Both the position numbers and the translations under genes were made by a program. A model generated the notes under the pieces. That model ran no database searches. It was not told the origin of the DNA and saw nothing but the letters and a program-made list of their open reading frames with translations. Shown piece after piece: positions 1-64,000 of a stretch of DNA of 64,000 bases (position 1 is its first letter; each line of letters opens with the position of its first letter). The stretch is taken from positions 1,178,001 through 1,242,000 of the forward strand of contig NC_089433.1 in assembly GCF_026210795.1 (NCBI RefSeq), written 5' to 3'. Source of the DNA: Rhizophagus irregularis (lineage: Eukaryota).

Positions 1-195
1 TCGATTAATCTCCAACTTCTAAAAATTTAATCAATGTGTTCTATCACAAAAGTAAAGTTGCAAAATAAAAAAATTAAAACGAGTTTTATTAGTTTTATTA
101 AGAATTTATCTGTAAAATTTTGAAACTTAAAAACAAATAATTGTTCTATTATAATATAATGTAATTTTCTTTGTTTTGTTAAGTGAACATGTACC

Positions 196-428
196 AGGAC
201 CCAGAAATATATATAAAAGGGTCAGGTTTGAGTTTGCGTATTTTGAACTAAAAAAATCATGAAAATCTTTCCTTTTTTAGATAATTTTTGATAATGCCAG
301 TCAGAATTTTATTCCCTATTATAGTAACTGACTGGCATTATCATAATTCCGGCACTGAAAAAATGCGTACAGCTCATAGTAAAAAATTTTTTCATCACCT
401 GACCCCTATATATATATTTCTGGGTCCT
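196..428. mobile_element. Non-autonomous TIR element (MITE), short derivative of the element at 44220-44894
   Basis: Imperfect TIRs AGGACCCAGAAATATATATA..GGGTCAGG / CCTGACCCC..TATATATATTTCTGGGTCCT; 8-bp direct repeat CATGTACC at 188-195 and 429-436; shares internal GCGTACAGCTCATAGTAAAAAA with the 44.8-kb copy. Confidence 0.85.
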
Positions 429-1979
429 CATGTACCACTGCAAGTTAAAACTTTTTAACCATGTTTTATTGTAAGTACCATAGTTCAACCTCTTCACAAA
501 ATACCATAACTTTTATAAAAGCCCAAGAAGCTGCAACGCAGTGTTTCAATTTGTTTATCCGCAATCCGTATTCGTGGACGGATATCCACCATTTACGGTG
601 TAATGCCGAAATTTACCTAATGAATTTATTAAATGTGGGGCGTAGTATTATATTTAGTTTAAATGTGTAATGAATATATAGGTAGCATGACAACTGATAC
701 ATTTTCGATTCGGTTTACAGTAATTCAAATATGAATTGTTGTTACTGTTGTACATCAATAACGTCATCACATGTTCACTTTCTAATAAAATAAAGTAACA
801 AAGGAAATGTAGATCAGATAATACAAGAATTACGTAATTATGTACTGTACATTGCGATAATAGTTAAGGATTTATGGAGTAATATCAATAATGAAAAGAT
901 AATCTTCAGAATTATGAATTTTGTATAGAAATAATGAAAGAAAAGTTTAGAATATTTTTTTAAAAAGGAAATTAATTATAACAGGATGAAATTAACTTAG
1001 CCCAAAATATCTAAATTGAATAAATTAAGACACAGATCAAAATGAAACTTTAAAAATTTTAAAAGGGATTAATTTTGGAATTAAAAAGGGTAAATATTAG
1101 TAAGCGGGAAAATTGAATTATTTTATTAAGGATTTTGTTTTATTCTGATAGTATTTATTAATGTATTAATAAGCATAAAATGAGAAATATAACTATCAAA
1201 GTTTGACATTTGAAATTTAGGAAGTTGGGATTTTATTAATGATTTAGAATTTTGAATAAGAGATTATAAATGTCTACGCATTATGAAAAATGCTCAATCA
1301 CGTGAGTTTCTCTGTCCCTCATGTGACATCATCCAATGAAATCGCAAATGCGAGGTTTATCTTTTTAATCGCACTGGACTTCATTTCCTAGTTTATCAGT
1401 AGTTAAAAATTGTATAGTCTTTATTGATAATCATAGCGGAACCATCAATGATATCTACTTCCCTATGAAATAACTAACATTCCTATCAAAGTTGATAAGC
1501 ACAAATCAATCAAATCATAGATAAAATTACGTAAGTAAAAAAGTATAAATTTAATAATTACATAAGCTAATTCTAATTATAATATTATAAGCAACCTTTA
1601 TTATTGTTAAATAGGATAAATACAGTTATTACAGTTTATCTTACAGCCAAATAGGATTAATTAATATTGATGTTTTCTCATACTAAATAATATGTAAAAG
1701 TTAAAAGGACCTGTCATGTTAACATATACAATTATTATTGGTTATATTGTGGAACTGTAGAGTTTTACGCTTGCTTAAATAATTCACAATCTCGAATTGG
1801 TAAAATTTAAAAAATCCGCTGCAAAAATTTTTAAAAGAAAAAAAATATTTTTATACAAAATGTCAGAATTTTTTTTTTTTTTGAGATCAGAGTATCGTAG
1901 CGGCCCATTTCGGATATTTAACAGAACAATAGGGAAAACTTCACGAGAACTATAATGTATATTTATAAATAAAGTAAAA

Positions 1980-2420
1980 AATTATTTAAATTACAAACTA
2001 AGAACTTGTAACCATTTTACTATTATAATCTTAGCTTTTAAATAATTCTAAATAACAAAAAAAAAAAAAGAAAACATAATGACGATATAAATTTTAAAAA
2101 AACCCACAAATATAATTAAATTTCATTTTTTAATACCTAAATAAATAAGTAGATAAAGTAGATAAAAATTAATTTATATACATACAAAAATTAGTTGTAG
2201 ATGGCCTTTTTGATGGATTCTTATCCCAGCATTTTTCATCAATAGTAGTTCAAAGTGAAAATTTATCAGCCAAAAGAACTCGAGATGAAAATACAAAACA
2301 AAATATAGTAGAAGTTGAATTTGAATTTGACAAGCTGTAAACATTATTTTTATCTGATTAGTTCTTGCCGTAATCAAATTAGGACGTCAAATTCATCAGG
2401 CAACTAAAGAATACAAGATA
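1980..2420 (-). pseudogene. 3' remnant of a TKL-type protein kinase gene (subdomain XI, last exon, 3' UTR)
   Basis: Frameshifted LMK.CWDKNPSKRPS at ~2200-2245; 3' UTR motif TTATTTAAATTACAAACTAAGAA also found behind the kinase at ~17180 and ~17320. Confidence 0.7.
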
Positions 2421-2959
2421 CGCTTATAACAATTTTAATATACGCCAGTTAATAAGTAGTTAATCAATTGTATTTGAACGTCCAAAATTATGGTCATATC
2501 AATCTAGAGTACTTTTGTTATTTTTGCGTGCGAATATAAATTTGATTTAAAATACAAAATATAGAAAAAGAATAAATTACTCAAAATACGGAATAATAAT
2601 AATTAATAAACTACTATATACCAAAATATAAGAAAACTATCTATGGTAGTTTCTAAATACCAATCTTTGAAAACTAAATTATCTGCCTTCATTTATGAAA
2701 TTACAAAATCTCGTTTTAATGTTTCGGCCGCGATGAATAAATCAAATAAAAAATCATATCTTCTTGTAATGAAAATTCCCCAGTATAAATATATCTAATA
2801 AAAATAAAATAAAATTAATTTTAAAATTTCGAAATTTTTTGATTATTAAATAAAATGATAAAAATTGACTTTATGTTATCATCACTAATTGATGTTGGGA
2901 GAGAAAGATATAATATTAAAAATCAAATTTAATAAAATAGTTATAAAATTATTAATTAC

Positions 2960-3936
2960 CTAAAGTTTTAGCTTTAACTCTTTGAAATGATAAGAACGAC
3001 TTGTGTAATGAGTACCAGGATGATTATCGATTAGGTTCATAGACCGATTATACTTTTTTCTACGTGAATTTGCTAAAAAAATCTTTATTTGGTCTTTCAT
3101 GGTTTTCTAACGTTGTTATAATTTGTTGAGCTGTTGGACGATTTTTTGGATCCAAATCCCAATTAATTCCATGATATATTTAGGAATACCCAATTTCTGG
3201 ACATCACGTCTTCAAATTCTATTTAATTAATTTTCCTTTATAATTAAACTTATGAGGACCAAGCTTATAATTACCATAATTTGTTTTTTTGCATCTAAAT
3301 CGTCCACATTTTAAACAATATCCATCATTACTTCTTTTTTCAGGTCTACACTTACAATATGAATAATTACATTCTAAACACCAAGAACACATAATTATGT
3401 TTTCATTATCTTTTTCGCATACTTCGTTAATTTTCATTTCGTTCATAGCTTTATTAAGTTCTACAAAATCTAAAGTTTTTCCAAGAGTCAGTGAAAAGGC
3501 TCGTAAAATAATAAAAGAACGTTGTATTCCAGAAATATAGATGGGAGATATTCCACCCATACACATTCTTACCTTCATTATACTTCTCATGTACTTCGTT
3601 AATTTTCGTTTCGTTAATAAATTCATTATTAGATAAATATGGTTCTACAAAATTTAAAATTTTTCCAAGAGTCAGTGAAAAGGCTCGTAAAATAATAAAA
3701 GAATGTTGTATTGTTGTCCAGAAATATAGTTGTCATCCAGATGCCAAAAGCTGAATAAGCAGATGGGAGGTATTCCACCCCATACACATCTTACCTTTAA
3801 AAAATTTCCTTCTTTTATTTTTTTCTTCTTTTTTTTTAATTTCGTTAAACTTTTTCATTCGAAAATAATTTCTTATATTATTTTTACATAATGTTATGAA
3901 AGGACGATATTTTTGTTTGAGATTTCTTTTAGGCAT
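2960..3936 (-). pseudogene. Degenerate gene with Cys-rich segment and kinase-family C-terminal tail; internal ~185-bp duplication
   Basis: ORF fragments 3733-3936 and 3219-3626 (CxxC-rich); reading past stops gives WDLDPKNRPTA...HPGTHYTSR; 3458-3575 duplicated at 3642-3798. Confidence 0.5.
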
Positions 3937-6900
3937 TTTTCATTTTTGTTGAAGTCACTAAATTTTTCAGTTTTAGTGAATTGAATGTGGAATGATTGTC
4001 TTTAAATATTAAATGGAAGTTAACATATGACTCATTATTACAGTGTTGGAAAGTTGACATAAAATGACACAAATGATCTGATCTAAATGAAATGTCACAC
4101 GTCATAATGTCATTTCAGAGAGCAAATATTTGTCATTTAGAATTATATCAGAATTATTATACAAATTGCGGCATTTTGGTGTTAGTCAGGATTATATATT
4201 CCATGTGCCCATAACTATAGCTGCGGTCAACCCGTAGCATTTGTATTATCAAGAAACCGTTAGCACGCCAAATACGTACTTAACGCGGAAGTTGGACTTC
4301 AACATACAACTTGACCAATATCAGATATGAACAAACCTTATTGAGAGTTGATTGCTCTAAAAATGTGTGAAGCAACCGTTTAAGTTTGGAATATACATTA
4401 CTATCAAACATTATGATAATAAAAACAGTAAAAAATGGGAATTTCAAGAATCATACAATTTCTTTAAAGAATATAAAAACTTTAAATTTGATATCATCAG
4501 ATTACAAGTCCAAATTTCAAGATGAAACTGTATACCTCGACTCCATATGAACCCAATACTTCATTGACACAGCCAACTCCTCCTGATCGTATTATATTAA
4601 AAAAATTCAACACCTGCCATATAAACTTTTTAGTCATCTTCATCCACCCTTATAGCCTGAACAGAAAAAATCTAAAAAACGTAAAAAGAATTGACGTAAA
4701 TGACAATTAAAAATGGCTTGTCATAAAAAAGAAAGGCAACTAGAACAAGAATAATTAATGAAAGAACACCAAGAACATAAAAAGAACCCAGTGTATATCC
4801 AACAAAAGAAAGAAGTGGACGCTGCCTGAAACTTGAACGTTAAGCTAAATGTCTTTAGCCAAATGTGAAAAAAATGAACAATGGAAAGCGCAATGGAAAG
4901 CACAAAAAGTTGTAGATAAAGCTGCACACACGATGTTAATTCCGCTATGCAATCTAGATACGAATTTCACCTCAACAAGAAAGATTTCAAATTTCTCTCA
5001 TGCCAAGACATGTTCATCAAATGCTCTCACCTATGAGCGACAATGAAACTTCTGACAAATGTAAACATTCAAAATCAACAATCATTGACGAAAATGACAT
5101 GCCTACCTCTGGGTCTAAGAGGATGAGTGATTACCATCTCCCATCTCCTCTCCATAAATAGACCACCTTTCATTATCCCTGATAGAACTGGTCATTCCTA
5201 AATAGTTCAAGGTTTATTATTTTAGGCGGGACGTTCTCACGCGTGAGGTTAGGTTTTAACTTTTAGAATGTTTTATTACTTTATTTTAGAGTGATTTCTA
5301 CATGGTGCTGTACCTTCATTCTGTCATCATGTTAAAAATAAAAATAATCATTTTTAAGTTTCGAACAAAATGAAACTTATTTTTTTTTTTGATGTTTCAA
5401 ATGAACTTTAGAAACTTTTTAAACTTTTCGTAATTTTTTATTTAAACTTTAGTAGTATAGTAAAGTTTTGACTTTTGAAACTTAACTTTTAAAAACTTTT
5501 TTATACAAATGAAGTTTCGAATTGAAAAAGTCATGTTGATAACTAGGCGATTGTTAATAATAATGAATTTTTATTTGAAATAATAATTAATCTTTAATGA
5601 ATTGCCATTTTATTAACATTAAATGTTCATTAAAGATTTAATGATTTAATTAATTTATTTAATTTATTTCAATTAATGATTCTTTAACAAAAATAACAAT
5701 TCTTTTTTAAAAAAAAATAATTTGATTAATAAATTAGGTAATGGTTATAGCACAAAATTGAGAATCTTAATTTTTGATAAAACGATAAATATGAAAATTT
5801 TTTGGTCAATAAAATAAGTATTTTTGTTCATTAATTTAAATAATATTATTTTTAATAATTTTATTAGTAAAATTTATGGTTCGGTCGGTGGTTCTGATAG
5901 AGTCATCCCCATCCCCAATTATTCCTATAAAAAAATTTATCCGTTATTTTAAAAATGAGCCTTTCACGGATCCATTCACAGAAAATGTAAATAATTCAAT
6001 AAATTCCATGATATAAGGTTATTAATTCCAGAAATATGAACCTTTTATGGAAAAAAGATGGAATATAAAAAACGGATTGACTTATAAGTATCATTGATCA
6101 AAGCACTAGGATAAATTCGGAATTTTGCCAAAATCAAATAATGATGCAATATTTATTACTTGTGACACGTTACTTGTGAAATATTATTTTAAAATGTATA
6201 AAAATAATGTATATTTTTTCGTAAATCATGTAGGAATATTCAAGTATATAGTTTAATAGCGGTACGTAGTGTCGCATTAGACTATTATATAGTTTAAATC
6301 ATATTAAAATCATGTCCATACATGTATACCAATAATTGGAATAAAATATTCAATTATTAAATAGTTCTACTAAATCAAGTGATTTTCTTTAGCAAGAATA
6401 AATTTAAGGATAGATTCTCTCATTTATTGTGAATATCCTGACATAAATATAAATTAGGCAATTAAATATAGTGCTTTACAGGCATTGTATTATCTTCTTA
6501 ATATAAAGCTTAGTAAAGCATGAAATTAATTCTCAACTTCCTACCAACTTTATAATTTATAATTTTTAACTACATTTTATGATTTTATTCAAAAATGTGT
6601 TCGTATGGAGAAATCCCTTTGATAACTAATTTCAAGAATACTAAATACTTTATTGCAATAAAAAGTTCCCAATAATAAATTATGCATGATACCATATATA
6701 ATTTTGATTTAATTAATTGACCGTCCACGGTTTGCTTGTAATTACTGTAATGTAAATTGTAATCAAATAATTCTTCACATTTTCAATAAACGGTTTGTAC
6801 TTGGAAACTTTTATTTCCTCATGTTAACATTCTCACGAGATCTTTTTAAATTGCTATGCTACTAACTTTCATATATAAAACTTTGTCTAAATGAAAAAGT

Positions 6901-8999
6901 TTGTATAATATTCTTTCCTACAGCTGGCTACAGTACCACCTCTTTGCAAAATATATAACACTCCAAGTATTCTCATTACCACTAATTCAAACCAAATTTT
7001 GAAAATCTTAATATGTGATGACTTAATTATTTTGATAAAAGAATCTATTGAGATTTATTTCGAATTATAAATGAATTTAAAGGAGCAATATAACTCGAAA
7101 AGAAATTTCAGCCAAATAGATAGGTAACCCATTAACATTGCAATTATATTACTTTCTACAAACTGTTAATATAGAACTTGATTAAGAATTTTCTTATTAA
7201 AAGCGAAAAATCAAATGTTATTGTTGAATGGTTTCGGCTGACTATCATGTGTGGTTAACAAAGAAACGTTCGTGACCACAAAGTTTTCGTAGAAGAGTAG
7301 ACGTAATATATTGTTCTTCAATAATTAAATAAATTGGGAACATTATTATTTAAACAATAAATTGAAAAACCACTTGATTGTTAATTTTTATATGCTATAT
7401 TTTATGCATATACTGCACAACTAGATAATTTAAATTATTGTGGCTGTGATTTTTGTACAGCTTTCCGCAATTTCAGGCTTTGTCAATATTATGTGGCAAA
7501 GTTTTGAATGTGACCTTGATTGGAAAAATTAAATGTGTAGATTTTTTATTCGTTCAATTTGCTGTAAAAAAAAAAAAATATATTTAAATATAAATAAGTC
7601 TGAAGTTCATTGATTTTTGTCTTTCAAAAAATTATATATCATTAAATTAAAAACAGAGAAAATAATAATTATTATTAACCACTTAAATAATATCATAAAA
7701 AGTTTATAATTATGTATAATAATAACAATGGTTTTTGTACAATTTAACAAAAGACACTTTTATGTAGCCACTTACGAGAATCTACTAAAATTAAATTAAA
7801 TTCAAATTAAATTTTTAGAGTCTATAAATATGACAAAAGTTTCTATTATTTTATCTTTAAATGAAAATAATATCAATCAAATTATTAATTATGTTGTTTA
7901 TCCATCATCATCATGGTTTACAATCTTCCCAAGATATCTCATCAAAAATCAACTCCTTACAAAAAGGATACATTAAATGAAATTTTTATATAACATTACA
8001 GTAAACATAAGATACATTATTATCAATTGATTCTGTAGAATGGGAAAAATATGTATGATATAAGTATACAATAATTCGTTAACACGGAAATACCTACAGG
8101 ATTTACAAATAAAGAAATGGTGTAGAATCATCCCTATAAGAGATTTATCTAATATTATAAAAATGTTGTCAATGTCAGCACAGCCAGGAGCAACTTTAAT
8201 ACTGACGGGAGCAACTTTTTATAGTAAGATTTACTAAATACCAGATCACCATCCATTCACCATAATGAATTTTACCAGGTCTTTGGTCCAAATTTTAATT
8301 TTAAAGACACTTGAAATTCAATCATAGATAGTTTAAATAATTTCTATGCATTAATACTTTTCATCAACCCAGATTTAGATCATTAGTTCTTCAAACACTT
8401 TCATTTAATTACCTAAAATCAAATTATTATATTATATGTTAGCCTATATATAATTAATATCAAAAGTTATAGAAGATGAATATATATGGATATAACCAAT
8501 CTGCTTCTTGATTTAGCTTATAATGGATGGCATAAAATCAGGAGCAAAATCTGTAAAGACATTGAACACAGTATCTAGATAATTTTTTAGTTACCACAGT
8601 AATCCTAGTTTTGATGTAAATGCTATCTCTGTTAAAAACATACTGAAGAGATAAATGATGAATTGATTTTCAAGAAATTAAACTTTCATTTTTATTTTTA
8701 TTGTTTTTGCCAATAACTCTCCTATTCTTTTCATAAGCCAATTTTTTTTTCGCCACTTTTATACGTTATTTTCTCCATTTTTTTCACTATGACCAGAGTT
8801 ACCGTAAATAAACTCCAATGACTCTGGATATTTATACTATTCATTTTTGATTTTACTAAAAGAATTTATTGATGTAAGATGTATAGATCATTATATAAGA
8901 TTTTGAAATGGAATTTGGAGGGAAATTTACCATTGATGAACAAGAATTAATGGCAAGTAATTAGCATATTTCTTGTAAATAAAAAATACAAGGAAATAG

Positions 9000-9950
9000 A
9001 AATTCAAGAAGATTTTGCAATTATAAATTTTGGAAATATTGAGACAAAACTGTAGTAATTATGCTGCCTAATATTATAAATTTTATTATAAATATTAAAT
9101 ATAGTGTTAATAATCATTAAAAATATTAAATAGTGTAATTGGACGATGATATTGGCAAAATCATATTAATAAGTGGAGAATATAAAAAAATTGACATAGA
9201 AGAAGGTTTTCATGTTATAAAAAAATTGATACTGACTGTAAGAATTTCGAAAAAATCAGCATGGTTAAAAAAGTTGAAAGACAGATTTAGTTATAGTTTC
9301 ATCTGAAAATAATTTAACTAGAGCAGATAAAAATTGTTTAGAGAATTCCCGAGATTTTAATAGCTAAAAAATTAAGACATGAAAATCAACTCAAGCAGAT
9401 CGGCTATATATAGAGTTAGAATCTCTTTATAATCTAACTCTGCCTTTATTCAAAAGGAAAAGGATGAGTTTCAGGCTTATTGAAAAGAAATAATTTAGTA
9501 CAATTTTTTATTTCCCTAATTTTAACATTATTATACAATATTTGACAAAACTTTCAATGATGATGATTTCAAATTCTCTATAAACAAAAAATTGACAAAT
9601 CTCATTTTCTATATTTCACTGGAGAAACCTTGTGCAGGATGAAATTACAGTATATATTGTTATATTTTTGGAAAATTTGATGGTTTTTGTCATCCAAGAA
9701 ATTATAGCATTATTTGTTTCTATCACAATTTCTAAAAATAAGTAGAAATTTATAGTTAGTAATGCCTATGAAGACTTCAACTATCTGTTACATACATGAG
9801 TCCACCGAATGTCTAATGCAAGAATACACCGTAAAGGAAGTTATGGTGGTTGCATTAATGCAGTTTCTGTTGAAAGACTTTGGAGTTGTATGGGATTTTT
9901 ACAAACAAATGTTACAATTAATTGTATATATATTAGTTACTATTCAATTT
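9000..9950 (+). mobile_element. Degenerate hAT transposase remnant (C-terminal dimerisation domain)
   Basis: Off-track frame at ~9851-9907 reads CINAVSVERLWSCMGFLQT, matching the hAT dimerisation motif (S.S.ERxFS); flanks full of stops; boundaries approximate. Confidence 0.6.
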
Positions 9951-12900
9951 ATGACTGATGAAGAAACTAAATATTTGATAGATCAAAGGATGTTTAGGAA
10001 TGAAGTGTTTTGGGGTTTAAGTAGTGTAAATCAAATGGACTTTTGGAATAGTATCACAATAAAATCAACAAATGCTTTTGAACAACATTTATGACAATAC
10101 AAATAAAAACAAAATGGAAAAATTTTGTAAAGGAACATACTGCAAATATACTAAATATATAAAATTATTAATTACTCTGGATTTCTTATTATCATTTTAA
10201 TTCTAATGATATATAAGTATCTTAGCAGAACTGTAATCCATTATTCTTAAAGAACTGTAAACTTCACCACAAATTAAGGATTTATATTAGATATTATCAA
10301 ATCATTGCCATCTTATTAATCAAAGTAGAAAAAATAATACAATAGTTATTTTTTAATCATTCATTTAGAAATCTATATCTGAAATGAACCAATCAATAAT
10401 TACACCAAATGAATGATAAAATTAATAGAAATTAAATGAAAATACACTTGATCTTTTAATCGGAATAGCAACATTTGAAGAAGTAAGTCACATATTGGAA
10501 TCTTTTTCATCATTAATATTATTAATTTATAGAAATTGCAAATTATGTATAAGTTTATTAAAAAAAGATGAATTCATTACCCAAATTAAACATATAAATC
10601 TTTATGATGATAATCCTACAATTACTTTACCAAACACCCTTACTACTTCTAAAATTTATATTCCTATTATTAAAATAATTTCAAATACTATCATTATCAC
10701 AACTGATGATGACGAAATACCTGATGATTACTATCCAATTTCTATTGATGATGATACAGTAATATAGTCAATAATATTATTCAATTAAAACAACTAATCA
10801 AAGCTTTGAAATAAACTAAAAACTATGAAAAGAAAATACTAAAAGTCAATACACAAAAAGCTGGCAGGTTTTGCATATATATAAATGTTAATAATGATAT
10901 AGGTTTATATCCTAATACTGATAAAAAACAAGCATTCATTAAATCAAACTTTAGAGATATCAATCAAAGGATTTCTTATCTGTTATATTTGAAATAGACT
11001 TAAAATCTTATTGATTCTAATGCTAAATGGACATTAATAATTTTTTTAACTCACAAGATATGAAAGATGACTAAAGCCATAAACAGCTATTATTTTCATA
11101 TGTTAGACAACCCAACCCATCAAAGTAGAAGTTTTTGGAAAAATCTTGAACAGTTTGGAGCTTTCATTAGTTATGGTGATCTTCCATATACCAGTTCTGA
11201 CACTGCCAGCTCTCATAATGTTAAACATCAGAATTGTATTAATGATTTACTTTTTCACCTACTTTCTAATGAAAAAATTTCTTCTTGGACTAATAATAAA
11301 ATATCATATAAGGAAATTACTGAACATCTAATTAACTATTGACTGGATGCATATAAACTTCCCTTCACAATAGAATAAACTTTACCAAAATTAAAAAATT
11401 TGTTTACAGTATCATATGATCAATAACTGTAATCAAATACCAATCAACATGAAAGATAAAAAAATTTCTATTTTAAATAATCAATAAAAACAACTTAACT
11501 CAAAATTGGCTAGTACATCAAACAATAATGAAATAGAGTTTATTCCAGATTTATATAATAAGGAAGCCCATAGAAATACAAATGATCTATAAAGCATTCA
11601 TCTCCAAAGATTCAAAAGTTTCTTTGTAAATGAAAAATATTTTGTAAAGTTACAAAAAAAAACACGTGTTATTCATTTTCTTTGCCATATTAAAGAAAAA
11701 AAGACATACATGAACAATATAATATACTTAAAGTATTTCTACAAATCAAATCTCAAACAATAACAGTACACAAAAGGAAATAATGGGACCTTGCGAAAAT
11801 TGCAAAGCTATTCAGAATTGGTTGAAACATTAATACAGAAAATTATATTTGAAACTAAGATACTAATATCATTAGGGTAGTTGATATTAAACTCCTTATA
11901 CAACACATAGTTAATCAAATAGGTAAAGCCATTATTTCATACAAAGAAATAATTAAAAAACCAAACAATCAATACTTTAATGCCAATCAACAACCTGGAA
12001 ATAACAACACAGCATCTATATCACAATAAAAAATGGTTCAACACAAGGAAACTTTATTTTAAACAAGCTATCATTAAATTTTCTAATAATAAATCAACTA
12101 CTTGATAGATATCCCGATAAAATGAAATTTTATATATTTTTAATTTGGTTTTGTGATATTTTTATATATAAATGTATACATTCATACAAACCAACATATT
12201 TTCTTCTACCAAAATTTCATATATCTATATTTTACCAAATGATTATATAGGAAATGATAATAAATTAGAAAAACCTTTTCTTTACCAAAATTATCTACAC
12301 TTGCCCAAATCTTTCAAAGGCAAATTATTCTCAGACACAAAATTTTGGCATAAGAATTTGTTACATATTCTCCTGCTTTGCCCCAACATGAACTTAAAAC
12401 ATGAATGGAAAATTACAATACATTTAAAAGGGCAGTATGCACTTTTTTAGTTAAATTATGCAACATTTATGAAAAATACATCCATCAATTCAAAGATTGT
12501 GATACTCCATACAAGATAGATCTTAATAATCATAAATTATATACCAAGATCTTTATTCAAAAAGAAAGAACAAACCTAACACAAAATAAAGAACTTATAA
12601 TAACTATATATAGTATAAGGAAAGTATCTCCAGTACATTCTTAAGGTATTATAAAAGCGGGCTGCTGATAATTTAAGCTGATTGTTGATTTGGGCAAATC
12701 GCAATTTAAATCTTCAGATAAGAATATAAGATCCACATGTACTAAACGTGAAAACATGTAAATTAGTAAATTTAACTCCAAAAGAGTGCTTTATACTCTG
12801 CAAGTAAGCTTATTAGAAAAATATATAAGGATGTAAATACCATAAAAAAGTTAAACTGGAAAAGACAATGATAAAATCAAGTTAAATAATTAGTTCAAGG

Positions 12901-14099
12901 CTCAAAGACTCATTACTTTTATATTATTAAGCTCAACCAAATTTCTCTGCAATGATACAAGATCTTACTGTTACTGCTCTTAATACAGCTATCAGAAATG
13001 TATCCTTAGAGCTAACACAACTTCCAAACATTCTGGCAGTTAATATCAACAATATAATCTAACTAAACTGTAATAATATCAAAAATACCAACTTTAGAGA
13101 TATTCTTAAAAAAAATATTAAAAATATTCTTATTCTTATTCTTATTAACTAATCATGAGCGACTCCAAAAACTACTCTGGCCAAAATGGTGAATCCTATG
13201 TTTGATTTGTATTAATTGTATTACTTATCAATTCAATAATTCTAAAAAGGCCAGTATTAACTCATAATGGACAGAATCAAAAACAAAAAGGGTAAAGCTA
13301 ATAGAATAGTTTTTTACATATATCACAATCCAACATCCAACACCCTCTAACAATAACAAATGCTACATAAAATTAAGAGAATAATTCAACAAAATCAAAA
13401 AATTATATAAAATACTATCTAAACAATATATAATTTTCAAATAGAATATTAAGAATAATTCTAATCAAGACTTCTTGATAGTTCTTGATAATTAAAAAAA
13501 ATAAACCCTTTTTTTGCAGACCGAACATAGTGCATATGCAAATAAATAATACATTCATTATTCCCTTAAAAATGGCAAATACCCATGGGCTCTCATAAAC
13601 AACTTGCTCATCCAGGATTCTAATACAAAACTAACCAAAGAAAGCAAAGAAAGTACCAAAGAAGAGGTAAGCCACCAAAGTCCAACCTTAGCGTTATTTA
13701 TACATCGTCTGACAAAGATATCACTGTATTAGCTATGATATAATTTCAGAACTCAAATGGAAATTAAAAGAATTTGTAAAGTAGGAAATTGTATTACAAT
13801 ATTCTCCTTTAATTTCAAAAGGACAAAGTTGGGCTTATTATAAAATTAAAAAAGAAAATTATTCCCTCCAAAAAAACTTCTATCAACTCACCTTTTATCT
13901 TTCATCCTTTACACCTTCAACAATTTAAATAATATGAAATAATACTTTTAATTTAAAACAGCAGATTTAATTTTCCAGAAAAGAAAAATTTTAATTTCAG
14001 AATAATTTAAAGGGAAATTTTTATTTAGTTTATTTTACAGATAAAAGGAGCTCAATAATGTTAATAAAAAAGGTAGATAAATAAGTCAAAAATACATGT

Positions 14100-14560
14100 T
14101 TAAAACAAGATAAAATATCAGCATACTTGATAGATATAAGTTATATTGACATATTATGTCATACTGTATGATGCAACATTACTTTAATATAGAAAAAATT
14201 AATGGACGTATATTAATAGTTGATTTTTCTTTTAGAAATAACAAAAAATTACGTTTAATATTATTTTATAATTTAGCTAATCATAGGACTGGTGAAGAGA
14301 TTAACAACAAGATTGATATGAATACACATGTGATTAAGCAGATTAAGAAAGCTAAATCTCAAAAAATGGAAATTATTTGTTGTGGTGATTTTAATTTACA
14401 ATATCGAAGGTTTAAAAAACGACAAGATAATAAACAGTCTATACCAAAAATGTTAAAAATTTTTCAAAAACTTGAGGATCTTAATTTATGGGATGTTCAT
14501 AAAGAAACTTATGATATGGATAATACAAAAGAAATAATGACTTATTGGTGCTTTATTTGA
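14100..14560 (+). mobile_element. LINE APE-type endonuclease fragment
   Basis: GRILIVDF...LRLILFY...IICCGDFN...L.D pattern of the EEP/APE endonuclease of non-LTR retrotransposons; truncated at ~14545. Confidence 0.7.
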
Positions 14561-15049
14561 TTATTGGAATGATCCTCCTACAGCACATCAAATTTTATTC
14601 AATTTCAGCCATATTTAAATAAGATTATAAAGAATTTTGTTGATGATATATATGAAATATTTACACAGTATTTTGGTATAATTTAATATTTCAATTGCAA
14701 ATTATTTGGTAAGATAAATTTCTTTTGAAATATAATTTACTTTAGCATTTGGGTTTGCCTATTAATTATTTATTATATTAAACAAAAAATTCATTCATGT
14801 AATATTTTATCTATCTTGAAAGTAATTTTATTGGGCATCCCTATAGGATCATGTTATTTAATTTCCGCTTAATATTGTTAATGCATTACTCATTTACCAA
14901 ATATCATTTACATAAGTTTAGCTTAATACTGTACAACAATTCAATTTGAAATGAAATATAAATGTACAATTATTAAAAATTGATCCGTTTCCTTTAAAAA
15001 TATCCTGTAAAGTTTCAGTTTCATTTATTGTTAATTTGTTGGATTTGTT

Positions 15050-16545
15050 AGAAAATGGAATTTGGCTTTTCTTGATTGATTTTAGCTAATTAAATTAAGT
15101 TTAGTAAATAGAAATCAATAAAATAAATAAAATAAAATATTAATAAATTACCTTTAAAAACTTCGCGTGCATTGGTAAAAGTTGATTGAAGTTCAATCGG
15201 TGTTAGTGCTTGCTTATCTGGTGTTGAAAAATGTAAAAAGGGTTCTAGAACTTCTAAAATTCATATTGTATATTTAGTATATTTAGTAAGGATGAAAATC
15301 AATTTAAAAATTAAAAATAAAACTCACCCGAGCCTTCCATTTAATCATTATCTATAAGAATGTTTATTAAGTTGTTTAACTTCACATTCTGCATTTTCTC
15401 TTTAGTTCTTTCATAGCTAGTAAATCCTGAATTTGATTTATGCTAGGCGGGTAATTGCCATAACTTCATTGTCACTAGTATCAAGTTCTTTCAATATTTC
15501 TACTAAACTTTTTCAGGCGCCGTGATTGCTGATATTTCGATTGCCAATATCAATACCACATTCTATTACAATTTCATGTAAAAAATTTTTTAATCACTTT
15601 TTACCAACATGAAACTTTTGAAACCAATGATTATAAATAATATAATCTATAAATAAATTAATTAATTAACTAATAAATGCCATATTACTGAAAAAATAGC
15701 ATAAAATGATAAAGTACATTGAACTCACCATCTTCAGCCACATATTCTCTTAAATAGAATTCTTTATCAGCATTACCTGGTCTTTTAGAAAAATATTTGT
15801 TATAAGTTTCCATTATCATTGGATGATATGGAATTCTTAATTTTTCATCATTAATGAGCCATTAATACCCCTTTGATTTGTTTTACTTTGAGGAATATTT
15901 ACATCAAAACCCTGACCATTAGCTCTAAACTTGAAATGAGAATATTGTAACGAATAGTGCTCACCACCTCTAAGAGCTAAGAATAATGCATTTAAAAAAG
16001 ACTTTTTTAACAATCCAGTGGGTATGTCAATGTTTAATGCTGGTGAATACAGTATTTTTTTACATTCTTCAACCACTCCTTGAACATTGGCCTTTCCTTG
16101 TTCTGCTACATGTTACATTTTACCATCTAATACATCATATAATATTGGAAATTAATTTTCTTGAAGTAAAATCCATTGATACTGTAATAGTAATGATAAA
16201 TCATTTAAATGTCAGTTCAATGCATGTATAGCATTAAGTATAGATCTAGCCTTGTATTCTTCACCAGAATTAGTCTTCATAACTGTTATGAAACTACAGG
16301 TTTGACTTTCTAACTCCTTTCTATAAGTAATATCTATGCTTTTACCAGTAAATCCAGCTTTTTCACAAAAGTTTTCAAATTGGTGAACCCAATTTTCTGT
16401 GGGTTTATCTATATTTACTACTCTTGGCTTATTTTTGAAATAATTTATTTCATCTTCTGTAGGTAAATAAAACTTGAATAGAAAATACTGTATTAGCAAA
16501 TTAATATAACAATATTTTGGTAGTAATAATAACATACTTTATCAT
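15050..16545 (-). mobile_element. Crypton-type tyrosine recombinase pseudogene (intron-containing)
   Basis: NALFLALRGGEHY (catalytic Arg region), SKTNQRG, downstream ISNH.. and EVMAIT...YER motifs at ~15400-15540; N-terminal SFITVMKTNSGEEYKARSI typical of Crypton/DUF3504-like proteins; frameshifts; GT-AG introns near 15100-15150, 15250-15328, 15648-15729. Confidence 0.75.
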
Positions 16546-17473
16546 TATTTATTTTATGTTGAAAGAAGAAAAATGGGTATATAAAAAATGTATATAAAAA
16601 AGAACGTGTAAAAGAAAAACGCGGAAAGAAAAAAGATGAGTGGATTTAAAAGAAAGCTTAAATAAACTTTCAAAACATGATCTGCTAAAAGTTGATTTGA
16701 CCATCAACATTATTTGTGACACGTAGTGGTACAATAACGGCCAATCATTTGACGTCGATGGTCATATTGAATACTTCTTAGTTCTTACCCAATAACTATA
16801 TAATATAATATAGTGTATATTTTCGTATATTTTATAAAAGTACAATAATAAAGCAAAATTCTTTAGAACTTGACAAATTAAAAATTATATGAAACTTTTC
16901 TATAAGTTAAAAAACTCTATAAGTAAATATAGAAAATACATTTCGGCCAATTTGTTCGTCATTTATTTAGTTAGTGATCTGCATTTATAATAAAAATCAA
17001 CTATTATAGATTAAATATCAGTTTCCTATAATATCATTATTTATGAATTTAAGAGAATATTTTTTAATTGATTTAGAAATTTTTGAGCTTAATAAAATTC
17101 TAATTATTTTAATGTCATCTGCATATAAAATGTATTAAAATATTTTAATTTCATTTATATTGTTTGTATGATAATTTATATTTATTTAAATTACAAACTA
17201 AGAAACGTGTAAATATTTACTACTCTAGACTTAATGTTTAAATAATTTTAAATATAAATATAAGAATAAAGAAAGAAAAAATACATATTTGATAATTGGA
17301 TAAGCTATAAAAGAAAGAATTTATTTAAATTACAAACTAAGAAATTTGTAAATATTTTACTACTCTAGACTTAGTGTCTAAAAAGAATGAAACAAAAAAC
17401 AATTTTTATTGAATGCATAATATCAAATTTCACTTAAAAGAATATAGATTTTTTAAAACACACAAATAATCAG

Positions 17474-20400
17474 TTAATTTTTATCTGTTTTAATATCTAA
17501 AAAATTAAATAAAAAAAATTAATTACACGTAAATAATTTGCAAATTACCTTTTTTGTATATATTACATTCCCAATGACCTCATATATTTATCATTCAAAT
17601 CTTCACTTATTAACATTTACTGTGAATCTTCACTTTCAAGAATTTTATTCAATTCTTTACTAGTAAAATTATGAAAACGACTTTTATAATATGCTTGTGG
17701 ATGAGATTTAGTAGTAAGATTATTATGCCCAATTGGTGCACTTATAAATTCCATAACATTGCATTTTAATTCAGCATCAATATCTTCAGCTTTCTTTCTA
17801 TAAGGAAGAAAAATCCACTTGATAATAATATTTAAAACTTCTTTAGAAGATGGCCTTTTTAATGGATCTTCATTCCAACACTTATTCATCAAATCTACAT
17901 AACATTGGGGAGTATTTTCAATAATTTCAGGACGTTTCCCTTTACAAATACTTAAACTAATTTGAAGATCATGTGCTCTATTATTAAATGGTGGTACTCC
18001 GGATGTAAATTCCTACATAATCATAGAAAAACTATATATATCACTAGCTGGAGTATAAGAATTGCCTTTTAAAACTTCAGGTGCCATAAATGGTATAACA
18101 CCATAAATATCATTTTTTTTCAAAGATGATTTTACAGGTTGACATAGTCTAAAATCACAAATATAAATTTTCTCCTTATTATCATCATTATGATTTAAAA
18201 TATTGCCATCATGAAAATCACAATGAATAAGATTTTGATTATGTATTGTATTAAGCCCAGAAATAATTTCATGCAACATATATAATTTTTGTTTCCAATC
18301 ATTTTTGATTATTTTTGGTAAATTTTCTCTCAAATTACCTTTGTTTGCATAATCCATTACAGCCATATAATTATCTGGACTTTTTGTAAATCCATAAAAA
18401 GAAATAATATCATATGAATCTAAACAACTTTCATGATATTTCCACTACAAAATAATAATAATATGTTGGTATAAATAAATCAATAAATTATAATTTAAAT
18501 TAAAAAATAAGTGTTATACTATCATACTTCATTTAAAAATTCATTTAAATTTTCATTAAAATTATTGCGACATTTAAGAATTACTTCTCTGTCTCCATCA
18601 TTATTTAACCAAATAGCTTTGTATATAGTACTATATTCTCCCTCATTAAGATATTCAACATTTCTAAAGTTATTATAGGAAATCCACTTTAATTTTTTTT
18701 CAATAATAAATTCATCTATAATTTTATTTCCACTTCTTCCAAATCTATAAATTTAAATAATTAAAATTAAAGTTTATTTATATTTAAATTTTATATAGAA
18801 TTTAAAATTAAAAAAATAACTAATATTAATACTTACTCTAAATTTAAGTAGGATTTAATAAATATTACCTTTTAGTTTTTGTATAATATATATATACACA
18901 AAATAACCTATAATTAATAACTTACCAACTAAAATAACAGATGTTTTTTAAATAAAGAATTCAGGTAACTATAGCTGAAATGAATATTATATAAATATAC
19001 AACAATAAAAATAATTAATAACTTACATGCTGTAATATTAAATTTATATTCTATAATAAATTACCAAATTAATTTTTTAAATAAAAAAAAATTCAATTAG
19101 TTTGAATTATGTAAATATTATGTAAATAATTAACATATATAACTTACGTTCTAAATAAATTACCAAATTAATTTTTTAAATAAAAAATTTAATTAGTTTG
19201 AATTATATGTAATTATGTAAATATGTGTAATAATAGAATTAAAGAAATAACTTATAACTTACGTTCTAAAATACACCGAATAATTTTTGAAATGAAGAAT
19301 TTAGTTAGTTTAAATTATATAATATTAGAATTAAATAAATAACTTATAACTCACGGCGGTCTAAAGTAAATTACCAAATAATTTTTTAAATAAAAAATTT
19401 AATTAGTTTAAATTATATGCAAATATTATATAAATATGTAATAATAAAATTAAATAACTTATAACTTACGTTCTAAAATAAATTACCAAATATTTTTTAA
19501 ATAAAGAATTTAGTTAGTCAATTATATGTAAATGTTATAACAGAATTAAATAAATAGCTTATAATTTACCAGCTAAAATAAATTACCAAACGGGAAGAAT
19601 TAATTTTTTTTAAAATAAAGAGTTTGGTTAGTTTAAATTATACGTGAATAGTTTATATAAGTATGTAATGAGTAAATTTATCATCTCCCATAGCGATCTC
19701 GTCTGGGCAAATTACGTAATACAAGCCAAATTAATAATGCAAGTGATATTTCGGGACGCAAATAGATATTTACAATGTTCCAGAATAGAGGGGTGTGACG
19801 CAGGTAACAAAAAGGTAGCACGTGCGACGAATAAATTATTTTACATGTAATAATAGATTAAATAAATAACTTTTAACTTAGTTGTATCATGATGATCGTG
19901 GGATATATAAAGTTTGCTTAGTAATCAAAATGAAACACGGATCCGGTTTTCCTCAGCTTTATATGGCAACAAAAAGTAGGCTTATAATAAATTACATCCT
20001 AAAATAAATCATCAAATAGTTAGTTATATGTGGCTAAATATGTAATAGTAAAATCAAATAAATAACTTATAACTTACCAGCTAAAATAAATTACCAAATA
20101 ATTTTTTAAACAAAAAGTTTTGTCATATTATATAAATATTTTTTTAAATAAAGAATTTAGTTACATGTAACACATAAATATATACTAATAATAGAATTAA
20201 ATAAATAAGAATATAGTTAGTTTAAATTATTAAATTATATAAATATATAATAATAAAAATAAATGACTTACAATCTATATTATTAAATAATTTTTTGAAT
20301 AAAGAATTTATTTAGTTTAAATTATACGTAAATATTATATAAATATGTAATAATAGAATCAATTATATAACTTATAGCTTACCAACTAAAAGGAATCACC

Positions 20401-21113
20401 AAATAATTTTTATTTAAAGAATATAGTTAGTTTCAATTATACAAATAATAGGAATATAGATGACATATAACTTACACCCTGTAGTATTATTAATTTTAAT
20501 TAGTTAGATGTAAAGTATATAATGTAAATTAAATATAATATATCACTTACAATCTAATCATTTAAATAAAGAGTATAATTAGTAAAATTATATAAAATAT
20601 TAAACGAGTATATATTATTATTTTTAAATATTGTAACTTACCATCTGTAATATAATTTATTATTGAATAGTTATTTAAGTAAAGAATTTAGTTATTAAAT
20701 ATTATGTAAAATAAAGTAAAGGATAATGATTTAAATAACTGATAACTTACTAACTATAGTATTATTAATTATTAAATGAATTATTTAGTTATAGGAATAT
20801 AACAAAAATGAGATACTTTTATTATTCAATTATAAGATAACGGACTGATAACCTATTAACTTACGAGCTAAATTATTTAAATCAATGTTAATATTACATT
20901 ATTATATAAATTATAATAATATTTAAATTATTTGCAAATAATTCTTATTTTAGTTAAATAAATATTTATATATTATATTTACCTTCAGATTCCTTGGTGC
21001 CACTTGAAACTTATTGCAATTTGATTGATTTGATTAAAAAATTTTAGAATAATTCAAATTTATATTAAATATTCATGTTATATGCTTTTACCTCTGTCGT
21101 TATTATGAGTCAT
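17474..21113 (-). pseudogene. TKL-type Ser/Thr/Tyr kinase gene with 5' micro-exon array; this copy appears disabled
   Basis: Exons: 21113-21092 (ATG), 21009-20983, 17 micro-exons, 18744-18528 (FGRSGNKIIDEFI..LKWISY..EFLNE), 18444-~17571 (WKYHE..HCDFHDGN..APEVL..SDIYSFSMIM*EF..CWNEDPLKRPS..HPQAYYKSR), 17496-17474 (DIKTDKN*). Lesions: TGG>TAG at 18013-18015, DFG-position reads DFR, TAA at 17617, last donor GT>GA at 17570. Confidence 0.88.
18745..21091 (-). repeat. Tandem array of ~70-120-bp intron/micro-exon units
   Basis: Recurrent plus-strand motif (A)ACTTAC-NNN-CT(A/G) = YAG|NNN|GTAAGT on minus; shared intron body AAATTACCAAATAATTTTTTAAATAAAGAATTTAGTTAGTTTAAATTAT with CTAAC/CTAAT branch-like motif on minus. 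Confidence 0.9.
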
Positions 21114-22429
21114 TGCTATATAATTATACCAAAACTCTTTTTTAACTGAAAAAGATAATGTAAATATTTGTTCTTCAATTCTTCAATTAAACGCCTTGGG
21201 TATATATTGTTGATCATGTATGACAAATGCGTGCCAAGCCTCATTGTAGCGCAGCAAAACTAAGACTCAGCCACAAATCATACTACACTTCTGATTGGTT
21301 GACCATTTGCACCTGATTTAATCACAAAAATTTAAACGCGGTTTATAATTCTCCCATTTTTACGCAGTAAATTTTAAGTCTTTCGCCCAAGGATTCTTTG
21401 ATCCGCCTTAGGTTGAATAGATTAAAGGACTTGGGACTTGGGATTAGAGTGTGTCAAAATACCAACCTATATTAGTTAATTTTGAGTTTCCTTTGTCACA
21501 TGTAATGAAAAAAGTTTTTTTACTTAATTTTTTGAACTTTAATGGTGTAAAAAAAAAATATTGAGATATTATTAATATTGCTAACAAAGTTGATTTACCA
21601 AAAAGAAAGAAGCTGAAAATTTTTTTATCTATGATAGATAGTTAATATGTTAGGAGTGACAGACAAAACTTTAACTGTTAAGTCAAGTCAACGTCTGCGT
21701 CACATTGCCACGTGACTGTTGTAGACTTTTTTAAAAAAAAAATTTAAATTTTTTTTTTTATGATACTAAACTCTTGATGTGAAATGCCTTGGATTTAAAC
21801 TTTTGACATGATTTACTTTTATATTATTGGACTTGATATACATATACTTGTGTGTTTCAACTTTCAAGTTTTAATTTTTTTTATGTACTATCATAACGAG
21901 AAAATAGAAATATCAGTTAACTTAGCCACTAATCTTCCTCTTACTTCATTATAAACAAATATAAATGCTAATAGAGAAAATGGTGATAATAATGTGGATT
22001 TAATTTAGTTAATAATGGTTTGAATAGATTAGAAGAATAGATAAGTAAAAATGTTAAGTTAAAGAGTAGGAAATGAAATTTATTTTTTTTTAATACATAA
22101 AATTAAATAACAATTTTTGAACTTGTTAAATATAATATTTATATTTTGATACATCAAGCCGTATGAATTTACGTCAACAACATAGCACAACAAGGCGCAA
22201 CCAACACCTCTACTGTAGTTATTTTGCATTCTAATCCAGTATAAATCCGCAAAATTCACATTGCTTATATATATCGAATTTATTATCTGGATTTGAATCC
22301 GAACACTTTTTTTTCACTTGAATGCAAAATGAACCAAAGTATATTTATAGTTAAAAAATAATGTTCGCCCAAATTCAAATCATTGGAAAAAATGAATAAA
22401 TTGACATTATAACACTAGAAAAAAATAGA

Positions 22430-23035
22430 ACGAAGGATGAGAGAGAAGGGAAAAGAGGAAATGGAAAGGACGAGAGAGGGAAAATGAAGGGGAATAAAGC
22501 GAGTGGAAAGGATAAGGGGATGAGAAAAAGGGAAAGGAATGAAGAGAGGGGGAAAGTGCGAGGGAAAGGGAAAAAGGAAAGGAAAGAACGAAAGAGAAGA
22601 AAAGAGAAGGGAATAGAGTACTAATGGAGCGAGGGGATGAGATGACGAGAGAGAGGGAAAGAAAGAGAGGAGGAAAAGTGGAATAGAACGAGGGAAAAGG
22701 ATGAGGAGACGAGAGAGAGGGAAAAGTGCGAGGGAAGGGAGGATGAATAAGAAGGAAAGGGAAGCGAGGGAAAAGAATGGGGGAAAAAGAATGGGAAAAG
22801 GGAAAGGAAAGGACGAGAGTGGGAAAGGGAAAGGGAAAAGAATGAGGGAAAGGAAGAGAGGGAGAAATGGAAGAGGAAAGAGCGAGGGAAAATAAACATA
22901 TACCACACATACCCACACCACCCACATACATACCTAAAATAAGATGTAAATAAATGTAAAGAAAAGAAACCCTAATAAAGAAAACCTAAAGAAAAAAGAG
23001 GACAGGAGAAGAGTCCTAATAAAGAGAAACCTAAT
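22430..23035 (+). repeat. Polypurine (GA-rich) low-complexity tract followed by CA-rich motif; member of dispersed repeat family
   Basis: ~460 bp of almost pure A/G, then CATACCCACACC..CCTAAAATAAGATGTAAA..GAAAAG; related segments at 37200-37710, 39190-39490 (inverted) and 61500-61640. Confidence 0.8.
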
Positions 23036-23097
23036 CGGTATTACCGGGATTAATGTCTAGTTGATAAAGTTTACGTATTTTTCGTAATACTTGAAGG

Positions 23098-23677
23098 TTT
23101 TTTTTTTAAAATTTAATAGTAACGCATTTATTAATTATGATTAATCAAAAATAATACACAATTATACAAACACCTAGAAATAATATAAATAAATTATATT
23201 ACCCTCTATTGTGTAAAAGCATTACTAATCTAAAAATATTTTATAAATTTTTTTCTAATTTTTTTTTATATTTTCCTATGTTTTCTAAATTTTCGAATTT
23301 TCTAAAATCATAAACTAAAAACAACATTGGCAGAAAAATAAATCAAATGTAAAAATTCCTATTATAATCTAAAAAAAAAAACAAATTGAGATAAAAAAAA
23401 ACAATAAAACAAAAACAATATAAATATAAATTATTAAGAAATAAAAAATCTTAAATCTACGCCCTTGACGGAAATGAATCCAAAAATCGGTCGAAATTCC
23501 TTATCGTCCGCGTGTTATCTTCAACCAAATCCCAGCGCAAATCCAAAAACCTTAATCTTAACTTTGTTTCATTAATAAGGACAAATTTGTTTATTCGCTA
23601 TCGGAATCTTCTCTTCGTCCTTGCGTTGCCACAACACGTTTTTTGTTTTCGTTAAATTTGTCTTTCTCTGTACTCGA
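23098..23677 (-). mobile_element. 5'-truncated LINE insertion (3' end) with poly(A) tail and TSD
   Basis: TAATACTTGAAGG(TTT..) duplicated at 23085 and 23678; T-run at left end; 3'-terminal TAGTAACGCATTT(T)ATTAATTAT shared with the LINE end at ~25883. Confidence 0.8.
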
Positions 23678-25016
23678 TAATACTTGAAGGTTTTTTTACC
23701 AGTACCAGCTATAACGAAGTACATATAGCTAAGACATTCAAACAAGTTTTAATCACAAACTTCGTGATGTTTTTATCGAATGTTGATAAAATTTAAAAAA
23801 ATATCAAGTAATATCATAAATACCTCTTGAAACACCCAGATTTATAAAAAAAATAATATATATTATTGCCTGAGATCAACATCATCGTTTTGATGACCAA
23901 AATTTCTTTGCTCCAATTTTCTCTTCATATATTCAGGTATATGAATTTCGACCCAAACTTAGTTCTATCACAATCATTTACATTGAGAAAAGGTGACGAG
24001 TATGGTTTCGAAGCTTTCCTTTAGGGTTTTTTGTAGTAGAATATGCATAAGTTTATACAAATGGATATTATATAGTTCTCATTAAGATAACAACGTATAG
24101 TCCGAACCCGAAATATCAATTACCATTATTGCTGAATGTTCTAATTTTGCATCCTCATTCCTAGTTGGCCTTTTGCAAGGGGTTTTTGTTAATAGAAATA
24201 ACGTATCTCATATAACTAATAATTTAAACCCAGAATTTGCTCATTTTCAAGGCGGTAATCTTGCGGTTAACATAAGTAATGTAATCAGTAACAATGATAA
24301 ATTGAAACTTGAGTATAAAAGTTATAATTTACTATACTAGTAAACGCGAATTTGCCGCTGTAACTTTTGTACATTCGATACAATAGCGGTAGAAGGGAAG
24401 CAATAAAGATTATAATATACAACAGGGGACATCCTTATATTATCACGCTATTGCCGATCATTTCAATTATTTATTCGATATTATCTCATGAAGAAAATAC
24501 GATTATTGGGCTATTTTTATTGCAAATTGTATAAAACCAAAATAATTTTTATTTAACTTTGTTCATGTAAAATTGATTGAGAAATGATGTTTTGAAAATT
24601 TATATTTATTACATAAATTATAACAATACAATTGCAAGTATTTATTTAATGATAACTTCTCGGTTATTAAAAATTATTCATGGTTATTTTAGTCATTAAT
24701 TCTTGAATACCTAATTAACTGTTAATATATTGTAAAAGTTTCAAATTTCGCCCGAAGCTTTAAAGTATTAGAAAATGGTCGACATACAATCATACATATT
24801 AATTATTGAAAATTTTCGCCTAAAGCTAACTTTGGAACTACATTTTATTTTGCCACAAAATTTTTATACCAAAATATTAATATATGAAACTACTAAATAA
24901 AATAATTTAAAATTATTTTTTAGAATATTTATGGCCTGAAATAAAGTTTCAAAATTAGTGTGATATCACATATGATCGGTAAATGATCGACATGTGATAT
25001 AAGGTACTGTATGTCT

Positions 25017-25706
25017 CCTTAACCTAACCTAAGTGTAGACCTTAAACCTAAACTGGGGTGTACGATAAGATTTGGTATGATTCATAATCATCTTATTATA
25101 TGTATGTTCTAGTTCCGTTTGCTCTGTACGCATTTGAGTTTAAATTTCGTCTTGAAAGGTATGTCACTTTCTTTTTTAATTTATTAATTTATTATTTTAT
25201 TTTTATTTTATTTTACAGTTGAAGTAATTTTTTAAATATAGAATATACTGAAATATTTTTTATTGAAAACTTAGGATAAAAAAGCGAATATATTATTAGT
25301 GTTAAGCTTAAAGGTCCCAAAAGCCTTTACATAAATTCTTTAGTCATGTTTTATTAGTAAAAGACATAAAATATATAAATTTTATATATTTAGTTCAATA
25401 ATATGGTCTATTTATCTTTTAATAATAAATAATATATTTATAACAAATTTTATAAATGAAATAAAAATTGCAAGAATTATAGTTATTTTAGATAAATATT
25501 TCTTATTTCTTTGCTCATTTTCTTAAAAACACTAATACAATAATTTTTTTATATAAGATAAATATTTCTTCGCGCGAAAAACAACACGAAAATTTTTCTA
25601 AGATAAACACAAAACGAAACTTGACCAATGAAATTCATCAAATTTTAATAGTACACCCCAGTTTAGGTTTAAGGTCTACACCCCACAACCCCACATTAGG
25701 TTAAGG
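25017..25706. mobile_element. Non-autonomous TIR element
   Basis: Perfect 31-bp inverted repeat GTGTAGACCTTAAACCTAAACTGGGGTGTAC (25033-25063 / 25651-25681) plus outer CCTTAACCTAA / TTAGGTTAAGG; no clear TSD seen. Confidence 0.7.
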
Positions 25707-26034
25707 ATGCTCATGTCCACCCTGTTATAATATACTGCGTTATCGATACCTGATGCTTATTATAATTATGAGTTGTTAAAAGTGAATAAAAAAAATTACT
25801 CATGCATACATACAAATCGATTTTCTTAGTCAAAAAAAACGTGGTACAGAAATATTATAAATTTTTTTTTAAAAAAAAAAATTAGTAACGCATTTTATTA
25901 ATTATTTAAATCTTAATAGATTACATAATTTTTTTAAAATACTTACTATTACTTAGAGGTATCAATAATAACCCTATAACTAACCAATCTATCTATAACA
26001 ATACTATAGACTAAATTAAAATAGAATATGTAAT

Positions 26035-26536
26035 TTTTTTTTTTTTTTTCATTGAGCCAATCGAGGATTTTATTGATATTGATGTAATGGTATGAAAGTG
26101 TAACTTGATTATACATGCATATTCAGTACAAAAATACTTACTACAAAAATACTACTAAGTTACGAAAGCTAGCTAATAGAGTCACTAAAACCCAGAAGCC
26201 CGCCTTCTCAAATCAAACGGATTATATAAAAAAGGATAAAACTCACCCAGAAAAAGGCGAACAGGAAAGAAGACTATAACTAAAGGAATGGAAACAAATA
26301 AAATTTGTATCAATTAAAAATTTACCGTATTCTAAATAAAATTGGAAAATATCTAAATACAATTCATTAAAAAAAATTAAAAATTATATCTAAAACTTCC
26401 TATACTAATTATCGTTAACTAAACATGTAATTTCAAAAAAAAAATTTTTGTAACCCTAAAAAATTCTCCAACAAGGTCATAATCCCATCCAACCCGTATA
26501 AGACCTTTGGTTATTAATCTTTCCATAGGCCAAACG
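26035..26536 (-). mobile_element. 5'-truncated non-LTR retrotransposon inserted in the 3' UTR of the older LINE
   Basis: 18-bp direct repeat TAAAATAGAATATGTAAT at 26017-26034 and 26537-26554; ~16-nt T-run (poly(A) on minus) at left end. Confidence 0.85.
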
Positions 26537-28559
26537 TAAAATAGAATATGTAATAAATACTATTCCGTTTTCTAACTAATAACTAAACACGTGCCAAGTC
26601 GCCCCAATAGACCTATTATCAATTATGCTATTCATCATTTTCTGTTCGGTTACTAATTTTAATAAATTTTTATCGTGTCTTTGCCAATTCCTTTTTTCTT
26701 TTCTAAATTGATTACTTCCTCGCACCTTTTTGTACAAATTTGTTTTTCAATTCCTCGTAACAATGGACCCATAAGCTGAAAATCATCCTTATCATTAGTG
26801 ATTTTGTTAAGTCTATTATTGTACACACCTCTTAATAATTCCCACTCTCTTGTTTTACCCAATAAAATTGATGATTGATCAAATAATATACTCGAAAACG
26901 CAATATTTATATTTCGCACCATTGCTGCTTGATCTATATCGCCCTTTTCTAACATCTTTTCTTCGTAAGATACCATTGCGCTCAAAATTACCTCTCTAAT
27001 CTTAAATCCATTAGCTTCACATATCCAAATATGGATCCCAATCTTCGACTTCTTTTTCGCAACGTATACATATATCGTTATCGATCATATTTACCTCTCT
27101 TTGATACAATATAGTATAAGTCGGTAGTGCCTTCAGAATATTTTTAATTTTGTAAGCACGTTCATAAGAATCATGAATTAGATTGGAATAAGTCATTACA
27201 TTTTGTTAGCAATTTAAATAAGTACTCTAAACGACAAACAAGCGATCATAAGTGAAATTATAATAAAATAAACCTTCAATTAGTTCACTATTTAAAATTT
27301 CATTCTTGTATTTAACCATAGTTTGTAGTTTGGCCCAATCCCTAAACTCAATGATTTGTTCCAATACAAATTAAATTCGTTTATTAACAAACCATCCATC
27401 ATAATAGAACAATCAGGAAGTCTTTCTATTGTTGAATTATTCATTGATTTCATATAGTTCGCTAATTGAGCACTGACTATGTTAGCTTTTGTATATTCAA
27501 ACTGGTTAAAAACCTTCAAAGTAATATTCATTTTTTCCAACCAGTCTTCTAACCAAGTCAATTCCACAAAGTACCGTGCATCTAATCTTTTTCTTTTACT
27601 TGCCAAATTTATAAAATTAAAATCAAGGATTCTACTTTTCCGACATTTTAACATATAGATTATTGTTAATATCCAGCAGCAACAGAGCCATTATTAAACC
27701 ATGTAATATAGTGCTAGTTGTATCCTTTAAAGTTATAATCAGGCTCACTTTGATTTCGCCGTTCTCAACATCTAAATCATCTCTTATTATCCATGGATCC
27801 GATCTGACAGGTCAGATGACAGATTCATCCGCGGATGAAACAGATGATCTGAATCATCCGAACCTGGGTTAATCGCAGAAATTCCGTTCGGTACTGCGGA
27901 TTTTGAAGCCTAATTCCACCGAAAAATAATAATGATTTTTAATTAAGAATTTTTCTAACGGGTGGTGACTGAAATTATGACGATCGACCAGCATTAAAAA
28001 AATATAGTGCCAGTAAAAATTGATAATTCTGGCCAACGGTGATGATCACCCGGTGATTTGAAGTAAAAAACTTTAATTAAATATAATTTATAAATTTGTT
28101 ATTAATGGAAAACAATTCTTTTTGTTATTACATAAAAAAAAAAATCGCTCTAATTCATTTTATTGAAAAAACTGGATCGGCAGGTTAATTTTTTTTTTCT
28201 TTTTATAATGCAAAAAATATTCTATTAGATACAAATAACATTCACCTTAGTTTATCATTTTAATTGAGTCTGGCAAATATCTACAAGCCTAACCCATAAA
28301 AAACAAAAATAGAATGACTTAATTAAAAAAAACACAAAACCATACCATCTCCAAAGTCATTACATATAAAAAAAATAAACCTAAAAAGTTTTTTTTCAAA
28401 AAGTTAATTCTGACGGATGAAAACAGATCATCCGGTCAGATGATCTGTCATCCGTCATCTGACCTATGGCAAGCCGAGCTGGACTAAACTATCAGGCATT
28501 GGGCGGGTGAAAAATCAAGCATGGATTGACAAAATGTTACACCGTGCCTGACATTTTAC

Positions 28560-28960
28560 CTGTTCATGCTTGATATTCATCTGTCCGTGCTTGATATTTA
28601 TCTGTACGTGTTTGATATTTTTATCTGTTCATGCTTGATGTTTATCTATCACGTGCTTGATATTTTTATCTGTTCATGCTTGATGTTTATCTGTTCATGC
28701 TTGATGTTTATCTGTACGTGCTTGATGTTTTATCTGTACGTGCTTGATGTTTTATCTGTACCGTGCTTGATGTTTATCTGTACGTGCTTGATATTTATCT
28801 GTACGTGCTTGATATTTATCTGTACGTGCTTGATGGTTTTATCTGTACGTGCTTGATGGTTTTATCCGACCATGCTTGACATTTTTATCCGTCCGTGCTT
28901 TATGTTTTTATCTATCTGTGCTTGATATTTTTGTCCGTCTGTGCTTGATGTTTTTGTCCA
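28560..28960 (+). repeat. 20-22-bp minisatellite inside left TIR (mirrored at ~32320-32670)
   Basis: Repeated TGTACGTGCTTGAT(G/A)TTT(T)ATC units. Confidence 0.9.
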
Positions 28961-30199
28961 ACTGTGTTTGATTTAATCCAACTATACTCGATAATTTTAT
29001 CTTTGTCAAAAATTAGTTTCTTTGTCAGCACAGGGTTGATATTTTGTTGGTCACATGTTTTTAAGTTTAGCGTAGTTTTAAAAAAAATTTTTTTTTTTTG
29101 GCTTTTTTTTATAAACAAATTTTGTAGAGAATTTTTATTTTTAATATAGGCAAAGGCTTTGTTTGGTAGAATTTCTTTGGGAATTTTTAATAAGATTTTT
29201 TTTGATAAAAAATTTCGTTAGAAAATTTTTTTCATTGATAGGGACATTTCTGAGTTTTTTTTTTTTTGATGATAATTTCGTTAAAAACTTTTATTTGATA
29301 GAAATTTTATTGGAGAATTTTTTTTTAATAAGATTTTTTTTTGACATATACTTAATTTGTTGGAACAATTTTTTTTAACAGGAGAGATTTTTTTTTTTTG
29401 ATAGAGAATTAATTGAAAATTTTTTTTTTTTTGTAGAAAATTATTTGAAGAATTTTTTTAATAGGGAAGATTTTTTTTTTGATAGATAATTTCGTTACTA
29501 GAAAATTTTTTTAACTAGTGAGATTTTTTTTGATAGAGAATTTCGTTAAGAATTTTTTTTTAATAGGACTGAGGGAGTTTTCCTTGATAAAGAATTCTTT
29601 TGGAATTTTTTTTAATAAGTGAAAGTATTTTTGACGGAGAATTTTATTAGAGAATTTTTTTTTTTTTGATAGAAATTTCATCATAAAATTTTTTTTTTAA
29701 TGGGTAAGATTTTTTTTTTTTTGATAGATCATTTCGTTAATAATTTTTTTAACAGGAGATTTTTTTTTTGATAGAAAATTTCGGTAAAGAATTTTTTTTT
29801 TTAATAGGAGGGAAGTTTTTTTTTGATAGAAATTCTTTTGAGAACTTTTTTTAATAGGTAAAGAATCTTTGAATTTTTTTTTAATAGGGAAAATGTATTT
29901 TTTGATGGAAGATTTTCGTTAGAAATTTTTCTTAATCAGGGATATTTTTTTTGATTGAGAATTTCATTAGAGAATTGTTGGTTGAAAAGTTTTTTTATTT
30001 TTTTGATGGAGAATTTTGTTAGAAGTCTCAATAGAAAATTTTATTGAAAATAGTTTTTTTTTAATAAGGGTATTGAGAATTTTGGCTTGAAATTTTTTAT
30101 TTAATAAAGAATTTCATTAGGAATCTTTTTTTTTTATAAAAAATTGATTGAAAATTTATTGGAAATTTTTTATTAAATTTTACAATTTTAATAAATTTT

Positions 30200-30545
30200 T
30201 ACTCCTCTTCGTCATCCCATAACTTCTTTTAATCTTCCATCGCTCCTTTTCGTCTCCCATCACTCCTTTTCGTCTCCCATTGCTTCTTTTCGTCTCCCAT
30301 CACGCCTCTTCGTCTCCTATCACTCCTTTTCGTCTCCCATCACTCTTTTTTGTCTCCCATCGCTCCCTTTCGTCTCCTATCACTCCTCTTAATCTTCCCA
30401 TCACTTCTTTTCGTCTCCTATTACTCCTTTTCGTCTCCCATCACTCCTCTTAATCTTCCCATCACTTCTTTTCGTCTCCCATCACTCCTCTTAATCTTCC
30501 CATCACTTCTTTTTGTCTCCCATCACTCCTTTTTATCTCTCATCA
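30200..30545 (+). repeat. ~20-bp pyrimidine-rich minisatellite in the foldback spacer
   Basis: Repeated CACTCCTTTTCGTCTCCCAT units. Confidence 0.9.
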
Positions 30546-33089
30546 TGTCCTATTTCTCCTTTTTGTTTCCTATCACTTCTCATTACTCTTTTTTATTCCC
30601 TTTCATCTTCTATTACTTTCCATTACTCCATTGTTATTTTATTTTTTTATTAGCATCTTTTTCCTTGATCATTGTAATTTACTTATCTTTTTTATTTCTT
30701 GTTATTGTTTCTTTTATTTGTACACTTCAATAAAAATAAATATGGTGATTTTTTTCTTTAAAACTTAAATTTTAATATTTGTAAATAAAATTTAATTAAA
30801 TAAGATATTTTGAATAAATATATTTGCAAAAAAATTTTTTTAAAAAATATCTTTTTAATAATAACCGATCAAAAATTAGATAGTACATATATATTTGAAA
30901 AAAAAAACCCAGGCGATGATCGCCCAGGCAATCCCAATTTTTATTTATATATTAAAAGTATTTAAAATAGTAGATTTTCAAAAATGTTTCCAATTAATGA
31001 TAAAAAGAAGAAACACTTCAAACAAATTTCTGCTATATACTTTTCTTAAAGTTAACATTATTAACTTTTTAATTTATGTCGGCTCATGCGAAGCTTTACT
31101 AGTATATAAAATTTGCTTAATTTACTATGCTATTAAGGATTCTATCATAGTTTTTTTTTAATTTTATCTTAATTTTATTAATGTAATTTAGTAATTTTTT
31201 AATTTTATAAAAAAAGATCTCTAATGAAATTCTTTATTAAAAAAAAAAATTTCAAGCCAAAATTCTCGATACCCTTATTAAAAAAAAAACTATTTTCTAA
31301 CAAAATTCTCCATCAAAAAAATAAAAAAACTTTTCAACCAACAATTCTCTAATGAAATTCTCAATCAAAAAAAATATCCCTGATTAAGAAAAATTTCTAA
31401 CGAAAATCTTCCATCAAAAAATACATTTTCCCTATTAAAAAAAAAATTCAAAGATTCTTTACCTATTAAAAAAAGTTCTCAAAAGAATTTCTATCAAAAA
31501 AAAACTTCCCTCCTATTAAAAAAAAAAATTCTTTACCGAAATTTTCTATCAAAAAAAAAAATCTCCTGTTAAAAAAATTATTAACGAAATGATCTATCAA
31601 AAAAAAAAAAAATCTTACCCATTAAAAAAAAAATTCTATGATGAAATTTCTATCAAAAAATACTTTCACTTATTAAAAAAAATTCCCAAAAGAATTCTTT
31701 ATCAAGGAAAACTCCCTCCTATTAAAAAAAATTCTTAACGAAATTCTCTATCAAAAAAAAATCTCACTTGTTAAAAAAATTTTCTAGTAACGAAATTATC
31801 TATCAAAAAAAAAATCTTCCCTATTAAAAAAATTCTTCAAATAATTTTCTGCAAAAAAAAAAAATTCTCAATTAATTCTTTATCAAAAAAAAAAATCTCT
31901 CCTATCAAAAAAAATTGTTAAGTACATATCAAAAAAAAATCTTATCAAAAAAAAAATTCTCCAATAAAATTTCTATCAAATAAAAGTTTTTAACGAAATT
32001 ATCATCAAAAAAAAAACTCAGAAATGTTCCTATCAATGAAAAAAATTTTCTAACGAAATTTTTTATCAAAAAAAATCTTATTAAAAATTCCCAAAGAAAT
32101 TCTACCAAACAAAGCCTTTGCCTATATTAAAAATAAAAATTCTCTACAAAATTTGTTTATAAAAAAAAGCCAATAAAAAAAAAAATTTTTTTTAAAACTA
32201 CGCTAAACTTAAAACATGTGACCAACAAAATATCAACCCTGTGCTGACAAAGAAACTAATTTTTGACAAAGATAAAATTATTGAGCATAGTTGGATTAAA
32301 TCAAATACAGTTGGACAAAAACATCAAGCACAGACGGACAAAAATATCAGGCACAAATGGATAAAAACATAAAGCACGGACGGATAAAAATGTCAAGCAT
32401 GGTCAAATAAAAACATCAAGCACGTACAGATAAAACCATCAAGCACGTACAGATAAATATCAAGCACGTACAGATAAACATCAAACACGTACAGATAAAA
32501 CATCAAGCACGTACAGATAAAACATCAAGCACGTACAGATAAACATCAAGCATGAACAGATAAAAATATCAAGCACGTGATAGATAAACATCAAGCATGA
32601 ACAGATAAAAATATCAAGCACGTACAGATAAATATCAAGCATGGGACAGATGAAAATCAAGCATAAACAGGTAAAATGTCAGACACGGGGTGACATTTTG
32701 TCAAGCCATGCTTGATATTTTATCGCACAATGTCTGATAATTATGTCCAACTCGGCTTGCCATACTGACCAGATCTGAAATCTGGTCGGATCGTCGGATG
32801 ACAGATGATCCTATGATCGTAACCAATTTGTCTATATTATCAATTCTCGAATTGTATTCTACATCTATTTTTTCTTCAATCATCATTTTATTTACTACCT
32901 CGTTCTTCATTTTAATATTTCTTAACGTTCAAAAGGTACAGTATATTATGCAGTATATCGTCCTGAATGCTTTTCTTCCTAATATCTCTTTCACAACCCT
33001 TAAACTTGATAAGTCCGGATGATTATATGAAAAATTTTTTGTTATACCAAATTTTACTAATTAAATGTGGTATAACATTTAACGAAGTA

Positions 33090-34367
33090 CAGTGGTGTGC
33101 AAAAAAAATGACAATTTTTCAAGTCACGTTAATTTTTTAACCAATAAACCAATCAAAAAATAAAAAGTATTATTTTAAAGCTAAAACATAGTAGACTTTA
33201 TTAAAAAAAATTAATATGGTATTCGTTCACCATTTCTGTCAATAACCTCCCTACAACGTTGCGGCATTGAATTTACAAGATTAATTAGGAGGTTATTTGG
33301 AATTTTTACCCATTCTTCATGCAAAAAAACATCTAATTCATTAAGATTTTTTGGTCTACGCAACTCTGTATTTCTCTTAACAATTGCCCAAAGGTTTTCT
33401 ATGGGGTTTAGATCTGGACTATTGGATGGCCAGTCCATAACCTCTGGGACATTATTTTTGAGAAATTCCTTAGCAACCCGACTAGTATGTTTAGGATCAT
33501 TATCTTGTTGCAGCCGCCAACTATCTCCTAACATACTGTACACCTCTGGAATTTGTCTTTCTAATATTTTTGTGTAAAATTTTCCATCCATTATCCCTAA
33601 AACAAAAAAGACTTGTTTTACCTCTTATGCAAAAACCACCCCATGCAAAAATTTTACTTCGGTCTTTTGGTATGGGACGAATTGGCCGTTGTTTTTTATA
33701 CCAATGCCTTACTGTGTTGCGGAATAGCTGGAAAGCTGTCTCATCACTAAATAAAGTATTTTGCCAGTCATCATTCATGTGATTTTGTGCCCATTCAATA
33801 CGTTTATGCTTATGGGCTGGAGTAAGCATTGGTGTAGCAAGGGGGAGTGCATTTTTGTATCCGTGGCTGGTCAAATACCTTGAAACTGTTGAGCGAGAGA
33901 CGTTAACACCAACATCTTCCAATTTGGCAGCAATGAACTTGGCGGTAATTGTGGGTTTTCTTTGAATATATTGTCCAATTTCACGAGCAGCCTTTTGCGT
34001 TATTTTACTAATACGTCCATTGCCACCTCTATGTTTCACATCTCCGGTTTTTTTGATTTTTTTAAGGTTCCTATATATTGTCCTAAGTGGTATCTTTGTC
34101 AAAGAATGAATTTTGGCGGCAGTACGTATTCCTTGCCTCCAGAATTGTAATATCGTTTGTCTTTGAGTTTCTTGCTTAGATAGTGGCATTTTATACGGTT
34201 AATAAAATACAATTTTATTATATATGGGAAAAAATTTTTCGTTAAAAAATAAAGTAATCACGGGGCTTTCATACGCATATTTATTTGTGTAGATACGACT
34301 AAAATCGGATAAGTTATGCCTGCTGATCATTACTCAAAAAAATTGTCATTTTTTTTGCACACCACTG
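33090..34367 (-). mobile_element. Full-length Tc1/mariner (DD34E) transposon
   Basis: Perfect 30-bp TIR CAGTGGTGTGCAAAAAAAATGACAATTTTT at both ends, TA at 33088-89 and 34368-69, internal transposase. Confidence 0.97.
33211..34189 (-). pseudogene. Tc1 transposase with a single frameshift near 33595
   Basis: HTH N-terminus, FSDET, QQDNDPKH, WPSNSPDLNPIENLW; 34 residues between second D and E; two overlapping ORFs 33521-34189 and 33211-33591. Confidence 0.93.
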
Positions 34368-34714
34368 TATAATACATAAACCCACATATGTAAATGTAAT
34401 GAATTTTTTTTTTATAATGAACTTTTTTCTGAATATAATGATGAAGATTTTTACGAGATGAATTTTTACCATAAGGGATAATCTGACATTCATTTTACAT
34501 GAAATTTTTTTCAAATATAGTAATTTCACACATTATTTATTTTATTATAACCATGCTTCATGTTTCATTCTTTTTGTTTATTTTACCTATTTCCTTATAT
34601 GAAAATGCAAAAGGTAAACCCCAAAAAAATCTTGACGAAGTTGAAGGCCCTAAAAGTCTATATTAATTTCTATTTCATCATTTGATGAAGAATCATCATT
34701 TATATTAGGTTGGT

Positions 34715-36065
34715 CATAATCTTACTGCTGCGTAAAAAAAGAAGTCTGTTTAAAAAAATAGCAACACCTTTTTTTAAACAAAAAGACTTAGCTAATGAAT
34801 ATGGTGTTAGCGAACTAAGCAAAGGAATGATTAGTGGCATTTTAAAAGCAAGAAACCATTAGCTAATGGATAGATCAATAATTTTAAAAAACGCCACGCA
34901 ATATAATATTCATGGAGAAGCAGCAAGTGCGCCACTTCAAGTAATGCGTGAAGATCATCATCAAATTTTAAAAAATTATGACCCTAAAGAATCAATTGTG
35001 ATGAACTGGGTCTTTTTTGGAAGATGCGGCCTAGTCATACAATATCTAATGGTCAGGTTACTGGATACAAAACGGTCAAAGATCGTGTAACTGTTTTGTT
35101 TACCTGTAACGCAACTGGAAGTAAAAAATTGTGTCCTTTGTTTATGAAAATCCCTGAGTTCTTAAAAATATTGATAAAAAATCACTTCCAGTTGATTATT
35201 ACAGGAATACTAAAAGTTGGATGCAGGTGTTGGTTTGGAACCAATATCTCAAGAAACTTGATATCAAAATGAGAAATCAAGGTCGTAAATTCTTCTTCTG
35301 TTGATAATACTCCAACCCATGCCTTATATGAAACTACACATCTCACAAATATTACTATCGAATATCTCCCCTCTGCGCACTTACAACCTTGCGATCAAGG
35401 GATTATCAATAGGTTTAAAGTAAGTAATAAATTACTTCAAGTTATAAAAATTCTATACATACTTAACTTGATTATGTAAAAATACTTTCGATATTGCGCC
35501 TAAAAAAATAAAAAAATTAATTAAAGGCATATGATAAATATAACGAATATGGCATTAATCCTGTTTGAAATTAATATTATAAAGTGCATTAAGTATATTG
35601 CGCATGCATGGAATAATGGTGCATAAGATACGATTGAAAATTGTTGGATATTTGCCTAAAAATGATGGAAATTATTATAGACGATAAGACTGATGCACAA
35701 ATTTATTCTACGCATATATAAGAATTGGAAGATGTCCAAACATTGATCGATGAACTTAACCCTGAAATCCCTTTAATGCTAAAGAATTCGATAATGATGA
35801 AATTACAACAGAAATGTTGTCTAACGAAGAAATTCTCAAAGCAGTTCTTCCTAATAATCAAGAAAAGGAAATAGAAGAATCTTTGAATCCTTTACCATTA
35901 ATTACTCATAGCGAAGTTGATAATAAGGTGATTTTATATTTAGAACAACAAGAAAGTGATTTGATATGAAAAGAAAGAATTGAAATATGTTAAAAAACTA
36001 AAAAAAGAAGCTTTAAAGCAGAATTTTACTTCTGTAAGGCAAATTAATTTTGATAGTTTTATTAA
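34715..36065 (+). mobile_element. Degenerate pogo/Tigger (CENP-B HTH + DDE_1) transposase
   Basis: Fragments QKDLANEYGVS, IHGEAASAPL, NCDELGLFWKM, KDRVTVLFTCNATGSKKL, DNTPTH, HLQPCDQGIINRFK; many frameshifts. Confidence 0.88.
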
Positions 36066-37194
36066 TAGATTATTAATTAAAATTTTTTTTACATAGCAAA
36101 AGTTAAATTTTTTTTGTAATGCAAAATTATTACAATTACTTGAGCCATGCGCACCAGCAATCAAGATCTCGTATGAGCGTTTAATCTAATTTACGTAAAA
36201 TAATAACTTAAATATGTTAAGTAAATTACTCCTGTCAGAATTACCTCTGGCGTGAATATACAGTGCATACTTTTTTTGAAATGCACATAATAAATTGCTT
36301 TTAATTAATAAAATTTAATATCAAAATATTTAACAAATTACTTAATATTATGTAAAAATATTCGTTATACGATAAGTTCATGGTTTGTCGATACTTCCAC
36401 ACTAGCACGTGATAACACGTAAAAAAATTTCTTTTTTCTTTTTTTCGTACCGCTACTTTTAATGTACTGCTATGTATTTTCTATTTGTTTGCATAAATAA
36501 TTGTTATATAATAAACAAAGGAGATGCGTAACTAACAAAAAATAAATAAATAAATAAATAAATAAAGAATATTAAATTCCTTCCTTTTTTTTTAAAGCTT
36601 GATGATTGAATAAATCAATATCTCTTCAATTATAAATAAAGTGTATAGATAATTCTAAAATTCACATAAAAAAGAAAATAAGAGTTGGATTTGTTTCAAT
36701 TTTTGTAATATACAGTATTAGCCTCGTTCTGTCTTGCTACCACTCGATCCTGATTTTTTATCAATTTACCTTGATTTTAGATTTGAAGTAAAGCTAGATA
36801 TCTATGATGCCAATCTGACTGCTGATTCTGTAATTGCTTTACGTATTGCTTTTAAATACTTTGTTCATGAGTTGTATCAAATGAATTTTAATGGTTTCCG
36901 TCAAAATATTTACCACTATTTCAAAGTGGATAAACACAATTGAATCTCTTAAAAAATTCAAGTCAAAGCACCGTTATTATCAGCATTACCTATAATTAAC
37001 AAACATTTATAAGTGACTGAGGTATACCAAAGCGCGGTAGCAAAGATTTTCGAACCGGTTGGATCAGAGAATCAACATGACACGCTTACGAGCTCGTTAA
37101 ACGCTTTAGAAAAAGCACTAAGCAAAGAACGAAATGTATCCAGATAAATCTTTTAATAATGCACGTGACTGGCCAAGATTTAAATATCCTAGAC

Positions 37195-37710
37195 TTGCCA
37201 CACTCCAACCCACACTCCCAACCCACACCTAAACCAACACGTAAAGAAAAGAGGCCTAAGAGAAGACTTCCTAACGTTTTTAAATGGTACAGGAGTTTTC
37301 AGCAACAACGAAATTAGACCTAGTAAAAAAAAGAAGATGAAAAAAAAAACGTTAAACAACACTCCCAACCCACTCCCAACCCCACACTTCAACCCACACT
37401 CTCAACCCACACCCAAACCCACCCACCCAAAGTCCCAAACCCACACTCCCAACCCACACCCGAACCCACATACCTAAAGAAAGATGTAAAGAAAAGAGGC
37501 CTAAGAGAAGACTTCTAATAGTACAGGAGTTCTCAGCAACAACGAAAGCGTGCATCAAAATTAGACCTAAAAAAAAGTAGACGAAAAAAAAAAACGATAA
37601 ACAACACTCCCAACCCACACTCCCAACCCACACTCCCAACCCAAACCCACCCAAAGTCCCAAACTCACACTCCCAACCCACCCAAAGTCCCAAACCCACC
37701 CCTTTGTCTT
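37195..37710 (+). repeat. C-rich CACACTCCCAACC tandem repeats in a partially duplicated block
   Basis: Arrays at 37197-37235, 37357-37470 and 37602-37702; spacer GTAAAGAAAAGAGGCCTAAGAGAAGACTTC..GTACAGGAGTT duplicated. Confidence 0.85.
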
Positions 37711-37984
37711 CCCTTTTCCCTTCGTTCTCAATGAACGATTGCAATCGTTTATGTGAAATGTGTTCCATTTCGTCTGTTTCATCTAATTATATAATAAAAA
37801 TTAATTACAGTATGATGAAATCGTGATAACATGATAAAAATAATCTTGCACATACCATGGCTGTAATTATTGTCAACTATTGTGGTTCATTCTCTATGAA
37901 ATTAATAGAAAAAATAATAAAAACACTATTTAATAAATAAATACAATTTTTGTCCGAAAATAAATTATAATTACCAGGATAGAT

Positions 37985-38135
37985 ATTTTTTATCCCATTC
38001 ATTAAAAATAATATAATTCATTAGCAGTTGGCCTTTTTTCAGGATCATTATCCCATCATCTTTTCATTAGTTCAACGTATTCAGGCATAGTTCCTTCTAT
38101 AATTTTGTCTAATACCCTTGCAAATATTTAAAGAA
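37985..38135 (-). pseudogene. Kinase C-lobe fragment
   Basis: KIIEGTMPEYVELMKR*WDNDPEKRPTANELYNIF. Confidence 0.7.
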
Positions 38136-41100
38136 AGATCAAAGTCATGAAGAATATTATGAAATGCTGATGCGATAGAGAACTATGGAGAACTATGCTT
38201 AAATTAAGTGAGGTGCAGTAGCCTCTAAATAAGAGGGTGGGTCCCCTAGAAATGTTAGTTAATGTATGGTCAGTAAAACTGAGTACATTATCAATATCAC
38301 AAGTGTTTTTACGTCTGCAATGCCTACAAGGTTAAGCTTAGACCTACATGGTAGACAAGGTGAAACGAAGGTACAAGGTCGTAGACCTACATGGTACCAT
38401 GATAAACACGTAAAAATAGAAATGATAAGACTATCTCCAACGCAAACGCCGCTGGTTGCTGCTACGTAAATAAGCCAAAGATGTGTCATACGTACTTTGG
38501 ATTTGACATTGGTACCTTCTCCTTAACTTTCGAATAGACTTACGAATTTTCATACGATTTTTGGTTCAGTTGTTACATTATTTTTATAAAGAGTATGGAT
38601 TCTTAACTCATATGTATTAGTTCACGGTGAGGATCAACTTGTTCGTAAATCTTTTATTCGTGTTGCTTCAGAAAATAAAAGTATATATCACGACTACCAC
38701 CACGAATTTTCTTTAAGATGTACTGTACATGATGAATCTAATTATCTATAAAAAAAAGTAATTAGAGTTAGCTAGCTAAGTGAGCGTAACGTAGAAGCTT
38801 CACAGTCTCCAAAAATTTGGTGAACAGCGGCACCTAGTCTTATGATTCATCAAGTGATCTGACAAAGACACAGCAATAGGCCATTGCTTCACACCACCAA
38901 CTTCTCTCCTAGACATCATTAAAATAGACGTGAAGCAGTATCCATTACAGATTTATAGACCTGCCAGCTCAATAGAGTTGCCGAAACTTCCCTTATCATT
39001 GCATCCACTTGTTCTATTTTAATGACCAGGTCCATTGGTTGACTTCACTTGAGTAGATTAGTCAGTCTAACGTTTCTCACCTTTCTATTCTTTTCATACT
39101 TAGGAATGAGAGAAAATGAAAAATTTATTTGCATGAAAAAAATAATTTATTTCTTTTATCTTCTTTTTTTTTCTTTCTTTTTAGGTCCATCTTCTCTCTG
39201 TCTAGTTCTTCCGTCTTCTCTTTATTAGGCCTTCTCTTAGGCCTCTTTTCTTTAAGTCTTCCTTTAGGTGTGAGAGAAAGGGGAGAACGAGAGGAGAAGG
39301 GAGAACAAGAGAAAAGGGAAGAACGAGAGGGAAAGGGGATGAGAAGGGATGGGTTGGAAGTGTGGGTTTGTGTGCAGGTGATGTTTTATCTTCTTTTTTT
39401 TCATCGTTTTTCATTAGCTCTATCTTCTCTCTTCTCTTTATTAGGTCTTCTCTTCCTTTAAATAGAGTATGGGTTTGTGTGTGGGTGGTATATTTTTGCG
39501 TTTTATTCTCCTTTTTATGTAAGAAAAAACATATAGGTGAAAAAATATATAGGTATGAGAAAATTTTATTAATGGGTAATAAAAAGAAAAAGGACTGTAT
39601 AAATATTTTTTTTTGTCGCACAAGCTTTTCGTATAAAAATTTTGTGGATGTGTAATATCAGAATATCAGATATATAATTAAAAACCACAACCTATTTACT
39701 TTTAATATTTTGTGCGTAGTTTCAATTCATCTTATGTTGAATTTTCCAATTACCCGCAATTTATTTAACTTTTAACAACCGATAATAAGTTCATAACACA
39801 AGCTATCGGATCTTATTTATACAATGTATTATAATATCATTTCGGAATTTCAATAAGTTATTAGTCATATTTCAAAATATTAAAAGTACGGTTATAAAAT
39901 AAATTTTTAGAATATATATACTCTCACATTTTGAATTAATATATTCGTATGAAATATACATTTTATTATGCTTGTACTGATACAATTCAATATCTGAGTT
40001 AATTTTCAATAAAGAATTTTATTTAGAAATAATAAATAAAAATCCAATAGTTAGAAAAAATATCATACTAACGAAATATTTTACACTCCTCTACATATCT
40101 ACATACAATGAAACTATCGTCATAAAAATTCTAGAAATGGAAACCATTATTAAGTCCGAAGTGCCATACGGGCATCCGGACATATAGTCCTTCATGGCAT
40201 GTTTTATAACACAAATTTCATATTATATGACATGAATTATTTTAACAAGGAAGGTTGGGCAAATTTGTGTGGTATAGATGAATCAAAAATTTATTTTAAT
40301 TGGATTGCTTTTGATAATGTTATTGATAAGGTTATTGAAATGTTGATGTCGTCATCCAATAATAAGTTACACGTATCATTTTCAAGTATCGATGATCAAT
40401 TTCCAGCTTCTAATGGATAGTAGATAATTAAAATTCTATAATAATGTAATTAATAAAGTTTTAATATAATAATATTATAAAAATATATTGTATTTATTAT
40501 ATATTAATATTAAGTGTTATTCATTTTTTTTGTAAATGGTTAACATATTGGGGCGTGTGCACAAAATTGATTCGTGTGCACAAAATTGATTTTTGAAGTT
40601 TTCATTCCCAGTCACCCGCATTATATCTGCTTCTTTTTCATTAATTTACGATCATTCTCATGAAGCGCCAAAAGCGTATACGCTACAGGTGTTGCTTTCT
40701 TAGTATGCAAGGTTATAGATTTTTCTAACAAAGAACTTAACAAGGAGGTTTTGGTGAGTACTGACACGTCATAAAAGAGAAACCCAAATTTAGAGTTCAT
40801 ACTTAATAATATTCTTAAAATATCAACCGTATTTCGTTGAATTAGTGTTGAATTTTTATTATTTGTGATTATTTCCTTTTTTTTACATGATAATCTTTGA
40901 AGTTAAAAGAGTTTCCAGATCTAATACATTAGAAAATTAGGAATCGATCGATCGATCGATATGATAAATCACGATTTATATACCCCTTTAAATATTGGTA
41001 ATGACTCATGAATATTAAGTTTTTTTTATCAAGATTCAAGATTTTATGAGTCATTATTTCCTTTATGAAACAATATAGTAAAAAAATCTTGATCTACATC

Positions 41101-42465
41101 GAAGTCCCATATCATCTACTGTGTAAAAGGTTTTTAAAAAGTATAAATATACCCCAAACTCCTTCAAATTTCTCAATACTTCTTTTTCATTTTTCTTTTC
41201 AAAAACTTCAAATAAACATATTCATATAACGAACTCACTCAGAAAAATTAAAGTATGGAATATATTCCGTACTTTATTTATGGAAAATATATTCTCAATA
41301 CTTCATTTTTCGTTTTTTTTTATCAATATATTTATACAACAAACTCACGAACTCACGAACTTAAAGAAATTAAACTCGTACTTTATGGAAAATATATTCA
41401 ATATGAAATCTTTCCTCTTTACGAACTCTCTCTCTTCGATAGGTAACTCGTCAGATGAAACTAATAAACCAAGAACACCTTTTACCAGATATGTTCTTTT
41501 GTTTTTCGATATTAGAAAAAATACATTTTATTATTTTATGAAAATATTTTCAATATGAAATTTTCTTTTTTATTTTTTTTATTTCCAGGCAAAGACTTGT
41601 GTTTCTTGGTTGGCAATGAAATAACACAAAGCAATATAAAACAATACTCAAACTCAATATTTAAGGTCAGGTTGAAAAATAAAGAATTGTATTTACAAAT
41701 TAAGATTTACGGTAGACCAATATTAAGGTAAGCATGCGCTCCCTGCTTGCATAGTTTTAATGATACAGGCTTACAGATAAAAAAAGTTGAAAGAAAGTAC
41801 ATGTATATATGAGAAACTGGCTTTCCTGGAGGAGGGTTAGCCTATGTGTGGTATCCCAAAGGACTATTACAGTAGGGGTTTAAAAAAAAAGTGACAGAAA
41901 ATAAAATGAAAAAAAATAATATAAAAAAAAAATGAAAATGAAAAATAAAGAAATGAAATGAAAAAAAAAAACAAAAAATAAACAAAAAATAAATCTTTAT
42001 TGTGCAAGTTCCAGGGTGTCCACTCAAGTAGTATGATACCATCACCTTTCCGGAGACTTTTTTTTTACGCGTATGGTGGTGGTTGCTTCCACCTGGTACC
42101 AGCCATACTAACGACTTTTTTTCTTATTATTTATAGATTCCATTTATTGTTAACCTTGTTTTGCGCCTGTATTAACAAACATTCATAAGTGACTGCAGCC
42201 ACCAGTGTACATATGTCAATGTCATCATTAACAGTCCACCAAACCTTTACAACTGGAGTGATAAACCTTACAACGATTCCTGACCATAACAGTTTACCAT
42301 CCGGAATGACTTTCAGCTGTAACCTCGGATGCACCAAGCATGATACATGCGATGCGTGAACCCTACAGTGCGCACCTACTCATACGTCCATCCAGCAAAC
42401 TATAATTTATACGTACCACTTAATGCCTCGTTCTCTTTATGTCATGTATGGCATTTGAGCGAAGT

Positions 42466-42621
42466 TGGTTTGTAAAATTATTTGAAATATATTGATATAT
42501 TGAAAAAATTATATATTGATGATATATTGAAAAAATTATATTTTTTCTGGTTTGTAAAATTATTTGAAATATATTGATATATTGAAAAAATTATATATTG
42601 ATGATATATTGAAAAAATTAT
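42466..42621 (+). repeat. ~82-bp direct tandem duplication
   Basis: TGGTTTGTAAAATTATTTGAAATATATTGATATA..GAAAAAATTA occurs twice. Confidence 0.9.
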
Positions 42622-44219
42622 TGGATATTTAACTAAGGGGGTAAGGCCTTTTTATATATATATTTTTTGTTATACAAATTAATAGTCATTTTTAATGATA
42701 ATTACTTAAATTAAAATGTGTATTATAGTGATCATAAGTGCGAAAATGTGTGTAATTTTATATACAAAAACTTTGCAGTGAGTCATTATGAATTTATGAT
42801 TATAATATAATTCTAATTAATTCTTACTGTATATGTGCGAAAGTGTGTGTCAACGCCAAACAATTTGATTATGTAACACTAATTTGTATATGAAAATTTT
42901 GCAGTGACTCATTATTATTATATTAATAAATATTAATAACATTTCCACTTGGTCGTCTAGATTGTGATTTTGTATTATTCAATGCTTTTTGGATAATTGT
43001 TATTTGTTAAGATGGCTTACACTCGTCCAGGAACAGATCGTTTCTATACTTAAAGGTCGTAACTTCCGGTATTCATAAATCATAATCATTGTTTAAAATG
43101 ATCCATGTATTTAGTTGTAAGATCATCTATTAAAATAAAATTCGCTGAGAACAAGTAATTGGACAACTTTGGACTGCATTAGCCATTAGATAACTCTAAC
43201 CGATTTTAATCCGATGATAACTTATACCATTGTAATAAACTTTATAGCTAGTCCTAGTTGTGTACTTGGTACTCAAATATACTATTATTAACCTAACACT
43301 AGAGTGAGACTGTAAGTATAGGCGCAAGAGTACATGATGCTCCAACAGTAAGCTCAAGAAATTACAAAAATTCATCTTATCTACGATTGACTATGTATTA
43401 TGTAAACATGTTAGATTGCCATAATGATAATTGTGCGGTAAATTTTATTTGTTTTTTTATTTATCACACAAGGTGTATGCATCTTGAATATCTTGAATGC
43501 ATCATCCAAAGAACTTCCATCATAAAAAATTAAATAAATAAATAAATTTAAGACGACAAAGTTAGTCAAATTATAAATGCGAAAATTTTTTATGTAGTAA
43601 TGACATAATAAAATAAAAAAAGGTTTCGCGAGAGTACTGAGACCAAGATTGAATTTAATAATATGTAACGTGAATTGGGTCATTCTAGAATTTTTTTTTT
43701 TCAATGTCTTTCACCTGAAAGCAGATTTTTTCACCTGTTTTTTGTTCCCAAGCTACTGTAAGAAAAAAGATTAGTATTTAACCCAATTAAGTGATATGAT
43801 TTTTATGATTTTGAAAATTTTTATTTTTTATTTTTTTTTTTGATAAAACACGTGATCACGTGATAAATTTCTATTGGTTGAATTTATATCATGTAATCTC
43901 ATGTGTAAACTTTTTTTAGAAAACCGCAATAAAGTGGTAACAACAACAGGTCGCAAACACAAAATTTGCGATTTTTTGATCACTACAAAATTGCACAAAA
44001 TTTATCAAATTTAGTCAGAATTCACATAATTTGTTTTTTTTTTCGTTCACATAAATTCACATATTTTATTGAGACATGCCGCAAAATTACACATAATCAG
44101 TAAAAATTTTCTTTTCACCACAAAACACAAAATTTATTTTTGTCACACACAAAATTTATCTTATAGCGCCGCAAAAAATCATCGGCCCTGGCACGCTGTA
44201 TAATTTGGATTGCGATACC

Positions 44220-44894
44220 AGAGACACAGAAAAATATATATAAAGGGGTAGGGTACACAGATGCGTTGCCATCATAGTGAAATTAGACAGAGTAAAGTTT
44301 TTGATTTGCGTACAATCTAAGAATTTTTCATCCATAGTTAGGCCATCAAGTTTGCGTATTTTTTATCAAAATTTTTATATGTAAGAAATTAGTTTGCGTA
44401 TTTTTGGCCTAAATTGGCTAATATTATATTTACTGTACGTTAACCGCATTGTAATATTTAGTATTAATTGAAAGAAATTTCTTAAGGGTTAAAAAAGCGA
44501 AATTTTAGAAAAATATAATTGAAAAAATGGTTTTTCCTCCTTATTCTAAATTTGAACCCAAAAGAACTTCCCTAATTGACTATGAAGAAATGGAAAAAGA
44601 ATTTAAGAATAAAACCTGGTCTTTTCTTAGAGTTTCAGAATTCTATATTCATGGTGATGTTAAGGCTACTATAAATTCTATTTTTCACATTAGTATTTGG
44701 TTTTATAAATAATATAAAAGTCATGATAAAATAATTAATAACTTAATGTCTGAAATTTTATTTGCGTATTTTTGCAGGATTTTCAATATCAAGTGTCAAT
44801 TATGCGTACTACTCATGTAAAAAGTCTCTGCGTACAGCTCATAGTAAAAAAAAATTTTCGCCACCTGACCCTTATATATATATTTCTGGGTCCT
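44220..44894. mobile_element. Non-autonomous TIR element, longer member of the family at 196-428
   Basis: GCGATACC duplicated at 44212-44219 and 44895-44902; right TIR CCTGACCCTTATATATATATTTCTGGGTCCT nearly identical to the first copy, left TIR more diverged. Confidence 0.85.
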
Positions 44895-46652
44895 GCGATA
44901 CCTCAGTACCTCCACAAATTGTACAGAAAAGATGCAATTATTTAGGATCAGTTAGTTACTGGATTAGTAGTTCAAATAATAATATATAAAAAAAAAAGGA
45001 GTAAGCATCCCGAAAAGGTGAAGAAAGTAAAGAAACTTTTGCAATTAGATATAAACGAACGTTTGAAGAATTTAGAATTATATTAAAAAGCGGGTATATT
45101 CTAACTTTGATTTGTGTAACATTGTGATTTTAAGTTACTGCGCATCTTTTGCAAAATTCTCACATATCCACATGATAGATCCGCAATGTATTTATCAACA
45201 CACATACATTATTCCTAATACAGCATTTAATAAAAAATCACTAAATTTTAGCACTTTTTAAAGTCTGTTACATTTCATTCAAAGCGCAATGTATATATAA
45301 TATACTAAATATATATATATTTCTATACGTTTTTGAATAACAGGACTCTGACATAATACTAAAAAAGTTTTTCTTCTGTCCTAAAGTGCGTATCAATAAT
45401 CCGATACGATCTATATGGAAATATCGTAAAGTTCTTTCACTAGTTCCATTCATTACATGTTATATAGAGATTTACTTTTTAGTAAAATAAAAAAAAAATG
45501 ACGAATTTTTTTTTAACAATATTTTGTTTGTTACCTTATTGTGTGACTATGCATGAGTGCATGACTCATGCAACAGGGTCATGCATCTGCATCATGCACC
45601 TTTGCTGAAATGCATTTTTTTATTTTTTGGCATCCTAACAAAGTAACAGATTTAAACTTGAGAATATTTCGTAGAAGAGTCAGGTGAAAAAAAGTACAAT
45701 AGAACAAGCTATCCTTAAAAATAATCACGAGGATTTCCGGATCTAATTTTTTTGAATAATCCGTGCCTAAAAACGACTTTTTTATATATGTATAATATCT
45801 TTTATAATATCAAAATCTTTACATAATAAATATTCATGTGAAAATTTTGTAACGTATTAGGTATTTTCAATACTATTCTTTGATCAACTTTTGTTGTGCT
45901 ACTCTATAAACCAATAATAGGTCGCCCCAAAATTAGTATATTGATTTTTTACCCAGACCGGCACCTTGCACATCAATAAAAAAAAAAACTAAAACTAATC
46001 CAAATTTGATAAGTACATTGATGAAACGCCCAGAGTCTTGTGAAGCGTCACTTGACAAGTTTTTAAAAATAAACAATTATGAATTTACTCAATATAATGC
46101 AATATTGAGTATATTATGTTTAAAATTCATCGTATCCATCGTTCGATTTTTTTACAATAATAATACAGTTAAGAGTATAAAAAATATATCTAAAAATTAA
46201 CGATAAAAATCGTAAAAAGTAAAAAAAAAAGAAAGAAAGAAAGAAAATTTGCGTCATCTACTATGCAATATTTTTATTAGCCGCACATTTTACATTTTAC
46301 ATGTTGGTAAAAAATCAAAGACAAATTGTTTATTTATGTTTATGTTTACCGAATATACCGTAAATGAAAAACTCTATTTTTATATATGGCACATGTGGTC
46401 ACACAGGTCACACAGTTAAACAGTAATGTGATTATGGTTTTCTTTTGTTTGTCACAAAATTTTCATATTTCCTTATATACTTTCAAATTAATCAAATTAA
46501 TCGATAAAATGATAAAAATTCCGCTAAACCCATACGTAACTTTAATCCGTGTAGACTGTATATAAATAAACAGATTTTCTTTTCATCCTTTTTCTTTCTT
46601 TTTTTTTTAAAAAAAAAAATATATAGATATAAATAAAACAAAATAATAAAAA

Positions 46653-48101
46653 ATGTCTGAACTTAACATGGGTATGCTCTCATTAATATTAGAAAAATTA
46701 CAAAACGACGGAAAAACCCTTTACTCATGTCTTTTAGTTAACAAAACTTGGTGTGAAATAATTGTTCCGATTTTATGGGAAACCCCTGGACGATTCAAGT
46801 CAAATAGTAACGCAATTGAAATGTTATTTGATACGATAATTTCACATTTACCAAAAGATTCGAAGAATACTTTGAGAGAAAATGGAATTAATTTTATTGA
46901 ACAAAAATATGAACAACCTTTATTTAATTATATTAGTTATTGGAAGAATTTAAATCTATATCTCTTAGAAAGTATGATTTCTATTAAAAATATTAAAAAC
47001 TCCAAACGTACCATTATAAGAAAAGAAATGTTGAAATTATTTATTAATAAAAATACAAGTTTTTCATACCTTTATATAACAAAACAATATAATCATCAAA
47101 TACATCTTTTTCCGGGGGTTGAACATTGCTTTTCAGGGCTTGAATACCTTTGTTGTAACGCTAGTGTAGATAAAAAAATATTAGAAGGATTGGCTAAAAC
47201 AAGTAATTCGATAAAGAAATTGAAATTAAGATTTAACGTTATGAAAACTAATAATTATGAAATTATTAAGTTAATTGAAGCTCAAAAAAACCTAAATGTT
47301 GTTGGTTTTAATAAACAACCAACTAATGTAATAGACCAATCATATTGTAAAACACTTGAAGAGTCATTAATCAAAAACGTGAATAATATCCAATATTTTA
47401 GCATGAATTGGAAACCTGTTACGAATATTCTTTCACAACTTGTTAATTTAATAAGTTTAGATATAAAATTATCAAGTTACGCAGATTGGAATTATTTGGA
47501 TAAAGTGTGTTTACCTAATTTAAAAATTTTGAAAACTCAAAAAATCCCATCTAAAGATTTGGCAAATTTAATTCAAAATACGAAAGGAAATCTTATAGAA
47601 ATAAGTATTCAGTATGAGGGTAATGATAATAGAAGACTTTTACAAGTAATTTATAATAAGTGTCCAAATCTTAAATATCTTAAAATATCATTTAATAATA
47701 TTGATATTATAAAATTAGAAAAATTATTAATTGAATGTAAATATTTAAATGGGTTATTTTTAAACACATTAGATAATAATGATCCTGATTGGGATAATTT
47801 ATTCGAAATATTAATTAGATCTTCACCTAAGAATTTATTTAGATTTAAATTTTCTTATTATTATAAAATTTTTAGATTTAATTCTTTAGAATTATTCCTT
47901 GATAATTGGAATAAACAACCAATATTATTACAAACAATTCCTGTTTGTCTTCTTGTAGATGCAGATTTTAAACGACATCAACAGCAGGTGAATGATTTAA
48001 TTAATAAATACGTAACAAAAGGTTCGGTTAAAGCTTATGATCTTGGGAAAATTTTTGAAGATTTCGAATGGACTCAAAATAAGTCTCGTGCATATTTTTG
48101 A
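46653..48101 (+). CDS. F-box domain / RNI-like LRR protein (expanded Glomeromycotina-type family)
   Basis: Intact intronless 482-aa ORF; N-terminal LSLILEKLQNDGKTLYSCLLVNKTWCEIIVPILW (F-box-like), PLFNYISYWK, LRR-like CPNLKYLKI and L..C.YL.GL, SSPKNLFRFKF; TATAAATA at 46561. Confidence 0.92.
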   Translation: MSELNMGMLSLILEKLQNDGKTLYSCLLVNKTWCEIIVPILWETPGRFKSNSNAIEMLFDTIISHLPKDSKNTLRENGINFIEQKYEQPLFNYISYWKNLNLYLLESMISIKNIKNSKRTIIRKEMLKLFINKNTSFSYLYITKQYNHQIHLFPGVEHCFSGLEYLCCNASVDKKILEGLAKTSNSIKKLKLRFNVMKTNNYEIIKLIEAQKNLNVVGFNKQPTNVIDQSYCKTLEESLIKNVNNIQYFSMNWKPVTNILSQLVNLISLDIKLSSYADWNYLDKVCLPNLKILKTQKIPSKDLANLIQNTKGNLIEISIQYEGNDNRRLLQVIYNKCPNLKYLKISFNNIDIIKLEKLLIECKYLNGLFLNTLDNNDPDWDNLFEILIRSSPKNLFRFKFSYYYKIFRFNSLELFLDNWNKQPILLQTIPVCLLVDADFKRHQQQVNDLINKYVTKGSVKAYDLGKIFEDFEWTQNKSRAYF

Positions 48102-48900
48102 TAGCGTAGTAATGATAGATTAGTTAATAGTTTGGTGAATTACAGTATATGTATTATTATTTATAATTATCATATTATTTTCTTGTAATGAATATTTATT
48201 TATTAATAAAATTTTATAAAATTACTCGTCACGTGATTACGATGTGCAGTATATGATATTTTTACTATTACCCTGAAGAGAGTCAAGGGACATCGCATAT
48301 ATATAATGTTCTATATTCCCCTTCAAAGCACATTACATCTCGGTTTGACGTAGTCTCCCAATTTATGAATATACAACTTTTTTTTGTTTTTATATTTTAT
48401 TATTCCACGAGTAACGTAGGATTCACGTGATTTAATTTTTATCTGACTGTTATTGATATTACATGAATACATGGAACGAAAAATTGCGTATTTTATCAGG
48501 GTGTCATACAGACTAATTGGTCAAAATGACAGATTTTATACTATATAACTATAATGATAATTTTTAATAATAAATACCGAAAAATGCAACCGACCTTGTG
48601 TGACACCCTAGACTTAATTTGTAATTCATAATTCATAGACATATTAATATAATAATAAAATTTAAAATTCTTTTAATGACATAATAAAGGAGAAATTTGT
48701 GTTACCTTGAAAATGAATTATCCTTGAAAATGAATTATTGTGAATGAACAATTTCCTTTTTTCAAAAAATCTCCTTTCTTAGTATTTAATTTGTGTAACC
48801 TAAAATATTAGTAGATCTGTATGTAAAATAAATTACAAATTCAGCATTACGCCGATATTATATCATGATTTTGTAAAAAGCTATTTTTTTTTTATTATTA

Positions 48901-49123
48901 CAGCTGATTTCATAATATACGGGACACCTAATAGTTACCGAGAGACAATTCGGTACATTCGGTAAAACTCGGTAAAGTACAGAATAAGGTCGGAGCACTG
49001 GTCCGAGCACAGTGGTGTAGTTTTTATTTTATTCCGAGTTATACCGAATCTTACCGAGTTTCTCTCGGCATGAAGTAAAAATGATTGGTGTCCCGACTAT
49101 CCCGTATATTATGAAATCAGCTG
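48901..49123. mobile_element. Tc1/mariner-type MITE
   Basis: Perfect 24-bp TIR CAGCTGATTTCATAATATACGGGA, TA flanking both ends, internal palindromic TCGGTA/TACCGA motifs. Confidence 0.9.
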
Positions 49124-49442
49124 TAATAGAAACTTTTTATCAAGACTATCTTTTTTTTTTTTTAAAAAAAAAAAGGAAATAGGATTTGTTGTGTAATAAA
49201 AAAAAAGTATATCTAATACTTATTTATTCACGTTTTTATATACTTTATATATAATTTTCTTACGGAATAAGGAGCGAAGAAAATTCCTCCTTAAGTAGTA
49301 TCAAAAACATCAGTAACTGGAAGTATTAAAATATATTATATAATTTATTTAGTTTTGTAATATTTTTTTTTTTTTTCAAGTTCATTAGCTATAGAGTAAA
49401 ATTGTTTATTAAGTTCCATCGCAAAATGAATATATTAAAAGC

Positions 49443-50082
49443 GGGTTTACCCCAAAATCTTGACAACCATAAAATCTACAGTCTACAATCCCGACACCAA
49501 GATCTCGACAAACCCAAATCTCGTTGAAATAAAATCCCGATAGTCACAAGTTCTGAAGGTTAAAATATTGACAGTCGAAATCCCAAAGTTTCTTTTTTTT
49601 AAAAAAAAAAAAATTATATAAATTTTCCAATTAAGCATATAATTTTAAAAATGCAGTGACGCAGTAACGGATCTTAATTTATTCAATATAATTAAAATAT
49701 AATTTGTAAATTTTATTAATACCAATGTAAATTGTTAGCAAATATCAATGCAAATTAACTAACGTTACGTCGTTACTATATTATTAATGAAATTAAAAGA
49801 AAAAATTTTTTATCTTAGTTAAAAGGATTATGTACAGTATATTACTAGATCAGTCTGATGGTTGGTACTATCATCGGCTATTAATTAGATTACTAAATGA
49901 TTCCTTATCTTCTAAAATTAGAAATATTTGCATTAAAAAAATTAACTAATCTCAAATTCATCTGATCGAATCTCGGTCTGTCATAATTTTGATTCAATCT
50001 GGATTTACATTTATTGGGGGAGATTTTGGTGTCGAGATTATAGACTGTCGATATTATGGGTATCAGGATTTTTGGGTGATCC
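49443..50082. mobile_element. MULE/MuDR-like MITE
   Basis: ~65-bp imperfect TIRs starting GG and ending CC; ATTAAAAG(C/T) duplicated at 49434-49442 and 50083-50091. Confidence 0.8.
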
Positions 50083-53000
50083 ATTAAAAGTATAATCCTT
50101 AGAGTATGTGTAACATTTTGAATGTTTTTGGAAACAAAAGATTTAACAATATTTAAAACCGTTTTACAATTTTATAACAAAAAAGCCTAAGAAGGGGAAA
50201 ATTGAAAAAATTTAAAAAAATTGAATTAAATTGGTTTAATAAATATCGAAAAATATAAGAAAAATTAAATTGATTTAAACAATGATTTGGTCGAAAAAAA
50301 TTAATCGAAAAAAACAAAATTTAATAATTGAAAAAAGAAATTAAAGTTGATCGGTTGGTTAAACCGGTTTAAATATAATCGGTTAATCAAATCACAAACC
50401 AGTTAAAAACCAAATCGATTAAGCTCGGTTATAAAGGTATACTGTGCTATATACAAAGCTTTATTACACATATACTGTGCATTTGTATAACAAACGAGTT
50501 TTAATAGGTTTCACACTCCAGTTATCCTTTGTCTTATGACTCTTATCGTGTCTCATACATTCCTTGCAAAGAAGGTCGTACTACGCTCTACTAGTTTCAC
50601 TTCTAATATGTAATGATCATGTGACTGTTTTTTGTTGCAGAAAATCAAAAAAAATTCCCACGTTTTAAAAACTTGATCACCTGCGTCACAATAGCGCTTT
50701 GGGTGTTCCGGGTCTTGATGCTTATTATGAAGACCTTTATATAGTTATTTCGAGGATTGGATCCCATGGAATAAAGTTAAACTTTATATGCTTTCCTATT
50801 CTTTGCTTTGAAGAAGTTTGTGGGAGGGAGTCGGGATTGTAGATAATTTCTTTCGGAAATCTAGCATATAGAGAAATGTAGGTAAAAAAAATGCAAATGA
50901 TATTTAGTATTAGTAATTTATCTAGCGGAGCCAATCACCAATCTGAGATAACAGCCCAATGTTGTCATCAACCAACGAATAACAGTAAGTTACTGGTACG
51001 GGTCAGTGAGAAAGACGCACACAATCAACTACTCCAAGAACACCAACTACCTCAAGAACACCAAATAGAGCGCAATAAAATAATATTTTTCACGGTTCTC
51101 ATCTTAGTATTTTTTAGTATTTTTAGTAATTTCATCTTGAATGTATAAATGCATATTATTCTTTTTATTATAGTTTATTTCATAGAACGCATTTTTTTTA
51201 TTAACAATTATGGGTAGTCAGGTGACGTTTAAGTCACCTGGTCACGTGATTTCGGTGTTCGCATTGTTAATATTTATTTCAGGGAAGCCTCTTTTTTTTC
51301 GTCTTTCTTTTTCTCTTTGTTCTCTTTAACTCGGGCGGTGGCGTATGCTCCTGTTCCGCAGAATTATTTTTTGTCCGATTCGTTATTGTTTGGGATAGGT
51401 ATTATAGCTCATTCTTTAATAGCCAGTATAGCCGGACTTGTGCCGTTCCTGTATCTGTGAAATAGTTTGACTAGAATAACCACACTTCTTAAAATAAAAC
51501 TGATCTATCTCTCTCTATTTGTTACCTGCATAATATGTCACGCAGTGTGACTACTATTAATTGTGTGGTGTACCCAGTGAAAAGGATAAGAAACATTGTA
51601 AATTATTAAAAAATTAAAAACCACAAGTACACGAGTAGAAAAAACCGCTAAAATTTTACAAAAAATTTTTTTTTTCATTATCATATAAACTTAAAAAAAT
51701 TTTTTGAGGCTGAACCCCTTGTTTTGCTGTGGGTGTTCTCGTATATAAATATTTTTCTTTCACTCTGTTTACTCACTTTACTGTAAATTTTTATGTTATT
51801 TCTTTTATTATTAATTGAAATATATTTTTTTTTTTACTGAAAAACTTCATGAAGGCGAAGAAATGTCTTAAACATGCAAGCTTCAAGCTTTTATAAGCTA
51901 AGTTAATTATGTTTAAATAGTAAAGGATATAAATATATATTTTACATATTATTTATTAGACTGTATTTGAAGAAAACGTTATTAAAATTTTATTATATAT
52001 GCGTATTTTTGTAATAGAAAAAAAACAATAAATAAAAAAAAATTGTTTAAATTATACTAGATAAACGCTTCTTTACTGTTTCTTTGCTCTTTTATTACGT
52101 AAAACACTACAAGAAAGTAATCTTTTTGCGCTATTTTTTTGTTACATAAACTAATCCTATCAAATTAAAAAAAAGGATTCTTTTTAAATTATTAATATAT
52201 ACAGTATAGTAACACCTTTAACCTAATAATTAATAAATTACAGATTATATGATAATGATATGAATGCTCAATAGAATAATATTTACAAATAATTAAATAT
52301 ACAAAAAATTATAAAGAAATAATAAATATATTAAAAAATAAATCTTTTTTAAAGAAAATGTTTGAATATTTGAAAAACTACTAATAAAATAATTAAATGT
52401 GTTAATTACGCTGACAGAGAAAATTTTTATACGGATTATAAAATTCTGGTCGAAATTATTGATTCACGTGAAGTAAAGTAGGCCAAATTATTTTAAATTT
52501 TTATTAATATAAATATACTAAATATAGAAATTGATCGAAGTTTAGGGAAATTTCGGGTACGGATATCCGTCAGTAAATCCTCGGATAAATTTCTCGGATA
52601 TCCTCGGAATGTATCCGCCATCCGCGGATACTGGAAATTATCCGAAAATTGGAACATCAACGGAAACCGTTATCGAGTCCGAAGCGCAGTTAAGCCATCA
52701 CGTGCCTGACGGACAACAGGACATTTGTGAAACCGATACGATGATTCACAAATTTATCTGAAAATATTTTTTTTCTTTACTATAAATATAAATGTTAAAC
52801 ATTTTGCTGAGACCAATAAAAAATTTTTGAGAACAATTTTTAATAAAATTTTTATATTGTTGGTTTGACTTTGCATCAATCTCATCAGCCTCATCAACCT
52901 TAGACTTCAGTAAATACTAAGCCAAAAATTAAATCACGAGTGTATATTTATCCTATATATCATATCATTTTTCAACAAATAATTATATAATAATAATACT

Positions 53001-56000
53001 TCAATGTTTTAATATATATTTATCCATTTGCACTTATTAATAAAAAATATTATTATATGAAAAAAACTATCCGTAATACTTTCCAAATGTTTACTTCTCA
53101 CAGCCCACAAAAAGCCTACCCAAGCCTCTTGTTATATTATATTATATAAAGAGGGCCTCATCTTATATTTTGGTATTAAAGTCTATTAATTATTGTTAAC
53201 ATTAAAGAGTATGCTTCTAATAAAATAAAAGTCGGTTCACAAATCAAACAATGACCATCAAACGAAATTCTTCAATATTTTTTTCTGGGACATTGTCTTT
53301 GATAGAGGACAAACTTTATTTAAAATTACAAAATTTTAGTTTTATACATAATAATACATCTTCTGAAAAACAAACGGAACAAAATTTGAAACTTTTTTAT
53401 TGCTTAAAAGTGACTATAATTCTAATTATTATAGGATTGATCGTGAATGATTTTTTTGGATATATTTACAGAGGAGAATTATCTTTAGAAGATTATGATA
53501 ATTTGATAGTATCTTGACTACCATAAATATATTAAATGTCTAAGAAATGGCTATAAAATATGTGTTCTTATAATCATTTATCACTACCATTTTTTGAACA
53601 AAACATAAATTTTGTTACAATTTAGATGAAAGGCTGCACGAATAATTTATCTAGAATGAAGATCTATTTGACATTAACAAATAAAATTAGATAGTTTATA
53701 TGATCGAAAAGAAGATACAGTTCTTTAAAGTGAAATTTAAATAATTAAAATAATTAAGAAAAAATCATTATTGTCTACTATTTTTATGTTAGCCTTTTTT
53801 GCAGATTATTTCTGGTAGAAATATCTGGATATAAAATTTAACTTATCTTTTTCTGTTTTATTGTTGAGCATACTAATATATACTAATAGAATTCCATATA
53901 ATAGAATTAGAGTATTGTTGGCACAATATATAATAGAATTCCATTTAGAGTCATTAATGAAAAAATATAATAAAGGTTAAACAAAATCTTCAAGAGGAAC
54001 TCCTTCAAAAGAATTTGCAGTATCTATCGTAATGGTGTCAAATGCAAAAGAAAGCATGAAACGCACAGGCCAAAGCTTTCCATCAACGTGACAAGATCGA
54101 AAAGTTGAAAGAGAATGTGGGGCAGGAAAGATAATATACAACGAGAAAGATACAAGTGGTATGCTGAAGAACTTTATTCCCAGGCCAAAATTTCGCTTAC
54201 TCTTAAATAATTCTTAATAGAATTATTACTTAAAAAAATTTAATAACGCCCTTAGAATTATTACCTATTACAACCAAAATATTTAAAAATATATTAATAC
54301 ACTAAAAAATAATACATATTTTTTATATTGGGATTATTATTTATTATCTTTTTACCTATAAATTTTTGTTAAAAAAAACCCAAAAATGGAATTATCTGAT
54401 AATACCAATTATATGTCAGAGATAGTAGGTAAAGCAGTTGCAAAATTTAACCACTGGAGAAACCACTTTTTGAATTCCTTGTACTTTACATGTAATGAAC
54501 TAATTTTGAAGAAATTGCCTTTGAAAAAACCTCTACAACTATTGGATTTTCTAAAGAAAAACATCCATTTAATCTTTCAGTGAATTAAGCAAGATTAAAA
54601 TGTCTAGAAATAGGTGACTGTAAATGTGTAGGTTTAAGTTGATAAAGTTATAATATAAGAATATGGCTGAGTTTGTTTAGAGAATAATAATAAGATAAAC
54701 CTCTTAAAGCTCGATGATGATTTTGATATTATAAAAGAAAATACTAAAAAATGTTTAGTTACCCATTTAGTGAAAGTTTATGACAAGATTCTTAAAGAAC
54801 ACATCAAGATGGAAATAAGAAGAGGAAGAAAGTTTAGAGGAAATACAATATATAACTGAAATTAAAGATCAGGTAATTCCTTCCCAATAGCAATATATGT
54901 GGAAACTAATGTTAATACCTCCTTATCAACACATGTAAAATAATCATACTCAGCTATGACTTTTCTGATGAAGTTTATAATGAAGATTTTTCATTTTACA
55001 TATAATTTATAATTTTAACATGTCTAATACTACTACCTTATATAATTGAAATCCTTGTGAAAAATATCCTATATGTCAAGTATTTCAAGTTCTTTCTCTA
55101 TAATATTTTCTATGGGGAAAAACAAAAGTCAAAATGAAATGAATTTCAAAGAATACATTAACTATATTAATAGAAAAAAAAATTGATAATACTCTTTATT
55201 ATTTTTATATTTACAATGCAATGAAAGGTTATATAAATTTTAATATCAATATAGTGAAACTAGAGAGAGAGACAAATTGAGAATGGTTGCAAAAATCTGA
55301 TAGAATAATAATAAATGGTTTCCTCACAACTACTGTTGACTAAGGTAATAAAAAAAATTAAAACTAAGCAAAAATGGAAAAGTTTTTGTGTGGACTTGGC
55401 ATAAGACTGTCATATACTTCTGAAACCCAAATTTTGAAATGACTTTATAGATCATTTAGGCGAAAATAGTATAGTTTTAGCTTATATTGAGCAAAATTTG
55501 AGTATCAGAGAGAATTATTTACAAGAGAACACAATATAAATGAAAAAGTGCAAGCATGGCAGAGAGATCTTCTTAAAAGAGAACATGAATAAGTGAGAGA
55601 GAATTGGAGTTGAAGAAGTGTGAACAAGACTTTGATGAAATCATGAAAAATGAAAGCAAAAAGTAATGTTTCAGATTTTGAAAAATAGGTTCGCCTAAAA
55701 TTTATAGAAGGTTCTTTAATATACGCACATCATAGATATGATGCATAGTTGTCATTCACGTTATAAGAGGATTTCCCATGATTAAATTTCTAGTTTTTTT
55801 CCAGATTTCCGGTTCTTTTAAGTTCTTTAAAGAAAATTCTTTAAATATTTAAGGATGTAAAAGTTTGGACTTTAGAATTTAAACTAAAGAATTTAATTTT
55901 AATCCTTGTTCTTATATGTCTTAATTTATTAAGATAATTAGGCATATGCATCATAACTGAAACTTTATTATCTGATCTGTCTCCCATTTTCAAACTATAA

Positions 56001-58712
56001 TCATAATTCTAAATAGAACTACTTTAAGAGTATGAATATATTTGCAAAATGTTTAGAGCTTATTATTGTAATAAGAAATTGCACAAAAGTAATCTTTAGA
56101 TATACAAAATATTATAAAAGAAAAACCAAAGACCAAAATCCACAGAAAAAATGAAGAAAACAAATAAAATTAATCACTAATGATGCAGATACAGACTTTT
56201 GAAGAAATTATTAGCACCCCTAAAAAAAATTAATCATGATCATTTGGTAAAACACGTCAAAACTTTTCTTGAATCAAATGATAGCAGTAATATAGATTAT
56301 AGAGCTCAAAAAGTTGTTGACATTATACCACATGATGAGCCAACAGAAATCAATTTTAAAGGAGGGAACATCAACAAAAATTAAGGCCAAACTGAATAAT
56401 ATTAATAAAGTCACCCGCAATAGATTTCAAAGAAAAAACTATTGCAACTCACTCTGGAGTTAATTTTAAGCTCTATTATTGTCCAATTTTCTGTGCAATT
56501 CAAGCCCTTGTACAGAGACCAGAAGTGGCTAATAATTTCATTCTTAAGGAGAGCCAAACTTTTTTCATGGCAATAGAAGTGAAAGAAACATTACGAGCAC
56601 ATGAAAAAGAGAGCTTACGTGTGGACATGACAATTGATGAAAATTTTATAACAAGCAGATGTGTAATATTTTTTTTGTTTCCTTTATTAAACACCTTGTA
56701 ATACATGATTAGTTCTATACTAATAAACACAAAATTTAGTAATCATAATATTAAAATTTTATCTATCTACAGTATACAACATCTATGCTACTATACACTA
56801 TTTTTATTATGATATCTTTGCTCTATATTTTATTGTTATACTAATTGTCAGCGTTATACATGGACATAGTTGTTATAGCAGACATGGCATGTTCATAAAA
56901 TTGCCCTATAAAAAAAAAATTATGGGAAAAACATCAATAAATGAGAAAGAAACTCGGTCACGTGATCATTTTTCTGAAAAATTTTTTATAGGGTTGAATA
57001 TAAAGTTTTGAATTATCTTAAGTTTTTCAATATAAAGTCTTTATTATGATGATTAGAAATATTTTATTTATCAAAAAATAAATAAATAAATAAATACTTT
57101 CTGCAGTATTAGATAATTACGTAAAAAGAATTTTAGGAATAGGATCTCTAGTTAATATACAAAATACGGGAATTAAAAGCCCCATCTCATGGAAGGTTCA
57201 TACACATTTACTCATGATTTTAAGTGTAGACATAATTAAATAAAATATTGATTTTATTATGCCATTAATTTTAGAGGAAACTTCATTACGGTCAGGTGCA
57301 TCCTATCACGTGATTATTAAGATCAGTTGATTGGTTCTTTTTACTTATCATCATGTACATAGTCAATGATAACATGACGCGAAACAAAATTTTATTGGAA
57401 GTAATCAATGCTGAACTACTGATCATTTCGTAATGTTTATATATTTTTTTATCTTATTTTTTTTCTTACCTTTCGGACTATGACCTGCTTTTTAAAATTG
57501 CGAGGTATAAAGCGTTAACTATGAATGTAGTATGATTTTCATAAATTAAGTAAAAATGGATAAAATTGTCCAAAAAAATAAAATAAATAAATAAATTTTT
57601 CAAAAATAAAAGAAAAATGGACAGATAAACTTAGCACAATTTTATTTATTTATTTATTTATTGACGAGGATTATAGAAAATCAAAGATATAAATAGACGA
57701 GTACTGAGGAGATACAAAACAAGTAGACGCAATATAAAAGTACAATTGAATTGAAAAGTAAAAATGCGTAAAATAGTATGATCACGTGATAGGTTCAGAA
57801 TAACGATCCTGAACCCCGGGTCTGGGTTAAATCATTTTTATCACAAAAATCAATTATCACGTATATCACGTAGATCATTTTATCTATCCTGAACCCGGGT
57901 AAGCGATCCCAAACCCCGGGTCTGGTTAAATCATTTCATCACGCAAATCATTTATCACAAAAATATTTTATCACGTTATCACGTATCACGTAAATCGTAA
58001 ATCATTTTATCACGTAAATCACCTTTTGACGTTCTTACACGTAGCATTTACAGTATATTTACAATGTATTAATATGAAAGGTTATTGGTCATAACTTAAG
58101 GTTTTAAAATCAAAAATTAAATAATTTAGTTAAAAGAAACTTTTTATTGTATTAATATAAGGTTTACTATAAAGAAGTCTTTTGTTTTTGTGAATATTCG
58201 TTATAGTGAACGAAAATGGTTAGAACCGACCAATGAATTATTTATAATTTCTTTATCTGATAATAGTTCTATTGACATTTCATAGTATGATCTTGTAAAT
58301 TTAATTCCTTATACAAATAATATCAATAATAGAGTGAAATACCAAGCCTAATTTTATGATAAATCTATAATAATATACGTTCTATATAAAGTTCACTATA
58401 AGCCAAATTTACTATAACGAGCTTCACTATAACAAGCATTGACTGTATTAACTTTGAGCAATGTTTAGATATTGTTTTTGATACTATTTAAAATTATATA
58501 TTTAGTGATCTAATTTTGTCTAATTATTCTTCAAACTTATTGTGGAAAATCTAAAGCCATTAAATTTGGGCAGTTTTTCGATATCGTTATAATCAATTAT
58601 CTTAAAAAGTCCATTAAATTTGGACAATTTTTTGATATAATAATAATTAAGTTAATGTGCGAAGAATCGCCCATTAACTTAATTGACCATTAGGTATGGA
58701 CATTTATTCGTG

Positions 58713-58870
58713 CCCAAATCTGTTCCCACCAGATTTTTCGATTATTAATGTCCAAATCTGTTCTTACCAGATTTTTCAATTATTAATGTCAAAATCTGGT
58801 TTTACCGGATTTTTCAATTATTAATGGCCAAATATGTCTTTACCAGACTTTTCTATTATTAAGTTGGCCA
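58713..58870 (+). repeat. 38-bp tandem repeat, ~4 copies
   Basis: CCAAATCTGTTCTTACCAGATTTTTCAATTATTAATGT-like units. Confidence 0.8.
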
Positions 58871-61800
58871 GAATTGGAACATTATTTATGGCTTCTTTTC
58901 TAATATGTGTTTTTATAATTTTAAAAGTGTTTTTTGTTAAAATACCAGAAGGGCAATTTGGTAGAAAATGAAAAATTATATTATATAGTTTTTTACGTGA
59001 CATTATTATTGAATAAAAACAATAAAATGACGACGATAAAATATATTATAAAATTTTAGTAAAACGTACAGATAACAAAACCGATAGAAAAAAACGATCC
59101 ATATTTATATAAAAATCTGCGATATTTATAGGTACGGAACTCGGAAGCCTTTTGTTAAATATAATTACCATATATGTTTTTATTAGAATAATTGGTTTAT
59201 ACAATATGAAGTTCTATAATAGAAAGTTTTTATTTAAACAATCGTATAATCATATTTTGAAATGATCTACAAACCTTATGATCTTAATAATATATTTTAA
59301 TTAATGAAAAAATGATATTTTTTGATTATACAATAAGCTTGATTTGGGAATTCAATTAAAAAAAAATAAAGGTTGTATCCAAATCATTAATATTATCGAT
59401 TGTTTCATTATTTTCAAATTAGGAATTTTAATGTTTCCATTTAAGATTTCATTGAAAATTATGAAACAGGAGAAATTAAGATTACCATATATAGTTTAAA
59501 TTTGTGATTTATTAGGATAAGTGTTTACATGTATATTTTTGTTTCACAATAAAGATATTCACACATTTTTATTTAATAAAATAATTTTCCTTCAATCCTT
59601 TTAAAGAAATGACCTTCATATACGGATTATTAAAGAGTTTTAAGTCAACAAAATAAGCAATTTCGTAGATTTCATTGTTTCCAATTTTAGGCATAAAAAA
59701 AAACAAAGGAGAAATTGATAAAAAACAATATGACTAAAAATGGTATACAATTAGTAAAAAGTAAATTTATGACAAAGTATAATCCAAATTATGAAACATA
59801 ATCATAATTTTCGATAGAAATTAGATAGTTATTATTGTCCCTAAAACAATTTAGGCTTTAGTATTATTTATTAAATCGATTGTACATTAATTAATACGAC
59901 TTGGTGCAACCGCATGAGATGTGCAATAATATTCTCACACTATTCAATGCTATTAGAAACAATATATTTCGATGTTTTTTTTTCAGATATCGAATGTTGC
60001 AGTTTTTATCTGGATAAAATATCCGGATATCCGAACTGACCTAGATACCAGATAATAAATATAAATTTATCATAAAATTTTGTGGCGCAGCAATTTGAAT
60101 GACCACGGCAATAAAACCAATCTACAAGAAAGAATTAGTATATATCCAGATTTTGGTTTCCATCTAGATGGAGACTAGAAAATATAAATTTAATAGTACG
60201 GATTCGATATGAATAAATTCAAAGAAAGAAATAAACATCATTTTTAAACAAATTTACAAATACAATGTTGCATTATAAATACTATATAATATAATTCGAA
60301 AGAAAATATACATTTAGTCTATAAAATTAATGCCACCACAAAATTTTTTGTCAACTAATTATACTGCGGTGCTGCGCCATAAAGGAGTACGCAATATGTA
60401 ACCAAATGTAACCATCCAGAGTTGGTCAACCATAAGAAAAAAGATTAATTTTCAAGAAGTGAAAACCACAAAAATTTAAAATATAATTTAAACCCACCAC
60501 CTACAATATTTTTTTAAAGTTAAATTTAAATGTACACTTAGCCAAAACGTTGTCACCTGATCACCCACGTGAATTCCGTCGCACTATAGTAGCCGATTTG
60601 ACGCACCTCATTTGACTATATGAAAATACTTACAAAATTGACGCACTTATACCTGGGAAGTTGGGTTAGACTTTCCAAAAATCCGCGCATATGCAATGGA
60701 ATTTTACTTTATCAATGGTACATTTTAACCAACTAGAATATGATAGATTTCAAAAAATTTTGCTTCAGTAATCATGTATTCGTTTCATAATTGACCTATA
60801 AAACTGGAAAAGAACTTATAGTCACTCATTATTATATAAACGACCAGAAGGTCAACAATTATTAGGGTTAATGCACGTAAGTGATAGAATATCCTCAGCA
60901 TAGAGGTGTTTGGCGAAATTAATGGTAAAAGGCGTTCGAAAATAATGGTAATCCCTATTTCTCCTCACTAAACACATTATCATGTTTGTGTATTGACCTC
61001 AAGGTGCTACAGGTGCTACACTGCTACCCGTATATCCAATAATAATTGAAGACAATGAAGTGTAAATAATTTTCTATATTTAGTTAAAATTCAAAGGATT
61101 TTTTATATAATAAAATGCTGATCATTTTATCACGTGATACCGGCGAATTTCCGATTTTTTTTTGAATAAACGCAGTTTATACCTAGGTTTCAAGGTTTAT
61201 TTATATGTGTATTTTTGCCTCCTCTACAATTGGTAAAAAGGGTTTAAAACTTCATTTTTGACTTATACCATGGGGTGCGTTCAAACGCAGTGCGTTTAAA
61301 TTTTTTAAACCCAAATTCAAATGATGTAAATTTAAGTAATTCTATAAAGAAATTCTCTTTTGGAAGTCATGTGTAATTCACCAGCCATGAACAGATAAAA
61401 ATACTCACACTTATGAATTTAAGAGAAGACCGAAAAATAATATTCTTGCGGAAAATCAAAATGTTGAAATCCAAACTTTTAACATTAACCAGGACCTTGA
61501 AAAAAAGGAAGGGGAAAGGATGAGAAGGGGAAGGGGAAGGGGAAGGGGTAATAAGCGAGGGAAAGGCAGAGAAGGGGGAAAAGAGCGAAACATACACCAC
61601 ACATCCAGTCACCCACATACTCACACCATACACACTAAGAACGAAGGGATAGGTAAATATACTGTATATTGAGATGTACGTGAATGAAATTGTTCATAAG
61701 TTATAGTCTTATTTGTGGGAAAGTCTATCTTTATTAATTATAAGTCATGAATAATCTAAATAGTATAAAAATTGCTTGATAATTGATTGATTTTAAAAAA

Positions 61801-62339
61801 ATATATTTATGATATTACGATATACCGCGTATCAATAAAATAATCTCTTGATCAGTAGCTTGTGTTATTCTGTGACATACAATAAATTTTTTACTAATAT
61901 TATTATTATTTCATTGGTTGAAATGAAAACCTATTAACTAGTAAATCGGTAATTTTGATTTGAAAATAACAAACTATTTTGCTATGACAATCTTATTACC
62001 AGATGAAAGGATTGTTTATATGAGAAGAAATAATATTCTCGGTTTGTATAATTACTTGGGATTGATTATTATCATTATTAGATACTGCATGTTTATTATA
62101 AACATAATTTATAATTTACAGAGAATCCATTTATATGATACCAATTATGAGGGATGGAATGCCACTAACGTGGCTTATTTACCTCTATCACGCCTATTAA
62201 TCATATATACTTCCCAGCGTAACAACTTGTATATAGGATACGGATAACACGTTCATAATTGGAAAATAATTCCGCTTGTTAATTTATGAAGTCCAAGCAA
62301 CTTATTAACACAATGAATAAATTTGTAAAGTACATTAAT

Positions 62340-62480
62340 TATAATAATAAAAATAATTTGATATAGGAAGATTTGCTATTCTAACGAGTTTCTTAATACA
62401 ATTCTCATTAGCTGAAAATAATCTCCATCATATAATTTTCTGTTTCTGGGTCTTTAGTGATGCCAAAAAAAAATAATCTT
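62340..62480 (-). pseudogene. Short kinase fragment (subdomain IV-V)
   Basis: FFGITKDPETENYMM, matching the YGITKDPET.NYMMV motif of this kinase family. Confidence 0.55.
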
Positions 62481-62499
62481 TTACCAAGTAATAATACAA

Positions 62500-63320
62500 A
62501 CAAACGCAAATAATTATAGTTACTTCTTCCTTCCTTCCTTTCCTTTTCAAACCTCCTGACTTCAGTGGTGGAGTATTTGCTACAGTTTTTAATTTTCTGA
62601 CAAAATTTTTCTTGTTTTTCTGTCTTACATCCCGTCTTTTCTGTTTCGATAATGATGAATTTGTGTCAGCTCGTGTATTTTTGAGAGGATAAAGATGTTT
62701 AAGTGCATATATGTCATCTTCACTTAACCTTTCACGTTGGCCTGAATTGTAGAAAGATATTTATCAATAGATGATGTTGATTGTATAAACAAATTGAAAG
62801 GAGCCTTATACAAGACCAACTATGTAAGGATCTATTTCTACTCCCGGCTTTCATATTTATCCGTCTACGTGAAGAATAGTGCATTATAGAATTGCGATCG
62901 TACGGCTATAACACCGCACATTCGATGTTGAAAGCTTCTTATAATTTTCATCATATTTCTCAACGTTCAAATAATCGTCACAGTCAGTCAATGCACTCAA
63001 GTGTATGCATCAGTTCGTGTATAGCACTGCCTATGGGCTTGGCCAACCCGTGGTAACAGATAACTTCTTTATGATCGCGAAATGAATAAGAGCCACTGGC
63101 ATTATAGTATTATAGACAGATTACTACCTAGGATCAGTATCCGCTCGCGTCAATAGTCTTAATGCAGTCATTTTGGTTAATTCTCACCACAATCTAAACG
63201 AACTATCGCTTAAATACTCTATTATTAACGCAATGAGAGAGATTTTAAGTTCAGGAAATATATCTCCGAATTCATATGGGACGATCCATGGCACAGGAAT
63301 CAGAGTCACTCATATAACTC
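62500..63320 (-). pseudogene. Astacin-family (M12A) zinc metalloprotease pseudogene
   Basis: Collinear motifs PWIVPYEF (~63270-63292), IGSAIHELMHTL (HExxH 63005-63019), DCDDYL, PYDRNSIMHYS (Met-turn 62876-62890), GQRERLSEDDIYALKHLYP (62686-62742); several stops and frameshifts. Confidence 0.85.
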
Positions 63321-64000
63321 AGTACAATGATCTATTTTCTTGTTTATAACTTAGTTGCAAAAAAATAAGAGGATTCCTGGTCTATTTATTTAAAATAGTA
63401 AGAAACATGGTAATAATAATTTTTCACGATTATGAAGAAAGTTTTTTAAAAAAAGTTTCACAAAAATGTCAACAACTGTATAACACAAACGGTAAATAAT
63501 AACAGATCAATAAAATAATAAAATGGAAAATATAAATATAAAAAATTCTACTATTTTGTTTAATCAACTTAAAACCTGATCACGCTACTCGGAATCTAAG
63601 AATGCCGAACGCATTTTTTCTAATCTACATATCATCATCTTTCAATAATGGTGCGAACACTTAGAAAATTAATTCATAGATTATATATATGTACTTCGCT
63701 AATGAACATAATGTCTGTCCGATTTCTTTTTCCCACTCTTCTGTCTTTGCCAATCACACTTTGATATGAATTTACTCACGTGTTAATATATACAGATTCT
63801 TTGATTGGCTGATCTCAATATATTATGATAACAAAATTATTGGTTTTTAATATACTGTAAAATTTAAAAAAATGAAGTACAAATTTCATAAATTAAAACT
63901 AATCAAATAATCTAACATATATTTATCAATTCTATCAACCATTTCATTTTTCATATTTTAAAAAAAGTTTCGCAATCATAAAGCATCACATGATCATCAA

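Follow-up and report, generated by a model that had tools for sequence, protein, structure and literature searches.

A run of what are probably working introns separated by codon-sized exons, with splicing predicted from the genomic sequence, was identified at the 5' end of a protein kinase gene of Rhizophagus irregularis, on the minus strand of the 64-kb stretch of DNA analysed here (the window). On balance, the 2.2-kb array is best read as 17 related, complete short introns, each likely spliced out with the codon-sized spacers kept, that probably arose by duplication of a cassette. In the sequenced strain the array most likely forms the leader, so far intact, of a recently formed pseudogene.

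The initial annotation had placed 19 exons (101 nt in total) and 19 introns between 18745 and 21113 of the minus strand, and all positions, including the 17 micro-exon junctions, were verified (Table 1). Fifteen micro-exons are 3 nt long, one is 6 nt (ACCGCC) and one is 1 nt (A); each of the 17 has AG directly 5' and GT directly 3', and the joined exon product contains no stop through to FGRSGNK. Intron lengths in transcript order are 82, 115, 111, 106, 88, 72, 90, 108, 191, 79, 423, 97, 109, 89, 112, 118, 98, 88 and 92 nt. The anatomy agreed with the first description, except that the end of the kinase exon was corrected from 18527 to 18528, the next intron occupying 18527-18445.

Table 1. 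Features of the array and adjoining kinase exons, in window coordinates.
Feature	Position	Strand	Basis
Exon 1, 22 nt, ATG start, MTHNNDR plus one base, donor GTAAAA	21092..21113	-	sequence; paralogue start M..NND[KR]; used by public model P0113
Exon 2, 27 nt, VSSGTKESE, AAG acceptor, ends in phase 1	20983..21009	-	homology to VSSSTKEFE (P0081) and VSSDTKELE (P0055)
Whole array, 18 introns	18745..20982	-	tandem period 98-100; unit alignment
Micro-exon CTC (tttag/CTC/gtaagt)	20865..20867	-	sequence
Micro-exon TTA (tatag/TTA/gtaagt)	20751..20753	-	sequence; left out by P0113
Micro-exon ATG	20642..20644	-	sequence
Micro-exon ATT	20551..20553	-	sequence
Micro-exon GGT	20476..20478	-	sequence
Micro-exon TTG, donor GTAAGC	20383..20385	-	sequence
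Micro-exon ATT	20272..20274	-	sequence
191-nt intron, apparently two units fused by deletion of a whole junction (around 20223-20186)	20081..20271	-	sequence reading
Micro-exon CTG	20078..20080	-	sequence
Micro-exon GAT, weak donor GTAATT	19996..19998	-	sequence; left out by P0113
423-nt intron containing a foreign insert of higher G+C and the start of a unit whose donor is dead (CTAAGT at 19881)	19573..19995	-	sequence
Micro-exon CTG, weak donor GTAAAT	19570..19572	-	sequence
Micro-exon AAC	19470..19472	-	sequence
Micro-exon ACCGCC, 6 nt, donor GTGAGT	19355..19360	-	sequence; left out by P0113
Micro-exon AAC	19263..19265	-	sequence
Micro-exon AAC	19148..19150	-	sequence
Micro-exon CAT	19027..19029	-	sequence
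Micro-exon TTG	18926..18928	-	sequence
1-nt exon A (tttag/A/gtaagt), needed to pass from phase 1 to phase 2	18837..18837	-	sequence; donor used in P0001 and P0113
Kinase exon A (A/TTT GGA..., FGRSGNK...LNEFLNE)	18528..18744	-	100% to P0001
83-nt intron between kinase exons A and B	18445..18527	-	RNA joint 18444 to 18528
Kinase exons B/C, Pkinase and PK_Tyr_Ser-Thr domain, in-frame TAG at 18015-18013	17617..18444	-	domain match

A strict search for YAG-N3-GTRAG returned 13 minus-strand matches. All of them fall within 18700-21200; the rest of the 64 kb and the whole plus strand have none. Adding a single N1 and a single N6 match brings the motif-supported junctions to 15 of 17; the other two have the weaker donors GTAATT and GTAAAT. 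All 15 GTRAGY hexamers on the minus strand of 18700-21200 lie 3 (13 hexamers), 6 (one) or 1 nt (one) past an AG, so that this survey found no orphan donors in the array, and YAG-N0-GTRAG, the spacing of a recursive site, had no match in the same interval. A 26-nt junction pattern was matched six times at two mismatches or fewer, versus no match in 100 shuffles; as these matches are copies of one repeat family, the junctions do not represent 17 independent events. A metagenome scan with this pattern gave a single match, in a contig of 43% G+C that has no array.

Every unit carries the signals of a working intron (GT in 17/17, GTAAGT-like donors, CTAA[CTA] branch-like boxes and T-rich YAG ends), and the 16 alignable array introns of 72-118 nt have in common GTAAGTTATAAGTT...AAACTAAC...TTTGGTAATTTATTTTAG. 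Several units are 86-88% alike; the 5' units have strongly diverged from the 3' units with the signals still kept, the most diverged retaining GTAAGT, the CTAA box and YAG. Half-dead junctions are absent, both sites having gone together wherever a junction was lost, and the two changes in junction length (+3 and +21) are each a multiple of 3. Some triplets recur (AAC three times; CTG, ATT and TTG twice each). The intron unit is confined to the array within the 64-kb window, where the insert in the 423-nt intron likewise has no second copy.

The claim that spacers and splice signals are unlike those of a neutral satellite was borne out by base composition, by column conservation and by the lack of orphan donors. 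The micro-exon letters are 40% G+C (21/52) versus 11.5% (185/1610) in the intron interiors (binomial p 9.8e-8), the kinase exons having 25.5%. Within the unit alignment, conservation is higher at the nine columns of the 5' and 3' splice sites than at the remaining 82 well-occupied columns (Mann-Whitney p 4.4e-4), in a comparison biased by the delimitation of the units at their splice sites. Spacer columns are the most variable of the unit, with consensus fractions of 0.40, 0.60 and 0.33 against a mean of 0.81. With that ascertainment caveat on the splice-column test, the array thus shows neither the even drift nor the local base composition of a neutral satellite.

Other properties of the spacers were less informative. 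The joined triplets are open both in the proposed frame and in phase 0, which occurred in 1.4% of random trials with letters of array composition, and permuted exon orders were also stop-free in 2403 of 20000 cases, which makes the stop-freeness of the real order weak evidence. The bias towards lengths of 3n, offered originally as evidence, came along with the repeat unit and falls short of significance (indels expected in 1.5-2 of 16 spacers, and a chance of 0.12-0.21 of finding none). When the encoded peptide was compared with paralogue N-termini, its best score was reached by 699 of 2000 permuted orders and its score sum by 122 of 2000. The phase match pointed out in the initial annotation does give a working frame; it tests only 22+27+1 nt and is silent on micro-exon inclusion, because none of the 16 exons of 3 or 6 nt affects the frame, and exon 2, A and the kinase exon can be joined in frame by themselves.

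The host gene encodes a Rhizophagus irregularis protein kinase (PF00069, 1.1e-25; PF07714, 4.3e-21) of a large paralogous family whose closest relatives are in Rhizophagus. Its exons 1 and 2 (MTHNNDR VSSGTKESE) match paralogue N-termini such as MAQSNDK VSSSTKEFE and VSSDTKELE, and this homology supports both exons as first proposed, including the assumed AAG acceptor of exon 2. In public model P0113 exon 2 begins at 21002 instead, likewise after an AAG acceptor. Models P0054, P0055, P0067 and P0076 have chains rich in I, L and G ahead of FGKSGN. Several paralogue models show LNLE read-through at the site of the 1-nt exon A, and models of three other paralogous loci read through the intron unit; among 30 N-terminal pieces tested, five match the array, two of them being the array locus's own models. 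Short protein matches from the jgi and ena sources were rejected as unspliced genomic fragments that read on into the intron after LNEFLNE. A viral contig collection searched with P0119 gave no match, and a genome contig collection searched with the kinase alignment gave two weak bacterial matches.

If the array works as we suppose, the spliceosome would remove each intron, and an intact copy would keep as many as 52 micro-exon bases (about 17 codons) in its mRNA. Growth would have been by tandem duplication, through unequal crossing-over or slippage, of a cassette consisting of an intron and three exon bases, and the repeated triplets beside near-identical introns fit such a duplication. Each extra cassette would add about one codon to the low-complexity linker between the acidic N-terminal leader and the kinase domain, and would be tolerated while every unit keeps its splice signals. 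Neighbouring introns would probably be removed one after another around the 3-nt exons, since, from what is generally known of the spliceosome, simultaneous binding of both sets of signals is hardly feasible. Skipping of 3n exons, in whatever combination, would leave the frame intact, and variable isoforms would be possible. We regard as unlikely, though worth stating, a broader proposal in which Rhizophagus kinases carry expandable cassettes of intron plus codon whose number varies by unequal crossing-over among paralogues and strains, and whose skipping yields many linker isoforms. If true, the cassette system would parallel the truffle nank genes as a source of diversity, having arisen independently of them in an early-diverging phylum and a different gene family, and would offer a natural system for how the spliceosome handles chains of 3-nt and 1-nt exons.

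The strongest competitor, which we consider rather unlikely, is that of one long intron containing a satellite and removed whole or with no residue, so that the mRNA would join exon 2, A and the kinase exon (...ESE E FGRSGN...) and AG-N3-GT would be inherited decoration. This product is in frame without the triplets, and since the junctions descend from one unit their spacing would be inherited, in keeping with the non-significant 3n bias. In several paralogue models (e.g. P0020 and P0017) just 7 nt of coding sequence, giving DGK or ARK, separate exon 2 from the kinase exon; this fits a single intron as well, and a long array is therefore not a fixed feature of the family. RNA raw reads (sets X23 and X24) were aligned over 17500-19040, an interval that takes in only the last three micro-exons, and they too lend this explanation some support: no spliced micro-exon read or contig was seen there, the depth of paralogue reads falling at 18748 from 4-12 to 0-0.4 and being zero over 18800-19040. 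Against a single long intron, a neutral interior should drift to the surrounding 11.5% G+C, whereas the spacers are at 40%, and the most diverged units still hold all three of their signals. Moreover, the 2.2 kb hold 17 strong donors, and from each of these a strong acceptor is 72-118 nt away. Fungi mostly recognise short introns as units, and if so, the spliceosome could scarcely pass over the sites of the array; the sole intron confirmed by RNA here (18445-18527) is 83 nt long, with 28 X23 reads and 20 X24 reads across its joint 18444-18528, most of them from paralogues. A contig of set X3 that joined 18709 to 18985 had non-canonical ends and a 22-nt side, and was treated as a paralogue or repeat artefact.

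Quite unlikely in our view is a decaying relic, that is, a dead gene with recent repeat expansion in non-functional DNA, in which signal conservation would reflect young copies or gene conversion. The state of the locus lends this some weight. The kinase has an in-frame TAG where relatives have W (MIMWEF), and, compared with paralogues, both its glycine loop (GEYS) and its DFG motif (DFR) have degenerated. One unit holds foreign DNA, two units are fused, and the 86-88% likeness of several units would suit a recent expansion. The aligned RNA reads are 90-95% alike and thus come from paralogues, those at least 99% alike numbering 10 of 1097 in X23 and 0 of 1289 in X24, and nearly all carry the letter for W at 18014. 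Given the TAG and the scarcity of near-identical reads, this allele probably does not yield the proposed protein, and the array-locus kinase is at most barely expressed in the sequenced strain. The orthologue P0114 of another strain, however, has W at the stop position and an identical exon A, which makes the TAG young; PKC15776.1 stands for an isolate whose copy is intact. The unit family also stands upstream of the kinase exon in at least three other paralogues, so that the array type predates the TAG-bearing pseudogene, and the 5' units have retained their signals despite being far diverged from the 3' units.

It is highly improbable that the triplets are remnants of an old exon into which mobile, introner-like intron copies were inserted after every third base: the spacers are indeed much more variable and G+C-richer than the units, and FDSGSE within the joined peptide bears a faint likeness to the FEGSGSE found in paralogue leaders, but that likeness does not exceed that of permuted orders, identical triplets (AAC three times, CTG twice) beside near-identical introns indicate that the spacer was copied with the unit, no unit copy occurs outside the array in the 64-kb window, and we know of no insertion mechanism with a 3-nt period.

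The preferred reading, a chain of working introns around codon-sized exons, has a fungal precedent. According to three reports, the nank (NACHT-ANK NLR) genes of Tuber melanosporum contain alternatively spliced arrays of 3-bp mini-exons (PMC9815663, PMC4986451 and PMC13449251, citing Iotti et al. 2012, Fungal Biol 116:261), and arrays of this kind are therefore already described in fungi, contrary to what was implied at first. The two systems are alike in being lineage-expanded fungal families with many tandem 3-bp exons that are frame-neutral, so that splicing can vary the product; the Rhizophagus array has 15 such exons between canonical splice sites. They differ in lineage (Glomeromycotina versus Pezizomycetes) and in host, which here is a kinase and not a NACHT-ANK NLR; the Rhizophagus array, moreover, lies within an N-terminal linker, has a 1-nt exon as its last member and has its splicing predicted from sequence. 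It is read in phase 1, and each triplet is consequently split between two codons. A search for literature on micro-exons or intron arrays in Rhizophagus found nothing.

Resemblances to other systems are more distant. In the micro-exon genes (MEGs) of Schistosoma, exons of mostly 6-36 bp make up most of a secreted protein. Symmetric runs of micro-exons whose skipping keeps the frame are common to both, but the Rhizophagus exons are of 3 nt, contribute to a short linker of a presumably intracellular kinase (52 nt, followed by over 1 kb of ordinary kinase exons) and are separated by introns that are copies of each other. Recursive splicing uses zero-length exons (AG/GT ratchet points) in long introns of Drosophila and human, and is similar in the stepwise removal of a long non-coding stretch via juxtaposed internal acceptor and donor sites; the Rhizophagus array, by contrast, has no junction of spacing 0, and 3 nt would remain in the mRNA after each step. 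The gain of introns by tandem duplication or by the introner-like elements of fungi was reportedly described by Hellsten et al. in 2011 and by van der Burgt et al. in 2012. There too new introns are copies of an existing intron. Introner-like elements are near-identical introns dispersed in unrelated genes; the Rhizophagus copies in the window are local and head-to-tail within one gene, and those seen outside it come from models of three paralogous kinases.

If the units are removed as proposed, Rhizophagus would provide a second fungal array of codon-sized exons, independent of Tuber nank and in another phylum and gene family, which would suggest that tandem duplication of intron-plus-codon cassettes is a recurrent route to introns and to length-variable protein linkers. 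Ordered intron removal would be put to a severe natural test by a chain of 3-nt exons with a 1-nt exon at its end. The weight of the case is lower than was supposed at first, as the kind has already been described, a predictor found most of the array and the copy is most likely a pseudogene.

The expectation that gene predictors would miss the array was contradicted by public model POG66058.1/XP_025172924.1, which strings together 12 of the 3-nt exons in another frame and may be purely ab initio. At the site of the 1-nt exon, P0001 and P0113 read 32 nt (18868-18837) or more as exon. These two DAOM 197198 models bypass the TAG with an invented intron, and P0112 starts after it. The one locus has three different public N-termini (intron read-through, a chain of 12 micro-exons in another frame, and none), and from this conflict the large Rhizophagus kinase family is probably mis-modelled at its 5' ends. 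In the CAT unit, the usual acceptor (tatag ending at 19051) lies 21 nt farther upstream, giving a possible in-frame alternative exon of 24 nt.

On the minus strand, a 22-nt exon with an ATG start is followed by a 27-nt exon and by 17 micro-exons, each with AG before it and GT after it; 15 of these measure 3 nt, one (ACCGCC) measures 6 nt, and one consists of a single A. The exon that follows the array begins A|TTT GGA (product FGRSGNKIIDEFI...), the summed length is 101 nt, and the joined reading enters the kinase without a stop. This layout, its sum and its open product were reproduced exactly as the initial annotation had given them; the end proposed for the kinase exon (exon A) was corrected to 18528, and the intron beyond it was skipped by 28 reads of RNA sequencing run X23 and 20 reads of run X24. 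Both strands of the 64 kb were searched for YAG-N3-GTRAG, and the 13 matches were all on the minus strand within 18700-21200, with none elsewhere on either strand. Two further junctions are N1 and N6 variants of the motif, and the remaining two have the weaker donors GTAATT and GTAAAT. All 15 GTRAGY hexamers of the region sit 3, 6 or 1 nt past an AG.

Positions of the features discussed, in window coordinates
Feature	Position	Strand	Remark
Exon 1	21092-21113	minus	
Exon 2	20983-21009	minus	
Micro-exon array	18745-20982	minus	
Foreign insert	19680-19995		within the 423-nt intron
Acceptor region and 1-nt exon	18745-18837	minus	
Exon A	18528-18744	minus	kinase exon
Intron after exon A	18527-18445	minus	
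P0113 triplets (n=12)		minus	CTC ATG ATT GGT TTG ATT CTG AAC AAC AAC CAT TTG
P0113 32-nt exon	end at 18837	minus	joined to exon A
GEYS	18640-18600	minus	
DFR	about 18150	minus	
In-frame TAG	18015-18013	minus	replaces conserved W; relatives read MIMWEF
Adjacent gene	15090-16538	minus	
Open frame	14150-14560	plus	136 residues
Purine-rich tandem repeats	22400-23000		units of 41-45 nt

The 72-118-nt stretches separating the micro-exons can be aligned with one another and share a common GTAAGTTATAAGTT..., a box AAACTAAC/T, a T-rich tail and the end ...TTTGGTAATTTATTTTAG. Tandem Repeats Finder gave periods of 98-100 with 79-82% matches, similarity between single units reaches 86-88%, and no copy of the unit was found in the window beyond the array. 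Three introns depart from this pattern. The one of 191 nt seems to be a fusion of two units through a deletion that took out a whole junction; the 423-nt intron contains G+C-richer foreign DNA and a unit start with its donor changed to CTAAGT; and the unit ahead of CAT has a 21-nt insertion between the usual acceptor and donor. The foreign insert (~300 nt, G+C 28%) forms two blocks flanking a surviving unit piece, and no second copy of it was found within the window.

We lean towards reading the array as working introns with codon-sized exons, predicted to be spliced. Tandem duplication of an intron-plus-codon cassette would have given rise to the array. Ahead of the kinase it would insert a linker that is variable and can be skipped, and the pseudogene in which it is preserved here would be a young one. 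A single long intron that simply carries the repeat is the main rival and is judged less likely. Several features speak for more than a neutral satellite. G+C content is 40% (21/52) in the micro-exon letters versus 11.5% (185/1610) in intron interiors (binomial p 9.8e-8) and 25.5% in the kinase exons, and no columns of the unit vary more than those of the micro-exon letters. Nine splice-site columns are more conserved than 82 other well-occupied columns (p 4.4e-4), also in the strongly diverged 5' units, in a test that is biased by the units being delimited by their own splice sites. Where junctions were lost, both sites had gone, and no orphan donor was found in 18700-21200. Joining the triplets leaves two frames open, which random letters of array composition achieve in 1.4% of trials. 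On the other side, 12% of permuted triplet orders are likewise stop-free. The encoded peptide ALNDWFDSGSEHRQQPFE was no more like the paralogue leaders than were permuted orders. A bias towards lengths of 3n was not significant because few length changes are expected: at 0.032 indel events per letter, 1.5-2 of 16 spacers should have changed, and one had, by +3.

Exons 1 and 2 (MTHNNDR VSSGTKESE) match the starts of paralogue models (MALNNDK VSGNIEFEG...KESK; MAQSNDK VSSSTKEFE; ...VSSDTKELE), which backs the unusual AAG acceptor proposed for exon 2 and hence an end of this exon in phase 1. The phase agreement offered in the initial annotation tests just 22+27+1 nt and is silent on inclusion of the triplets, since none of the 16 exons of 3 or 6 nt shifts the frame and exon 2, the single A and exon A alone read ...ESE E FGRSGN. 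Protein models of the locus have three differing N-termini: P0001 reads through intron text, P0114 begins at FGRSGN, and P0113 (POG66058.1 / XP_025172924.1) reads MTHNNDR VAPRNLK LMIGLILNNNHL VIFIKSYLNLE FGRSGNK. Residues 1-70 of P0113 were rebuilt by joining exon 1 to exon 2 in a 20-nt form, 12 triplets, a 32-nt exon and exon A. Gene predictors had been expected to miss the array, and this model chains 12 of the 3-nt exons, in phase 0; the homology of exon 2 argues that this frame is wrong.

Translated read-through of the array intron unit stands directly ahead of FGKSGN at three other loci (P0018, P0071, P0078), and 5 of 30 N-terminal pieces matched the array, 2 of them from this locus's own models. 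Judging from the proteins, I/L/G/M-rich chains ahead of FGKSGN in P0054, P0055, P0067 and P0076 look like further micro-exon chains. In other paralogues, 7 nt (DGK, ARK) suffice to link exon 2 with exon A. The text ...SYLNLE, a translation of the acceptor region together with the 1-nt exon, recurs ahead of FGKSGN in many paralogue models (P0013, P0053, P0061, P0023, P0056), which means that the family as a whole has kept the tttag|A|gtaagt site. The N-terminal leader of the family consists of an acidic 8-residue motif (EFEGSGSE-like) repeated a varying number of times (P0020, P0121, P0092 and others), and in P0092 this leader is fused to a DUF8211 protein.

The downstream exons encode a protein kinase domain (PF00069, 1.1e-25; PF07714, 4.3e-21), and all relatives found were source-named Rhizophagus irregularis, R. 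diaphanus or R. clarus, consistent with the very A+T-rich sequence. The DAOM 197198 models P0001 and P0113 bypass the in-frame TAG via an invented intron, P0112 begins past it, and W is present at this position in P0114 (PKC15776.1), the orthologue of a different isolate, so the stop is genuine and recent. GEYS stands in place of the paralogues' GGFG glycine loop and DFR in place of their DLG. Both are also present in P0114, so the lineage may be a pseudokinase even in intact copies.

Reads from the two poly-A RNA runs were aligned to 17500-19040, which covers only the last three micro-exons of the array. Almost all aligned reads were 90-95% alike and so derived from paralogues; 10 of 1097 (X23) and 0 of 1289 (X24) were at least 99% alike, and nearly all had the W letter at the TAG position. 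Depth was 4-12 within exon A, dropped to 0-0.4 directly upstream of 18748 and was zero across 18800-19040, values uninformative on what joins exon A upstream. The reads identify the 5' border of exon A as an exon border for those paralogues that are expressed; this allele itself is expressed barely, if at all.

Alternatively spliced 3-bp mini-exons are described for the Tuber melanosporum nank (NACHT-ANK) genes in passages of PMC9815663, PMC4986451 and PMC13449251, all citing Iotti et al. 2012, and nothing comparable was found in the literature on Rhizophagus. Codon-sized exon arrays are of a kind already known, to which the Rhizophagus array would add another case, interesting but unproven.

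Model P0114 joins the kinase to the adjacent gene of unknown function (P0110, P0111, P0115), and a Pfam scan of that gene's product matched no family. The plus-strand open frame may encode the endonuclease part of a retrotransposon, which it resembles by eye. The purine-rich tandem repeats have a G+C content of 43%, a GC skew of 0.67 and an AT skew of 0.73, and more than one of their phases holds long open frames.

Follow-up and report, generated by a model that had tools for sequence, protein, structure and literature searches.

A putative single-nucleotide exon at the end of a codon-sized micro-exon array in a Rhizophagus irregularis protein kinase gene

Between two introns of a protein kinase gene of Rhizophagus irregularis, a splice acceptor and a splice donor are separated by one adenine, which raises the question of whether a single nucleotide serves, or once served, as an exon at this locus. 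The gene is located on the minus strand of the 64-kb stretch of DNA that was analysed (hereafter, the window), in which it spans positions 21113 to 17617. The first-pass annotation of the window had reported that the minus strand at 18837 reads TTTAG, A, GTAAGT between introns of 88 and 92 nt. This is what the DNA contains (in longer form, cttaaatttag A gtaagtatt), and the two introns have these sizes, the first running from GTAAGT to TTTAG and the second from GTAAGT to TATAG. From the comparison of sequences presented here, we consider it likely, with a probability of roughly 60%, that this A is or once was a true single-nucleotide exon; the reason is that the layout is shared by related copies of the gene.

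The kinase gene and its micro-exon array

The window is AT-rich, with a GC content of 0.21 to 0.33 in 2-kb steps. The host gene encodes a protein kinase (PF07714, PF00069), and all 50 of the 50 matches obtained in a protein search with the kinase exon are named Rhizophagus proteins. The NCBI gene model, P0001, is a "kinase-like domain-containing protein" of R. irregularis DAOM 197198 with a length of 358 aa. The features of the gene as we read them are collected in Table 1.

Table 1. Features of the kinase gene, in window coordinates and in the order of transcription.
Feature	Position	Strand	Remarks
Exon 1, 22 nt, with ATG start and donor GTAAAA	21092..21113	minus	Homology of the exon 1+2 peptide to P0020
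Exon 2, 27 nt	20983..21009	minus	Message left in phase 1
Micro-exon array with 15 exons of 3 nt and one of 6 nt (19355-19360), 16 in total	18926..20867	minus	YAG and GTAAGT-like borders
Last 3-nt exon, TTG	18926..18928	minus	Split codon starts with its G
88-nt intron, phase 1, upstream of the A	18838..18925	minus	CTAA-type stretch some 35-45 nt upstream of its AG
Putative one-base exon, A	18837..18837	minus	Middle base of a GAA codon
92-nt intron, phase 2	18745..18836	minus	Unlike the array units; common to relatives; same donor and acceptor in P0001
First kinase exon	18528..18744	minus	Begins with the third base (A) of the split codon; 100% identical to P0001
Intron in the kinase domain, 83 nt	18445..18527	minus	
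Second kinase exon, to the TAA stop	17617..18444	minus	
In-frame TAG	18013..18015	minus	Trp in 13 of 13 paralogues

Upstream of the first kinase exon, 17 units of like build follow one another, the single A being the last, and each consists of a YAG acceptor, a few bases and a GTAAGT-like donor. They recur with a period of 75-115 nt, with the exception of one interval of 191 nt and one of 423 nt; the array introns measure 72-191 nt, apart from one of 423 nt that contains unrelated DNA. The strict pattern YAGNNNGTRAGY has 13 matches in the window versus 1.05 expected (0 of 100 shuffles), and all of them, between 18920 and 20870, are on the minus strand. This gene thus has what characterizes a codon-sized micro-exon array, namely series of 3-nt exons separated by short introns that resemble one another. 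Near-identical introns across unrelated genes, the mark of introner-like elements, were not found: within the 64-kb window the array intron unit occurs in this gene alone, save two weak matches, and outside the window, where it is present in 28 of the 80 related loci described below, it was seen only in the same kinase family. The 423-nt intron contains, at 19640-19990 on the minus strand, the unrelated DNA, a stretch of about 350 nt that does not resemble the array units and breaks up the array. No inverted repeat was found in this insert, and we therefore do not call it a transposon.

The assignment of the two exons at the 5' end is supported by homology. The peptide of exons 1 and 2 matches the N-terminus of the annotated paralogue P0020 with a score of 35 that was reached in none of 5000 shuffles; its matches to P0023 and P0017 are less clear (118 and 453 of 5000 shuffles, respectively). 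When these exons, the array and the A (22 + 27 + 15 x 3 + 6 + 1 nt) are joined to the kinase exon, the frame stays open for 106 codons, through the first kinase exon.

The content of these codons can be compared with canonical relatives, in which the region before the SGN motif is one exon that holds a cysteine motif followed by F-Q-Q-x-F-x-x-W-T-S-G-N (22 distinct sequences). If the micro-exons of the window are read in phase 1 and with the A, the residues Q, Q and F appear at the canonical distances from SGN, and 5 of 19 positions carry the majority residue. When the order of the micro-exons was permuted, the observed profile score was reached in 0.03% of 20000 trials. Permutations without a stop make up 12% of all; among 20000 of this kind, 0.235% reach the score and 0.06% reach at least five identities. 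At the level of the sequence, the array resembles a real motif of the family, QQxF..SGN, set out one codon at a time, and the spacing of this motif is correct only with 3n+1 bases (here, one) from the last triplet to the kinase exon.

Alternatively, the array may be a decayed tandem repeat of intron sequence within a large intron or a dead gene that was never spliced unit by unit, in which case both the frame and the motif would be a matter of luck. The weak donors of two units (GTAATT and GTAAAT) and the 350 nt of foreign DNA in one intron would fit such a repeat. So would the distribution of stop codons: in 182 micro-exon codons over 38 loci there are 4 stops in the kinase frame, 3 in the +1 frame and 35 in the +2 frame, so that the micro-exon text is stop-poor in two of the three frames, and this test cannot tell the kinase and +1 frames apart. 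On the other side, the splice sites are intact in 17 of 17 units, whereas the three bases between them vary; splicing exon 2 directly to the kinase exon would break the frame; and the permutation tests speak against luck. The related loci also bear on this alternative, as described below.

One base between two introns

The 22 + 27 nt before the array set it in phase 1, which the 3-nt and 6-nt units do not alter, whereas the kinase exon is in phase 2, its first base being the last of a codon. One extra base is therefore needed, and the A provides it, linking homologous coding exons on either side. The first-pass annotation had proposed that the A acts as a frame adaptor in a codon split over three exons as G|A|A; the frame arithmetic and the comparison with related loci support this proposal. 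As for the local signals, the minus strand presents AG, one base and GT, with full splice signals and with flanking introns of workable lengths (88 and 92 nt), which is what a single-nucleotide exon comprises.

The site is reminiscent of recursive splice sites, AG|GT ratchet points at which zero bases are left. The resemblance consists in an acceptor with a donor directly after it, and in a long non-coding stretch that would be removed stepwise; however, one base lies between AG and GT at 18837, and the Rhizophagus units leave this one base, or three in the array, instead of a zero-length exon.

It should be noted that the motif YAGNGTRAGY has two matches in the window versus 1.03 expected, and that two or more were obtained in 34 of 100 shuffles. 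A one-base motif at chance frequency, which a decayed repeat would accommodate, means nothing by itself, and only its placement does. The place of the A, at the end of the array and kept in relatives, is non-random. The second match, at 56447-56456 on the minus strand (CAG A GTGAGT), is the one that chance predicts.

The first-pass annotation had also considered that a different acceptor might restore the frame. None does among those viewed by eye: acceptors at or inside the kinase exon are all again phase 2, and acceptors within the 92-nt intron bring in AT-rich, stop-containing text. Skipping of the A, by which the TTG exon would be joined directly to the kinase exon, leads to a stop after 10 codons in the kinase exon (by eye), as had been anticipated.

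Related loci and gene models

When metagenome contigs were scanned with ten aligned first-exon peptides, 80 loci were obtained, all of them AT-rich and Glomeromycota-like, which together with the window make 81 sources; the related contigs are short, and the whole 5' end is visible in the window only. The conservation of AG-N-GT, a check that the first-pass annotation had suggested, was then examined in these loci. Directly upstream of the kinase exon, AG-A-GTAAGT is present in L001, L002, L003 and L004, and AG-T-GTAAGT in L009, so that the putative single-nucleotide exon has the same position in five related loci; a 4-nt version, AG-AAAA-GTAAGT or AG-AAAA-GTAAGC, is present in two more (L006 and L008). 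The triplet TTG also precedes the one-base unit in L002, L003 and L009. In an alignment of six loci, TTTAG and GTAAGTA are invariant; among the invariant runs upstream of the exon they rank second and third in length, the remaining long one being AATATAA in the last intron, and the flanking introns of the aligned loci are only 47-61% identical to those of the window. Not all of these relatives are perfect: the automatic chain of L004 hits a stop, and in L009 there is an in-frame TAA after the first acceptor, so that a second acceptor is needed.

A chain of units adjoining the kinase exon was found in 38 of the 81 sources, 150 units in total, by means of a regular expression that selects for AG-N-GT and thus favours what is sought. 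By size, 140 of these units are of 3 nt, six of 1 nt, two of 4 nt, one of 2 nt and one of 6 nt. Units of 3n+1 length make up 8 of the 38 last units and none of the 112 inner ones, and a phase-2 acceptor is present beside all eight. In the 30 loci with a last unit of 3 nt, a heuristic placed the acceptor in phase 1 in 23 cases, in phase 2 in five and in phase 0 in two, several of these seven non-phase-1 acceptors being visibly mis-picked by the heuristic. The eight 3n+1 loci are kin, and they therefore represent one or two evolutionary events maintained through much divergence rather than eight. These observations weigh against a decayed repeat, since this type of array is present in 38 of the 81 sources with 140 of 150 units at exactly 3 nt, and the 3n+1 unit is always the last and always accompanied by a phase-2 acceptor. 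Taking both sides together, we regard the decayed repeat as unlikely.

A second alternative is that the AG before the A is incidental and that the A belongs to a longer exon ending in ...TTTAGA before GTAAGT, in which case there would be no one-base exon. This is how P0001 is built: it keeps the same last intron but codes 32 nt before the donor, in a frame that is open in the window itself, and the models P0013, P0023 and P0070 likewise read through the same stretch. Against this, the start ATG of P0001 sits inside the unrelated insert of about 350 nt, the homologous ATG exon is ignored, and the N-terminus is low-complexity text without a homologue. P0001 also drops 21 conserved kinase codons (18013-18075, minus strand) as an "intron" for which the in-frame TAG supplies the acceptor AG; the gene predictor seems to have used this removal to get round the stop. 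In the relatives, the read-through frame meets a TAA three codons upstream of the A in L001-L003 and five codons upstream in L004, with no AG between by eye, and read-through is therefore excluded in these four. Moreover, TTTAG is invariant in six loci, which the interior of an exon would not need. A longer exon is, in our judgement, quite improbable.

Throughout the family, the predicted N-termini are a patchwork of read-throughs or starts at an internal Met, which is what would be expected if predictors miss exons of 3 nt and 1 nt. Among 170 proteins, 46 have at least six residues before the SGN motif, and none of these 46 shows a spliced micro-exon peptide; upstream of the kinase exon they present intron text that was read through, or model guesses. 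The predicted starts that were inspected upstream of the kinase exon look like guesses, and only those of the P0017/P0020 type had a match against which they could be checked. If our reading holds, a very large Rhizophagus gene family thus probably has a mis-annotated start.

The arrays can be long: up to 28 three-base exons precede the kinase exon in the 38 of 81 sources, for example in L020 (87-2845), L012 (415-2402) and L033 (5-1425), and they stand in place of the cysteine motif that the canonical relatives hold in one exon. We offer, as a tentative and somewhat doubtful possibility, that Glomeromycotan kinases may possess a living system of codon-by-codon exons, in which up to 28 three-base exons would have replaced the cysteine motif and would be spliced intron by intron. 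One subfamily would be locked to the kinase domain by the conserved one- or four-base exon, which would act as an obligatory key, and any subset of the codon exons could be used or skipped to vary the N-terminal peptide, while the message would be readable only with the single base.

Two further observations concern individual relatives. In L003 (1-250), a kinase C-terminal frame runs into the array (CAT, TTG, A), which is followed by the next kinase exon, an arrangement that could represent a tandem-kinase gene or two abutting genes. The frame of this upstream kinase tail joins via the 3 + 3 + 1 bases in frame from three of four candidate GT donors, which is mild support. In L001 (50-80), a second AG-T-GTAAAT is located 20 bases past AG-A-GTAAGT; it is too near for a separate intron and is probably due to chance.

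State of the window copy, origin and known one-base exons

The kinase copy of the window carries the in-frame TAG listed in Table 1. Of the 137 columns that are invariant in 13 paralogues, it departs from them at 11, among which are two Gly of the glycine loop and the Gly of DFG; in a leave-one-out control, the paralogues themselves differ at 1-12 columns. A premature stop and the loss of invariant residues, the features of a pseudogene, are thus both present, and because of the TAG and the lost glycine-loop and DFG residues we consider that the window copy is probably a pseudogene.

RNA was checked over 17500-19100 in two polyA runs with the same species label, about 25% of each being read. 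In this sample, the depth is close to zero over 18634-18903, no read covers the A, and no splice joint was seen at either of the flanking introns. Coverage of the kinase exons consists of reads that are 95-99% alike, most of them (85 of 99 and 107 of 110) partial, and that therefore originate from paralogues; all 41 of the 41 reads over 18014 in the same sample carry the paralogues' base. Taken with the changes in the kinase, this suggests that the pseudogene is probably silent. The premature stop and the lack of RNA cover are points in favour of the decayed repeat, and they were included when it was weighed above. A pseudogene state would leave the structural reading unweakened but would remove any present function, that of a switch included.

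Two contig runs were also compared over this interval. Two X1 contigs, which are probably DNA, join 18768 to 18903 and 18769 to 18900 and so skip the A. The sides of these joints are only 20-23 letters in AT-rich text, for which reason we set them aside; they are likely a repeat artefact or a paralogue. Records of X1 and X24 that join 18937 to 19065 resemble an unspliced array unit of a paralogue.

The on/off switch that the first-pass annotation had envisaged, in which inclusion of the base would yield the kinase and skipping would cause a frameshift and decay, is very improbable: the early stop on skipping and the alternative use of 3-bp exons in Tuber NACHT-ANK genes (in the passage of PMC9815663 citing Iotti et al. 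2012) could be quoted for it, but any 3n+1 exon has the property of shifting the frame when skipped, nothing points to regulated skipping, and the question is moot in a copy in which the TAG and the loss of catalytic residues preclude a full kinase whether or not the base is included.

As to how a one-base exon would have come about, the relatives provide some indications. In most relatives that bear an array, the array ends further upstream, with a phase-1 acceptor before the F-Q-Q part. Annotated paralogues without an array have a first exon of 8 nt (MSK) joined to the same phase-2 acceptor, and the phase-2 intron is therefore older than the array. We propose that the array spread upstream by copying its own intron unit until it abutted this old intron. 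In the subgroup to which the window belongs, the phase-1 units would have reached a codon that already held the phase-2 intron, and the A would be the one base left between the last phase-1 array intron and the older phase-2 intron. Splicing is predicted to retain the A, which would then be the second base of a GAA codon. Each intron of about 100 nt would be removed alone, by intron definition, so that exons of 3 nt and 1 nt could survive in the mRNA. In intact paralogues the base would be needed constitutively, with a stop 10 codons into the kinase exon if it were skipped.

One-base exons had been called very rarely documented, a description that is dated, since they have been described in Arabidopsis, Fusarium and Coprinopsis. 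The Arabidopsis gene APC11 contains a constitutive one-base exon, with an incorrect cDNA annotation in GenBank and with evidence from GFP fusion constructs (Guo and Liu 2015, PMC4674806). It resembles our case in that a one-base exon is misannotated in the public record; unlike ours, it concerns a plant gene, has GFP-fusion proof and is an isolated exon without an array. In Fusarium CYP621A, splicing of a one-base exon was confirmed by SRA reads (Nelson and Syed 2026, PMC12940212). This exon is likewise fungal, consists of one base between two introns, is needed for the phases to be compatible, is missed by annotation and was argued first from related genes. However, CYP621A is an intact gene with SRA confirmation, whereas the Rhizophagus copy has a premature stop and no RNA support, and its base ends an array of 3-nt exons.

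In the relevant passage on Coprinopsis cinerea, the long-read annotation lists 1-nt exons in 13 genes, 13 in all (PMC12230235), which indicates that fungal spliceosomes handle exons of this size and that the Rhizophagus case would not be unique; C. cinerea is a basidiomycete, its exons have long-read support, and that passage includes no codon-sized arrays. The array itself has a parallel in the NACHT-ANK genes of Tuber melanosporum, in which dozens of 3-bp exons occur in a row (Iotti et al. 2012, cited in PMC9815663). Both are runs of 3-bp exons in an expanded fungal gene family, but the Tuber genes encode NLRs in another phylum and the host here is a protein kinase and not a NACHT-ankyrin NLR, so that a like mechanism appears in a different family, and no one-base adaptor is mentioned in the citing passage. 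A search of the literature on microexons, mini-exons or introners in Rhizophagus, which covered neither supplements nor subscription journals, found nothing on the subject. Based on these comparisons, the A at 18837 is probably a further case of an already known kind of exon, in a probable pseudogene.

If our reading is true, Rhizophagus would be a third fungal lineage with a one-base exon and the first in which such an exon has been seen as the end-piece of an array of codon-sized exons. It would also show a route by which a one-base exon can originate, namely a phase-1 and a phase-2 intron in the same codon, and would bear on the smallest exon that the fungal spliceosome can handle. The biological weight of the window copy is small because the gene is probably dead, and the family-wide array system is a more interesting matter than the single A.

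Two minor observations concern the same kinase family. At 38011-38179 on the minus strand of the window there is a fragment that resembles a C-lobe of this family, with 44-59% identity over about 30 residues and no full gene around it. In the arrays, neighbouring triplets are often identical, as in GGA GGA, ATT ATT and AGA AGA.
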